Assembly (NCBI RefSeq): GCF_041956535.1
Contig: NW_027192196.1
Location: 266,921 to 330,920, forward strand
DNA: 64,000 bases
Origin: Calcarisporiella thermophila CBS 279.70
Lineage: Eukaryota; Fungi; Calcarisporiellomycota
Direction of reading: 5' to 3'
Below, piece after piece: positions 1 to 64,000 of the stretch. The translations under genes and the position numbers were made by a program. Position 1 is the first letter of the stretch. Each line of letters opens with the position of its first letter. The notes under the pieces were generated by a model. It saw nothing but the letters and a program-made list of their open reading frames with translations. It searched no databases and was not told the DNA's origin.

Positions 1-1917
<1,917 letters not shown>

Positions 1918-2253
1918 AGGAGGTTCGCCCCCTCCCCCCCCCCTTGGAGAAATAGAGTGTGTTATTTAATTTGCTTATTTAATTACTGTTGTTGTGGGCT
2001 ATTGTTTGCCACCGGCCTATTTTTTAATGAAACCATTTCCTTCCACAATCTGCCCAATCGTTCCATGGCCTCTTCCACACTTGCCACCGGATAAACTAGC
2101 CGCTTTTTAATGCAGCACTACCGGAATTTAATTTTCCAATGGAAACGGGGTCTCGGATTTAATTTTGAGAGACGGATATCTGATGATCGAAACCGCTTCT
2201 ATATATATATATCCTCGTTCAGACATTGCATCCTTTTGTTCACACAGGCAATC

Positions 2254-2923
2254 ATGTCGAAGTTCATCATCAATCATAACATCAATCCCTCCATTGTAGA
2301 GCTTGCTGCCACGGAGCAGCACGGCAACATGCAGCACCAGGCGTATTTCCGTGAAATATGTAGGAGTGTAAGTCTTCGAAGGATTGTCTCGCATTACCAA
2401 TTCTGATTGGGAGCTGACCGAATGTTGGGAATTTTAGCTCGAAAAAATAAATTGGGATTATGGAAGCGAAGACTTTCTTCAGACAGAGAATATGCTACAG
2501 GCATGGAGGACCGTGTGTGAAGATGAGAAAAGGAGTTTGTCGTCGGAAATAATTGGTACATTGTTTTTGGGGCCCTTCTCTCCTTCGCTGAATAAGCTCA
2601 CAGTTTCACTATCCTGTAGCTGGTGCCGCCGCAATAATGGCGGTTAAGCAGTACGAACTACACCTTTCTTTCCTCCAGCGTCCACTCAACGACTCCAGTA
2701 TGTTGGGACTATGTAAGCTATCTCTCTCTCCGTATTTCTTTCCTCCCCCCTCCATATCTAACAATGGGCCATGTTTGATATGTTTTCAGTGGTAGGCTAT
2801 GCAATGGGCAACGCTGTCAAGCTGTTCGAACAACGCGGAGAGTCTGGGGATAAGGCAGATGTAGGCGTGATGGCCTGCCGAGCAGCCTTGGTTTTGTTCG
2901 AACGATTCCTCATGGAGCATTAG
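2254..2923 (+). CDS. Small helical fungal protein (152 aa), DUF7721-like; 4 exons (2254-2367, 2438-2555, 2620-2712, 2790-2923)
   Basis: Three GT-AG introns with branch-like sites (gctgac, gctcac, ctaac) join phase-consistently into one ORF containing IAGAAAIMAVKQY...LLVGYAMGNAVKLFEQRGESGDKADVGVMACRAALVLF. The family label is recalled, not searched. Confidence 0.75.
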
Positions 2924-3281
2924 AATCCACCTATACATATATACATGCATCCCTATCTGTGTAAATAGAACATGCTTAGCTGTTTCATTGTACGATTTCT
3001 TCCATAGCATTCTGCGTTTTCTCTTTTTTCTTTCATTCTCCAATGTTATATATTATACATTCACTCAGTTTGATGTCGGGCTATTTTAATATTCTTTAGA
3101 ATTTATCATTATTTTGTCTCCACCTCCATTGTCCTTATTCGCTGGCTATTTGGTAGAGGCCATGGCAATAGTAGAGTCCAATAAAGTTAATGGTAATAAA
3201 AATTAGGAATTAGAGTGGAATAGTAATAAAAAAAAATAATTAACATCGCTTCTAGCTACACTACATCTAGACATATCGTCG

Positions 3282-5280
3282 CTATGACGAATACTGCAGC
3301 TTTCTACGGCTAAGCTTAAGCATCAGCAGATCTCCCACTTCACTAATCTTCTCCAGTGCATAGTCCAGATCCTTCCGAGTGTGTGCGGAGGACATACAAA
3401 AGCGGACTCGGGGGGTGTTCATCGGGGTCGCGGGATAGGCCGAAATCACCACCGCTAAACAGGGTAGAATAAAAAACGATTAGTCCATAGAATGGGGGAA
3501 GCCAGGTGGGGGGGATATGGTACCAATGCCTCGCTTGAGAAGCTCGCGAGAAAAGGCTGGGATCTTGGCCGGGTTAAAGAGGAGAAGCGGAATGACCGGT
3601 GAACCTTCGAATCCTAGATGAACATGGGGCATTTAGCTCAGCCCTGAAGAGGGATTTTTCTTTTCTTCTTCTTGTGCTCTTCCGACCACCGTACTCACCG
3701 TAGAGGATGAAGCCCATTTCTTTCAGCCTCCTTTGGAAGTAAAGCGAGTTTTCCCTTAGCTGCCGAATCCTCTTCTCACCCTCACCCTCCCAGGCCTCAT
3801 TCATGATGATTTTGAAGCTGGTGATGGACTGTTGCAACACGGGAATCGACATCCCCTCCGCATAGATGTTTGAATAGTTGGTGAGACGTAGATAATCGAT
3901 GACGTCCTTATCGGCTGCGATGTATCCGCCTGCGGCGCCAAAGGATTTCGTGTACGTGCCCATCATGATGTCGATATCACGCGTGTCCACCCCCAGGAGG
4001 TCGCACACCCCACGTCCCGAAGAGCCGAGGGCGCCGATTGAGTGAGCCTCATCCAGAAATATGTAGAACTATACAATCCCTACTTAGAAGAGCTGTTCAT
4101 CCATTCCTATCATCCATCTCCATCCTTACCTTGAACTCCCTCTTCAACTCAATCAATGAGTGCAAGTCGGGCACATTCCCCTCCATGCTATAGATACCCT
4201 CCACGACCACCAGTATTTTTTTCCATGGTCGATGGGTGCGTGGTTGTCCTTGCGAGATGGACTCGCGCAGGAGCTCCCGAAGCTCCTTCATATCGTTGTG
4301 CTTGAAGATGCGGATGGACGCCCCGGAGAGGCGGAGCCCGGTTATGATGGAGGCATGATTGAGCTCGTCGCTAAGCACAAGGCAACCCTACCAAGGACAG
4401 AGGAATATGTTTTTGAGGGATGAAGAAAGTGGCATTGATGAGAATGGCTATTAACCTTTCCAACTAGGGCAGGTAGAGTCGTGGCGTTGGTAGCATGTCC
4501 CATCGAGATGACTATTGCATCCTCCTTCCCAAGGAACCGTGCCGTCAACTCCTCTAGCTCCCTATGCATATCACTAGTTCCTGTTTCCAATCTCGGACTT
4601 GAGGAGGCTATTCCGTTCTCTCTTACAGCCTCTTCAACTGCATCTGCGCATGGGCCTTCTGCTTGAGCGAAGCCCAGATAGTTATAGGAGCCTAGGTTGA
4701 GCACCTCGGTGGTCGTGCCAGGATATTGAAAGGTGACATTGTAGTCTGAGGAGGTTCGATCGAGTAGCTGGCATGTACGGCCGGGCACGCCCCGGATGGG
4801 CCGATTATAGCAATCGCGAACACGCAGATAGAGACGGCGGATATAAAAAGATTCAAAATCGGAAGTGAGAGGAGCATAGCCCTAAATAGATAAAGTTGTG
4901 TGTGTAGAAAAGAGGATTTAGCTCTGGTGTTTTCTCGCAAATATTCCTTGGCATTATCAGATGGGGCTTACATTTTGCATGCGCAGATGCTGGTATTTCT
5001 TCTTCCTAAATCGTTTACCAAATATGTCCCTCAAATGCCCGAAAATAATGAGGAGCAAATAGTTGAGGTATACCGAGACGTAAATGTACATGGGAGGATC
5101 CTCCACCTCCTCATTCTTCATCAACTCATAGGCAAGCGGTTTATGGGAATTGCGGGGAATATGCTCAGGCAAAGAGGAAGGAAGTGACCGCTGCGCAGGC
5201 GGTGCAGGAGAGCAAGCCTCCGTTTGCTGCTGTGGTTTTGAGAAGGATTGGGTTAGGGCGCGCTTGCTTTTGGACAACAT
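3282..5280 (-). CDS. LCB2: Serine palmitoyltransferase subunit 2 (LCB2/SPTLC2), multi-exon
   Basis: Motifs [62 protein letters not shown] (PLP lysine) and [11 protein letters not shown]. Ends [16 protein letters not shown] at 3282. Confidence 0.95.
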
Positions 5281-5910
5281 AGTGGAAGAGAGAAGAGAGC
5301 TCGAGCCCAATTTTTAACTATACAGAACACCGAAATGTTTTATCCGCCTTAATAAACTTTATTTTTCAGTGAAAAATATTGGACGGGATTAGCCTTACTC
5401 ATCCACGGCCCTCAACTTCCAGTAGACTCGGCCCGCAATTTTCAGTCTATCCAATATTGTCCTGCGACCATTCAGCAGGGTTGAATCAGCTTAGTCCACA
5501 TCGGCTGCGCCACTTAAAGTAGAAGTTGGTGTAAAAATTCCGATAAAATATAAAAAATACGGATAAGACACGGTGTTTTAAATTTTGTATGATAAAATTC
5601 ATATCCGATAAAAAATACGGTTAGAAATATCATTAATATGTTTGGACTAGGCCACGTGCAAACAGCCGCATACGTTTACATAAGGCGTATAATTTTACGA
5701 ATATGTAATGAGGGAGATTTAATGATAATATTCTTACCGTGCAATTTGTAACTGCCTTGCAGTTGTTCAATTAAACTACCATAAATTCCAGATTCCGACC
5801 TATCCAAAACTATTTCAGCATAAATAAAGGATAACTCACAACACAAATTCAAGCATTCAGCTAATAAGCCACTCATTACCCTCCCTATTGCCATTTTGAG
5901 CTGTTTTACC

Positions 5911-8000
5911 ATGCCAATTCAAAGTCATCGCGTAGACATGCTTCGGGCGGAAGTTGAACATCTTAAATCTAGGTTGGAGAGAATCCAGCTCGAGCTTGGA
6001 GAGAACCAATAGGAGGAACTTAGCAAGGCAAGAAGGGAAGGCAACAACGTCAAAGAGTATATCATCTACACGCCTACTCCAAAACACTACCTAGATATCC
6101 CACAATGAGTGGAGGATGCGGTTCCTCATATACGAGAGCCTTTATACTCGCCCAAATTTCGGATTCACGATAAAGATCTACGCGCTGAATGGTGGGCTCG
6201 CGCGCCTCCTGTCCGCGACCGAATCTATGACGCGCCCGCTATGCCGAGTAGTTTGCTCCAGAACGCGTCACGGCTGACCAAAGCGAGAGATCGCACACTG
6301 GCAAACCTTCAATATCGATTGGCGCTATCTACTAGGTCGATTGACGCACTTTTCTTCTCTATTGCACATTTTATAGATTCCAATCATGACAACATCCTCG
6401 ATTCTCTTAGCAATTATTGGCTTCAGTTATATAAGGACATCAGGTTGCAGATGCGAGACCACCTTGCTGCAATTTCAGAAATAAGACTTGCAGAAATAAA
6501 ACAAGCGGGTAATTATAGCAACCGCTCTGCTATACAACTTCGAAGCACACCCTCATCCCTGAAGAACTGACCGAAGAGCTCGCAAGTGAACGCAAAGCTT
6601 TCTCCGGATCAAAGGAAAGAGCACGAAAGCAAAATCGTCAAAGAACTTCCAAGAAACAAAAAGGAGCCTATAACACTTCTTATACTAATTCCCGAGAAGA
6701 GATAAAATGCCAAGTTGGTAAACCAGATGGAGAAACCTTTCTTCCGCGTAAGAATGAACTAGCTTTGTTTCATTTTAAAAACTACCTTATTTACTAGATC
6801 CCGCCCTGCTTTCTACAAGGATAGCATCTTCTCGTTTTCAATGCGTTAAATCTCAAGCTCAGAAAATATAGAGCAGCATTCAATTTTCCATCCCAATACT
6901 GAATCCTGTGTGCTTCGGATTAGAGCGAAGTGATAATACAGTTTTCAAGATTCCCACGATATGCCAATGTCAGAAATCCCCACCATCAATTGGTATTGGA
7001 TTACAGGCGCATTATTTCATCTTCTATTATTTATAAACTAAATACAGTCGACTTTTAATTCCGATAAGATTACTCGCACTACACAAAATAATTGAATTCT
7101 TTGGAACTCATTTAGCTTAATTCCAGCCCCCATTTGGTGTGTTGCTTACTTAAATTTCATCTCTCTCCCATGCCTATGTTGTAGCCATGGTACCACCTCG
7201 ACCCTTTATGCACACGCTCTCCGCTTCCAGAAATAACCTACCACATCCATCCGAATACTTGTGGTGCGGCCAGCACAACCTACGTCAGACAATAAACCTT
7301 GAAAATGAGCCTTTCAGTTCCAATAAACAGTCATTGTAACTACAAATATTACTCGGGCTCGACCAGTATGTACTTGTCATACACACCCAAATGAAGGCTA
7401 CTACCGTTAATCTCTTAATAAAGTCCTCATGAGAGGCGTGGGAGCCGACATACTAGAATATATAAAAACACTGCATTACAAACCTTGACCTCGCAAACAT
7501 TGAAGGCGTACGGAACTATCCCAAACCGGCTAGGTTCAATAACGCTATCAACCTTTGTCCCCTCTTCGGAGGAGAATGGGCCGTCAATGGCGTTTTAAAA
7601 CTCCTATTAGGTGGTCTATACCACCTTTAAATGGATGACATGAACACAACCTAAATACCAGCTCATTACAGACGAGCCTAATTCAAATCCTTTGCCCGGT
7701 TCAGAAATCGAAGATATTTCAACCGAATTTTGTCATTTCATCCTTGAAGACGAGTTGCTAATCCGGCCTACAACCATGGAAGTCCATCCAGCCTCTTTGA
7801 GGGTGAAACGCATCTTCATGTTGTCCATTCTTGTGCTTGGCTAGCGCGATCCCGTCTCGCTTGGCTTGTAGTCGGTTAGAAATTTTTTATCAGTCCCTCC
7901 ACGCCAAGCTCTTAAGGCCGAAGATGGACACTTTTTCAACCATTCTCCCAAGGCTGGAAATTATTAGAGCTAGAGATCGGCGTAATGATTGGATTCGGTC
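5911..8000 (+). mobile_element. Decayed DIRS/Ngaro-like (tyrosine-recombinase) retrotransposon remnant; boundaries approximate
   Basis: Intronless frame from ATG 5911 with in-frame TAG (6010) and TGA (6106), then DRTLANLQYRLALSTRSIDALF, resembling DIRS gag of zygomycete fungi. A frameshifted K/R-rich tail follows. Fragments near 7500-7950 (EGVRNYPKPARFNNAINLCPLF; SEIEDISTEFCHF; FEGETHLHVVH..WLARSR; KFFISPSTP) loosely resemble a broken tyrosine recombinase. Confidence 0.5.
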
Positions 8001-9007
8001 GTGTTAAAGCCTCAAATTTTTGGCTCCGCAAAAAATTAAGACTTGTCGGTGTGTTCAGGATGCTTAATCGAGCTAGAGGGGGGTTATGGGGTGGCTTCCA
8101 CCCGTGCATGAATGCCCAAGAAAACTACATCTAGGCAGAGATCTTTGATGTAAGGGATCCTGCAAGCATAGCAAAACAAGCAACCTCTGTAAGACAGGGT
8201 TGCATCATCATCTAGTTATAGTGGGAGGCAGCCACCGCTTGTGGCGTTCCATCAGCATAATGAGCTACTCAACAGATCCAATCTGCGCCTATCCCGTCCA
8301 TTATCCACACATTGGGCCGACGGATAGCTCTAAAATTTCGGGGATTTCCTTCTCCTAACCAATCGCATAGTGAGCAAATTTGAGCCAGGCTAAGATGAGA
8401 GATGTGGCTGTAACACGCGAAAATTCTGCCATTCGAGTAGAATACTGGGACAGGGAAATTGCTTGATTTACAGTCAGTCATCAGCAATCTTACTGATCTT
8501 CTAATCCATTCCAACTTTAAGGTTATCGGTCAGCCTCTAGTGCAAAATCGGCTCCCGCAAACGCTTTCACAAACAGCGGCCCGCGCCTGCCCCGGCTCCA
8601 ACCACCTTGCATCTTCTCCGTTCGCAGTCTAATCAGTCAAAGGTTTCCCATCTTGAGAAAATTCTGCTATTCGAGTAGCCGTCCAAATCTACCCTCCTCG
8701 CCATGCTTGTAATCTGGAAGACGCTTGCCCTCCCCTCGGTCCCCATTATAAGAAGAGCAAAGTTTCGCGACTTTCATTTTATTTATTGTGTTCAGAATAG
8801 CCTTTGCGCTATCCTTCATTTAGTCTTTTGCGCGATTTTTCTCCCCCTCTTCTCTCCCTTTCGTCATCTATTGATTGATCCCGGATCCAACTGTAGAGGT
8901 GAGGCTCTTATCCATCCTCCTGGTTTTCACCTGGTCTTGTAACCTCGTGGATTGGAATTCTAACTTTTGATGTGATTAGGAACGTGGTAATTTCAAGTCG
9001 ACTAAGC

Positions 9008-12000
9008 ATGAGCAAAGATATTGAGGCGGGCGAGAAGGAGGCTGTTCAATTCCAGATTGATGCTCGGCCCCAATCCAAGGTGTTCTCTCCCCCCAACTCA
9101 AATGGCAACCACAGCTTGCCCATCGAGTTCCGCACCCTCTCCATCCAGGTGACCGACTCGCAGCATGTCCGCGACAAAGGCAAACCCAAGGATGATACCG
9201 AGTATTTCGCTTCTCTTGAATTTCATAAGATGAGCTCCCACGAGGTCAGTCTCCGGTTCAACACTAGCGACAATGAGGGCCTGGACTCCGCTTCCGCAGA
9301 GAAGCGGTTGCAACGCAATGGGCCCAATGTCCTAGAGCAACGCAAGCCCAACTATGTCCGGAAGTTGCTGGGCTATATTTTTGGTGGCTTTTGCGCGGTG
9401 CTGTGGGTCGGTGTCCTGGTGTTCTTCCTCTGCTGGCAGCCTCTCAGCGACCCTCCTAGCGCAACGAACTTGGCCCTCGCCATTCTCGTCCTCATCGTCA
9501 TCTTTCTTCAGGCTTCCTTTTCGGCATTCCAGGATTGGTCCACGTCACGCGTCATGAAATCTATCCTCAACATGATTCCCTCTGAATGCTTGGTGCTCCG
9601 TGACGGCCAGCTGAGGAAAATGCCCGCCACCAACCTAGTGGTCGGCGACATTGTCCATCTTAAACTTGGCAACAAGGTCCCCGCTGACATTCGCCTACTT
9701 CAGACCTCCAACGACCTTAAGCTGGATCGATCGATCCTTACCGGAGAGAGTGATGCCATTGATGGCGTGGTGGATTGCACTGACGATAACTTCTTGGAGT
9801 CCAAAAACATCGCTCTCATGGGCACTCACGTCGTGAATGGCAGTGGTGCAGGCGTGGTCGTGCTGACTGGCGGCAACACCGTTATGGGCCGTATCTCTAA
9901 ACTCACCTCATCCAGGCGTCCCAAAGTTCCCCTCATCCAGCAGGAAATCAACCGCTTCGTACGAATTATCGTCTGCTTGACTATCGTGTTGGCGTCTATG
10001 ATTGCTATTGTATGGGGTGCTTGGCTGCGAGCTGCTTATCCCGATTTCTTGAGCGTGGTGGGCATGTTGGTCAACGTGATGGGCTGTGTAGTGGCCTTTA
10101 TTCCTGAGGGTATGCCCGTGGGCGTGGCCTTGACGCTTATGATGGTTGCTCGCCGCATGCGACAGAATAATATTTTGCCAAAGGCACTCACCACCGTCGA
10201 AACGCTGGGCTGCGTCAACGTCATTTGCTCAGACAAAACTGGCACCCTCACCCAGAATAAGATGTTTGTAACCTCGGTCGGATTCCTTGATAACGAGACC
10301 AACCCAGACAACTGCCGCGACACCATTGTCCGTGAGCCCTCGAGCCAGCTCGCTATTGCTTATCGTCAACTTCAACTGGCCTCCCTCTTTTGTAACAATG
10401 CCACGTTCGACCCCTCCACCATGGACCGCCCTGTAGCGGATCGCCTTGCTAACGGTGATGCCACTGACTGCGCCCTTCTCCGGTTCTCGGAGCACGTGGG
10501 GTCCACGGCTGATTTCTCCACTCATTTTCAACGCGTCTTCGAAATCCCCTTTAACTCGAAAAACAAATGGATGCTCACGATGTACCAGGCCGGCTCCAAC
10601 CACGAAATGATGGAGCAAGTGTTTGGGGGAAGCAAGCAATCTCTCGTGCTTGTCAAAGGTGCTCCAGACGTTTTGCTCCCCAAGTGTACCTCGGTCCTCT
10701 CCGCCGCCACCAACTCAGTAGTGCCGCTGTCTTCGGAAGCCATGAATGTCGTCACTGATATGCAGCAGAAGTGGTCCCGCAACGGCGAGCGTGTTCTCAT
10801 CCTGTGCCGTCGCTTCTACACCCCAGCTGCCGAGATGGGAACCAATGATTTCCAAGAAGAAATTACCAACCATGCCGTCCAAGACCTTACCATCATCGGC
10901 TTGATCGGTATAATGGATCCTCCCCGCCCCGAGATTAAGGACACCGTGGCTAAGTGCCGAAAAGCCGGCACGCGCTTCTTCATGGTCACTGGTGATTTTG
11001 GCCTCACCGCCGCCGCGATTGCCCGTCAAATTGGCATCTTCACCACAACACGCGATCCGGATACCTACGATGAAGTTCTCAAGTCAGAGGGAGATGACGC
11101 TGAGAAATTCAATGGTGTCACCAGCCTCCTGCTTACCGGCACTGACATCCAGAAAATGGGCGACTCCGAGTGGGATCGTGTGTGCAAGTACGAGGAAATT
11201 GTCTTCGCGCGTACCACTCCCGAGCAGAAGCTTAGAATAGTGAACGAGTTCAAGAAGCGGGATGGTGTGGTAGCAGTCACCGGTGATGGTGTCAATGACG
11301 CCCCCGCTCTCAAAGCCGCTGACGTTGGTGTTGCAGTGGTTTCGGGTAGTGATGTGGCTATTGAGGCTGCTGACTTGGTCTTGCTCGACAAGTTCGACTC
11401 CATCACCGAGGCTATTCGTCTGGGTCGTCTCGTCTTCCAGAACTTGCAAAAGGTAATTGGCTACTTGCTTCCCGCCGGCTCTTGGTCCGAAATCTGGCCC
11501 GTGTTGATCAACGTGTTCTTTGGCACTCCCCTCCCACTCTCCGCCTTCCTCATGATCATGATCTGTTGTTTCACCGACCTCTTCCCTTGTCTCGCACTCA
11601 TTATGGAGCAAGAGGAGTACGATCTTTTGTCACAACCCCCTCGCAACTCGAAGAAGGACCACTTGATCACGTTCAAAATCTATCTGCAATCTTATGGGTT
11701 CATCGGGACCCTTGAGGCTATCTGCTCCGAGGCCATGTTCTTCACCTATCTCAAGGAATACACCAATCTTGGATGGTACGATCTTGTCTTCACGTTTGGC
11801 AACGGAATCGACTGGAGCAAAGCCACGGTCACTAAGGAGGAGTTCAACAATTATCACGTCAATGTGGCCAGCTCTATTACCTTTATCACCTTGGTGATCA
11901 TCCAGTGGGGTAATATCCTTTCCATCCGTAACCGCAAACTTTCTATCCTCCAAGCTGACCCCATCCGTCCCAAACGCCGTAACCTTTGGCTTTTCCTCGG

Positions 12001-12199
12001 TATGCTCTTTTCCTTTATCGTCGCCATTATCGTCACCGAGATCCCATGGATCAACAATCTTTTCTACACTGCCCCTGTGCCTATCAAGTACTGGCTCATT
12101 CCTTTCCCGATGGCACTTGGTATCTTGTTGGTGGACGAGGTTCGCAAGCTGCTTGTCCGTTCCTTCCCCAATGGGCCTGTTGCAAAGATGGCTTGGTAG
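9008..12199 (+). CDS. P-type ATPase related to Na+/K+-ATPase alpha (fungal ACU-type K+/Na+ uptake ATPase); no introns in CDS
   Basis: Motifs LTGES, FIPEGMP, CSDKTGTLTQN (phospho-Asp), KGAPD, DPPR, MVTGD, FARTTPEQK, TGDGVNDAPALK and YLLPAGSWSE, with about 10 hydrophobic segments. First ATG is at 9008; probable 5'UTR intron ~8899-8979. Confidence 0.92.
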   Translation: MSKDIEAGEKEAVQFQIDARPQSKVFSPPNSNGNHSLPIEFRTLSIQVTDSQHVRDKGKPKDDTEYFASLEFHKMSSHEVSLRFNTSDNEGLDSASAEKRLQRNGPNVLEQRKPNYVRKLLGYIFGGFCAVLWVGVLVFFLCWQPLSDPPSATNLALAILVLIVIFLQASFSAFQDWSTSRVMKSILNMIPSECLVLRDGQLRKMPATNLVVGDIVHLKLGNKVPADIRLLQTSNDLKLDRSILTGESDAIDGVVDCTDDNFLESKNIALMGTHVVNGSGAGVVVLTGGNTVMGRISKLTSSRRPKVPLIQQEINRFVRIIVCLTIVLASMIAIVWGAWLRAAYPDFLSVVGMLVNVMGCVVAFIPEGMPVGVALTLMMVARRMRQNNILPKALTTVETLGCVNVICSDKTGTLTQNKMFVTSVGFLDNETNPDNCRDTIVREPSSQLAIAYRQLQLASLFCNNATFDPSTMDRPVADRLANGDATDCALLRFSEHVGSTADFSTHFQRVFEIPFNSKNKWMLTMYQAGSNHEMMEQVFGGSKQSLVLVKGAPDVLLPKCTSVLSAATNSVVPLSSEAMNVVTDMQQKWSRNGERVLILCRRFYTPAAEMGTNDFQEEITNHAVQDLTIIGLIGIMDPPRPEIKDTVAKCRKAGTRFFMVTGDFGLTAAAIARQIGIFTTTRDPDTYDEVLKSEGDDAEKFNGVTSLLLTGTDIQKMGDSEWDRVCKYEEIVFARTTPEQKLRIVNEFKKRDGVVAVTGDGVNDAPALKAADVGVAVVSGSDVAIEAADLVLLDKFDSITEAIRLGRLVFQNLQKVIGYLLPAGSWSEIWPVLINVFFGTPLPLSAFLMIMICCFTDLFPCLALIMEQEEYDLLSQPPRNSKKDHLITFKIYLQSYGFIGTLEAICSEAMFFTYLKEYTNLGWYDLVFTFGNGIDWSKATVTKEEFNNYHVNVASSITFITLVIIQWGNILSIRNRKLSILQADPIRPKRRNLWLFLGMLFSFIVAIIVTEIPWINNLFYTAPVPIKYWLIPFPMALGILLVDEVRKLLVRSFPNGPVAKMAW

Positions 12200-13201
12200 A
12201 GTAACAGCATCTTCACACGTAAATAGACAGACATCCCGTTGCGTTATTATCCATTTTATCTTTTGTTATTTAAGCTTTGTATTTTCTTCTTTCCCAAACT
12301 TCCTCCTCTTCCAGCCCCCCCCCCCCCTCTTTTTTTGGACAACCATTTGCAATTTAGCAACTCAGAATATACCATAATATACTATAAATACTATTGTTTA
12401 AAGTAATAATAAAGACTTTATTGATCACCCGTAATATCCAAATGGAAATAAGCTTGCTTCACCTTGATATTTATAATCAGATTGGTTTCCCTATTAACAA
12501 AATACAGAGTTTTTTTTGGGAAATGGACACATCAACCCCCTCCCTTCTCCCATTGGCCCCTCCTTCCGAACAATTAATAAATCTCTGCCTATTATATTTC
12601 GGCTTCTTCTCGATTCCTTCTTCGTTTGCTTCCTAACATCTCGCTTTCCTCGGCATTTATGAGAAATGGATGATCCGCATTACAGTTTCCGTTTTCCGAA
12701 CACTTTCTTTTGCACCGCGGGACCATCCAAGGAAAAGAAAGGAGAGGGCTAAAAATGACCTGTCAAATATCGCAATAGGCATCAGTCATGACATTCTGTG
12801 GTTCAATTCGCAAGGGCAAATCGCTTTCTTAGCAAAGGAGAAGTCACCGATGGGAGATTCTCATCACAACCCTGGCTTTAAAACGTGCCCCGATCCTTGG
12901 GCGTAGTTTTGCTAGCGAGTCAAGAGAAAGGGGAGGGTTCCCGAGCCAAAATGGTGAGCACTTCAAAAATATCCTTTTCATTCCCACCAGATGGCTCATG
13001 ATATCCTATTTAAAACTAATATGCTTATCTTTTCCTCCATAAGGCAGGATGTGAGAACTCGCCCAAGTGTCAGGTGGAAGAAGGTGGGGACGTGTTCTCG
13101 TCAAAAATTATTTAAATTGAAGCTCCTTTTGTAGACTCTTTATCATTTCCTCCATCAGTTAACGTCACATTTGCCAAGAACACTACAAACTCGAAAACAC
13201 C

Positions 13202-13384
13202 ATGGATCAAAACTTCAGACAAGGCGACAGAGTCGAATATCGCGACCGCCAGCAGCAAACGCAAAGAGGAGTTATCCAGCAGGTACAAGGAAGCGGCACG
13301 CAGCAAAGTTTCACGGTGCTTAACGAGGCGACCCAGCAATTGGAGCAGTGCCAGAAAAACCAGCTTGAACGGAAGCTACAATAG
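13202..13384 (+). CDS. 60-aa Gln-rich SH3/Tudor-like small protein (Hva1-TUDOR/DUF2945-like)
   Basis: ATG in good context (ACACCATGG). FRQGDRVEY...RGVIQQV...FTVLNE matches a beta-barrel pattern. The ORF is a GC-richer island in an AT-rich intergenic region. Confidence 0.6.
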   Translation: MDQNFRQGDRVEYRDRQQQTQRGVIQQVQGSGTQQSFTVLNEATQQLEQCQKNQLERKLQ

Positions 13385-14152
13385 CATGTGAGCTCAAGCA
13401 TGCCAAGGGTGACACTTTAAAAAAAAAGAAATAGTTTAAAATGTTAGCTGTAGCTTTTTGTTATTTATATGAATTGACCGTGCAAAAAAAAATTAATTAA
13501 AAGGAATTTAGCCATATTGCTACAATACTGCTATTATGGAGTGTTGCCTAACAACTTTGTTCGAAAAGTGTTAAAATAAACCAATACTTTCCAACACTTA
13601 ATATACGATTCTCACTGGTATGTTAAAAAGGTTTGGTCGCCTTAGTTGCCTTCACTGCTCTGAACTTTGACCAAGTTCTACAATAGATTCGTATCAGTTT
13701 ATTTTTCAATATCAGCGCGGCTTATAGTGATGCTGTGATGTGCCTGCAAAATTCATGGTTTCTTTTGACACTGAATCTAAAAAAAAAGATATTGAATGCC
13801 AATTTTATAGCCGGCTGGCACAACTTTAAAATAGCAGATATGTTATTGATTTTAAAAGATTATTTTATCAATGGATATCAGGCAGCTTCATATGATCCAG
13901 AGGCTTCTCTGTAGTAGAAATTTAACGAAGGGACGAGCATTCTATGGCTATCTCAATCATCACCATTAGAGTTTCTCTTATGTATGTATTATAGAAACAT
14001 TGAGAGTCAATATTAAAATATGAAAATCCATCTAGCACTTGTCTAATCTATGAATTGCTCAGGAGGTACTATAGACTTCATGAAGATGAAGCGGAGGAAT
14101 GCAAGACTATGACATCTTCAAATACATGCGGGCGATATTACAAGGGACATGA

Positions 14153-15079
14153 CTACAAATACAGTTCGCGTTCTACAACATATCTCGCCACTGGGCCTGG
14201 AAGAATGGCCCTCAACTTTTCAATCCGCTCTTCCTTCGGAAGCACGTCTTGCACTAACTCTCTTGCTCGAGTTGAGCTTAGCAAAGCAAGCTCCTCATGG
14301 ATAGTTAAAGGATGGACCCGTGATCGTACAGCCTTCACTTCTTTGCTTTGGAAGAAAGCCTGTACCTCATTTTCTTCAAATCCAGCTCGGTTAGCACAGA
14401 ATATTTGGGAACTCTTGAAAAATGGGGCCAATTCGGCATGCATGTCGTGATAATAGCGTGGATTAAAGAGTCGTATTGCAGTATCAAAGCCAACAATAAA
14501 CCAGGGTTCAATGCTCTGATCCTGTTGTGAGGAGGAGCTGGTGAGAGCACGGGCCTTGTCAATAAACCTTGCGAACCGTGTTAATCCAATTCCAATCTCG
14601 ACGCAAGTCTTCTCATTTCGCTGGCTTTTCTCTAATTCATCGGCAATTTCCCCGGCCATAATTTCCATCATTGCCAGTCGATCTCCCAATCCAGCTCCCG
14701 ATCTCTTTTTGTCAGCATTCTGAGTTGCAAGCAAGAGCAAACAAGCATCAAATGGCTGCCCAGCACGGAGGCCTTGTTCAACGGCCGAGAGAAGAAGGTG
14801 TTGGTGGGCACGGGTTGGCGGGTTGAAGCTGCTGTCAAGCACTAAAACTCGATAGGGGCTACCTTTATATTCCAACTTGGATGGGTTGGCTGGAAAATTA
14901 GAGGTGATGTGAGTGGGGGAGGGACTAATTGTTGATATTATTTCAATGTCAGCATCGGAGCGCTCAAATTTCTCTGCCTGGAACTCCAGATCGCGCCAGC
15001 GCTGATAATTAAGAGTGAGAGACGATCGGGAAGGCGTAAGCAATGCAGCTGGACGATATATCTGTGAGAGAACGCTCAT
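14153..15079 (-). CDS. POF1: POF1-like nicotinamide-nucleotide adenylyltransferase (cytidyltransferase-like fold), intronless
   Basis: Motifs VLDSSFNPPTRAH, LLLATQNADK, RLAMM, ARFIDK, FIVGFDTAIRLFNPRYY and LSSTRAR...ELY. Confidence 0.88.
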   Translation of the reverse strand: MSVLSQIYRPAALLTPSRSSLTLNYQRWRDLEFQAEKFERSDADIEIISTISPSPTHITSNFPANPSKLEYKGSPYRVLVLDSSFNPPTRAHQHLLLSAVEQGLRAGQPFDACLLLLATQNADKKRSGAGLGDRLAMMEIMAGEIADELEKSQRNEKTCVEIGIGLTRFARFIDKARALTSSSSQQDQSIEPWFIVGFDTAIRLFNPRYYHDMHAELAPFFKSSQIFCANRAGFEENEVQAFFQSKEVKAVRSRVHPLTIHEELALLSSTRARELVQDVLPKEERIEKLRAILPGPVARYVVERELYL

Positions 15080-15534
15080 ATCGGCCAAATTGGACTTGGG
15101 AAAAAATAAATGGATTTAGAGATAAGAATTCAAAGTCTAAATATACATATTCAAGCGAGCTTAGGCAGAAAAGGCTTAGAAAAAAATAATCAGAGCAAAT
15201 AATTGAGTCTAGCTTAATTTAGGATCATAGGCTTCTCTCACCTAATGGCGCAATAAAAAAACAATAATGAAGGCAATATATTGCAAATGATTGAAAATCA
15301 CGATCGAACACTTCCTGATGTAATTTGTTAACAACATATACTCCGTCCAAGGTGGTGGGACATTATGTTGTACGATATAGAAAGTTTGTAACGTGTAAAG
15401 TAGTGCAGGAATCCATTAGCAATAAACAAGTTGTACGTCATATTATCATACAGGGAGAGAAGCAAAAATCCACAGACAGTGATATAATAGAGCTTTCATA
15501 AATATAATACATTGTATAGGGAGAAGATAAAAGA

Positions 15535-16737
15535 TTAGCTTTGCCTTGCTGCTGCTTTGTCTTCACTACCAGCTGATAGATCCGTGATGAATGAATTGCC
15601 TCTTGCAGGGTTTAATTCCAGAGTGAACCCGTTTCGATTGGGAGTGTAGTCCTCAATCCCTTCCAAAAGCCATCCCATATCTTCGACACTACGCTCTGCT
15701 TTGGAAGCAGCGCGCATGAATAATAATTCCACGCTCATCTCCGTCACTGCAGAGTCTTTAGTGGCTTCTAGCTTGGACTCACAGTAGATATCCTCTGGGA
15801 AGAGTTGTGTATAACTAGAGCAATTCGAGAAAGTTAAGCTTGATAAAATATTTTTAATGAAACGCAGGGGAACTCTAACCTGTTAGTATTCGCATCTTGT
15901 GAGCTTGGAACCTCCTCTTCGTGTTCAAATTGGAGGGAATCTGACAATATTCGAGATGAGGATTTATAATTTGTATTTCGAAATCGCGACCTATGAGAAA
16001 GTGACGACTCCCCGTTATATCGTGAAGAATTATTGATTACTGGACCGGGTGGGCTTGGTGCGCGCCATTCGACTGCATCCTCCTCTTCTTCATCCGATTC
16101 CTCGACAATCACACCCGGAGCATATTTTGACTGTGCTGCCAGCCGCTGCCGTGAGAATTCAGAGTGTGTAAGCGAATGTGAAGCATGTGAGTGTTGAGAG
16201 ATTGCCTTCTGTTTGACGGGCGAATGAGAGCTTGTTGAGTACCCTTGGGAATAGGATCCTTTTGTATTCGAAAATTAATATCGCAATTGTACAAATATTT
16301 GCAAATGGGGACTGAGATTTACCCAAATCATGGCTTGGAAGTACATAGCGCCCCAAAATTTGTAATCTTCCTTCACTCACGGAGTCGGTTATCCAGGAAG
16401 AACGATATATAGTCGTCGAGCCCTGTTCGTATATTCTAGATGCATCACGCGTAAAATTATAATTTTTTTTATTCGATTTTCATGTTGGAAAGATGTACTC
16501 ACGCCTGTGTAACAGGATCATTCTTATCATCGCTGAAAAGGAATTCAACCCGCTCATCATAAGGATCCCTTAGAGTTTTGCCGCCCTCTCTTGCTAAAGT
16601 AGAAATAAATTAGAACAGTAAATTTTGCACGATGAAGATGGTTATCGAGTCTCGTGGTGTTTCATTAACTAACCCCAGCAATCTCTGGAAGTCTGTGGAA
16701 CGCTTCTACTAAACCAGCACTTTAGACCTTGAAACAT
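15535..16737 (-). CDS. TERB2-like protein (telomere repeat-binding bouquet formation protein 2), 308 aa; exons 16737-16674, 16593-16503, 16435-16323, 16258-15880, 15814-15535
   Basis: Four phase-consistent GT-AG introns. N-terminus MFQGLKCWFSRSVPQTSRDCWAREGG...EFLFSDDKNDPVTQAIY...LGRYVLP and C-terminal SVEDMGWLLEGIEDYTPNRNGF resemble the two conserved regions of vertebrate TERB2 as recalled from memory. Confidence 0.7.
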
Positions 16738-17312
16738 AGGACTACGGAGTTTACAGGGATTGGAGGAAACAACAAGAGATTCTATGGAGATATACAATAA
16801 TTCATATATGTGAATTTAAAAATCGTGTTCGAAATCCGTATCGCACTGAGGAGTGAGAAAATTGCATAAGCCACAGCACACGACCTTAATCAAGCATTTA
16901 AGAGAAGAGATATTTGCATGTTAAACTTATGGTTAGCTCCGCTCTCGTGGTTTCGGTATTGCCACACACTATTAAGCGACTTCGTAGTAGCATGGTTTTT
17001 TATGGCATCACTCCGTATGCTGTTTTCAGAAACCGAGGCTTCCAAATAAATCGAGCTGATCGAATGGCTATGAATTGCACCAGAATAATACTACTTGTGA
17101 GTCAAAAGCATTTTTGTGTATAGTTTTCCATCGAATGCAACTGTTATTTTAATCCAAAAGAAAAAGAATATTTATCAAATCAACTTTACTACTATACTAT
17201 TAAATCCCTTCGGATTAATGGTAATATAATATATGTGACTGCCTTTTTATCACCTCGCGTGTATTTTACCTTGCTTGCAATAGCACCGTAATTTAAAAGC
17301 TGTTAAAAAGAA

Positions 17313-18526
17313 ATGGAGGTGGATTTACAACTCTTTGGGAAAATTCAAGAGGTGAGCAACAACTTTGTTATTATAGTCTCCGGTGTAATATTTTATTGCT
17401 TTTTTTTTATAGTCTATGGATGCAGAATCCAATCTCAAGGACGTAAGATTGCATTTGAATTTAGTCTAGGTGCTCACGTTTGCAATTCAGTCTAATGTTC
17501 TACTAGGAAATTCGGCAAGTTGTACGCGAGTTTGATCGCACGTGTCGCAATCTTGCCTTCGCATGGAGAGAGGTCCATTTTTGCCAACCTAGTGAAGGTC
17601 GTGGGGCTTAATATCGTTGGCTTATTTTACACGTTTTGACCCAATTCACAAACTATAGTGCCCAAAATATGCGAACGTGCCACCGATCAATTCCACGATG
17701 TGAGGGAACATATACAGAAACTCGCCAAGCTAATTCCCGCCAAGCAACACTACAGGTATATTTAGAGTAGTCCTCCCTACTATTTTTCATCATTTTACAT
17801 GCATGTCCTTCTTCACATTCTAAAGATATAATGACCTCTGGTCAAGAACGTTGCAACAAGCGTGTTTTCTTGCCGCATGGAATATATATCTTCAGTACGA
17901 AAGACTTATAACTGTACAGGAGCTGGAGGAGATCATGGGGGGTAATTATGATCTATTATGTATTTACATTCTCGATATATCTTAGGAACCTTCTTAAAAA
18001 GTGAAAGTTAACCTGGACAATACGTTGGATGAGTTCCATATCTCGGTTGAAGACTACCTACTTAGCGTCATCCTTTTAGTAAATGAACTGGTATAGCTTA
18101 TACAAGCTCGACTCATATATTCCTGAACCGTTGGTTTGTTTAATACCTATGTACGTTTTCAAAATAGGCGCGTTTTGCTGTGAATTCTGTGACCATTGGC
18201 GATTATCAACGCCCAATCCGCATTAGCAATTTCGTCAGAACATTGTCATCTGGTTTCCAGCTTCTAAATCTCAAGAACGATATATTACGCAAAAGGTTAA
18301 TGATAGACTTTCTCATGGGGGGACAAGAAAATTTACCTAATAATCCCTTTGCCTTTTTTTCCATAGATTTGATTCCATCAAGGTATTCGAAATGATTATT
18401 TTTCCGATCTCACCTTAGCTAACTCTTACCATTTGCACGCCTTAGTACGATGTCAAAACTATCGAGGGCATTGTCTACGACGTCACCCTTCGAGGCCTGG
18501 TCAAGCCAGAGAATCCTGCAGCTTAG
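17313..18526 (+). CDS. TSN: Translin (C3PO subunit), multi-exon
   Basis: Spliced product contains YRYNDLWSRTLQQACF, FHISVEDYLLSVILLVNELARFAVNSVTIGDYQRP and GFQLLNLKNDILRKRFDSIKYDVKTIEGIVYDVTLRGL. Stop at 18524-18526. Confidence 0.92.
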
Positions 18527-19121
18527 TAGAGATTGTTGGATAGGTGATCGATCATTCTTTTTCTTTCCATTTTTTTCCAAAATTGACTGCTTTATATTGG
18601 AGAATAAAAGAGAAGAATTTTCTTCCAAACCTTAATATTTGCTCTTCTATGTGTCCGCGTGTAATTCTCCATCCTACTCTTTGAGACGGTCGTCTTCTCC
18701 CCCTCTGTTCAGCATGCGCTTTTAATCCATTTGTGCTCTGATCTATTCGCTATCTCCCAGTCTACGTCAAATCGCTCCATAGTGAGTTTATTACAAAACT
18801 TTACAAATTAATGAAGCTGATAAATAGCCAAGGTGGCTTGTCACAAATAAACTTTAAATAAATGGGCGCGTGTAGGACGCAAAGGCATATTCGCGTGACA
18901 GGTCTCCATATTATTTTCATTTTGTCTCGTGAACTCTTATTTTTTTTCTCCGAGTACATAAAAAAAAGTGTTCTATTTAAAAGGAGATGCTCTCCCTGAC
19001 ATCCGTGCGAGCTGTTCTCGGCCACACAACACCTCCCCATCGACTCGTTAGGTAACTATTCAATTCGGTTGATTATAAATACTTCTTGTCGTGGTGTCCA
19101 GGCCTCCTTTGTTCCTTGCTA

Positions 19122-21597
19122 ATGCATTTCATGATCAGTCGTTCAATAGCCACCGCGCGGATTAAATCGCCGCAACAAATCCTCTCACGCCTCCGGCCGA
19201 TACAACCACCCAAAAACATGGCCCTTTTGACCATTATACCGAGCATTATGCATCGGAAAAAGAAAATCGACTGCTCGATGAGCCGTCGACTATTTGCTAC
19301 TTCCTCGACAACCTCTTCTCCCACGGTGGCCGATGAAAATCCAATTCTAGCTCTCCAGCTGTTCCCTGATTTTGTCAAGATTCGCCCTTCACACATTGTA
19401 CCTGCCTTCGATGCCTTAGTCCAAAAATGCAGCGAGGAATTCGAGACATGCGAGGCCAGATTTGCACCAAGCTGGGAAATGACCATGGGCCTAAGTAAGT
19501 GTTCCATTATTCTGATTGTTTTCTCCTTTATCTTTGTTCTCTCTTGCTCCATTAAAGTAGTTTATACTTGTTTAATAATCCTATTCGTTTTTTAGCTGAA
19601 GAAATTGATGATGTTATCGAGCGCTGCTACGGGGTAGTATCGCACCTCAACATGGTCAAGGACTCTCCAGATCTGCGAGCTGCCATCGAAACAATACAGC
19701 CACGAGTTATCCAGTTGTGCTTGCGGATGAGCCAATCCCAACCAAAATACCAAGCCCTAAAGCAGCTCCGAGATGGCCCCACTTGGTCATCACTTAGTCC
19801 AGAGCAGCAACGCATCGTTCACCGGACACTTGCTGACATGGAGCTAATGGGAGTTGGATTAACGGACACGCGCCACCGTTTCAATGAGATTACTGAGCGA
19901 TTGTCACAACTGAGCATTCGGTTTGGAAATAACGTCCTCGATGCTACGAAGGCGTTTGTGGAGGTTGTACATGATCGGGAGCAACTGCGGGGATGCAGTG
20001 AACAGCTCTTGCAGATGATGTCTAAGAATGCGCAGAAGCGTGGGTTTGGCGAAGGCGACAAGGAGAATGGCCCATGGGCTGTGACACTTGATCAACCGGT
20101 GTTTGGGCCTTTCATGATGTTCTGCCAGAATCGAGCTTTAAGAGAAAAGGTGTACCGAGCACATATTACGCGGGCCTCTGAGGGAGACTGGAACAACGTG
20201 CCAATTATTAATGAGATACTTGAACTTAAGCAAGGTATTGATACACTTATTTGATTGCCGCTCTAACAAGTTCTCTATTTGCTAATCCATAATAATACCA
20301 TTTCGATTTAGAACAAGCTGCTCTCCTCGGCTTTCCAAACTATGCTGCCCTATCTCTTTCTTCCAAAATGGCCGGCAGGATACCTAATGCCCAACAGCTC
20401 ATCACCGATTTATACAATGCGTCGCTTGAGCATGCAAAACGTGACCTCGCCAAGCTTGAACGTTTCGCCGTAGAACAGCTTCAACTTTCTACCCCCCTCC
20501 AGCCTTGGGATATATCGTACGTATCGGAGGCGTATCGCAAGCATCTCTTCCGCTTTGACGAGGAGCAGATTCAGCAGTATTTCGCGTTCCCACGAGTTAT
20601 CAATGGACTCTTTGCACTAGCAGAGGAGATATTTGGAGTGAAGATACGAGAGGTGCATGGCGAGCCGATGAAGGGGTGGCACGATGATGTGCGCCTGTAC
20701 GAAGTCAGTTCATTGCAGGGGGGCGAAACCCTTGCCTATTTCTATGGGGACTTCTACAGCCGCCCCGAGGAGAAAAAGAGCGGCGCATGGATGGACATTT
20801 CTGCAACACGCCGGCGGATGCCTGACGGCTCTGTGCGCGTCCCAGTTGCTTATCTTATATGCAACCAGCAGCCGCCTGCCTCCCCGGAACAGCCCTCGCT
20901 TATGAAATTCAGGGATGTGGAGACACTTTTCCACGAGTTTGGACACTGTCTCCAGCACATGCTGACTCGCGTGGAGTACCCTCAGGCTTCGGGAATCAAG
21001 ATGATCGAGTGGGATTTCGTGGAGGTTGCCTCGCAATTAATGGAGAATTTTTGCCACGAGCCCCGCTGGCTGGCTAGACTTGCACAGCATCATGTGACGG
21101 GAGAGGCAATGCCCGCGGAGATGGTGAGCGGGTTGGTGAAAGCGCGGGAGTTTCTGGCCGGGATCGCCATGATTAGGCAGCTCCACTTCGCCCAACTAGA
21201 CCTTACCCTCCACTCGAACTTCAAGCCCCCGCGCAGCCCTGGCGATAAAACGGTGTTTGACGTGGATCTGGAGCTGGCACGCCAAACAGCAGTTCTTCCC
21301 CGTCTCCCAGAGGACCGTTTCCTGTGCAGCTTTAGTCACATCTTTGCCGGTGGTTACAGCGCCGGTTACTACAGCTACAAGTGGTCTGAAGTCTACTCTG
21401 CCGACGCATACGCGGCCTTCGAGGCGGCAGGCCCTGAACGCACCCGTGAGGTCGGAAAGCGTTACAGGGAGACCGTGCTAGCATTGGGTGGTGCGACGGA
21501 TCCTCGGGAGGTGTGGCGAAAATTTAGAGGAAGAGAAACGGCCGATATTGCACCTTTGTTGCGACACTCAGGACTGTTGGATCGGGCGCATCTTTAA
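19122..21597 (+). CDS. Oligopeptidase A (peptidase M3A, PrlC/OOP-like) with probable mitochondrial presequence; 2 introns; start uncertain (19122, 19131 or 19278)
   Basis: HEFGH zinc motif plus RPEEKKSGAWM, PVAYLICNQ, IEWDFVEVASQLMENF and FSHIFAGGYSAGYYSYKWSEV. The N-terminus is R/S-rich. Confidence 0.9.
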
Positions 21598-22089
21598 TCC
21601 GTTCTCATGATAGATAGATATTCACCCCATTGCATTTTCATTATGCCCTGAAATGCTTCTGTTCTATCCTTCTTTACTTTTTGTTTATTAGTGTGTTTTT
21701 TGTACACTTTGAGATACTCTTCCTCACCCCAAATCTTATTCTCTCCACCTATTCCTTTGTGTGAATATCCTTGAATCGCTTTTTATTTTGACTATCACCA
21801 ATTTCGGGATCACTAGGCACAGTTCTTCTCCTTGTTTATTCTTTTCTATTTTTCTCATTTCTTTCCCGCTGCCCGCTTCTTATCGATCGAGAAATCGTAA
21901 TATATTTAAAGTTGGAGTTAACTATCGAGCAGTATGATGGGAGTATAAAAAATAATAAAAGTGTCATGAGGTCACTAACTATGACAACATACATCTTGCC
22001 GAGTGAGACATCCTAGTGCATATTTGCTTGACCACCAAGTGGCAGTGAGAGTGGAAAAAGAAATTAATTATAAATAGCGAAATAATTAA

Positions 22090-23418
22090 TTAGAAATGCA
22101 AGATGAGGCTGCAAAACACCGCCATTGCGGCAGAAAGTACAGCAGCAACCACTGTCGCTCCGGATGAGGTCGAGCCCTTGAGTGTGGCTGATGCTAAGGG
22201 GGCAGAGGCCACTGAAGGTAAGGAGGTTGAACTGGTCATATTGGGCATGGCCGAGGGGAGTGCCGACAGAGTGACGTTGCCCCTCGTCTCTAGATATGGG
22301 CTCTTGTCACCCAGACAGTCCGGCACAGGCATCATTCTCAACTGCGATTGTAGCGCCAATGGAAGGATATCTACGATCGCAACATCCACCGACTCCTTGT
22401 AGAGATCATGTTCAAGAACGATGAAGCCTGAATTCATTTGCTGGACTTTGGTCAGATATTGCTTGAAGTTGTTGAGCACTTGCGCTTGCGTTGCTTGCTT
22501 GGCGGGGATCTGCCAATCTTGTGTGTCGAAGCCATCCGTCCAAATCACTGTTTTATAGCCTAGCTGCCTAACAATTGCCCGAACCCGATCATCATAGTCG
22601 CCATAGGGTGGGCGGAAGTAAAGGGGCGTGACGCCAATCGTGTCTTTGATGGCCTTTTCCGTCCACTTTATCTCGGCAACAATCTGTTCGTTTGTGAGTG
22701 AGGTCAACGCGGTGTGGGACCATGTGTGAACAGCAATATGGTGTCCTTCCTGGAACTCTCGTCGCAGGATATCTCCATTTTGGACCACGCGTGAGCCTAC
22801 TACGAACATGGTCGCCTTAATCTGGTGAGCTTTGAGATAGTCTAGCAAGGGAGGCGTGTTGATTCTGTCAAAGAATCAGACAACGAAACGTTAGCTAATC
22901 CTACAAAACACTTTCCCTGATCTAACTTACGTAGGCCCGTCGTCATAGGTCAGTCCCCAGTCTTTACGATTGGGACATACAACCACGTCGTCTGGACGTG
23001 TGCATTTCTGGCATGTCCACCAACACGCGTTCGGATCAACTACGCTTGCAGCACATTCGCCCGCTTTGGACAGTGGAAGCTGTGGTACTTTGGTCATATC
23101 CACCAACTTCAACCACTCTTGGACTTCTGGGCTATCTACGGGCGGAACTTTGTCGGGAGGAGGATAGCCAGCAGCGCCGGCCACAGGCGGAGCAACAGGA
23201 GGAGCAGAATTCACTACTGCCGGAATCGGGGTGCTTGCCACGGTGGGAGCTGAGATGGGAGGGGCGGCCGCGGCCGCCTTTGGTCCAGCTGGCACTCCGG
23301 CTTGGGCCTTTGCGGCCTTCTCCTCTTTGACCTTTTCCTCTTTAACTTTTTCTTCTTTGGCAGCAAGAACTCCTGCACAAATGAAGCAGAGGATGAGTAA
23401 GAAGAACAGCCTATTCAT
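22090..23418 (-). CDS. Chitin deacetylase (CE4), secreted and probably GPI-anchored; one intron ~22865-22930
   Basis: Signal peptide, CWWTCQKC, TYDDGP, HTWSH, FRPPYGD, DTQDW and LEHD motifs, then an S/T-rich linker and hydrophobic C-terminal tail. Confidence 0.93.
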
Positions 23419-24818
23419 TTATTTTATATGGAAATGAATTAAGTGAAGAAAAGAAGGGAAGGGAAGAGGGAAACGTAAATGAAAATGAAAAATAACCCCA
23501 AATATGCCAGGAAGAGACTGAATGAATGAGAATTGGGGGGAATTGAGAGAGAATGATGGTTCAAAGAAATGAATTGGATGAGGTCAAGTAAGGAAACATC
23601 AAGGTTAGCGATATGGCCAATTTGTACAAATACAAAAACGCGCTTAATTAAATGTCGATTGTAATGGGTTAAAATCAAAGACGATTAACTACACACCGTC
23701 CAATTAGCACCGGCGTAAGTATCACAAAGGGGTCTTACACATCCGCCACCATCCCCTATTCTCCTACCGAAAAGTTTGTGGAAATTCTGCGCAATAGGAA
23801 CTTGTCTTGAAATAATAAATATTGCCAAGTCTAGATCCAACCGACAGAGTGTTCAATCAAAGTGCAACTTGTCGAGTTATACTTCTTGTATGAAGGTGAG
23901 AGAGAATGTCTATGGGATACTCAAACTAAATATTAAAGCAAAGCCGTTTGAGTGCTTGACTTTAGGAGCATATATAGCGAAGTACATGGCCATAGATTTT
24001 GTTAGCCAACAACGAATCAATTCAAGATTTATGGAGGTTTTCATAGGTATTCAGCCTGAGCCTGTAGTTCAGAATGTGCCCTTAAGCCAATGGCCCTCTA
24101 AATTATTTGGGGTATATTTTCTGCATGCGCATTCCGGGGTAACCCTTGTTGCGTTAAGTTGCATCCGAGAGTAGACACCCTCATACACTAACATAGCATT
24201 ACATGGCCAACTTTCCGAGGGGCGAAAGTTTTTTTGTTTTTAGTCTGCTCTTAATTTTTTGTTCTCAGGAACTATGGCGCGGAATGAGGATGATTTATTG
24301 CTCTGATGTAGGCCAATCTGACGAGAATGATATTGCTTCTGTCATTTTTAGAATCAACCACACTACTCTGAAGCATCATACTAGGCACAATTTTCAGAAG
24401 TTATTTATGAGAGGAAGATCGTATAAGCGGAAGTACAAGCAATGACAAGTATTAAATGTACAGCTTTTATCCTGCCATAAGGTACCATATATACACGCAC
24501 CACTATAAAAGATCAAACACGGCCTTTCATATTTCTGGTTGATGCTGGAAAACACACTCATTGTTTCTTCAGCCTATGGGAATTTATTGTGGATCAAGGG
24601 AGCTTTTGCGCAGAATCAGAGATGTTGCTTTCTTGTTGCAAGCTATGGTAGATTCTCTTTTGGAGCAAGGGTCAAGGATTGTAGTCAGGTTGTAAATAGG
24701 CTACATCCTCGCTAACACTAAGTAACCAAATAACTTCCTCATCCCTGTTATCAAAAAGAACTAGTCGAGCTTGAGCACATCATCTTTATACATCCTAAGA
24801 TCAAACTAAACACAGGAA

Positions 24819-25130
24819 ATGCATATCATCACCGATAAACTTATCCTCATTTGCCTCGCAATTCTTTCGTTGCAAATTGCCATACAAGTCTTGGTAGAAA
24901 AGTCTGAGGAAGGCCCAATGAGTGGGCATGGCCACTTGGACACTCATCAAGCCAACATCATCGACGATTCGCGCGATTATCTCATCGAAGCGGTTGGTTA
25001 TCTGAGATCCATTCAAGAGGATTTAGAAGCGTTAAAAAGGGCGGTAGAAAATCTAGTCAAGTTGGTGAAATTTTTCAACTGGTGTTCATTGAACTTCAAA
25101 GGATCAGTTCGAGCCCGGATTTTCATTTGA
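24819..25130 (+). other. Orphan ORF (103 aa) with a signal-peptide-like N-terminus and short coiled coil; possibly a gene fragment
   Basis: ATG start, hydrophobic LILICLAILSLQIAI, amphipathic YLRSIQEDLEALKRAVENLVKL. No recognisable family. Confidence 0.25.
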
Positions 25131-25780
25131 GGTTTTCGTTGTGATGAGCTATACAGCTACCGTGTACATGGAGGTCCTTAGTAACTTCACTAAGATAGAT
25201 TTAAGCCAGAATATTACCACTCTACGGGGTATCTTTTATTTCTACAAAGTTTGTGTGGTGATGTTAGTGTCCGTTGATATCTTTACCCCTGGCCGGGGGA
25301 GCTCAAGCATTAATCTCCTGATTCTGCCCTTCGCATATGGAAAAGTGTAGCATAGCTAAAGCGTTTGATCGACGCATGTTTGATCAACCAGCTTCTCTTT
25401 AGCGTGATGCAAAAAATCATAGTTGCTAACGATTTTTTGCAATCAGCTCAGCTGCATGCATCTTTGTCGGGCATTGTAGTTCCTTTTACGATGCTGAAAG
25501 AAAAAATTGGTTTATTTTATTTTTTTTTAATTTTTTTGGGGGGGGGGGTTAAAATCTAAAGGTAAAAAAATAGAAGGCAGAGATGAAAAAAGAAGGGTAA
25601 AATACGTACATTTCACAATAATTAATGCATAACCATTATATAAAATACTAAGTAAAAGGAACGGCATGAAGCAGAAGTAGAGGAAGAAGAGGAAGAAGAA
25701 AAGAGGTTAAAAAGAGAAGTTAAAAGAAGAAAAAAAACCATTCAAATGCAGAAAAAAAGAAAATAAAATAACCCTTCCAT

Positions 25781-28501
<2,721 letters not shown>

Positions 28502-28772
28502 TTCTCTCTTTCTTAGTAATTCAAAGAGATTAGAACAGAATGAACATAGGATGAATAGGATGGTAGAACGGGAATCGCCGTAATAAAGGAAAGTAATCTA
28601 ACCTTGGCACTCCTCACTTTTTAATTGTTGAAAACAAAAAAATAAAAGCGCGTTCACTTTGCGAAACTGAGTTGTTATGATGATGTCAACAGATGACGAT
28701 TTCATTTTTTAGTTTTCCGGAGGCATTCAAGAGTAGATCCGTTTAACCCATTCCATCCATTTCTAGCACGAC

Positions 28773-30185
28773 ATGTCTGAGGAGAACAATCATAGATCCT
28801 CCGATCCTCCCTCCTCCCTCTCTTCTTCCCTTTCCTCCCTCTTACCTCCTCCTAAATCTACATCTAGAATCGGCAGTCTCTCATCCCTCCCTCCAGCAAC
28901 CCAATCCTCATCTCCAGCACCGAAAAAAAAACGCGAGGGAACTGTGAAGATTTTAGTAGATCTTCCAACCCAAAATGCAGAGTCAGACGAAGACGATGAT
29001 CACAGACAAAAGAGGCCACGTTTAGGGAATGGAGGCGGAGGCGGAGGCGGAGGGCTTGCTGATTTATTGCCTGCGCCAAAACATGTTGCTCCCCAGAGGG
29101 CAGAGGAGAAGAGTAGCGTGTCAACCAAGAGCTTTGTCCCTACTAGTTTGGCGAAGAAGAAGAAGGTCCAGCCTTCGGAAAGTGATTCTAAGAAAACAGA
29201 AAAGAGCAAAAATACCAAATCAGGTACCGACTCTTCGCTGCGCATGGAAAAAGTCAAAGAGGGGGAAGGAATATTGAAGAAGGGTCCATCAGAGGAGACT
29301 GAGCAGACATCAAATAGTAGGACCTCTCATTCTTTACACTCTTGCTCTTAATTTCCGTAGCTAATTAATTTTTTTTAGGCGGGAGTGTAGAGGGCGTTCA
29401 ATACGACACAGATGCCTCGTCGGCCTTGCATAAAAATTCATCGCAATCATCGCATCCATCTTCAGAACAATCCCAATCCTATGAAGGTGCTGGCTACACA
29501 GCAGCCGACATGTACCGATATCCTGGCGATGATACTCAAGCAGCCTACGCGGGCTACTACGGACAAAACTGGGCAGGATATTGGCAGGAAGGGTATGATT
29601 ATAGCCAATACTATGGACAATATGGGCAGGAATACTATGGCACTGAAGATTCAGCGCAACAGGAGTCTTCAACCGGTGCGGAATTGAGTGACGAAATTGT
29701 AATCCCCTTTCTGCTATGTGTACTCAATTTCATGAAACTTATCCTTGTATTTTCATGTCCCTAGCTGGCCAAACTTGGCGGCCGACGGGGTAAAAATAGT
29801 CAGATAAAAATCCACGACGTGAATATGGCAGAGCAGGTGCAAGGATGGAAGCCACCCGTTCAGAGCCTTACCGCACCGAAACAGGAAGCTATGCCAGAGG
29901 TGATTATCAGCAATTTATCACATGTTCAAGACGGGATTCTGATTTAACGTTTTATTGTTTCCTCCCTGACACTAGCATTTGATCCCTACGATGACTCAGA
30001 AGAGAAAACACAATCTCAAGTATCTCGCATTCCAGGCTAAGGCCATGGAGCACGAGTACAAGGAAGCGTTCGCGGCCAATAGAAAGTCTAAGCGCGAGAC
30101 TCAATCTAAATACGGTACGTCTGTGCTTTGGTTGCACCTCAGGGTCCTTACGCTAATTCTGTTTTTACGTTTTGTAGGCTTTTAA
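28773..30185 (+). CDS. PRCC: PRCC-like proline-rich splicing/mitotic checkpoint protein
   Basis: N-terminal SLLPPPK and DLLPAPK repeats; C-terminal QKRKHNLKYLAFQAK...NRKSKRETQSKYGF*. Confidence 0.85.
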
Positions 30186-30220
30186 ATCTTTGTATTATCC
30201 CTGTTTGGACTGTCCAATAA

Positions 30221-30262
30221 AAATAATAATAATAATAATAAAAAATAATAACAATAATAATA
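30221..30262. repeat. (AAT)n microsatellite downstream of PRCC
   Basis: aataataataataataataaaaaataataacaataataat. Confidence 0.8.
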
Positions 30263-31427
30263 TAGAAATAATCTGTATGATGAATCTGGTTATTTGAAGA
30301 AGCCCAGGGTCCCTAGAGTTCCCGCACCGTAGCCCGAGAGGATGCGGGCTGCAGACTAGGGTGTTGGAGCGGGACGTCAACATCGAAAGACAGCCGGCGT
30401 CAAAATGCACACATGGATAGGGTGTGGTTGGAGCGGGAATGGGCGGGGGCGGGGGTGTGCACGGAGACGTCTTCAACCCGCTGAAATAAGAGCCTTTGAG
30501 GCCCAAACTCTCCGCGGTTCCAAACTTGGCTTTCCCTCCCAGCCAAGCTGCCACACTCCACTGCCAACCCCTCCACGCATTTGCATCCAATTGCGGGCGG
30601 CCCTGCTTCTCCGAACGCTGTATGCGGATGCTTGTGATTGCCGTCTCGAATTAACGGACAGAGCTCGGCTCCAGGGGCGGGCTGCGACTTTGCCCCCCGG
30701 AAGCCGTGGTTTAATGCAACCATGCATGCCTCGCTTCGGGTGACATCAGCCCAAAATGAACCGCATGGACATAAGCGAATAATAACGACATATCCGGAGG
30801 GCCCAATCTAAATCCATTTAGAACTAGGTGCCGAGCTTACGGCCATTTTGGTTCCCATCGAAGCGGAGGTAACCCGAGGGACTGGGGAGAAAAAAGAAAA
30901 AAATCCTGCCGCGCTCGAGGGCGTACCATCTGCAGCAATGGGCATCCGCTTGCCAGCCGGGCTGGCGAAGGAGCTAGCGTGCTTTCGGCCGTGCATTTTA
31001 TCAGCCGGAGGTTCATGTGAGGTGCGGAGGTTTTACCGGAGAACCGATCACAGACGTGTATGCAGAACCCTGTTGAACCCTGCGTCAAATATGATATCAA
31101 CTTGTCACACTCATCGCCCGGAAAATACCCCTCGACCCCTTAAATTAAGCTCATCCGAAAGCTGTAGGGCGTCCTTTATGGAAGCGGTGCTATCGAATAG
31201 ACTCTCCTTGTCTTTAATAAGCTCCTTTCTCATCCTCTATTTTCTCCCTGCTTCAGCGCGAACCTCCTTCTCCCGCTCGCCTGGACATCCTCGGGCATGC
31301 CCCTTCCGCCGAATATATAAGTACCTCCTAGGTTGGCCTTGCCGCCATCTTGTTGTCATTGCCATTCCATCCTAACGGCATTCTTCCCCCCATTCCAGTG
31401 CATGTACATCCCATTCCTGGCTCATTC

Positions 31428-33515
31428 ATGGAGGCATTTCACGGTATGGTGCAGCGCGTCTCGCTTTGCTAGTCTATTCTCTGCTTCCCACTCCCCCAAC
31501 TAATATGCCTCTCTTGCTTCAAGGACTTGTTGAAAACACCCTGGATGCTCTTGTGATATTCGGTGGGTGTTGCTTCTGCTCTGCCCCCCTCTCCCTCTCT
31601 CTCCTCTTTCCTCACCACACCCGAGTATTGAACCGGCGCTTCTGCTTTGCTTCGTATTTTTTAGAGGGCTGCCGGCTGGGCATTCTTCCACGCACTAAGC
31701 GTCGCCTTCATGACGCCGACAAGCGGCGACTCACCTCGGGCGCCGTCTTCGTCTTTGATGAACGCGAGTCGGGAATCAAGCGATGGACGGACGGGCAAGT
31801 GTCCTCTAACCTGCCCCAAAGCATTCAATCCCTCTTGGCTGACTGTCGCCTTCCTCCTAATGACTGATTAGCCGCCTCTGGTCCCCTTCACGCATCAGCG
31901 GCAATTTTCTTGTCTACCGCGAAGTCCAGCGAAAGGTGGTCGACGCCAAAAAAAACACCCCTCTGAACAAGGAGATCGTGGACGCTTCCAGGGCAAAAGG
32001 CCTTCAAGTGCTGGGATGCAACAAAGGAACGTTTGTCTTCCGCCCCGGCGGCTTGATCAAGAAGACCATTTCGGCCGTGGTGGAGGGCTCCATACAGCAC
32101 CTGGTGCATTATATCAATAAACAAGGTATGCGTGGGTGGAATGCGCTATTTTCCCTTTCTCCATTGTTATTCGTATATTTTGCCAGTGGGGCGAATGGAT
32201 CTCTTCCATGCCATTGCTCACAAGTTTCTAACCTGCTTGCCCCAAATATGAAGATATAGGGAAGGGCGAACTTCATCCTCCCCGTGCTTACGCCGAGCTG
32301 GCCAACATCGAGATCTCGCCCGAGTTCATCGCTTCCCAACGCTTTCTCCGCCCAATTACACCCGAGCGACAGCTCGAGACCCATGAGTGCTCAGAGTCAG
32401 AGCTGCTGCCGGTGTCCACCTCTTCGCCCTCATCCACAAGCGATGATTCAGGCCCAGGCTCAGACATCTCGCCCACCTCCTATGGCAGACATGTGATGAA
32501 TTTGCCCCTATCGAGGTCCAGAGAGAATTCGCAGCCGGACTTCACCGCTGGCGCGTGTACCAAGAAAAAAAGATACCAGATCGTGCACACGGGGGAGGCC
32601 GACGTAGTTCCGATGCTCGACTCGACGACAGAGCCCGATGTCCTGCCCTCTTCGCCCTTCCCGGAAGCCGCATCCCCCTTGGCGCATCATGCCTATTACG
32701 ATAAGACCCTCCAATTATCTTTTAGAAATTTTAGTTTTGATCATTCAACTCATGAGAGTCAACAGCACCAAGCACCACCGCTGATTCTTCCTCAGCCACA
32801 GCAGCCCCCAGCACACCCTCAGCCGCGGCAGGCGGACGAGGAGGAAGAGAAGGTTCGGCCATCCTTCCCCAACTTTGAAATGTTGGACCATCACCAAGTA
32901 AACTCGATTCCCCTGTTTGAGGGCCGAGCTGAATATTCGGAGCAGGATCTTAGGAATATGGCACAGCCTTTAGGTGGCCAAGCTGAGGGGCTGTTGGATC
33001 ATATTTCCGCTTTCTATGAAGGGCTTGGTCTTTTTAGCTCGAACACCCTTGAAGATTACTTGCTCACTCAACAGGAGGTCCAGCCATTTTCTCCTCTTTC
33101 TCTCCCGAACCTGTCGCCATCCCCATCTTCTCTTCCTCGACTAGTGTCAATGAATCCCGTTCTATTCCGGGGCATCAATTTCCAAAACTCGCCGAGTATA
33201 CCTCACCAAGTCGGTGAGAACGAGGATATGTATGCTTGCAGTAGTCAATGGGTAGATTCTCTCAATCAGTATGCTGCTACAACTGACGTTAATGATGAAA
33301 TGACTCCAATACCAAACATAGCATCGACATTGGTACTAAGCGCAAGTGCAAATTCTGACTGTGCTGGAATTCAAGACTTTAGTCATATCAATGGGCAAGA
33401 CGCGAATGAGCTAGAATACAGGGAGGAGCAAATTTCCATATCGTTATCGTCATCCTCAATTTTCTCTAATATTTCCTCTGCATTGTCTTCTCCTGTTATA
33501 CAACCAGATTCATAA
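31428..33515 (+). CDS. Gti1/Pac2 (WOPR) family transcription factor, multi-exon, including one GC-AG intron (31795-31871)
   Basis: MEAFHGLVENTLDALVIFEGCRLGILP..RRL, SGAVFVFDERESGIKRWTDGRLWSPSRISGNFLVYRE and GLIKKTIS...QHLVHY, followed by a long S/P/Q-rich tail. TATA-like tatataa at 31314. Confidence 0.92.
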
Positions 33516-33734
33516 TCTTTAAATACTGAGTATTTTTTTTTCCTCCCTGCAACTATTATTTCTCTCTTTTTTTCATACACTCTGCAACTATACCTGCAAT
33601 AAATAATGGCATTTATTTTTTTCATTTTATTAAAGGTTGGCGCAGCTGCCTCCAATTGTGATGAGATTCATATTCATTGCCGAAAAACTCGGGAGATCTA
33701 ACTTCGTCCCGCTCTCCTCACAAGCTAATTAAGA

Positions 33735-34835
33735 ATGTCAAAACGATATCTACCGGATTGGTATCTACTCTCATCTCTCGTTCGCTTTCGTCCAGGAACC
33801 CGCGCTATTTCTCTTACTCCAGCCTTGTCCTTTTCCCAGCGTCGATCTAAATCGGAGCAAGAACTCTACCTTAAACTGACACAGACCTTTCGACAGAAAC
33901 TACTCGAAAAGACATCCCAACCCGCCACGCTCTATAACGATGCCATTATAAATGCACTTTCCCCGCTCAAAAAAGCAAAGCCTGGGAAACCACAGTTGCT
34001 TCATGATCAAATTTCGCAGGCCTGTGCTCGTGGTGATGTGGCCGATTTAAGAATGCTGGCGAAAAGAGCGATCGAAACTGGTGAAGGCGCGGTAGCCTAT
34101 CAGCGTTTGATGCTTGGATTTATAAAAGCAGGGGAGCCGGAGGATGCAATACAATTGTATAACGATTTGCTCTCCGAGGGTCATTTGCCTACTCGTCCAA
34201 TGCTTACATTACTCATAAGCGCAACCTTGCGGAAGCAGCGAGAGCGCTGCGAAGAGTACGTTCGGGTGTACCACGCTCTCGGCTTTCGTCCCGGAAACAA
34301 GACGGAACATGTCGTCTTACTGCGCTACCATATCTGGGCTCAGGAGATAGAGCATGCACGCAAAGTGTGGTATTCGATGCGATCAAAACACTTTTTGGAC
34401 GGGAACGTGGGGGTTGACTATATGGGCTTTTTGGTAAAATCGGGCCTCGTAGGAGAGGCTGCCGCGGTGGCGAAGGAAGTAGGCGGGGATGGCATTGTGT
34501 TAAGGGAGGGGCAGCCAAAGCGGAGGGCTTTAGAGCTGGTGAAGACGTTCGCCCGCAATGGATATGCCATCGAGGCAGAGAGTCTCCTACTGGGGGTTGT
34601 AGCAGCTAGAGACGATGCTGCGACCGAGGGTGTGGTTGAAGCCTATTTGGCCCAAAATCTACCTGCGCGTGCACTACGATTTACACGAGATGCGCGAGAA
34701 TTGGGTATAGTTGGCCAGGACGAGGCCAAGCGGTTAACGGAAATGGCATTGGCTGCCATAAACGAGAGAAAGCTCTGGGGTGAAAAGGAGCTTGATATTG
34801 AGTACTCTGCTGTATTAGAGGGTGGAAAATTGTAA
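33735..34835 (+). CDS. Pentatricopeptide-repeat (PPR)-like protein, probably mitochondrial, intronless
   Basis: R/S/L-rich N-terminus; PPR-like unit YQRLMLGFIKAGEPEDAIQLYNDLLSEGHLPT plus further degenerate helical repeats. Confidence 0.75.
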   Translation: MSKRYLPDWYLLSSLVRFRPGTRAISLTPALSFSQRRSKSEQELYLKLTQTFRQKLLEKTSQPATLYNDAIINALSPLKKAKPGKPQLLHDQISQACARGDVADLRMLAKRAIETGEGAVAYQRLMLGFIKAGEPEDAIQLYNDLLSEGHLPTRPMLTLLISATLRKQRERCEEYVRVYHALGFRPGNKTEHVVLLRYHIWAQEIEHARKVWYSMRSKHFLDGNVGVDYMGFLVKSGLVGEAAAVAKEVGGDGIVLREGQPKRRALELVKTFARNGYAIEAESLLLGVVAARDDAATEGVVEAYLAQNLPARALRFTRDARELGIVGQDEAKRLTEMALAAINERKLWGEKELDIEYSAVLEGGKL

Positions 34836-34841
34836 ACACCA

Positions 34842-34884
34842 TTTTGTTTTTGTTTTTGTTTTTGTTTTTTTTTTTTTTTTTTTT
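34842..34884. repeat. (TTTTTG)n plus poly-T tract just after the PPR gene stop
   Basis: ttttgtttttgtttttgtttttg followed by a long T run. Confidence 0.8.
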
Positions 34885-35015
34885 ACCTTGTAAATATATG
34901 AAGAAATGGAATTGTCAATACGCCGCTACTTTCTCTTTTGATGGAGCAAAGAATACAGCATAAATGAGAGAGAAATAAAAAAAAACCGCTGCATAACGAT
35001 TAATTTCAAAATAAA

Positions 35016-35107
35016 ACGCGATCCGTGCTTGAATAGCAGAGTAATGTGATTTTCCATGGCACACAATCCACCATAATTCATTATTTGAAACGCGTAGAAA
35101 GACGCGT
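35016..35107. promoter_or_regulatory. Cluster of MCB-like elements (ACGCGA 35016, ACGCGT 35090, ACGCGT 35102) upstream of the CUE-Myb-U-box gene
   Basis: Three ACGCG cores within ~90 bp of AT-rich DNA, 150-240 bp upstream of ATG 35255. Function is inferred. Confidence 0.45.
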
Positions 35108-35254
35108 CGTTTTTTTTTCTCCTAAGTTAAACGAGAGCCTTTTATTTTTTTGCTCATTCAACTCATTCACTCATCACATATAGCTCTTTCTCACCATTCC
35201 ATCGCCACCATCCGATTGAGCGGCTTCAACTGAGTTGATCTAGACCCGATCAGA

Positions 35255-37577
35255 ATGGCTCCGCGCGCAAGTGCATCCAATTCATCTGCACATGCACCAA
35301 CTGCAAGTACGGCAGCGGAGGAGAAAGGAGGCGAAAGGTTCACGTCAAAGTTCTTTCCTGATTCTGGCACGTGTTTTATTTTTGACATTTGACATTTTAT
35401 TTTTTTCTACCCTCAAAATAACTAGCTAATCTCTTCTTTGCTTTCTTACTCCTCTCATTAATACAGAGCTCACTTCTGTAACTTCGAAATGCACCGCGAA
35501 ATGGAAAGAGTATAGCATTCCCAGTGAGATCCGAGTGCGATCCATACTGGTAGATATCCGAGCATTTTATGTTTTATATTACTTGACGTACATGCGTGCG
35601 GGTTGTCGGTATAATATAGCGTTGATGGACTGATATCTTCAATACATTTTTTTTTTCTTTAGTCCAAGTTGAGGGAAATTTCTCTGAAGAAGCCAGAGGA
35701 GCAGCTCGAGGAAGAAGAGGAGCCAAAATTGGAAATGGGCCATGAGGAGGAGTAGCTATCATTTCTTCGCAAATTTTATGCATTCGCCATACTAAATATC
35801 TATCTTTGTTAATCAGAGAAGAAATCGAGACGGTTCGAAAAGAACGAGTTTTCGAAGAGGATGTAAACGAGCAAGAAATGGAGATTATCCAGAAGAGAGT
35901 GGCTCTACAGCAGCGCAAGGTATTTATACTTTTCGGACGAATGCAGACTCTTCTTTAGAAATTCTGACCCGTTTCTGGTCTAGTTCCAAGAGTTCGAACG
36001 AAGAGAGAAACAGAGAAAATATCGCAAGGTTCGCGCCATGTTTGATTATCTGGCTGATGAAGAAATAGACGAGGCCCTTGCGGATTGCGAGAACGACGAG
36101 GATGAGGTGATTGTAAGATTTACGCAGCCTGGCTACCTCTACGACGTGCGCAAAAATCTGGCACACAAGCATTCAGCTCCCGAATCCAGTAAGTGATAAA
36201 TTGTGTTCAGGAGAAAAAGGGAGGTATAAGAGATTTTTTATTCTTCCATGAAAATTAGCGACAGGGATGACGGATGAACAGCGTGAAGCGTATCAACAGC
36301 TGTTGAAAAAGCGTTCAGAGACACTAAAAAAGACCACAACCGAGTCGGCCAAGAAGTATGTTAATTGCCTCTGATGCTATCTGAATTGGGGCACTCACCC
36401 TTTTTTCTTTAGGCAATATCGTATGGGCGGTCGTCTTGGGCTCGATGAGGCAATCCGGCAGGCGCAGATGCACAAGATCGACCCGAAGAAAGCATTTGAG
36501 GGTTGGTCACAAGCGCGCATCCGTGCGTGGGATCAGCGCGATAAAAATCCAAACTCTTATTATTATCGCTTTAATGCCCCAGGAGAGGTGCAGCGCAAAG
36601 GACAGTGGACGAAGGTGGGCTCTCCCTTCATCGGCTGCTTTATTCCACACCACTTATTTCTAATATATCGATTGATTAGGAGGAAGAAAAGGTCTTTTTC
36701 AAGCGACTCGATGAGATCGGTGCCAATGGCCAGTGGGGGATTTTCTCAATGGCAATCCCGGGTCGGGTTGGCTACCAGTGCTCGAACTTCTACCGTCTGT
36801 TGATCGAGTCGGGCCGCGTCAAGGATCCCAATTATGTTCTGGACGAAAAGGGCAAGGCCCACTACTTGTTTAGTCATAAGAACAAGGAGACAGGAAAGGA
36901 GGAGAAGGTATTCCGAACCCACCGTAAGCATGGATCCGCGCCCGGAACGGTAGGGGGAGGCTCCGTAAGGGCGACGCGCTCAACTGCCGGCAAAAAGGGC
37001 AAAAGAAAGCGTAAGACTTACTCGGGCGATACGGATGAGGATGAGGATGATTTCGAGGACGAGGATGATTCTGGCGAGTATGTGATGAAGAGTTGGAATC
37101 CTACCAAGCGCGTGAGAAGCTCGCGCTCTGCCCTGTCACGAGAATTCTCATATGCGGAAAATGACGAGGAGGAAGAAGAGGAGGACGAGCTCTTCGATGA
37201 GAACCCGTTGCCCGGTTTTATTGACCCGATTACGTTGGAAGAGGTCGAGAAGCCAGCTATCTGTAAATATGGCCACGTGATGGGGTAAGCTCTTCCACCA
37301 TTTGGAATATCCTCCTAGCGCAGAGTAGAATGACCTTGTGACTATTGTCTAATCGTAGATATGATAGCTGGATCCGCTGCCTGACGGCGGAGGCCACCAA
37401 GAACATCTGCCCTATGACCAAGCAGCACATGACGAAGCGTGATCTAGGTGAGTGTATATTTGTGTTTTCAGGGTTGGTTGCTCTACTCCTTACGGATCGT
37501 TTTGTGCTTTCTCCCGCATAGTCATCTTAACCCACGACAATATCGAGGAGTATCGGGACAAGATTGTAAACAGCTAA
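35255..37577 (+). CDS. Uncharacterised protein with CUE-like, Myb/SANT-like and C-terminal U-box/RING-like domains; multi-exon, 5' exons uncertain
   Basis: AMFDYLADEEIDEALADCENDEDEVI (CUE-like); NPNSYYYRFNAPGE..GQWTKEEE..F....WGIFSMAIPGRVGYQCSNFYR (Myb-like); FIDPITLEEVEKPAICKYGHVMGYDSWIRCL...CPMTKQ (U-box-like). Confidence 0.8.
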
Positions 37578-37751
37578 TTTTGTTTTTGTTTTTTCCTCTC
37601 CTTCTTTATAATTATTATTGTTGTGAATGAATATTAAGAAAAAAATAATGAAATAAACCCTGATCCATCCGCTTGTAACAACGTGAAATTGCAGGCAAGA
37701 GACGAAGAATTCATTTCAACAGCGGCTCTCTATTCAAACGCCCCATGTAGC

Positions 37752-40700
37752 TCAAAATTCATACCACTTCTTCTTTTCCTGTTGCTCCCGTAGCTTGCGT
37801 GCCATTTTTGCAAAATCTGCAGAAGCGTTGGCCGTCTCCTCAAATTTCTCGGTCAGCTCATTAAGCCGCTGACCGCGTTCGTGGAGAGCTTGGGTGGTCT
37901 GTTCAAAAATGGTCTTCGACCTTGGGCCAGGCTGTGTTCCGCTTTCTCTTCTGTTGGGATAGGTATTGGTGCGTCTATAGGCTCGTGTGCAAGGAGGTCT
38001 ATTTGGCCCGCCCACTGATCGACGGGAGAGGAAGAGGGGAGAGGTCAATAATTGTAATCAAAGCATGGAAAAATTCACTATATGACTTACATATGTCATC
38101 CAGCTCTTGGACACTCAACGTGCCTGAGATCCCAAGCCACCCTCGGAGACCGCTCCGCGTAGGAGTGGGGGCAGGAGGCAAGGCACGATTGCGATCATGG
38201 AGGGAGATGGATTTTTTCACAGAGCTGTCAATGGGTAAAGATCAGAAAGCATATTACGTCCACAATGAGCTAAAGAAACCTACATTCTGCTGGATTTAAT
38301 AAGCTGAAACTGTTGATACTCAAAGGGTCCCGTCGGTATCAGCCATCGCCCATCCGGCGTGATGTCGCTACTTGCCACACCGTCTAATAACTGGGTTGGT
38401 ATTTCTGACTCTGCGAGGATTTTTAAATGGGGTATTGAATATATCGCCACTTTTCCTCCGCTGAAAAAGCATGTCAAACAAACTCTTTCGCTCTTCGATT
38501 CGTCCAATAACTTCACAAGTCTAGCCCTGATAAGTTGAGCAACCTGGCCGTCTTCGCCGGAGGAGGCATTTAAATGGGGCTGTTCCTTGAATAAGCACTT
38601 GTATAGGCGGGTTTCGGAGCAGTCCAAGTGTATTCGGATGGCGGCAGCGGTGCAAATGATGAAATAATGCGGCTCATGTGCACAAGAGGAACGGTGCATG
38701 TTGTCTTTGCTAGCTGGGAAATGATTTACACCATCGTCGGCTTCATTACCTGCTCCGATTTTGCCCCCTCCTTCATCTTTGGTCGACGTCGCCGTTATCG
38801 GGGCGGGGTCACTGTTTACCGGAGGGACGGGTTGTTCGTCATCCTCTTTCGCCTGACCAGTTGTCATTTCATTTCTAGCAGGTTGTGTAGGTGCCGAGGC
38901 CCTTATCTCTACAGGGATCATTTCATTCCCCCGAAGATCAATGATGGAGGTATAGACTATGCGGGATTTTTCCTTAGCTTGATATACAGTGGAAGGGTGC
39001 ACCTGGTAACCAGAGGATTTCGGAACAATTCGAAAAGCTCGAATAGTACCATGGTTGGTCCCTATAATAAGGCGCAGACAAGCAGTTTGCTCTGTGCAAA
39101 ATATTCAATTTGAAAGTTATTTTAGCATGTGCCTTATGGGTTTTCTAAAATAAAGAACGCATTTAACTAAAGACATACCATCACCCTGTGAAAAGCTTTC
39201 AAAAAAGCCCAGGGTTGTCACCAAGTGATTCACCCGGTTCCCTTCTATTCCTTCCTTGTGATCCCCTTGGTCGTGTCCCTCGAGGGTGTTCATGTTTTCA
39301 AAATAGACCACTTCTTCATTATCGATATCCACAATACTCAAACATCCGTCCAGATCAGCCATAGCTAATAGATTGCCAACGAGAGTCAGAGATGAGATCG
39401 GCTGGTGATGGAGTTTGAGTATAAGCGCGGGGTAAACGAGGGAGCTTAGGCTACGTGAGAAGTGACTGATGGTAAGTTGTGGAATCCAAGTATTTTTTTT
39501 CGAGTTTTCTGGAGCGGTCAGTTCTTGGCCAGAGATTGACTCAGCATTATCAACTGCAGTAAAGATGGTGGTTGAATCGTTGTTTTTAGCCATTGGAGCG
39601 GCCTCTTCTAGTGGAGCTGGTTGATTTCTCGATTCGTTTTCTTGGCTTTGGGTTGTATCATCTTCTCCTTTCGCCTCAGTAGGTAACTGCAACTGGGAGG
39701 TCATGATATTCGCAGTGATTGATATTGGTCTGTCAGGGCTATTATCTTTCGCCATTGATTTATCTGCCTCAGCGTCAAGTTCCGTTGGTAATTCGTTTTG
39801 CTTCGACAAGCTTATATTGGTTATTGCTCCAGCGATTAGTTCCTCAGAATCGTCGAGCTCTACTTTCGGGAGTTCTGGAAGCTTTTTCTCCAGCTTCGTT
39901 TTTCGCTCACGCATGAATCCGTCTCTATAGCATATCATCACGTCTCCATTCTCAAATCCTAACAGAATTATGCCTGTTCCAGCAATCATTTCAACAGTGG
40001 TTACTCTTGCGCTTTTTCCCTTTTCTAGCCCTCTTGCTGCACACGTATCAACGGTGAGATGGGAGAGTGGACGGAGGGCTAGCAACGAAGCATCCCAAAA
40101 CCGGAGCGACGCGTCAGCATGAGCTGTGACAAGAATATCCTTCGTAGGAAGAATATAAGTGTGACCGTGTCCCATTAGGCCGCCCGTCAATGGCAAATGG
40201 CCGGGCAGTCGCGGGGTTTTGTCCCGGGGAGAGAGAGGTGCCAGGGAAGTTGTGTCGATGAACAGGTCAAATTCTGGGAGCCGTGTATATAATTTCGCAT
40301 CCACCACTCGCGGGTATAACCATTGTAGCGCAGAAGGCAATTGTAATTCGTCAAAAGCATCCGTGCGTTGATCGAATCCAAATGCTTGTATCCCTCCTGT
40401 CGCTGTCGAAAAAATCAATGCAAGCGGCTCAGTCGTTTTCCATGGTGTACGTGTCAGTACACAGAAATCAACCAATCCCTCCTCCACTTGGAGGATAGTG
40501 TGTCGCTTCGGGGAATGGTAGTGGTTTTTTTCGGAGAATTTTATAATATGTAGGCCCTTGACTTCGGTGGATCCACCAGCAACTAGGAGTGAGGTCTCGC
40601 TTGTATCGGTCCCGAACGCAAACCACGCAATATGATACACAGGTTCATTTAATGTAGAAGACGTGGATGCAGGATTCAGGCCTGTCGGATCCTGGACGGG

Positions 40701-41718
40701 TCGAATTGCAATTGGCTTACTTTCCGTCCGCATATCCCAGAAGGCGAGCGTTCCATCTTCGTAGCCTGCTACGAAATGCTCGCCATCCGGCCGCCAGGCA
40801 ATCACCGTGAGAACCGGTTTTGGGTGGGATGCATTGAAAGGTAGCTCAAACACTGAATCGACATTGCGCTCCTTCACATCCCAGAGCATCACCGCACTCG
40901 GATAGCCGATCAGCAGATACCTAGGATTGCGCGGGTGTATTTGCAGTGCGGTCACCATTTCCGAGCGCTTTTTATTCGAATCCCCTACTCTCTTCTCACT
41001 ATCTTTCTCGCACAAAGCTCGATATTCATCTAGTAGATTTGGAATCATATAGGCAGCAATGCATTTTCGATCCAAATCCACAACCTCTACTCTCCCATCT
41101 CCCATTCCCAAAAACAGCCAATCGGTTCCAATTACCAGTTCAACACTTGTGACAATATTCGGAGAGCAATAGGAGAAAGTTTCAGTCCGAGTGGTAAGGT
41201 CAAATACAGTAAGGGTATTGTGCTTGTCGATAGCTACAAGCAATGGATTTCCGGGGCAAAAGTGCAGGAATTTGAGGAAAGCTGGTTTAAATGTTTCGAG
41301 GGGGAAGGAAATCCCTTTTCCGAAAATATGAATTGTGCCATTGTTGGTTCCTGGAGCAATATTACAAAATGTTATTAAGGTTACAGAGTATGGAGGGTAA
41401 TAGCTAAAAAAAAAAAGGTACCTAACGCCAACAAGCCCTGAACAGGATCGTAGGCAATTACTGTGACCAGCCCAGACATTCCATAGACAGATATCTAAAA
41501 AAAAGTAGATTTTCCTCTGGTTATTATTTGAATAAAATAAAAAAAGGGAACAATAGATCTACCTGTTCAAAGCTAAAGTCTTCTTCGCTTACTCCCTCGC
41601 TCAGATTCTGCTCCATGGCGCGTTTGATATGTTCTTTATTTAGTTTCTGTTTCAACGTGGAAGCTTCTTTGCTTAGCGCAGAATAGAGATTCGCTTGCCA
41701 TCTATTTAAGAACGACAT
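37752..41718 (-). CDS. Tomosyn/Sro7/Lgl-family WD40 protein with C-terminal R-SNARE motif
   Basis: IAYDPVQGLLALGTNNGTIHIFG, LLIGY, WRPDGEHFVAGYEDGTLAFWD, PLTGG and VTAHADASLRFWD; C-terminal ALHERGQRLNELTEKFEETANASADF...KKWYEF. Confidence 0.9.
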
Positions 41719-42081
41719 TTCGATTGTGGGAAAATAGGTCGGAGCCTTTAGAGGGTGCCTACATGTATAGGATACAGCTGATGATGAATAGGTGTTCTAC
41801 AATTGCTTGATGGGATCTAAATATCTATGCAAGAGCACTTTGAATGTGGTGGCAAGGCGCAGTCACTAATGTTCCAGGTCGAAATTAGGGAAAGGGATAA
41901 ATTTATTATTATTTTAAGGGGGGGGAAGGGGGGTGGAAAAAGTCACGGATGGAAGATTATACAAATGTATTACTCATTTAGATCACACTAATGTGAAAAA
42001 CTATTATACTATTATACTATTGCTATTTACATTATCTCATCGGCCAGTCCATAAGTATAGACTATAAATATTCCTTCCAAT

Positions 42082-44750
42082 CTAAAGTGTCTGGATGCCT
42101 CTAGTTACCTTACCCCACATCTTCACCTCTTGTTCTCTTCTCATTTCCCGAATACGCTCTTCTAGTTGCGACTTCTGTTCTCTCTCACGTTCCAGCACTT
42201 GGGCATGCTCATCCTTGAGTTCGGCCAACAGCTTTCGGAACTCACGTCGCAGCGAAGTAGTCGACATATCTTCTGTTATGTTCAAATTCCGAATTTTCTC
42301 GCTTGTGAGGCTCATTTCCAATTCCTCGACACGGGATTGTAGGGAAGAGATCATAGCCATATCAGACTGTTCCTCCGCATCGCGGGAGGTGAGATAGGCA
42401 GTGAGGCGCTCAAATTCGTTCTGCAAGTAGTCGAACTCTGCCTGCAAACCGTCACGCTCGATCCGCAATTGTTTAATCTGTTCATTTCGCGCAGATATTT
42501 CGGTCTCGAGCTCTCTCAGGGCATCGGATTGATGACCCTGAGTTGACCCAGAGCTTTCCCTAAACGACCGGGCCGCCTCTCTTTCAGTCACTTGCGCAGC
42601 AGTCCGCTCCAAAGCGCACTGAATTATCTCACGTTCAGACTCCACTACCCGGATGCGTTGCTCTAAATCCTCGATATGTGCCCTAGCATTTCGGAGCTCT
42701 GCTTCCGCTTTTCCATTGTCAGATTGCTTATGTTCTACATCCGCACGGTAAGCAGCAAAGTCCTCCGCGACCGACTGGAGTTCCATTACACGGTCCATCA
42801 GGAATTGCTTCTCGTCCAACTGTTGCCGCACCCTTGCTGCAAACAATTCTAAACTGAATTCTTCGTTTTGCCCCTCTTTCTCAGGTATATTGGTCGAGAT
42901 CTCGGAGAAGAGTGAACGAAGTGTTGTCATGGTGCTCTGTAGCTGCCCGCTAAGTTCACTTCGCATTTCATCTGCTTCATACAGCCGATCTTTCAGAGAG
43001 TCGGAAAAATTGTCGCTCGATCGTCGAATATTATTCTGCGCTTCGAGCTTGAATGCATTCAACTCTTGCTCCAATTCTTCAATCCTCTCTTTATACTGCC
43101 GTATTTCTTGATCTTGAGAGACCTGCCCCGTCTCCACCAGCGTCTGTTGCACTAGCGAGTGAAGGCTGTCTGGCGAGTATTTCTCAGATCTACGCTCGAG
43201 TTCATTCTCGAGCTCTTGTGCGTGGGTTCGAGATGCCGCAAGTTGAGCTTGTAGATGGTTAAATGCTTCTTGCAAATCAGCAAAGCGCTGCTGTATGTTA
43301 GGCGAGCCCGCGTCATTCGAACAACTCAACTCGACGCCCGAATCTGCAGTTACCGATTGGAGGCCACAGCTCCATCTGGTTTCGTTGTCGCAGTCGTCCG
43401 TCAGCTCGAGGCCTGCACCCTCCTTTACTAGATTTTTGCAGTTTTCGCACTCCTGTTGGCGGTGCTGCAAGCGCTGCAGCATATCAAGGCTTGTGCCCAC
43501 CTCTTCTAATTCGGAGCGCAGCTCTGCAATGATGCGCTCTTTCTCCTCCAGCTGTGATTCTACAGTTCCATTAAGCATATATGATTTGAGTTGTGACTTA
43601 AGTGCATCGATCTCGTGGTCGCGTGCAGTGACTTTCTTTTCAGAATCTGACACAGCCGATTGGAGATGAACGATCAGGTTGTTAAGATATTTAATCTTCT
43701 CCTTCATATCCCTGTTCAAAGTGGAGAGAGCTGTGTAAATATCATTTCAGTGTGTCTGATATTTTTTATTTCTACGTACACTTCCTGATGCGTATCTCCA
43801 TAACCGTTCATTCCCGTGGCCTGATCTTTAGCTTGTCTTAGCTGCTCCTCCAGTCGCCGCACTCCCAAACCTAATACCCCCGCCATGTGTTGCAAAAGCT
43901 GCTTCTGCACGTCGCTTTCCCGTTGAGTCAGCCGCGCAAGTTCCGATGCAACCTGCTCAGTTTTACGATTTGCGGCAGCCAGTTGCTCATTTGCTTGCTT
44001 TAGGAGTTTGCGGTGGTTTGCATGCAGTTTGGTGAGGGCCACTGCTGCATCCTGGATTTTAGTTTCAATCGCCAAGCGGGCGGTAAGGGTGGCAATACGA
44101 CCTATAAGCATGGCATGGTCCTAATATTGTATTGAAAAGGAGTATTGAGTTAAATATCTATATGAATGAAGCGCGTAGAAACATAATATTCCTACTTTTT
44201 TCAGTTCTTCAACCTCTTCAAGGGACAATATAGCAAACTCCTTTGCATCTGCGGCCGCTTGTGATATTTGCAATTGAATCAATAAGTCATCGGTTTGCCT
44301 CAAGGTACTATTCAATACGGAGCTCGAGTCTTGCTGCGAAGGAAACCCCATTAACACTGAAGACATTGCAGCAGGAGACGGGGAAAGCACTCCGACTTCT
44401 GTGTTCATGAAGGCGCGAGAACTTTGGGGTCTGCCATTGGTGTCAGGGCTTCTGATATCAAGGGAGGCTCGCGGTGATGAATGGATTAGGCTAGAGGATC
44501 GGGCATTTATAGTGGGGGATAACTGAATATGAGGTAGTGCACGCGATACATCCGACATGAAGGAGTTGCCACGATCACCAACAAAAGAGGTCTCGTTATT
44601 ATCCACTGAAATCCGGTGTATTCGGTGCGAAGGAGGCCGTGGGCGTGGCAGCTCGTCTATTGAGGGAGGAAGTGGAGGCACAGGTTTGTCAATAGACGCG
44701 GAAAAAGTATTTTGTGGTCGAAGTTGAGAAAGAAACGGGATAGTTGGCAT
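42082..44750 (-). CDS. Uds1 (up-regulated during septation 1) domain coiled-coil protein, 3 exons
   Basis: DAKEFAILSLEEVEELKK...LAIETKIQDAAVAL...LLQHMAGVLGLG, long coiled coil, and TSLRREFRKLLAEL near the C-terminus. Confidence 0.82.
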
Positions 44751-45736
44751 TGGAATAATCGCTAAATAAAATGAAGGCGAAAAAAAAGTTAACGTTGCTT
44801 TAACTCGTGGTCGAACGGCCGGAACACTAACACTATTTGGAACGCAAAACCCTAAGTATAAAGTTGCTTTGTTTTGATGGCGGAAGGGTCCAGTGTGAAA
44901 TGGCAGCAAGATTCTGGACGCCGGAAAATTTCAGTAGTGTCACGCTCAACGATACAAGGAAATCAGACGAGAAGCTTTATAAGGGCAGAGGTAATTATCT
45001 ATGACCTCGGGTCATATGGGCAGAACAAAAGTGACAGTGCCTGGCAACGGTATTTTTAGAACTGCAGTGATAAATTAAAACCATGACTTCGATGCAAACC
45101 CCCAGGCTGAACCCGTGGCACAGTGCACCCCTGTGGTGATTTGCTCCCGTTTCTTGGGAGACGCAGCTCTCCTTTTTGGGCTAGCAAGATTGCCGATTCA
45201 GTAGAAATGCTGAAATACAGACAATGAAATCTCGATTTCTCGCACATTTCGGCTGTTTCCCTTTTTTTTCCGCATATTTAAGCTCTTGGCTTTACGCGAT
45301 CCCTCCGTACCCATATGCATTAAATGCTCTTTGAATGAGTGCGTCGAGCTGCTATCTAATTTATTGGGCTCCCCTTTTCTTTACCGCAATATCTAACCTC
45401 CCAATCCGTTATTTTTTGTACCAATATTTTAATTTGCATCATTTCGCAGCCCAAATCTTGCAAAACCTGATAATAGATATCTACGCAAGGGTTAGTAGAA
45501 TCTTTCCCCACTGCTTGAGCACACTATAACCATCTTCTTTAATTGATGCAGATCACATTATAACCCAGTACATAGAGCAATTCCATTGTCTATTTGCAGT
45601 TGATCTGATGTCTCGATAAAGTTTATTAGGACAGACACCTAACCAGGTTTTCCGTCCATACACTTTACAATACATTTCATTAGCTTTTTATTCGACGGCG
45701 TCTCTTGCTACTTGTTCTCATACCATTAATCTTATT

Positions 45737-47944
45737 ATGGACAAATTCCTTGGTACTATGAACCCAACTCCTGATGAGACTTCGGATAATCTCCCAAAGG
45801 CGACTCCTTTCGGCCCAGTTCCACCCCCAGCCAGTATGTGATATCCTGACATTTTAATGAACCAATGAATTTAATTCTCAAAGATATTAAATTTTTAGGC
45901 TCAAAATACTCTGGAATTTATTCCAGCACTGGTTTCGATATGATCGGCGTTCTCGCACGCCTTGCTAACAGGTGTGTTTTCAAACTCGAAGCATTTCTAT
46001 CTCTACCCTTTTCAGTTATTTACCCCCGACTTGAAAGGCCAAATCCACAGATAAACATAGGCCCCATCGATTTCTCATGCTCTTTCCTTGTAGTGGATGC
46101 TCGCAAATACGATTTCCCTATAGTATACATGTCCCCGAACTTTGAGAGATTGACCGGGTACTCTTACAAGGAAATTTTAGGGCGCAACTGTCGCTTCCTA
46201 CAAGCTCCAGACGGCCACGTCACACTCGGGTCCCGCCGACGATATACTGACAACTCATCCGTGTTTCATCTCAAAAATGGACTTCTCTCGGGCAAAGAAT
46301 GCCAGGCACCCCTGATTAACTACCGCAAGTCTGGACAGCCCTTCATGAATCTGGTTTCAATTATCCCTATCACTTGGGATAGTGATGAGATTGCTTTCTT
46401 TGTTGGATTGCAAGTGGTACATATTTTCATTGCTCCAGGACAATACGAACCGTGTATAACATAAGTATTTTCTCCGGATAGGACTTGGTCGAGCAGCCCA
46501 ATGCCATATTGGAACGTATGAAAGACGGTACCTACTCAGTCAACTATCAGCTCATCGATATCCCGGCGTATATCCCTGGATGTGAGTCCGTACATAATGA
46601 ACTGAACACATTTGTCATTTCATCTCTCTTTCCCGTTTGATAGCATTCTTTACAGGCGCCGACCTAGGGGATGATTTTTTCCGTGATCAAACAACTAATC
46701 CCGCGCTCCCTGCATCTGAGGAAGCACTTAAACTGCTTGGATCCCCTCTCCCTGATGACATAGAGACAACAAAAGAACTCTGGTACAAAATGCTGCTTGG
46801 CCAGTCGGCAGACTTTATACATGTATTGTCACTTAGGGGCGTGTTCCTGTATTGTTCCCCGAGCGTGCGCGAAGTGCTAGAGTATGAGCCGGAAGAGATT
46901 GTCGGGCGGAGTTTAAGTTCATTGTGCCATCCAAGCGACATTGTCCCATTAATGCGCGAGCTAAAGGATAATTCCAACCACTCCAATGGAGTTAACCTGC
47001 TCTATCGTATCATGCGCAAGCACTCCGGATATATGTGGCTGGAATGCTACGGGAAGTTGTATATGGACCCTGGAAAGGTGAAAAAATGCTTTGCTCTAGT
47101 GGCGCGAGAGCGCCCCGTTTTCTCTCTGACTCGGAAAAAGTTGCAGGCAGCGGGAGGAATGGTGCTGAATGAACTCTGGTCAAAACTCACGTTGGAAGGC
47201 TTGTGGATGTTTACGAGCAGTTCTAGTTCTCAACTCCTTGGTTTTACTCCCAGCGAGCTTATTGGCATGTCCCTCTATCAGCTTGTTCGAGCCGACCAGG
47301 CAACGAAATTAACACGGGCCTTGAACCGTGCTAGCAAAGGCATAACTGAGCCCATACAGCACTACATTCAAACAAAAAAGGGTCAATACATCGAGGTCGA
47401 ATCGGTATTCTATCCGGGACAAGTAGACGCCAACGGGAATGTGCTCTTCCTTCTAAGTCAAATTAAGGAGGTTGGATCAGAAGCAATCCTCTCTATTCAC
47501 ACTCCCGATTTCGCAGAAGCAATGAGCGTGGATTCTTCCTCTTCGTTAGTGACATCTTCACCGATAGAAGTCGAGCACCAGACCAAGGACAACATCTTTG
47601 ACGAGCTCGAACTGGTACGCAGCACAAGCTGGCAGTATGAAATTCACCAATTGCAGGTGGCTAATAAGAAGCTGCGCGAACAAATCGAATCCTATTCTCT
47701 AACCACCGGACACAATGGTAAAAATGGACAGCGCAAGCGGAAAAAATCGCAGATGCAGCAACAGAATCTCATATGTTCACAGTGCCATCGAACTGACTCT
47801 CCAGAGTGGCGAAGAGGACCTCTCGGCCCAAAGACTCTCTGCAATGCATGCGGCCTGAGGTATGCAAAACAGGTAGCTGAGGGCAAAAGCACAGAGACTC
47901 CTAGTGAACATGCCAGTAGTGAACAGAAATTATTCGAGGAGTGA
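45737..47944 (+). CDS. wc-1: White collar-1 blue-light photoreceptor (LOV-PAS-PAS-GATA zinc finger)
   Basis: YSSTGFDMIGVL, GRNCRFLQ (photoactive Cys), INYRKSGQPFMNL, PAS HVLSLRGVFLYCSPS..CHPSD, RSTSWQYEIHQL and GATA CSQCHRTDSPEWRRGPLGPKTLCNACGLR. Confidence 0.95.
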
Positions 47945-48299
47945 GGTTCACCCACCCCCTCGAGGGCTCGGCTTTCTATTCTTGTTTTTCTGCTAATCAA
48001 TATCCACTACTTCCAAGTTGGATGGAGCGGCACTGATACTAAATTTCTTCATTTTGCTTTTTTCGTTTTATTTTTTTTTTATTTTATTTTATATCTTTGG
48101 TTCCCAATTGTACCATAGTTGATGTAGATCGCACGTTCTTTTAATTTAGCTTAAAATTAATCCGACAATTTTAGAAATGCTCTTGCAAGTTGATTAAGAA
48201 GCATTTGAAGATTTAAACTTTTAGCTCCATCAAGCCAAGGCTTAATCGGTATAGAGTGATATCCAAATGATTTTAATCAATTGTTTAAAATAGCCAGAC

Positions 48300-49739
48300 T
48301 CAAACTACAGATTCTTTAAGCCAATCCCACACTTGATGAACTACAATCTCTTCCTCTCGCGATATAGGACCAAACTCGGCCAATTTCCGCATTGCTTGGC
48401 TGATGCCATTCATATCAAACTGGCATCCTATTAGAGCATCTTCCATTGTCCCTATCAGTCTCGCCCAAGAAGAGTCCGTCTTCAACTCTATCTCGTTAAT
48501 AAGAGCATGTCGTGATTTAATTTTCCCTTGCACGTTTCCCCATTCAAACGTGTGTTCGAACTCGTATGTGAATTCAGGAGTCTGTCCATAGATCCAATTC
48601 CAGGTCTCGAGTTCTTCTTTGACGCGCTTGACCTCAGAAATGCTAAGAGCGCTGGCTTCATCGACCATCGTTGGTTCAATTGCAGCATCATTAAAATTGT
48701 ATTTGTTGATGAAGAGATCAGTGACGGCTTCACAAAAGGATGGGTGGTCAACTGTCCATGAGAAATCGCGAAGATTGGCGACTGGAGATCGAACCGATGC
48801 GACCCCTTTAGATATCAATTTTGTCTATAACGGGACTCATATTAATAAATGGTTCTACTTAGCTTCACTAGCACTCTCTTACTTTATCGTTTCTAAGGTA
48901 TTTTCTCAGTGCTTCTAAATCTGTGTCTATTAGCATGGTGCCATGGTGATAGGCTCGTTTATTGATAAGTTTATATGCCGATCCAGATACTTTGTACCCC
49001 TCCACCGCAATATCGTGACGCTCATTGACGTATGCCGGGATGTCTAGGTGTTCTAATGCCCTGGCGACAAGTTGCGCATTACTGCGGCGGTCAAAGGCAT
49101 CTCGGGGCATAATTACGCTATAATTGCTATTCCCGATATCCTTAAATCCGCAAGTTAATAGATAGAACAAGCGTGGGAGAATTATATCCAGCATTTACGT
49201 GAAAGACTGTCCCCCCTCCGCTACGGCGTCGAACCAACGGAATGTTATCTTTACGCAAGGCGCTAAGATTGCATTCTTTAAAGGGATTCTGACATAGAAA
49301 TATTATATATATACTATGGAATAAGAAAATAAGTACTGATAAAACTAACCTGGTTTCTGCCAATTACTACACATGAACTATTGCGCCATAAAAACAAAAT
49401 ATACTTGCTAGGATCTGTATGGCGAAAGAGCCTTGATAAAAATGGGTCTAGCCAAGCTTTCACGAAAAAAATGAGCGCAGAAAATTACTATACCATTCTT
49501 CGAATGCTAGGTTTAGATAAGGGTTTCTAGCCTTTGAGATGTAGCACTCTACAGTCTAGAAAATGTAAGAGTTAAAAAAGGGTTAAGAAAACTGGCATTC
49601 TATTCATAAAATGCAGTTTGATGCTTTCCTGCTCATTTCTATTTTCTAGTTTAAAAGTGGAGTAAAAATATTTGGGGACACTCGCGGCCCTCTTTCGACA
49701 CAGAAACAAACCGCTAGGAGGAGTGAATGCAGCCCTCAT
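48300..49739 (-). CDS. AIM22: Lipoate-protein ligase A / lipoyltransferase (AIM22/LIP3-like), mitochondrial, multi-exon
   Basis: [79 protein letters not shown] and WIYGQTPEF. Confidence 0.92.
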
Positions 49740-49899
49740 GCCCAACACCTTTATTAGTTGTTGAACTTAATAGGTACGAAATATATATTGTGACTGCAAA
49801 TTTCTTCAAGCCACCCACAGAGAACTAAAAAGTAGCTCGACTTAATAACTCGGTAATTGTCTTCGAGTATTAAATAGTAGGAGAAGGGCCGGTGACCAA

Positions 49900-52027
49900 A
49901 TGTCGCTCGAAATAGAGGCCGCAGAGTAAATATCAGATTAATATCTTTCACACTGTCTTCTCGAACAATATTTTACGAATGACATTGGCAAATATTGTGT
50001 AGTGTGATTCGACTAATCGAACAATTTCTGAAGGAGAACAATCTTCATCGTACACTTGCCACTCTCCAAGTAATATTTTAACTGCTCAAAAAAATGGTTG
50101 TGGGTTCATTTTATTTAACTTTGCACTACTACCAGGAGGAATCTACAATTTCCTTGAATACGGTCGATAGCTCAGAAGGCTTTAAAGACGATGTTATCAG
50201 TGGACGTTGGGATGTTGTCTTGCGTACCGTTTCGCAGCTTAATCTCCCACAACGAAAACTAATTGATCTCTATGAACAAGTAATGTGTATTTGTTTCCTT
50301 ATGAGAAGCAAGTCTATTGCATCTGATATCTCCTGTTGAATTTTAGATCGTAATAGAATTGATTGAAATGCGTGAAATCGGAGCCGCACGGAGCTTATTA
50401 AGGCAAACTGAGCCTATGCAGATTTTACGAGACCAATTCCAGGATCGGTATTTGCATTTGGAACATTTGTTGTCTCGGGTTACTTTCGATCATAAAGATG
50501 CTTATTCAGAGGGTATGACGAAAGAAAAGCGGCGACAAATTATTGCGCAAGGTATGCCTCTAGAAAATCAAAAGGGATATACCTACCAGACATCATATGT
50601 AGTTTCACATAGCATTATCACATGAGGTGACCGTTGCCCCACCCGCCCGGCTCTTGACCTTACTTGGCCAGGCAATTAAATGGCAGCAGCAACAAGGCTT
50701 AATCCCACCGGATGCCGAATATGATTTATTTCGTGGTGCAGCTCACATTAGTCGCTCGGAAGAAGATGCTCCACCAAACCATTTATACAAGACCATTCGA
50801 GTGAGCCTATTGCATTCATCACATTCTCTATTAAATGCTAACATATATACTGCTGGAACAGTTTTCGAAAAAACAGCACCCAGAAAGTGCTATTTTCTCA
50901 CCCGATGGACAATATCTTGTTACCGGTAGCATTGATGGATTCATAGAGGTATGGAATTATCTCACGGGGAAATTACGAAAGGACCTCAAATACCAAGCCG
51001 AGGTAAGTCCATACATCGTTTCTCAATGTTTAGTGTGACGAATAAGTGGTAACCAACATATGTAGGAAAATCTGATGATAATGGATTCAGCCGTACTCTG
51101 CTTGAATTTCAGTCAAGATAGCGAAATGCTGGCATCAGGTGCACAGGATGGTAAAATTAAGGTATAGGAGTACATTTTTAGCTCAATTGGATGTAGATGT
51201 GGAGTAAACCTCTTTTTCTGTTTAGGTGTGGAAAATTCAAACGGGTCAGTGCATTCGGCGGTTTTCCCCCGCCCATAGTCAGGGAGTGACTTCCGTTTGC
51301 TTTTCAAAGGACGGGAACCAAATATTAAGCGCTAGTTACGATCACACAATACGGTAATCGGGCCTTTTAAAAAGCCAGGCTTGCAATGATGTTAATCTGT
51401 AATTTTACTTAGATTGCACGGATTAAAATCAGGGAAAACTTTAAAAGAATTTCGAGGGCACTCTTCATTTGTAAATAATGCGGTTTTTTCCTTGGACATG
51501 ACTCGTGTTATCAGTGCAAGTAGTGATGGAACCACTAAGGTATTCCTGATCAGTAGCTTTTTATTTAATTAACTGAATGCTTAAATTATTTCTAGATTTG
51601 GGATAGCAAATCTACAGAATGCTTGTTTACCATCACTCCTCAGGAAGGCATTGGTACAATCGCAGGGGTTGGAGGACACACCATCAACTCTATTGTCCCC
51701 CTCCCGAACAATTTGGATCAAGTTCTTGTTTGCTGTAAATCCCCTAATCTCTTTCTTATGACAATGCGTGGGCAAGTCCTCAAGACTTATACGCATGGTA
51801 AGGAGGTAGGGGCGAACTTCGTAGGATGTGCACTCTCTCCACAAGGGGACATCGTATACTGTGTGGCAGAGGATCGAAATATGTATTGCTTTAATCTAAA
51901 AACTGGGGTGTTGATGTGCGAATTCAAATGCGGAGATGGTGAAATTATCGGCATAACATCGCACACATTCTCGAATATAGCTGCGGTGTATTTAGACGAT
52001 GGAATTTTATCTTTGTTTAAGGCTTAA
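49900..52027 (+). CDS. SMU1: SMU1 spliceosomal LisH-CTLH-WD40 protein
   Basis: [84 protein letters not shown] and [12 protein letters not shown]. Confidence 0.95.
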
Positions 52028-52235
52028 AATAATATAATTTCTATCTTCTTTCCGCTAATATCCAATAAAGTTAGAAATGGGAATGTATTTTTTTTTCTTT
52101 TGCTTCTTGTGGAAGTAGTTTGAGAATAACGGGCTCTATCAGATTATTTTATATCCTCCTTAAACATTTAGGGGAAACTAAAGCATATATTTACACGAGA
52201 ATCGATAACCCATTAAGTAACCTCTCACTTTCCCT

Positions 52236-53741
52236 TTAATCCTCATCGCTATCCCTCGCCTCCCCCTCCTCCCTGCTAGGCTGCCTCTCCATCTCCACCC
52301 CTAGGCCCATCACCATGTCCTCGTCATCTCGTATTTCACTCTGAGATCTCGATGTGTCGGCAACCGATATTTTCGGGGATGGAAATCCGGTAAATGGAAG
52401 GGGTGATGGCTGTTGTGAAGCAGGGGTGGATGCAGGAACACTACTCGAGCCATCTCGGAGAGCATTGGTAACTAGAGCACGAGAAGCTGAGGATGAAGAA
52501 GCTGGGGTGCCTCTTCTTGGAGCGATAGGGCCATTCTCCTGTACAAATCCCTCCTCTTCCTCCTCCTCTTCCTCCTCCTCTTCCTTCTCCCCCTCCTTCT
52601 CCCCCTCCTCCTGCAGAGTATCTCTATTTCCACTTCTATTCCTTGAATCAGCATCCTCCATCACCACCTCTCGTGATTCCTCTTCGTTCTCACTCTGGGC
52701 AGCACCAGCTCTGTTCTCTTCATTCTGATGATCCTCCATTGGTGATAGTCTCGGGCTCTCACTTGGAGAGCTTCGCTCGCTCTCCCCTTCTTCTCCTTCT
52801 GTGGCCTCGGCGCGAATCTCCTCTACCCTATGATGCAATCTAGCTGCAGATATATTAGGGGTTCCTGGTTCAGGGGCTGGTGAAGCAAAGGGTGCGAGAG
52901 AATTTAGCGCGGTTCCCTCGCGCTCCTCTCGAATTGTCTCACGAAGTTCGTATATGGCCGTAATAAGCGCTTGGAATTGCTTCACCCGTCTCTCAAAAGT
53001 AGCTTCGTGGGCTCGCTTTTCCTCTTCGAGAAGCTCAATGTCTAATTTCAGCTTTTTAATGGTCCTGAAGTGAAGTATTAGATGTAAGATAACCGAGTCA
53101 AAATATAAAATCCAAGAGAAAAATTTACTCTTGTGAGCTCTCCCGGGTGGGCAGTTTGTTAAGCTTCATAGTAAGAACATCGTACTCCATCTGACGCTGT
53201 CGATCTTGTAACACTGAAGCGAACTCTGATCTTAATCCTTTGATTTCCTTTTGAGTGTTTGCAATCTCATTCTCTAATGAACAGCCTATTGATTAGCTTC
53301 AACTCTAAAATAAAAGGTAGTCTCAAGCATACCTAGTCTTTCATATTCACTTAAATAATAATTAGATTCATCCTCTGCCATATCCTCGACTAATTGATTA
53401 CGGAGCATATTTAGTTCATACTGAGAGATCTCGGCTAGAAGCATCTGATAATCATTTTCTCTAAAAATAACATGAATTAGATTTAGGTAAGTTAAATATT
53501 AGAAAAAAATCAAGGTATTTACGCCTCTTGTAGCGATTTTTCCGGAAGTTTTGCTGTCCATTCTAAGTATCGATTAATTAACCGTCTTAATTGGAGCTCT
53601 TTAACAACTAGGCGGTTGCGAATCAATGCATCTATAAAAGAATTAACGAAGAAGACGAGAAAATTTAATCAGCATATTGGGATTAGCATGTTAACAAATA
53701 GAAGATTATATGGGCAGCGATGTACCTTCGTCTGCGTTCAT
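52236..53741 (-). CDS. THOC7: THO complex subunit 7 (THOC7/Mft1-like) with a long acidic disordered C-terminal tail
   Basis: MNADEDALIRNRL..., coiled coil, RQRQMEYDVL..KLNKLPTR and FERRVKQFQALITAIYEL. Confidence 0.8.
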
Positions 53742-53896
53742 TGCGATTAATTATATTTATTATGCTATAGTAACGTAAAAGCAGATATTTGATAACCTCG
53801 ATTTTTGGATCCAGACGACGCAGTCAAAAATCTCTACTTTTCATTCATATATCCCTCCACGTACTAACCACATTAATTGATTTCCGTTTTCAAACA

Positions 53897-56071
53897 ATGG
53901 ATATACGATCGCGGGAAAACGATAAGGATCGCACACCACCATCCCTCTCTTATTTCTGCATCTACAATCCTACTTTAGGCACCTCTGAAGAAACGAGCAA
54001 GGACCAGCTTCTCTACTACGCTGCCCGCAAGGCTGTTCCTCTCGACGCGAAACTTAAGCAGGTCGGACTTGCACAGGCCCTCGTCAATTTCACACGGTAC
54101 GCATTTCCAATTATACTTACTAGTCGAACTATTATGCTCTGTCCTTCGCTTAGATATACCGATATTCGCTACTAATTCATTAACTCAACCGCTTTATTAT
54201 TACAGAGTGTTCTCTCAAAACAAGCCATGTGAGAATGTTCACACTCAAAAGAACAGACTGGTATTCTTGGAAGCTGAGCCTGGCTTTTGGATACACATGG
54301 TATTTTCGGGAAATTATGGAAAATGTAACTTCTATCGCATCTGACTCTTATTATTTCGAAATTCAGTGCATCGAGCTCGGTCAGATGAAAAAGCAAGGAA
54401 AGGACAGCAGCGGAAAACCTAAAGTGAACATTGAATACCTAGATCATGAACTTCAAGATGTGACCATTAGAGCAGCACTGGAACAGGCATACCAAATTTA
54501 TAAGGTAAATCCGCCAAATATCTCTTATACAACCCAGTATGATTAACAAAATCCTTTTTTTTTATATGCATATGAAATTCCATTAGCTTTTCAATGGAAG
54601 CTTTGAGTCTACTATACGGAAACAATCTATAAAACATCTACAACACCGACTTGAGGATTTCTTTGGTGAATGGATATGGAAGTGGGATTTTGATTCCCTT
54701 GATACACATACTGCATTAGATGGTAAGGATCGGTATAACATTGGAGTAGAAAATAGAATCTAACCCTGTCCCCTTCCCCCTTTTTTGTTTAACAAGGCAT
54801 TTTTTATCAACCACTTTCGCGCAACACCCACAACTTGCTCTCTCTACTATTTGACGATCTTCAACGCGAATTTGCTATGTTCTCTACCTTCATGGTGCTA
54901 TCAGCGGATGATGCACTGGTCTTTAGTGGGCTTAAGGATGTGTGCGACTCGCGTAATCTCTGGCATCACGTTACTGAACTTACATGTGAAAGAAGAAAGC
55001 AAGAGACCGCGCAACGTTCGAAGAAAACCTCCCAGGTCTCGACCCTAAGAAGCATTACGAAAACCTTCTCAAGCTCAAATCTTTTTGGGTCATATTGGTA
55101 TTCAGCGCCTGCACTCTCATCTTCCTCTTCTTCTCCTACACCTGAATCTTCACCCGCACCTCCCACATTAAATCCCCCCGTAAAACCGGATTCTGCTCCA
55201 CCCGCCGTAACTTCCTCATTGGCGGACCCACTAATACCCTCCGAGTCGCCACCCGAAAGACACGGGTATTACCTGGTGGGACCCAAGGTTATGGACGCCC
55301 GAAAGAAAAAAATCGGACTGACTAGAGTATACCTAGCTGGAGAGATAGACGAGACAGAAGCATTGACTGGGGGGTTTGGCACAAAAGTCAACAATGAAAT
55401 GGAACATTTCTTAATCGTTTATGGGGTAAATACAGGAGCACGTGTTGTTTGAAATTTCTTGAAAGATTAATGGACATCAAACCATAGTTTAAATCGCAAG
55501 TGACGCTGGCTTTCCTTATACCTTGTGGCGCATCTGGTGCTAGTGAGCAGCTCTCCAGCCCCGAATTTTACCACCGGTTAGATTCATACCTTGGACCACG
55601 GTTACTTGATATTGTCGCGGCAACCACAGAGGATAGTGAGCGTGTGCGAAAAATGTGTGCAAAGCCTGATCGTGAATATCGATACATCCTCTTCAATCGC
55701 ATCAATCTAGGGATCCGCTCCTCCATAGGTGGATCCAAACATGGAACTGTCAATGCAGAGATGGTTAGCTGTATTAACCGGGTTAAAGCTGATTTGGAAG
55801 TGTACGGAGATTTGAATGAGGTATATGTTAGAACAAGCTCGAGTTTCTACGTGGCTGGAAGGAGGACAGAAGATAGAGAGGTGTATATCGTGGTGCCGAG
55901 AAAGGATGCCTCACTAGTGGATGTAGAAGGTAAGTTGAACCCCCCGTACCAATTTTATTTCTCTTTACGTTAAATATAATGTAACCTTTTTTTTTCATTT
56001 GGGCTAACCTTGATGCAGAGGATATGCGGAAAGTGTGTTCGTATGTGTTTATGGGAACGTTTTTGGATTGA
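53897..56071 (+). CDS. CCZ1: Vacuolar fusion protein CCZ1 (Mon1-Ccz1 Rab7/Ypt7 GEF subunit)
   Basis: LSYFCIYNPTLG..EE...QLLYY, KLKQVGLAQALVNFT, EAEPGFWIHM, YRYILFNRINL and GRRTEDREVYIVV..KDASLVDVE. Confidence 0.9.
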
Positions 56072-56342
56072 TTGTTAATCTCCTTGTATATTATTCTAAT
56101 GCACCGTAAAGATATGTCACCATGAATAGAAGGGCAGTCAAATGTTATATTCGAATTATAGCAAACAAAAGAAAAGTACATACATAAAGATAAAAGACTG
56201 TTATATAAATCTCTACCTAGAGTGCACAAGAAATATCTCTCTTTCAAGCAGAGAATCAAGTGAGAATACAAGCTTTAGATATATTTGTTATTATACTGGT
56301 TGAAAAACTTGAAAAAAAAAATTCGCGTCTACTTCGGAAGGC

Positions 56343-57825
56343 TCAATAGTGGTAAGGATAGTCGAAGCCATAGAAAGACTCAGGCGCATCATTAAAGATG
56401 AGGTAGTTGTAAGTGTCCTGAGGGACTTCTTCGAGTACATTCTTGGTTGAGATTTTCTGCAGGTACTCCCTCATTGTCTTGGGGGTGAAAAGCTCCGTTG
56501 AATTCTCAGCCTGTGCCGACAAGAAGTATGCGATCAATCCCGCCACGTGTGGGCTTGCCATCGAGGTTCCTGAAATAGTGTTGGTCGCAACACGTGATCC
56601 AATCCAGGCCGAGGTGATGTCCTTTCCAGGAGCAAATACATCGACGCATTTTCCATAGTTACTGAACCAAGCGCGTTCGTCCTCAATGGTGGATGCGGCA
56701 ACGGTGATGGCTTTTTCTGCCGCAGCAGGACTGTATCTGCATGCATCCGAGTTGTCATTTCCAGCAGCGACGGCAAAGAACACCCCAGCATCCACAGCTG
56801 AGTTTACCGCTGAATCTAGAGCTCTACTTGAACCACCGCCCAAAGACATGTTGGCAACCGATCCGCGATGACGCTTGTTATTTCGGCGCGCATCGAGAGC
56901 CTCCTGTTTATGTTTTTTAGCAGCCCACGCCACGCCGGCAATCACATCGCTCATGGTTCCAGAGCCGTTGGAACGAAGCACTTTCACGGCGACCACCTTG
57001 GACTTTTTCGAGACTCCGTATCTCGATCCAGCAATAGTACCTGCAACATGAGTTCCATGGCCGTTTCCATCCACATCTTCGTCGTTACTCGGAATAGTCA
57101 CTCCCCATCGAGCACGGCCTTCAAAATCAACATGATTTACGTTGACTCCTATTAAACATAAAATATTAAAATCAATTACAGGAAAAATCAGGATAAAGAT
57201 TAGCACGCTACTCCGTACCCGTGTCGATTACATAGACTGTAATATTCTCTCCAGCGGCGTTAGAGTCGTAAATATACTTGTTGTAGGTACGGAAGGTGAG
57301 CGTGGGCCGGTGCGAGATGCGCGACAATCCCCAAGGGGCGTTGCGCTGGATTTCACTGGCATACACGATAGAATCGCGTTCGACATAGGCCACCTACATG
57401 AGGAGAAAATTTCGCATTAATAAGCAGAACAGAGGAAAAGCGCGGTGGAAATCACAGGTATATCTGAAAATCTTCATTACATCTTCGTTCCGCCTAATCT
57501 TGTCCACAGTGAGCTCAGAAAAATGGCCCGCATATCCTACAAAATTGTCCAGTGCGTAAGTATGCTTAATGCCAGCTGCGACTCCTGGATCAGAGAGCAC
57601 TCTGGATAATGGGTCATCTTCGTGCATGCGCTTCACCCAATCGTGATGCGCCTGCACACGGTGCTGCTCGATATTATCCTTGAGAACCACTATGTAGCCA
57701 TCTCTGACGACTTCGGCGGTCTCAGAGGAGACCAGCGGCGCAAGGGGCTCTTGCAGCGGGATGGAAAAAATGGGCCATGCCGAGGCGGCTGTCGCAGCCA
57801 AAAGTCCAAAAAGCAAAGGTTTCAT
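56343..57825 (-). CDS. PRB1: Vacuolar subtilisin-like serine protease (proteinase B/cerevisin type) with I9 prodomain, 3 exons
   Basis: Signal peptide, YIVVLK prodomain, [18 protein letters not shown] (Asp), [11 protein letters not shown] (His), [13 protein letters not shown] (Ser). [11 protein letters not shown] is preceded by the basic insert typical of the vacuolar subfamily. Confidence 0.92.
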
Positions 57826-58503
57826 AAGGGGTATTCAGATGAGGTTGGAATTGGGGTGAGGGGGTAAATCAAGAAGTAATTTGGACAGTGGAAAAATAGA
57901 ACAAGGCAAGCTGACTCAAAGAGACGCGCGTCTCTTATCTCCCCCTCTTTCAGCTTAAGATTGTGACATCTCGTGACCGTAATCCTCAATTAAGGTTATA
58001 ATTCCATAAATGACTTCATTTCATTAGAATACGAGTGTTCTGTGGAGTGACTGCAAAGCCATGAAACATAGAGGCACCTTAAGTACACTATAGAATCTCG
58101 CAAGCAGATGACCCTGTATAATATGATCAATTATAATAAGGCACATTATATTCGAAGAATAAGCGTGCTCTCCACAGAGTTAATGGATCTGCCGAGTTAT
58201 AGTTTTTCCGAGATTTATATAGCATTTTTCTGCACTTCGCAAAACACTGCCATTTCTAAATATACTGGAGGAGCAGTGAGCATTTAGACGCTATACAATG
58301 TTTGGGGGAAATTGGGCGAAGAAGATCGGAATGAAAAGAAAATGTACGGAATATTTACCATCGGACATTAAAAGAAAATCTTGGCCTTTTTAAACCATAG
58401 TGTTCAACCACCTCCTCGCTGCGTTCTTTCTTCGTTTTCCCCTCCAAATTTACTCCCGATCTCCTTTTACCGCGCTAATAATAGAGCCAGAGCCGACTCA
58501 TAC

Positions 58504-60229
58504 ATGACTGACACGCCTGCCGCTGTAGCAACTCCAAACAATGTCATAGTGGCTAGTAAAGAAAAAGAGGCCTCCATGGTATCCCTTCCGGATTCACGGC
58601 AGCTTACTTTACAGCCGTACATATTTATGTGTGCCATATTCGCTGCCATTGCCGCATTTAATGCAGGGTTCTCAACAGGTGTCCCCAATATCCCTGAAAA
58701 GTCCATCAGAGCCTGCTCACTTGATATCCAGGAGGCCTATTCTGGGACTCTTCCGGCATGCCTTCCCATGAATGATTGGACGTGGGGCGTAGCGGTCGGC
58801 CTCTATGCTCTGGGTGGTTTGCCCGGAGGACTACTTGCTGGTTTTATAGCCAACAAAATCGGAAGAAGGGATGCTCTCCTTTGCAACAACTTCTTCTTCA
58901 TCGTTGGTGGAGTACTGATTTCAACCTCTCCGCATATCGTGCAATTCACTATCGGAAGGTTCTTGACGGGGGTAGGCTCTGGTTTCGCATGTGTGGTTGT
59001 CAGCATGTATTGCGCAGAAATATCAACAATTAAATACCGTGGGGCTATAGGAACTGTGTTGCAGCTAATGCTGGTGACGGGTATTTTGATCTCGCAAGCA
59101 CTTGGCCTATCTCTATCTTCCTCAGTTTCAGGGTGGAGGTAATAGGAAGAGAAAAGATTCAAATGATATATACAATGCTAATTCGCAAATTTGACTAGAT
59201 GGCTCTTCTCCATTACCGTGGTCGGTTCCCTTTTCCAGCTTTTACTACTTCCACTCTGCGTCCGCTCTCCCCGCTGGCTTATCTCCAAAAATCGCATCGA
59301 CGAAGCTATGCAGGCCCTGAAGCGGTTGAGGAAAGGGTATGATATCACGGAAGAATTCAGTGAAATGGTAAACGCTCAACAACAGGATAAAGAAGGAGGT
59401 GAAAAGGAGGGCAAACATGTGTCATACAATGCCCAAAAGACACTCAATGTCTTTGAATTATTATCCAATCCTGCTCTGGTCAAAACTGCCTTGTTGGTAA
59501 TGGTAGTTCATGGAGGCTCACAGATATCAGGTACCTCTACATAAGCAATATATAGATTGAAATTCTGTCTAACTGAGAATTTGTATTTATCAGGCATCAA
59601 TGGGGTGATGTACTTTTCGACCTCTATTTTTGACAAATCATTCGGCAGTGCAGCGCCCAGCGTCACCGTGGGGATAGGATGTTTGAACCTCGTGATGACC
59701 CTTATCTCATCCTACCTGATTGATCGTGCTGGGAGGAGAATGCTTTTACTTACATCAACTTGTGGCATGTCAGTCATGAGCACTTTAATGGTCATTGCTT
59801 CCGTTCTCAAAATCGATGCCCTTGTGGTTGTATCGGGTAGGACACTCTAGAAAACATTTCTACGGATCAGAACGAATCGTTAACTCATCCATATTCATAG
59901 TTATGTTGTTTGTCGCATCTTTTGCAATTGGCCTTGGAACTGTCCCTTGGCTGATTGTAGCTGAGTTGTTCCCGACTTATGCAGTTGGAGCTGCTTCTTC
60001 CCTTGCAATGGGGATTAACTGGTTTTGTAACTTTATCGTTGGTCTCGTGTTCCCAACTCTTAAAAGCGCTCTAGGAGACTACACATTTGTCGTATTCGCT
60101 GTGACGAATATGCTGCTCTTCCTCTTCACTTTCTTCCTTATTCCAGAAACCAAAGGGGTATCTCTCGAGAAGACCGCTGGTATAACCAAGGAAGTGAAAA
60201 ATGAGCCTGCTGTTCTCAGCGAAATCTAA
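58504..60229 (+). CDS. MFS sugar porter (GLUT-like; resembles vacuolar YBR241C/VVS1-type), 4 exons
   Basis: IGRRDAL, IGRFLTGVGSG, YCAEIS..YRGAIG, SPRWL, QISGINGVMYFST, IDRAGRR, IGLGTVPWLIVAELFP, INWFCNFIVGLVFP and PETKG. Confidence 0.9.
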
Positions 60230-61054
60230 TCAATTGGAAGGAGTTACTTAATAATGTATCATATAAAAGCGGTTTTTTATGATGGTTTTCCATTGAAATC
60301 TTTGCTGGAGTAATACCAACCTCCAAAAAATGAAATATCATCAAATAGCAATTCCATTGAAACTTATTTGCGAAATCAATATAAACTTGATGATAGCTCC
60401 AATATTTGTGACCTTTTATTCTAACAAAGAGAATACTTTAGTATTAATGGCTGTACAATGTGGCTATCGATTGCGATACTAGTAAATAGTAGCAGAGTGC
60501 ATTGGAAGCGCCTGTATAAGAGGGTTTTAATGAACCATGAATGCAACTTCAAACAATCCTAAACACTCTAAAGCATGTTTTCTCTGATTCCGCGAGCAAA
60601 TTGCAGATTCAATCACCGACTTAATAGACACAGCCCCTCGTCATGGCCGTAATCTAATCCAGCAACCGAGGGTTTTTGGTCACTTGATTAAACCAAATAT
60701 CTTCGTAGCCTGTAGAGAAAAAGCGAATCGTGCCAAGCAAGCGAGCTTCTAGAGTCCAATTCAATACTAGCGGGAATGTGCTTATATAGGAGGGCCTGTC
60801 TATCTTCATGGTAAAGTATGCGGGTAATTGTAGTTCAAACAAACGCTTTGCACATGCTAGAATAGCAAGCAATTCTGTTATCTGTCACAGTTGGCTGATC
60901 GAGTTATGCCTCTCGTCAAACTTCATGAGATGGTTAAAATAAAAGCAGTCTCAAATTTTATTAAAATTTGGCGGCGTTACAAGCATCTCACTCTCTCCTG
61001 ATTAATAAAGCACTAAGTATCTCTTAGACACTCTTCACACTCCCACATCATAGA

Positions 61055-64000
61055 ATGCAATCGCGGCACGTAAATATGAGTGCTCCGCGATTGAGAGCTG
61101 TATTTTCATTGCAATGCATCCTTCTTATTTTATTAATATTTTCGACTACACTCAGCGACGCACAGACTCATCAGAATGGTTACTGTGTGATGCGAGGACA
61201 ATGCGGCGCAAAGAGTTTCTTTGGCAAGCAGCTTAACTGCCCGGTTAATGAAGCAGCTATTCAGGTCATATATTATATATTCTTTTGTGATTAGCAGTGT
61301 TGAAATCTGATTTTTAAAAATAGCCGAGCGAAGACTTCCGAGCGAAGCTTGTGGAGACATGCGGTGAGCAGTTTCAGAATGATGGCGTCTGTTGCGATGA
61401 AGCCCAGCTGGATGATCTCATTGCATCAACCAAGCAAGCTTATACACTAATTAGCACGTGCCCAGCATGCTGGAACAATTTCCTTCAATTTTGGTGCACT
61501 TTCACCTGTTCTCCTAATCAATCGCGCTTTGTCAATGTTACTAGCACCGCCATCGCGCCAAGTACTAAGAAAGAAATTGTGACATCAGTAGATTTCTACG
61601 TTGGTGATGAATTTGGCGGCGGTTTTTACAACTCCTGTAAAGAGATCAAGTTCCCAGCAACGAATGGATATGTGATGGATTTCATTGGAGGAGGCGCGAA
61701 AAATTATAAGGAGATGCTAAGATTCATGGGACAGGAGCGACCACCGATCGGCTCTCCCTTCCAGATCAATTTCCCAGACACCTCTCCTACGGAAAATATG
61801 ACCTCCTATGACGAGCCGGCAAAACGTTGTAGCGATGTTGACGTGCGCTATCGGTGCTCTTGCGTTGATTGCCTTGAGGTGTGCCCCGTACTAAGCCCAA
61901 CCCCGGATGAAGCCCCGCAGTGTTTCGTTGGCCCCTTTGGTTGCTGGTCGTTTGGATTATTGCTTTTGTACGCAATGATACTCTTTGGGGTTGTAGTAGC
62001 ATTGCTATGGCGACAGCGTGAGCGGTGGCTCCGATGGATGGGTCGTCGCCGTCATTCCTATGAGCCAGTAGCACTTTCCGATGAAGAGGATGCCGGTGAT
62101 ATTCGAGGTCCGCAGCTGGTCGATCCCTATAGTCTTCCTAAGCGCTACTGGCTCAACTCCGTCATCCAAGACTGGTTTTATCGCCTCGGGTACGTATGCG
62201 CCGAGCACCCTATTTGCACCATATTGATTAGCTTGGCATTTGTATCACTTTGCTCGGTGGGGTGGGTGCGTTTCGGGATTGAGCGTGATCCAGTGCACTT
62301 ATGGGTGCCGCCCAACTCTCCTTCTTTACAACAGAAAACGTTTTTCGACGAGAATTTTGGTCCCTTCTATCGAACTACCCAGCTGATTATCACCTCGAAG
62401 ACACCAAACTCAACAGTCATCACCGAAACCAACCTGAGGCATTTGTTTGAGCTAGAGAAAAAGATCCGCACACTTCCCTCGCATCCCAACAACTACACCC
62501 TCCAAGATGTTTGTTTCCATCCCACTGGCCCAAATTGCGTGGTTGAGTCCGTAACTGGTTACTGGCAAGGGGATCCTGACAATTTCAACTCTGACTCTTG
62601 GAGGGATGATTTAATGTCGTGTGCACAGCAGCCAACTTATTGTCTCCCTGATTTCCAGCAGCCACTCAAGCCCGATCTGATACTGGGCGGGTTTGAAAAT
62701 GATAACTATTTGGAGTCGCGTGCAGTAATTTCGACCTTTGTGCTGAGAAATTCGTTGAATGCGACTGAAATTGCACGGGCGGCGGAATGGGAGCGGACCA
62801 TGATAGCTTTTTTGAAAGAGGCGGAGACGAAGGAAGGATGGCCGGATGTTCATATCAGTTTTTCAACCGAGGTAAACAATTCCTCCTTGCACACCATTTT
62901 TATTACCGACGAGAAAAGCGAATACTAATACCTATCTCTATATTTGTGTATATCACTAGTCTTCACTCGAAATTGAACTTAACAAATCTAGCAATACGGA
63001 TGCACTCACTATTATTATTTCATATTTCGTCATGTTCCTTTACGCTTCCCTTGCCCTAGGCAAACTCTCTACCTCTCTACGATACCCGACACGACTGGTC
63101 ATCGATTCCAAGTTTTTACTTGCCCTTGGCGGCATATTTATCGTTATTGCTTCGGTATGCGCATCGGTTGGTGTCTTCTCGCTGATCGGACGAAAGACGA
63201 CGCTGATCATCGCGGAAGTGATACCGTTTTTAGCGCTGGCAGTAGGAGTGGATAATATTTTCATTCTTTGTAATGAGTTTGAGCGTCGACGACACGAAGA
63301 GGCCATTGAAGAACGAGCGGCAAAAACTCTTGCTAGGATGGGCCCAAGTATATTGTTGAGCGCATTAAGCGAAACAATTGCCTTTGGCCTCGGGAGCTTG
63401 GTGACCATGCCCGCAGTGAGCTCGTTTGCCGCGGTGGCCGCACTTGCCGTGTGGATTGATTTCGTGCTGCAGGTGACGATGTTCGTGGCATTTTTGGTTT
63501 TGGATGCTCGGCGCGCAGAGGACGATCGAATTGACTGCTTCCCCTGTCTGAGGCTGCATGATGTGTCCCAACCAGACGAAGAGGCTGAAGGCTTGTTGCA
63601 AAGTTGGACACGAAAATACTACGCGCCTCTGGTTTTACATCCCACCCTGAAGCTTGGCATTGCAGTAGTGTTTTTGGGCTTTTTCCTAATCGGATTGGCA
63701 CTTGTGCCTAAAATTGAGCTTGGACTTGGTAAGTTAGCTAACGGCCTTTTGCTTCGCCCCTAAAGTTCATCTCATGACTCTGTTTCTGATTATAGAGCAA
63801 CGCCTGGCGCTGCCAAGTGATTCATATCTGGTTGATTACTTCAATAATCTGGACAGCTATTTCCGGGTTGGCCCACCTGTCTATTTTATTGCACAGAATG
63901 TGAATACGACGTCTCGTGCCGGCCAGCAGGCTCTCTGTGGTCGTTTCTCCACATGTGACCCGTACTCGTTGGCAAATATTTTAGAGCAAGAGCGCAAGCG
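61055..64000 (+). CDS. NCR1: Niemann-Pick C1 sterol transporter; 3' end lies outside the window
   Basis: Signal peptide, Cys-rich N-terminal domain (CVMRGQCG, CPACWNNF, CTFTCSPNQS), FFDENFGPFYR, sterol-sensing domain (EVIPFLALAVGVDNIFIL, MGPSILLS, MPAV) and ALPSDSYLVDYF. Confidence 0.96.

What the first reader, a model, noticed from the sequence alone, without database searches (positions are those of the whole stretch)
15535..16737. Fungal gene resembling metazoan TERB2 at both conserved ends: possible animal-type meiotic telomere-bouquet (TERB1-TERB2-MAJIN) system in a fungus
Seen: the ORF track shows only fragments, but four phase-consistent introns give a 308-aa protein. Its N-terminus (MFQGLKCWFSRSVPQTSRDCWAREGGKTLRDPYDERVEFLFSDDKNDPVTQAIY...LGRYVLP) parallels human TERB2 as I recall it (MFQGQRGWFCGSVSQDLRQFWVAEGG..SDP..ADFLFSCDASHPDTLRIY...LGHFILP), the BRCT-like TERB1-binding domain. 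After a disordered S/E-rich linker, SVEDMGWLLEGIEDYTPNRNGF parallels the recalled MAJIN-binding segment SIDAMKKFLGELHDFIPGTSGY. Established: TERB1-TERB2-MAJIN tethers meiotic telomeres to the nuclear envelope and is generally described as metazoan, while model yeasts use unrelated Bqt1-4 or Ndj1. Inference: the complex may date to the opisthokont ancestor and have been lost in yeasts. Retention of the MAJIN-binding motif predicts fungal MAJIN and TERB1 partners, and implies meiosis in this organism.
Basis: partly seen in the sequence, partly recalled or inferred. Interest (0 to 1): 0.88.

Follow-up and report, generated by a model that had tools for sequence, protein, structure and literature searches.

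The report
Fungal orthologue of animal TERB2
An early-branching, heat-loving fungus carries a true single-copy version of TERB2, a linker protein that ties chromosome ends to the nuclear membrane during animal meiosis and that the reviews I could read (up to 2026) describe only from animals, so at least this part of the machinery is older than animals, although its two partner proteins were not found.

Summary
The five-exon, 308-aa gene is real. It is VTP21DRAFT_9822 of Calcarisporiella thermophila, named 'uncharacterized' in NCBI, and that annotation has the same model. Its N-terminal domain is TERB2: Pfam TERB2 52 bits (cut-off 27) against BRCT_2 20 bits, sole PDB hit 6J07_A, top Atlas structure match TERB2, and 55 bits from an animal-only HMM. 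Introns 1 and 2 sit at exactly the codons and phases of animal TERB2 introns, which points to vertical descent. Residues 256-282 match the MAJIN-binding motif (1-4 of 3000 shuffles), keeping equivalents of D191, F192, P194 and Y199; library-wide HMM searches miss it. Rap1 is a separate gene. Not shown: TERB1 and MAJIN were not found (low-power searches), there are no expression data, the TERB1-contact loop is five residues shorter, and Y176 is not kept. No searchable paper reports fungal TERB2, though the automatic Pfam label already exists. Verdict: a real TERB2 orthologue outside animals (about 0.88); a full fungal TERB1-TERB2-MAJIN complex remains a prediction. The scan had not noted TERB2 on other DNA of this genome.

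The parts
16674..16737 (-). Exon 1 (residues 1-21 + 1 nt): first strand and helix of the TERB2 N-terminal domain
   Evidence: alone hits Pfam TERB2 positions 1-20, the only family hit; top window ORF for an animal-only HMM
16594..16673 (-). Intron 1 (80 nt, phase 1, after Trp21); same codon and phase as in animal TERB2 genes
   Evidence: L148 genomic versus L087 spliced; L081, L084, L108, L142, L158, L159
16503..16593 (-). Exon 2 (residues 22-52)
16436..16502 (-). Intron 2 (67 nt, phase 2, in codon 52); same codon and phase as in animal TERB2 genes
   Evidence: L081, L084, L125, L142, L159; spliced L087
16323..16435 (-). Exon 3 (residues 53-89): rest of the N-terminal domain, with Tyr54, the BRCT-type Trp66 and the G-x-Y-V-L-P end motif
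   Evidence: alone hits TERB2 positions 55-90 and BRCT_2
16259..16322 (-). Intron 3 (64 nt, phase 1); same phase as the animal intron, two codons earlier
15880..16258 (-). Exon 4 (residues 90-216): Ser-rich low-complexity linker (23% Ser, 10% Glu), probably disordered
   Evidence: no Pfam family
15815..15879 (-). Intron 4 (65 nt, phase 2); no animal counterpart could be compared
15535..15814 (-). Exon 5 (residues 216-308 + stop)
15616..15696 (-). Residues 256-282: MAJIN-binding-motif-like segment; D271, Y272, P274, F279 match human D191, F192, P194, Y199 in spacing

Best explanation
The gene is the fungal orthologue of animal TERB2, inherited vertically from the common ancestor of fungi and animals. 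SHOWN: a BRCT-fold TERB2 N-terminal domain, a low-complexity linker and a C-terminal MAJIN-binding-type motif in the animal order; two introns at exactly the animal positions; a single copy. INFERRED mechanism: as in mice, it is a two-ended bridge. The N-terminal domain binds a telomere-side partner (TERB1 or a replacement, recruited by a Taz1/TRF-like Myb protein). The C-terminal peptide wraps round a MAJIN-like beta-grasp domain anchored in the inner nuclear membrane, using D271/Y272/P274/F279. This tethers telomeres to the envelope in meiotic prophase. Probabilities: orthology about 0.88; a MAJIN-like partner exists about 0.65; a recognisable TERB1 with the animal interface about 0.4; a meiotic telomere role about 0.6.
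For: Pfam TERB2 52 bits, E 1e-13, against BRCT_2 20 bits. Sole PDB hit 6J07_A, TERB2 N-terminal domain, E 1e-4. Best Atlas structure match TERB2, TM 0.74. An HMM of animal TERB2 only gives 54.8 bits, ranks exons 1 and 3 first among 10,813 frames and does not pick the Rap1 BRCT. The profile search returned only TERB2-family proteins plus one unnamed look-alike. Introns 1 and 2 coincide exactly with animal introns (chance 2e-4, or 6e-3 if only one site in five is usable). The C-terminal motif is picked by vertebrate (4/3000 shuffles) and coral-like (1/3000) profiles, and scores as well as the coral-like TERB2 does against the vertebrate profile. MAFFT and BLASTP align it unprompted. The structure-defined contact residues are kept in spacing. 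Single copy. A separate Rap1 gene and a telobox-type Myb gene are present. Neighbours and 64-80 nt introns are fungal in type.
Against: No MAJIN or TERB1 found, though these searches are weak. The loop carrying human D55/Y56/E58/D59, which contacts TERB1, is five residues shorter, and the single Tyr54 can align to human Y51 or Y56. Y176 (MAJIN dimer contact) is E256. The F/YxLxP motif reads YVLPS, although the coral-like protein lacks it too. A local HMM from vertebrate motifs alone does not score the C-terminal motif above shuffles (600/3000). Only one fungal genome was examined. No RNA data. The tree was unresolved. Both AlphaFold2 models failed (pLDDT 37).
Confidence: 0.72

Rival explanations
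1. True TERB2 orthologue but with changed partners or role: TERB1 (and perhaps MAJIN) were lost or replaced, and the protein works as a BRCT-type adaptor at telomeres or in DNA repair, possibly outside meiosis.
For: Partners not found. TERB1-contact loop shortened. The canonical BRCT Trp is kept where vertebrates have lost it. A fungal-looking relative, P0057, has the domain but no detectable MAJIN-binding motif, and Basidiomycota BRCT clusters are the nearest Atlas feature hits.
Against: A motif whose only known role is to fold around MAJIN is kept in the right place, with four contact residues. The partner searches could not even find this TERB2 gene.
Confidence: 0.17
2. A fungal BRCT-domain protein from a sister family of TERB2 (a paralogue older than the animal-fungal split), whose C-terminal likeness is chance.
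For: Weak BRCT_2 hit. Atlas feature scores for Basidiomycota BRCT clusters (0.88, 0.87) equal that for TERB2 (0.87), all under 0.9. P0002 is about as close to P0057 (45 bits) as to coral-like TERB2 (43 bits). Tree unresolved.
Against: TERB2 score exceeds BRCT by 30 bits. Two exact shared introns. C-terminal motif at about p = 0.001 from two different animal profiles. No second TERB2-like gene in the genome.
Confidence: 0.09
3. Contamination, or recent horizontal transfer from an animal.
For: No close fungal homologue was recovered.
Against: It lies on a 1.27-Mb contig among fungal-type genes. Introns are 64-80 nt, whereas the second intron of coral-like loci runs to kilobases. Only 28-39% identity to any animal copy, on a long branch nested in no animal group.
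Confidence: 0.02

Closest known systems
Metazoan TERB2 (C15orf43; Pfam PF15101; PDB 6J07, 6GNX)
   Same: N-terminal domain sequence and predicted fold; domain-linker-motif order; MAJIN-binding motif with D, aromatic, P, aromatic at human 191/192/194/199 spacing; introns 1 and 2; single copy.
   Different: Longer Ser-rich linker (308 aa, against about 225 in birds and 341 in the coral-like protein); five-residue deletion in the TERB1-contact loop; no Y176 equivalent; YxLxS instead of F/YxLxP; keeps the BRCT Trp; acidic rather than basic C-terminal tail; partners unproven.
BRCT-domain proteins (PF16589 BRCT_2, PF00533), including fungal Rap1, XRCC1 and DNA ligase 4
   Same: Same fold (Atlas TM 0.61-0.71) and a weak BRCT_2 match.
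   Different: Scores 30 bits lower than TERB2; no Myb, ligase or other partner domain; Rap1 is encoded elsewhere (L071) and gives no TERB2 match.
Fission yeast Bqt1-4 and budding yeast Ndj1 telomere-envelope adaptors
   Same: Inferred role only.
   Different: No Pfam match to them; PMC7227075 reports no similarity between them and the mouse proteins.
Animal-type pathways retained in early-diverging fungi (Fanconi anaemia complex PMC11061109; TORC1 regulators PMC11836306; titles and abstracts seen)
   Same: Same evolutionary pattern: shared with animals, missing from yeasts.
   Different: This case concerns meiotic telomere attachment, for which I found no such report.

Membership tests
TERB2 | Pfam PF15101 above the curated cut-off | tested here: met
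   52 bits against cut-off 27, E 1e-13
TERB2 | N-terminal domain homologous to solved TERB2 NTD | tested here: met
   sole PDB hit 6J07_A; Atlas structure top hit, TM 0.74; own AlphaFold2 models unusable
TERB2 | C-terminal MAJIN-binding motif with D191, F192, P194, Y199 | tested here: met
   D271, Y272, P274, F279; ungapped profiles 0-4/3000 shuffles; weaker with local HMMs and missed by library searches
TERB2 | Y176 at the MAJIN dimer interface | tested here: not met
   E256 at that position; this may alter dimer contacts, not the 1:1 fold
TERB2 | Tyr56 and acidic cluster D55/E58/D59 that bind TERB1 | tested here: inconclusive
   five-residue deletion; Tyr54 aligns to Y51 or Y56
TERB2 | [quoted passage not shown] | tested here: not met
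   YVLPS; the coral-like TERB2 P0008 also lacks it, so it is not strictly universal
TERB2 | Shared gene structure with animal orthologues | tested here: met
   introns 1 and 2 exact, intron 3 same phase and two codons off
TERB2 | Meiosis-specific expression and telomere localisation | not testable with these tools
TERB1-TERB2-MAJIN complex | MAJIN gene (beta-grasp domain plus membrane anchor) in the genome | tested here: inconclusive
   Pfam PF15077 none but the TERB2 control also failed; motif scans at chance level, and most hits could not be opened
TERB1-TERB2-MAJIN complex | TERB1 gene (ARM repeats, CxxC..CxxH TERB2-binding motif, Myb) | tested here: inconclusive
Rap1 | BRCT followed by Rap1 Myb domain | tested here: not met
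   no Myb in P0002; the real Rap1 is at L071

The most novel reading that the evidence does not exclude
The whole TERB1-TERB2-MAJIN telomere tether dates to the fungal-animal ancestor, survives intact in early-diverging fungi (with eroded TERB2-like relatives in mushroom-type fungi), and was replaced by Bqt1-4 and Ndj1 in yeasts; TERB2 itself arose from a BRCT domain, with the fungal protein as the intermediate form. A thermophilic fungus would then offer a stable full complex for structural work.
Probability: 0.42. Interest if true: 0.82.

Novelty: new member of a known kind. Interest (0 to 1): 0.66.

Why it matters
Reviews up to August 2026 (PMC13522668, PMC9140367, PMC10679444) treat meiotic telomere adaptors as lineage-specific, with TERB1/2-MAJIN confined to animals and unrelated proteins in yeasts; the one dedicated evolutionary study lists only metazoans (PMC7227075 and its supplement). 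A fungal TERB2 with both binding ends and animal introns moves the origin back at least to the opisthokont ancestor and suggests that the yeast systems are replacements. It gives a concrete bait for finding MAJIN and TERB1 outside animals, links the TERB2 domain to the BRCT fold (no paper in the library holds both terms), and offers a thermophile protein for structure work. Tempering this: the Pfam label is already attached automatically, retention of animal-type genes in early fungi is a familiar pattern, and the partners are not shown.

Tried and rejected
Exon-wise PDB searches found nothing useful. Single-sequence homologue searches returned only the protein itself; the exon-5 exhaustive search gave it plus three unrelated repeat proteins. 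The search for related loci in metagenomes found nothing. Both AlphaFold2 jobs failed without a deep alignment, so I ran no fold search on them. Pfam searches of the own genome for TERB2 and MAJIN were both blank, so that negative means nothing; my guess at a TERB1 Pfam accession was wrong. Parts of those motif patterns came from my memory of the animal proteins and are leads only. The tree was unresolved. An Ndt80-type site at 17112-17118 is not above chance. Rap1, contamination and recent transfer were rejected as above. Following the operators' notes: I searched the model exon by exon by reference and left out joining the exons myself; the full-length protein used later (P0002) is a database record returned. 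No contig taken for human was used: the metagenome pattern was written to exclude the human codon at position 11, and L142 matches bird TERB2.

Full report
Observation. The region holds a minus-strand gene of five exons (16737-16674, 16593-16503, 16435-16323, 16258-15880, 15814-15535). The four GT-AG introns are 80, 67, 64 and 65 nt, and the coding length is 927 nt, or 308 residues plus stop. I searched the exons one by one. Exon 1 alone hit only Pfam TERB2 (positions 1-20, E 0.12); exon 3 hit TERB2 55-90 (E 0.15) and BRCT_2 (E 0.036); the TERB2 hits are in the expected register. Exon 5 retrieved a 308-aa database protein, P0002, that contains every exon translation in order. It is VTP21DRAFT_9822 of Calcarisporiella thermophila, named 'uncharacterized', with Pfam PF15101 already precomputed.

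N-terminal domain. P0002 scores 52 bits against Pfam TERB2 (cut-off 27, E 1e-13) and 20 bits against BRCT_2. Its only PDB relative by sequence is 6J07_A, the TERB2 N-terminal domain. The Atlas's own model of the protein matches TERB2 best (TM 0.74), then ordinary BRCT proteins (0.61-0.71); by features the nearest clusters are two from Basidiomycota and then TERB2, all under 0.9. A degenerate DNA pattern for exon 1, scanned over metagenomes, fetched real animal TERB2 loci: coral-like, bird-like and other invertebrate (the taxa are my inference from sequence likeness). A profile built from these and P0002 returned 57 proteins, all TERB2-family except one unnamed look-alike. An HMM from animal sequences only gives P0002 54.8 bits and ranks its exons 1 and 3 first among 10,813 reading frames, without picking the Rap1 BRCT. 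Rap1 is a separate gene in this genome, and the domain is single-copy.

Gene structure. Intron 1 follows Trp21 plus one base in the fungus and in the animal loci, as the coral-like spliced and genomic pair L087/L148 shows. Intron 2 falls in phase 2 of the codon before the conserved Ile in both. Intron 3 has the same phase and lies two codons earlier. Two exact coincidences among three have a chance of 2e-4, or 6e-3 if only one site in five is usable. With fungal-type neighbours, short introns and 28-39% identity to animal copies, this points to vertical descent rather than contamination or recent transfer. The tree was unresolved and adds only that the protein is not nested in the vertebrate or coral-like groups.

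C-terminal motif. The MAJIN-TERB2 structure paper names D191, F192, P194 and Y199 as key contacts, and Y176 at the dimer interface (PMC6297230); F192R abolishes binding (PMC6361898). The fungal protein has D271, Y272, P274 and F279 in the same spacing, once, which 0.2-0.4% of shuffles give; Y176 corresponds to E256. An ungapped profile of vertebrate motifs picks residues 256-282 as its best window (4/3000 shuffles) and scores it as high as the coral-like TERB2 motif (26.9 against 25.4). A coral-based profile gives 1/3000 and the mix 0/3000. MAFFT and BLASTP align it to the coral-like motif unprompted. Local HMMs are less clear: 2/3000 with all animals, 600/3000 with vertebrates alone. Pfam and PDB searches miss it. 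I judge the motif real but only moderately supported.

Differences. The loop that carries human D55, Y56, E58 and D59, which grip TERB1, is five residues shorter. The single Tyr54 aligns to Y51 in one alignment and to Y56 in others. The F/YxLxP motif reads YVLPS, but the coral-like protein lacks it too. The fungal domain keeps the BRCT-type Trp66 that vertebrates lack; reading this as an intermediate between BRCT and animal TERB2 is my inference.

Partners. MAJIN and TERB1 were not found. The Pfam MAJIN search of the genome was blank, but so was the TERB2 control. Motif scans were at chance level, and the loci opened were unrelated. Twenty single-Myb loci gave Rap1 and a telobox-type, Taz1/TRF-like gene (the latter judged by eye) but no ARM-Myb gene. 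These negatives are weak. First-stage notes mention SPO11, MND1, MSH4, MCMDC2-like, SPATA22-like and KASH-like genes in this genome; I did not check them.

Mechanism. Most likely the protein is a two-ended bridge as in mice: the N-terminal domain holds a telomere-side partner, the C-terminal peptide folds round a MAJIN-like membrane protein, and the linker spans between them. The domain, the motif and the descent are shown; partners, timing and location are inferred.

Literature. The dedicated study found homologues 'mainly in metazoans' and lists only animals in Tables S1-S4 (PMC7227075). Reviews of 2022, 2023 and 2026 repeat this. Ten searches found no paper reporting fungal TERB2 and none holding both TERB2 and BRCT, but subscription journals are mostly not covered and the 2025 JCB review was not held.

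Verdict. A real TERB2 orthologue outside animals, already flagged by automatic Pfam annotation but apparently not discussed. It is a new member of a known kind that extends the family's age; interest 0.66, rising to about 0.82 if MAJIN and TERB1 are found.

Noticed in passing
P0057 / L174:155-1024 (JGI sample 3300030560): 289-aa unnamed protein with a TERB2-like N-terminal domain below the Pfam cut-off (18 bits), 33% identical to P0002 and sharing its WITDSV stretch, but with no detectable MAJIN-binding motif. It looks fungal; with the two Basidiomycota Atlas clusters it hints at a wider, eroded TERB2-like family in fungi.
   Followed up: partly
L071:4062-5599 (+), G000:C4 near 347 kb: Rap1 gene: Rap1 Myb above cut-off, weak BRCT upstream.
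   Followed up: partly
L073:875-2959 (-), G000:C5 near 1.19 Mb: Gene with a C-terminal telobox-type Myb and a helical N-terminal part with no Pfam match; Taz1/TRF-like by eye.
   Followed up: partly
L083:3687-3989 (-), soil metagenome: Intronless TERB2-like N-terminal domain alone (about 100 aa, 26 bits) between animal-type FERM and Na/K-ATPase-beta-like genes; perhaps a truncated or retroposed copy in a soil animal.
   Followed up: partly
window 14153-15088 (-): Single long ORF directly downstream with no Pfam match at E 0.001; it reads like a nucleotidyltransferase (NMNAT/Pof1-like) by eye.
   Followed up: no
window 17112-17118 (-): Ndt80/MSE-type core 375 nt upstream of the start codon; such sites are not above chance in this window.
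   Followed up: yes
PDB 6J07_A / Pfam PF15101: The TERB2 N-terminal domain appears to be a derived BRCT fold; no paper in the searchable library holds both terms.
   Followed up: partly
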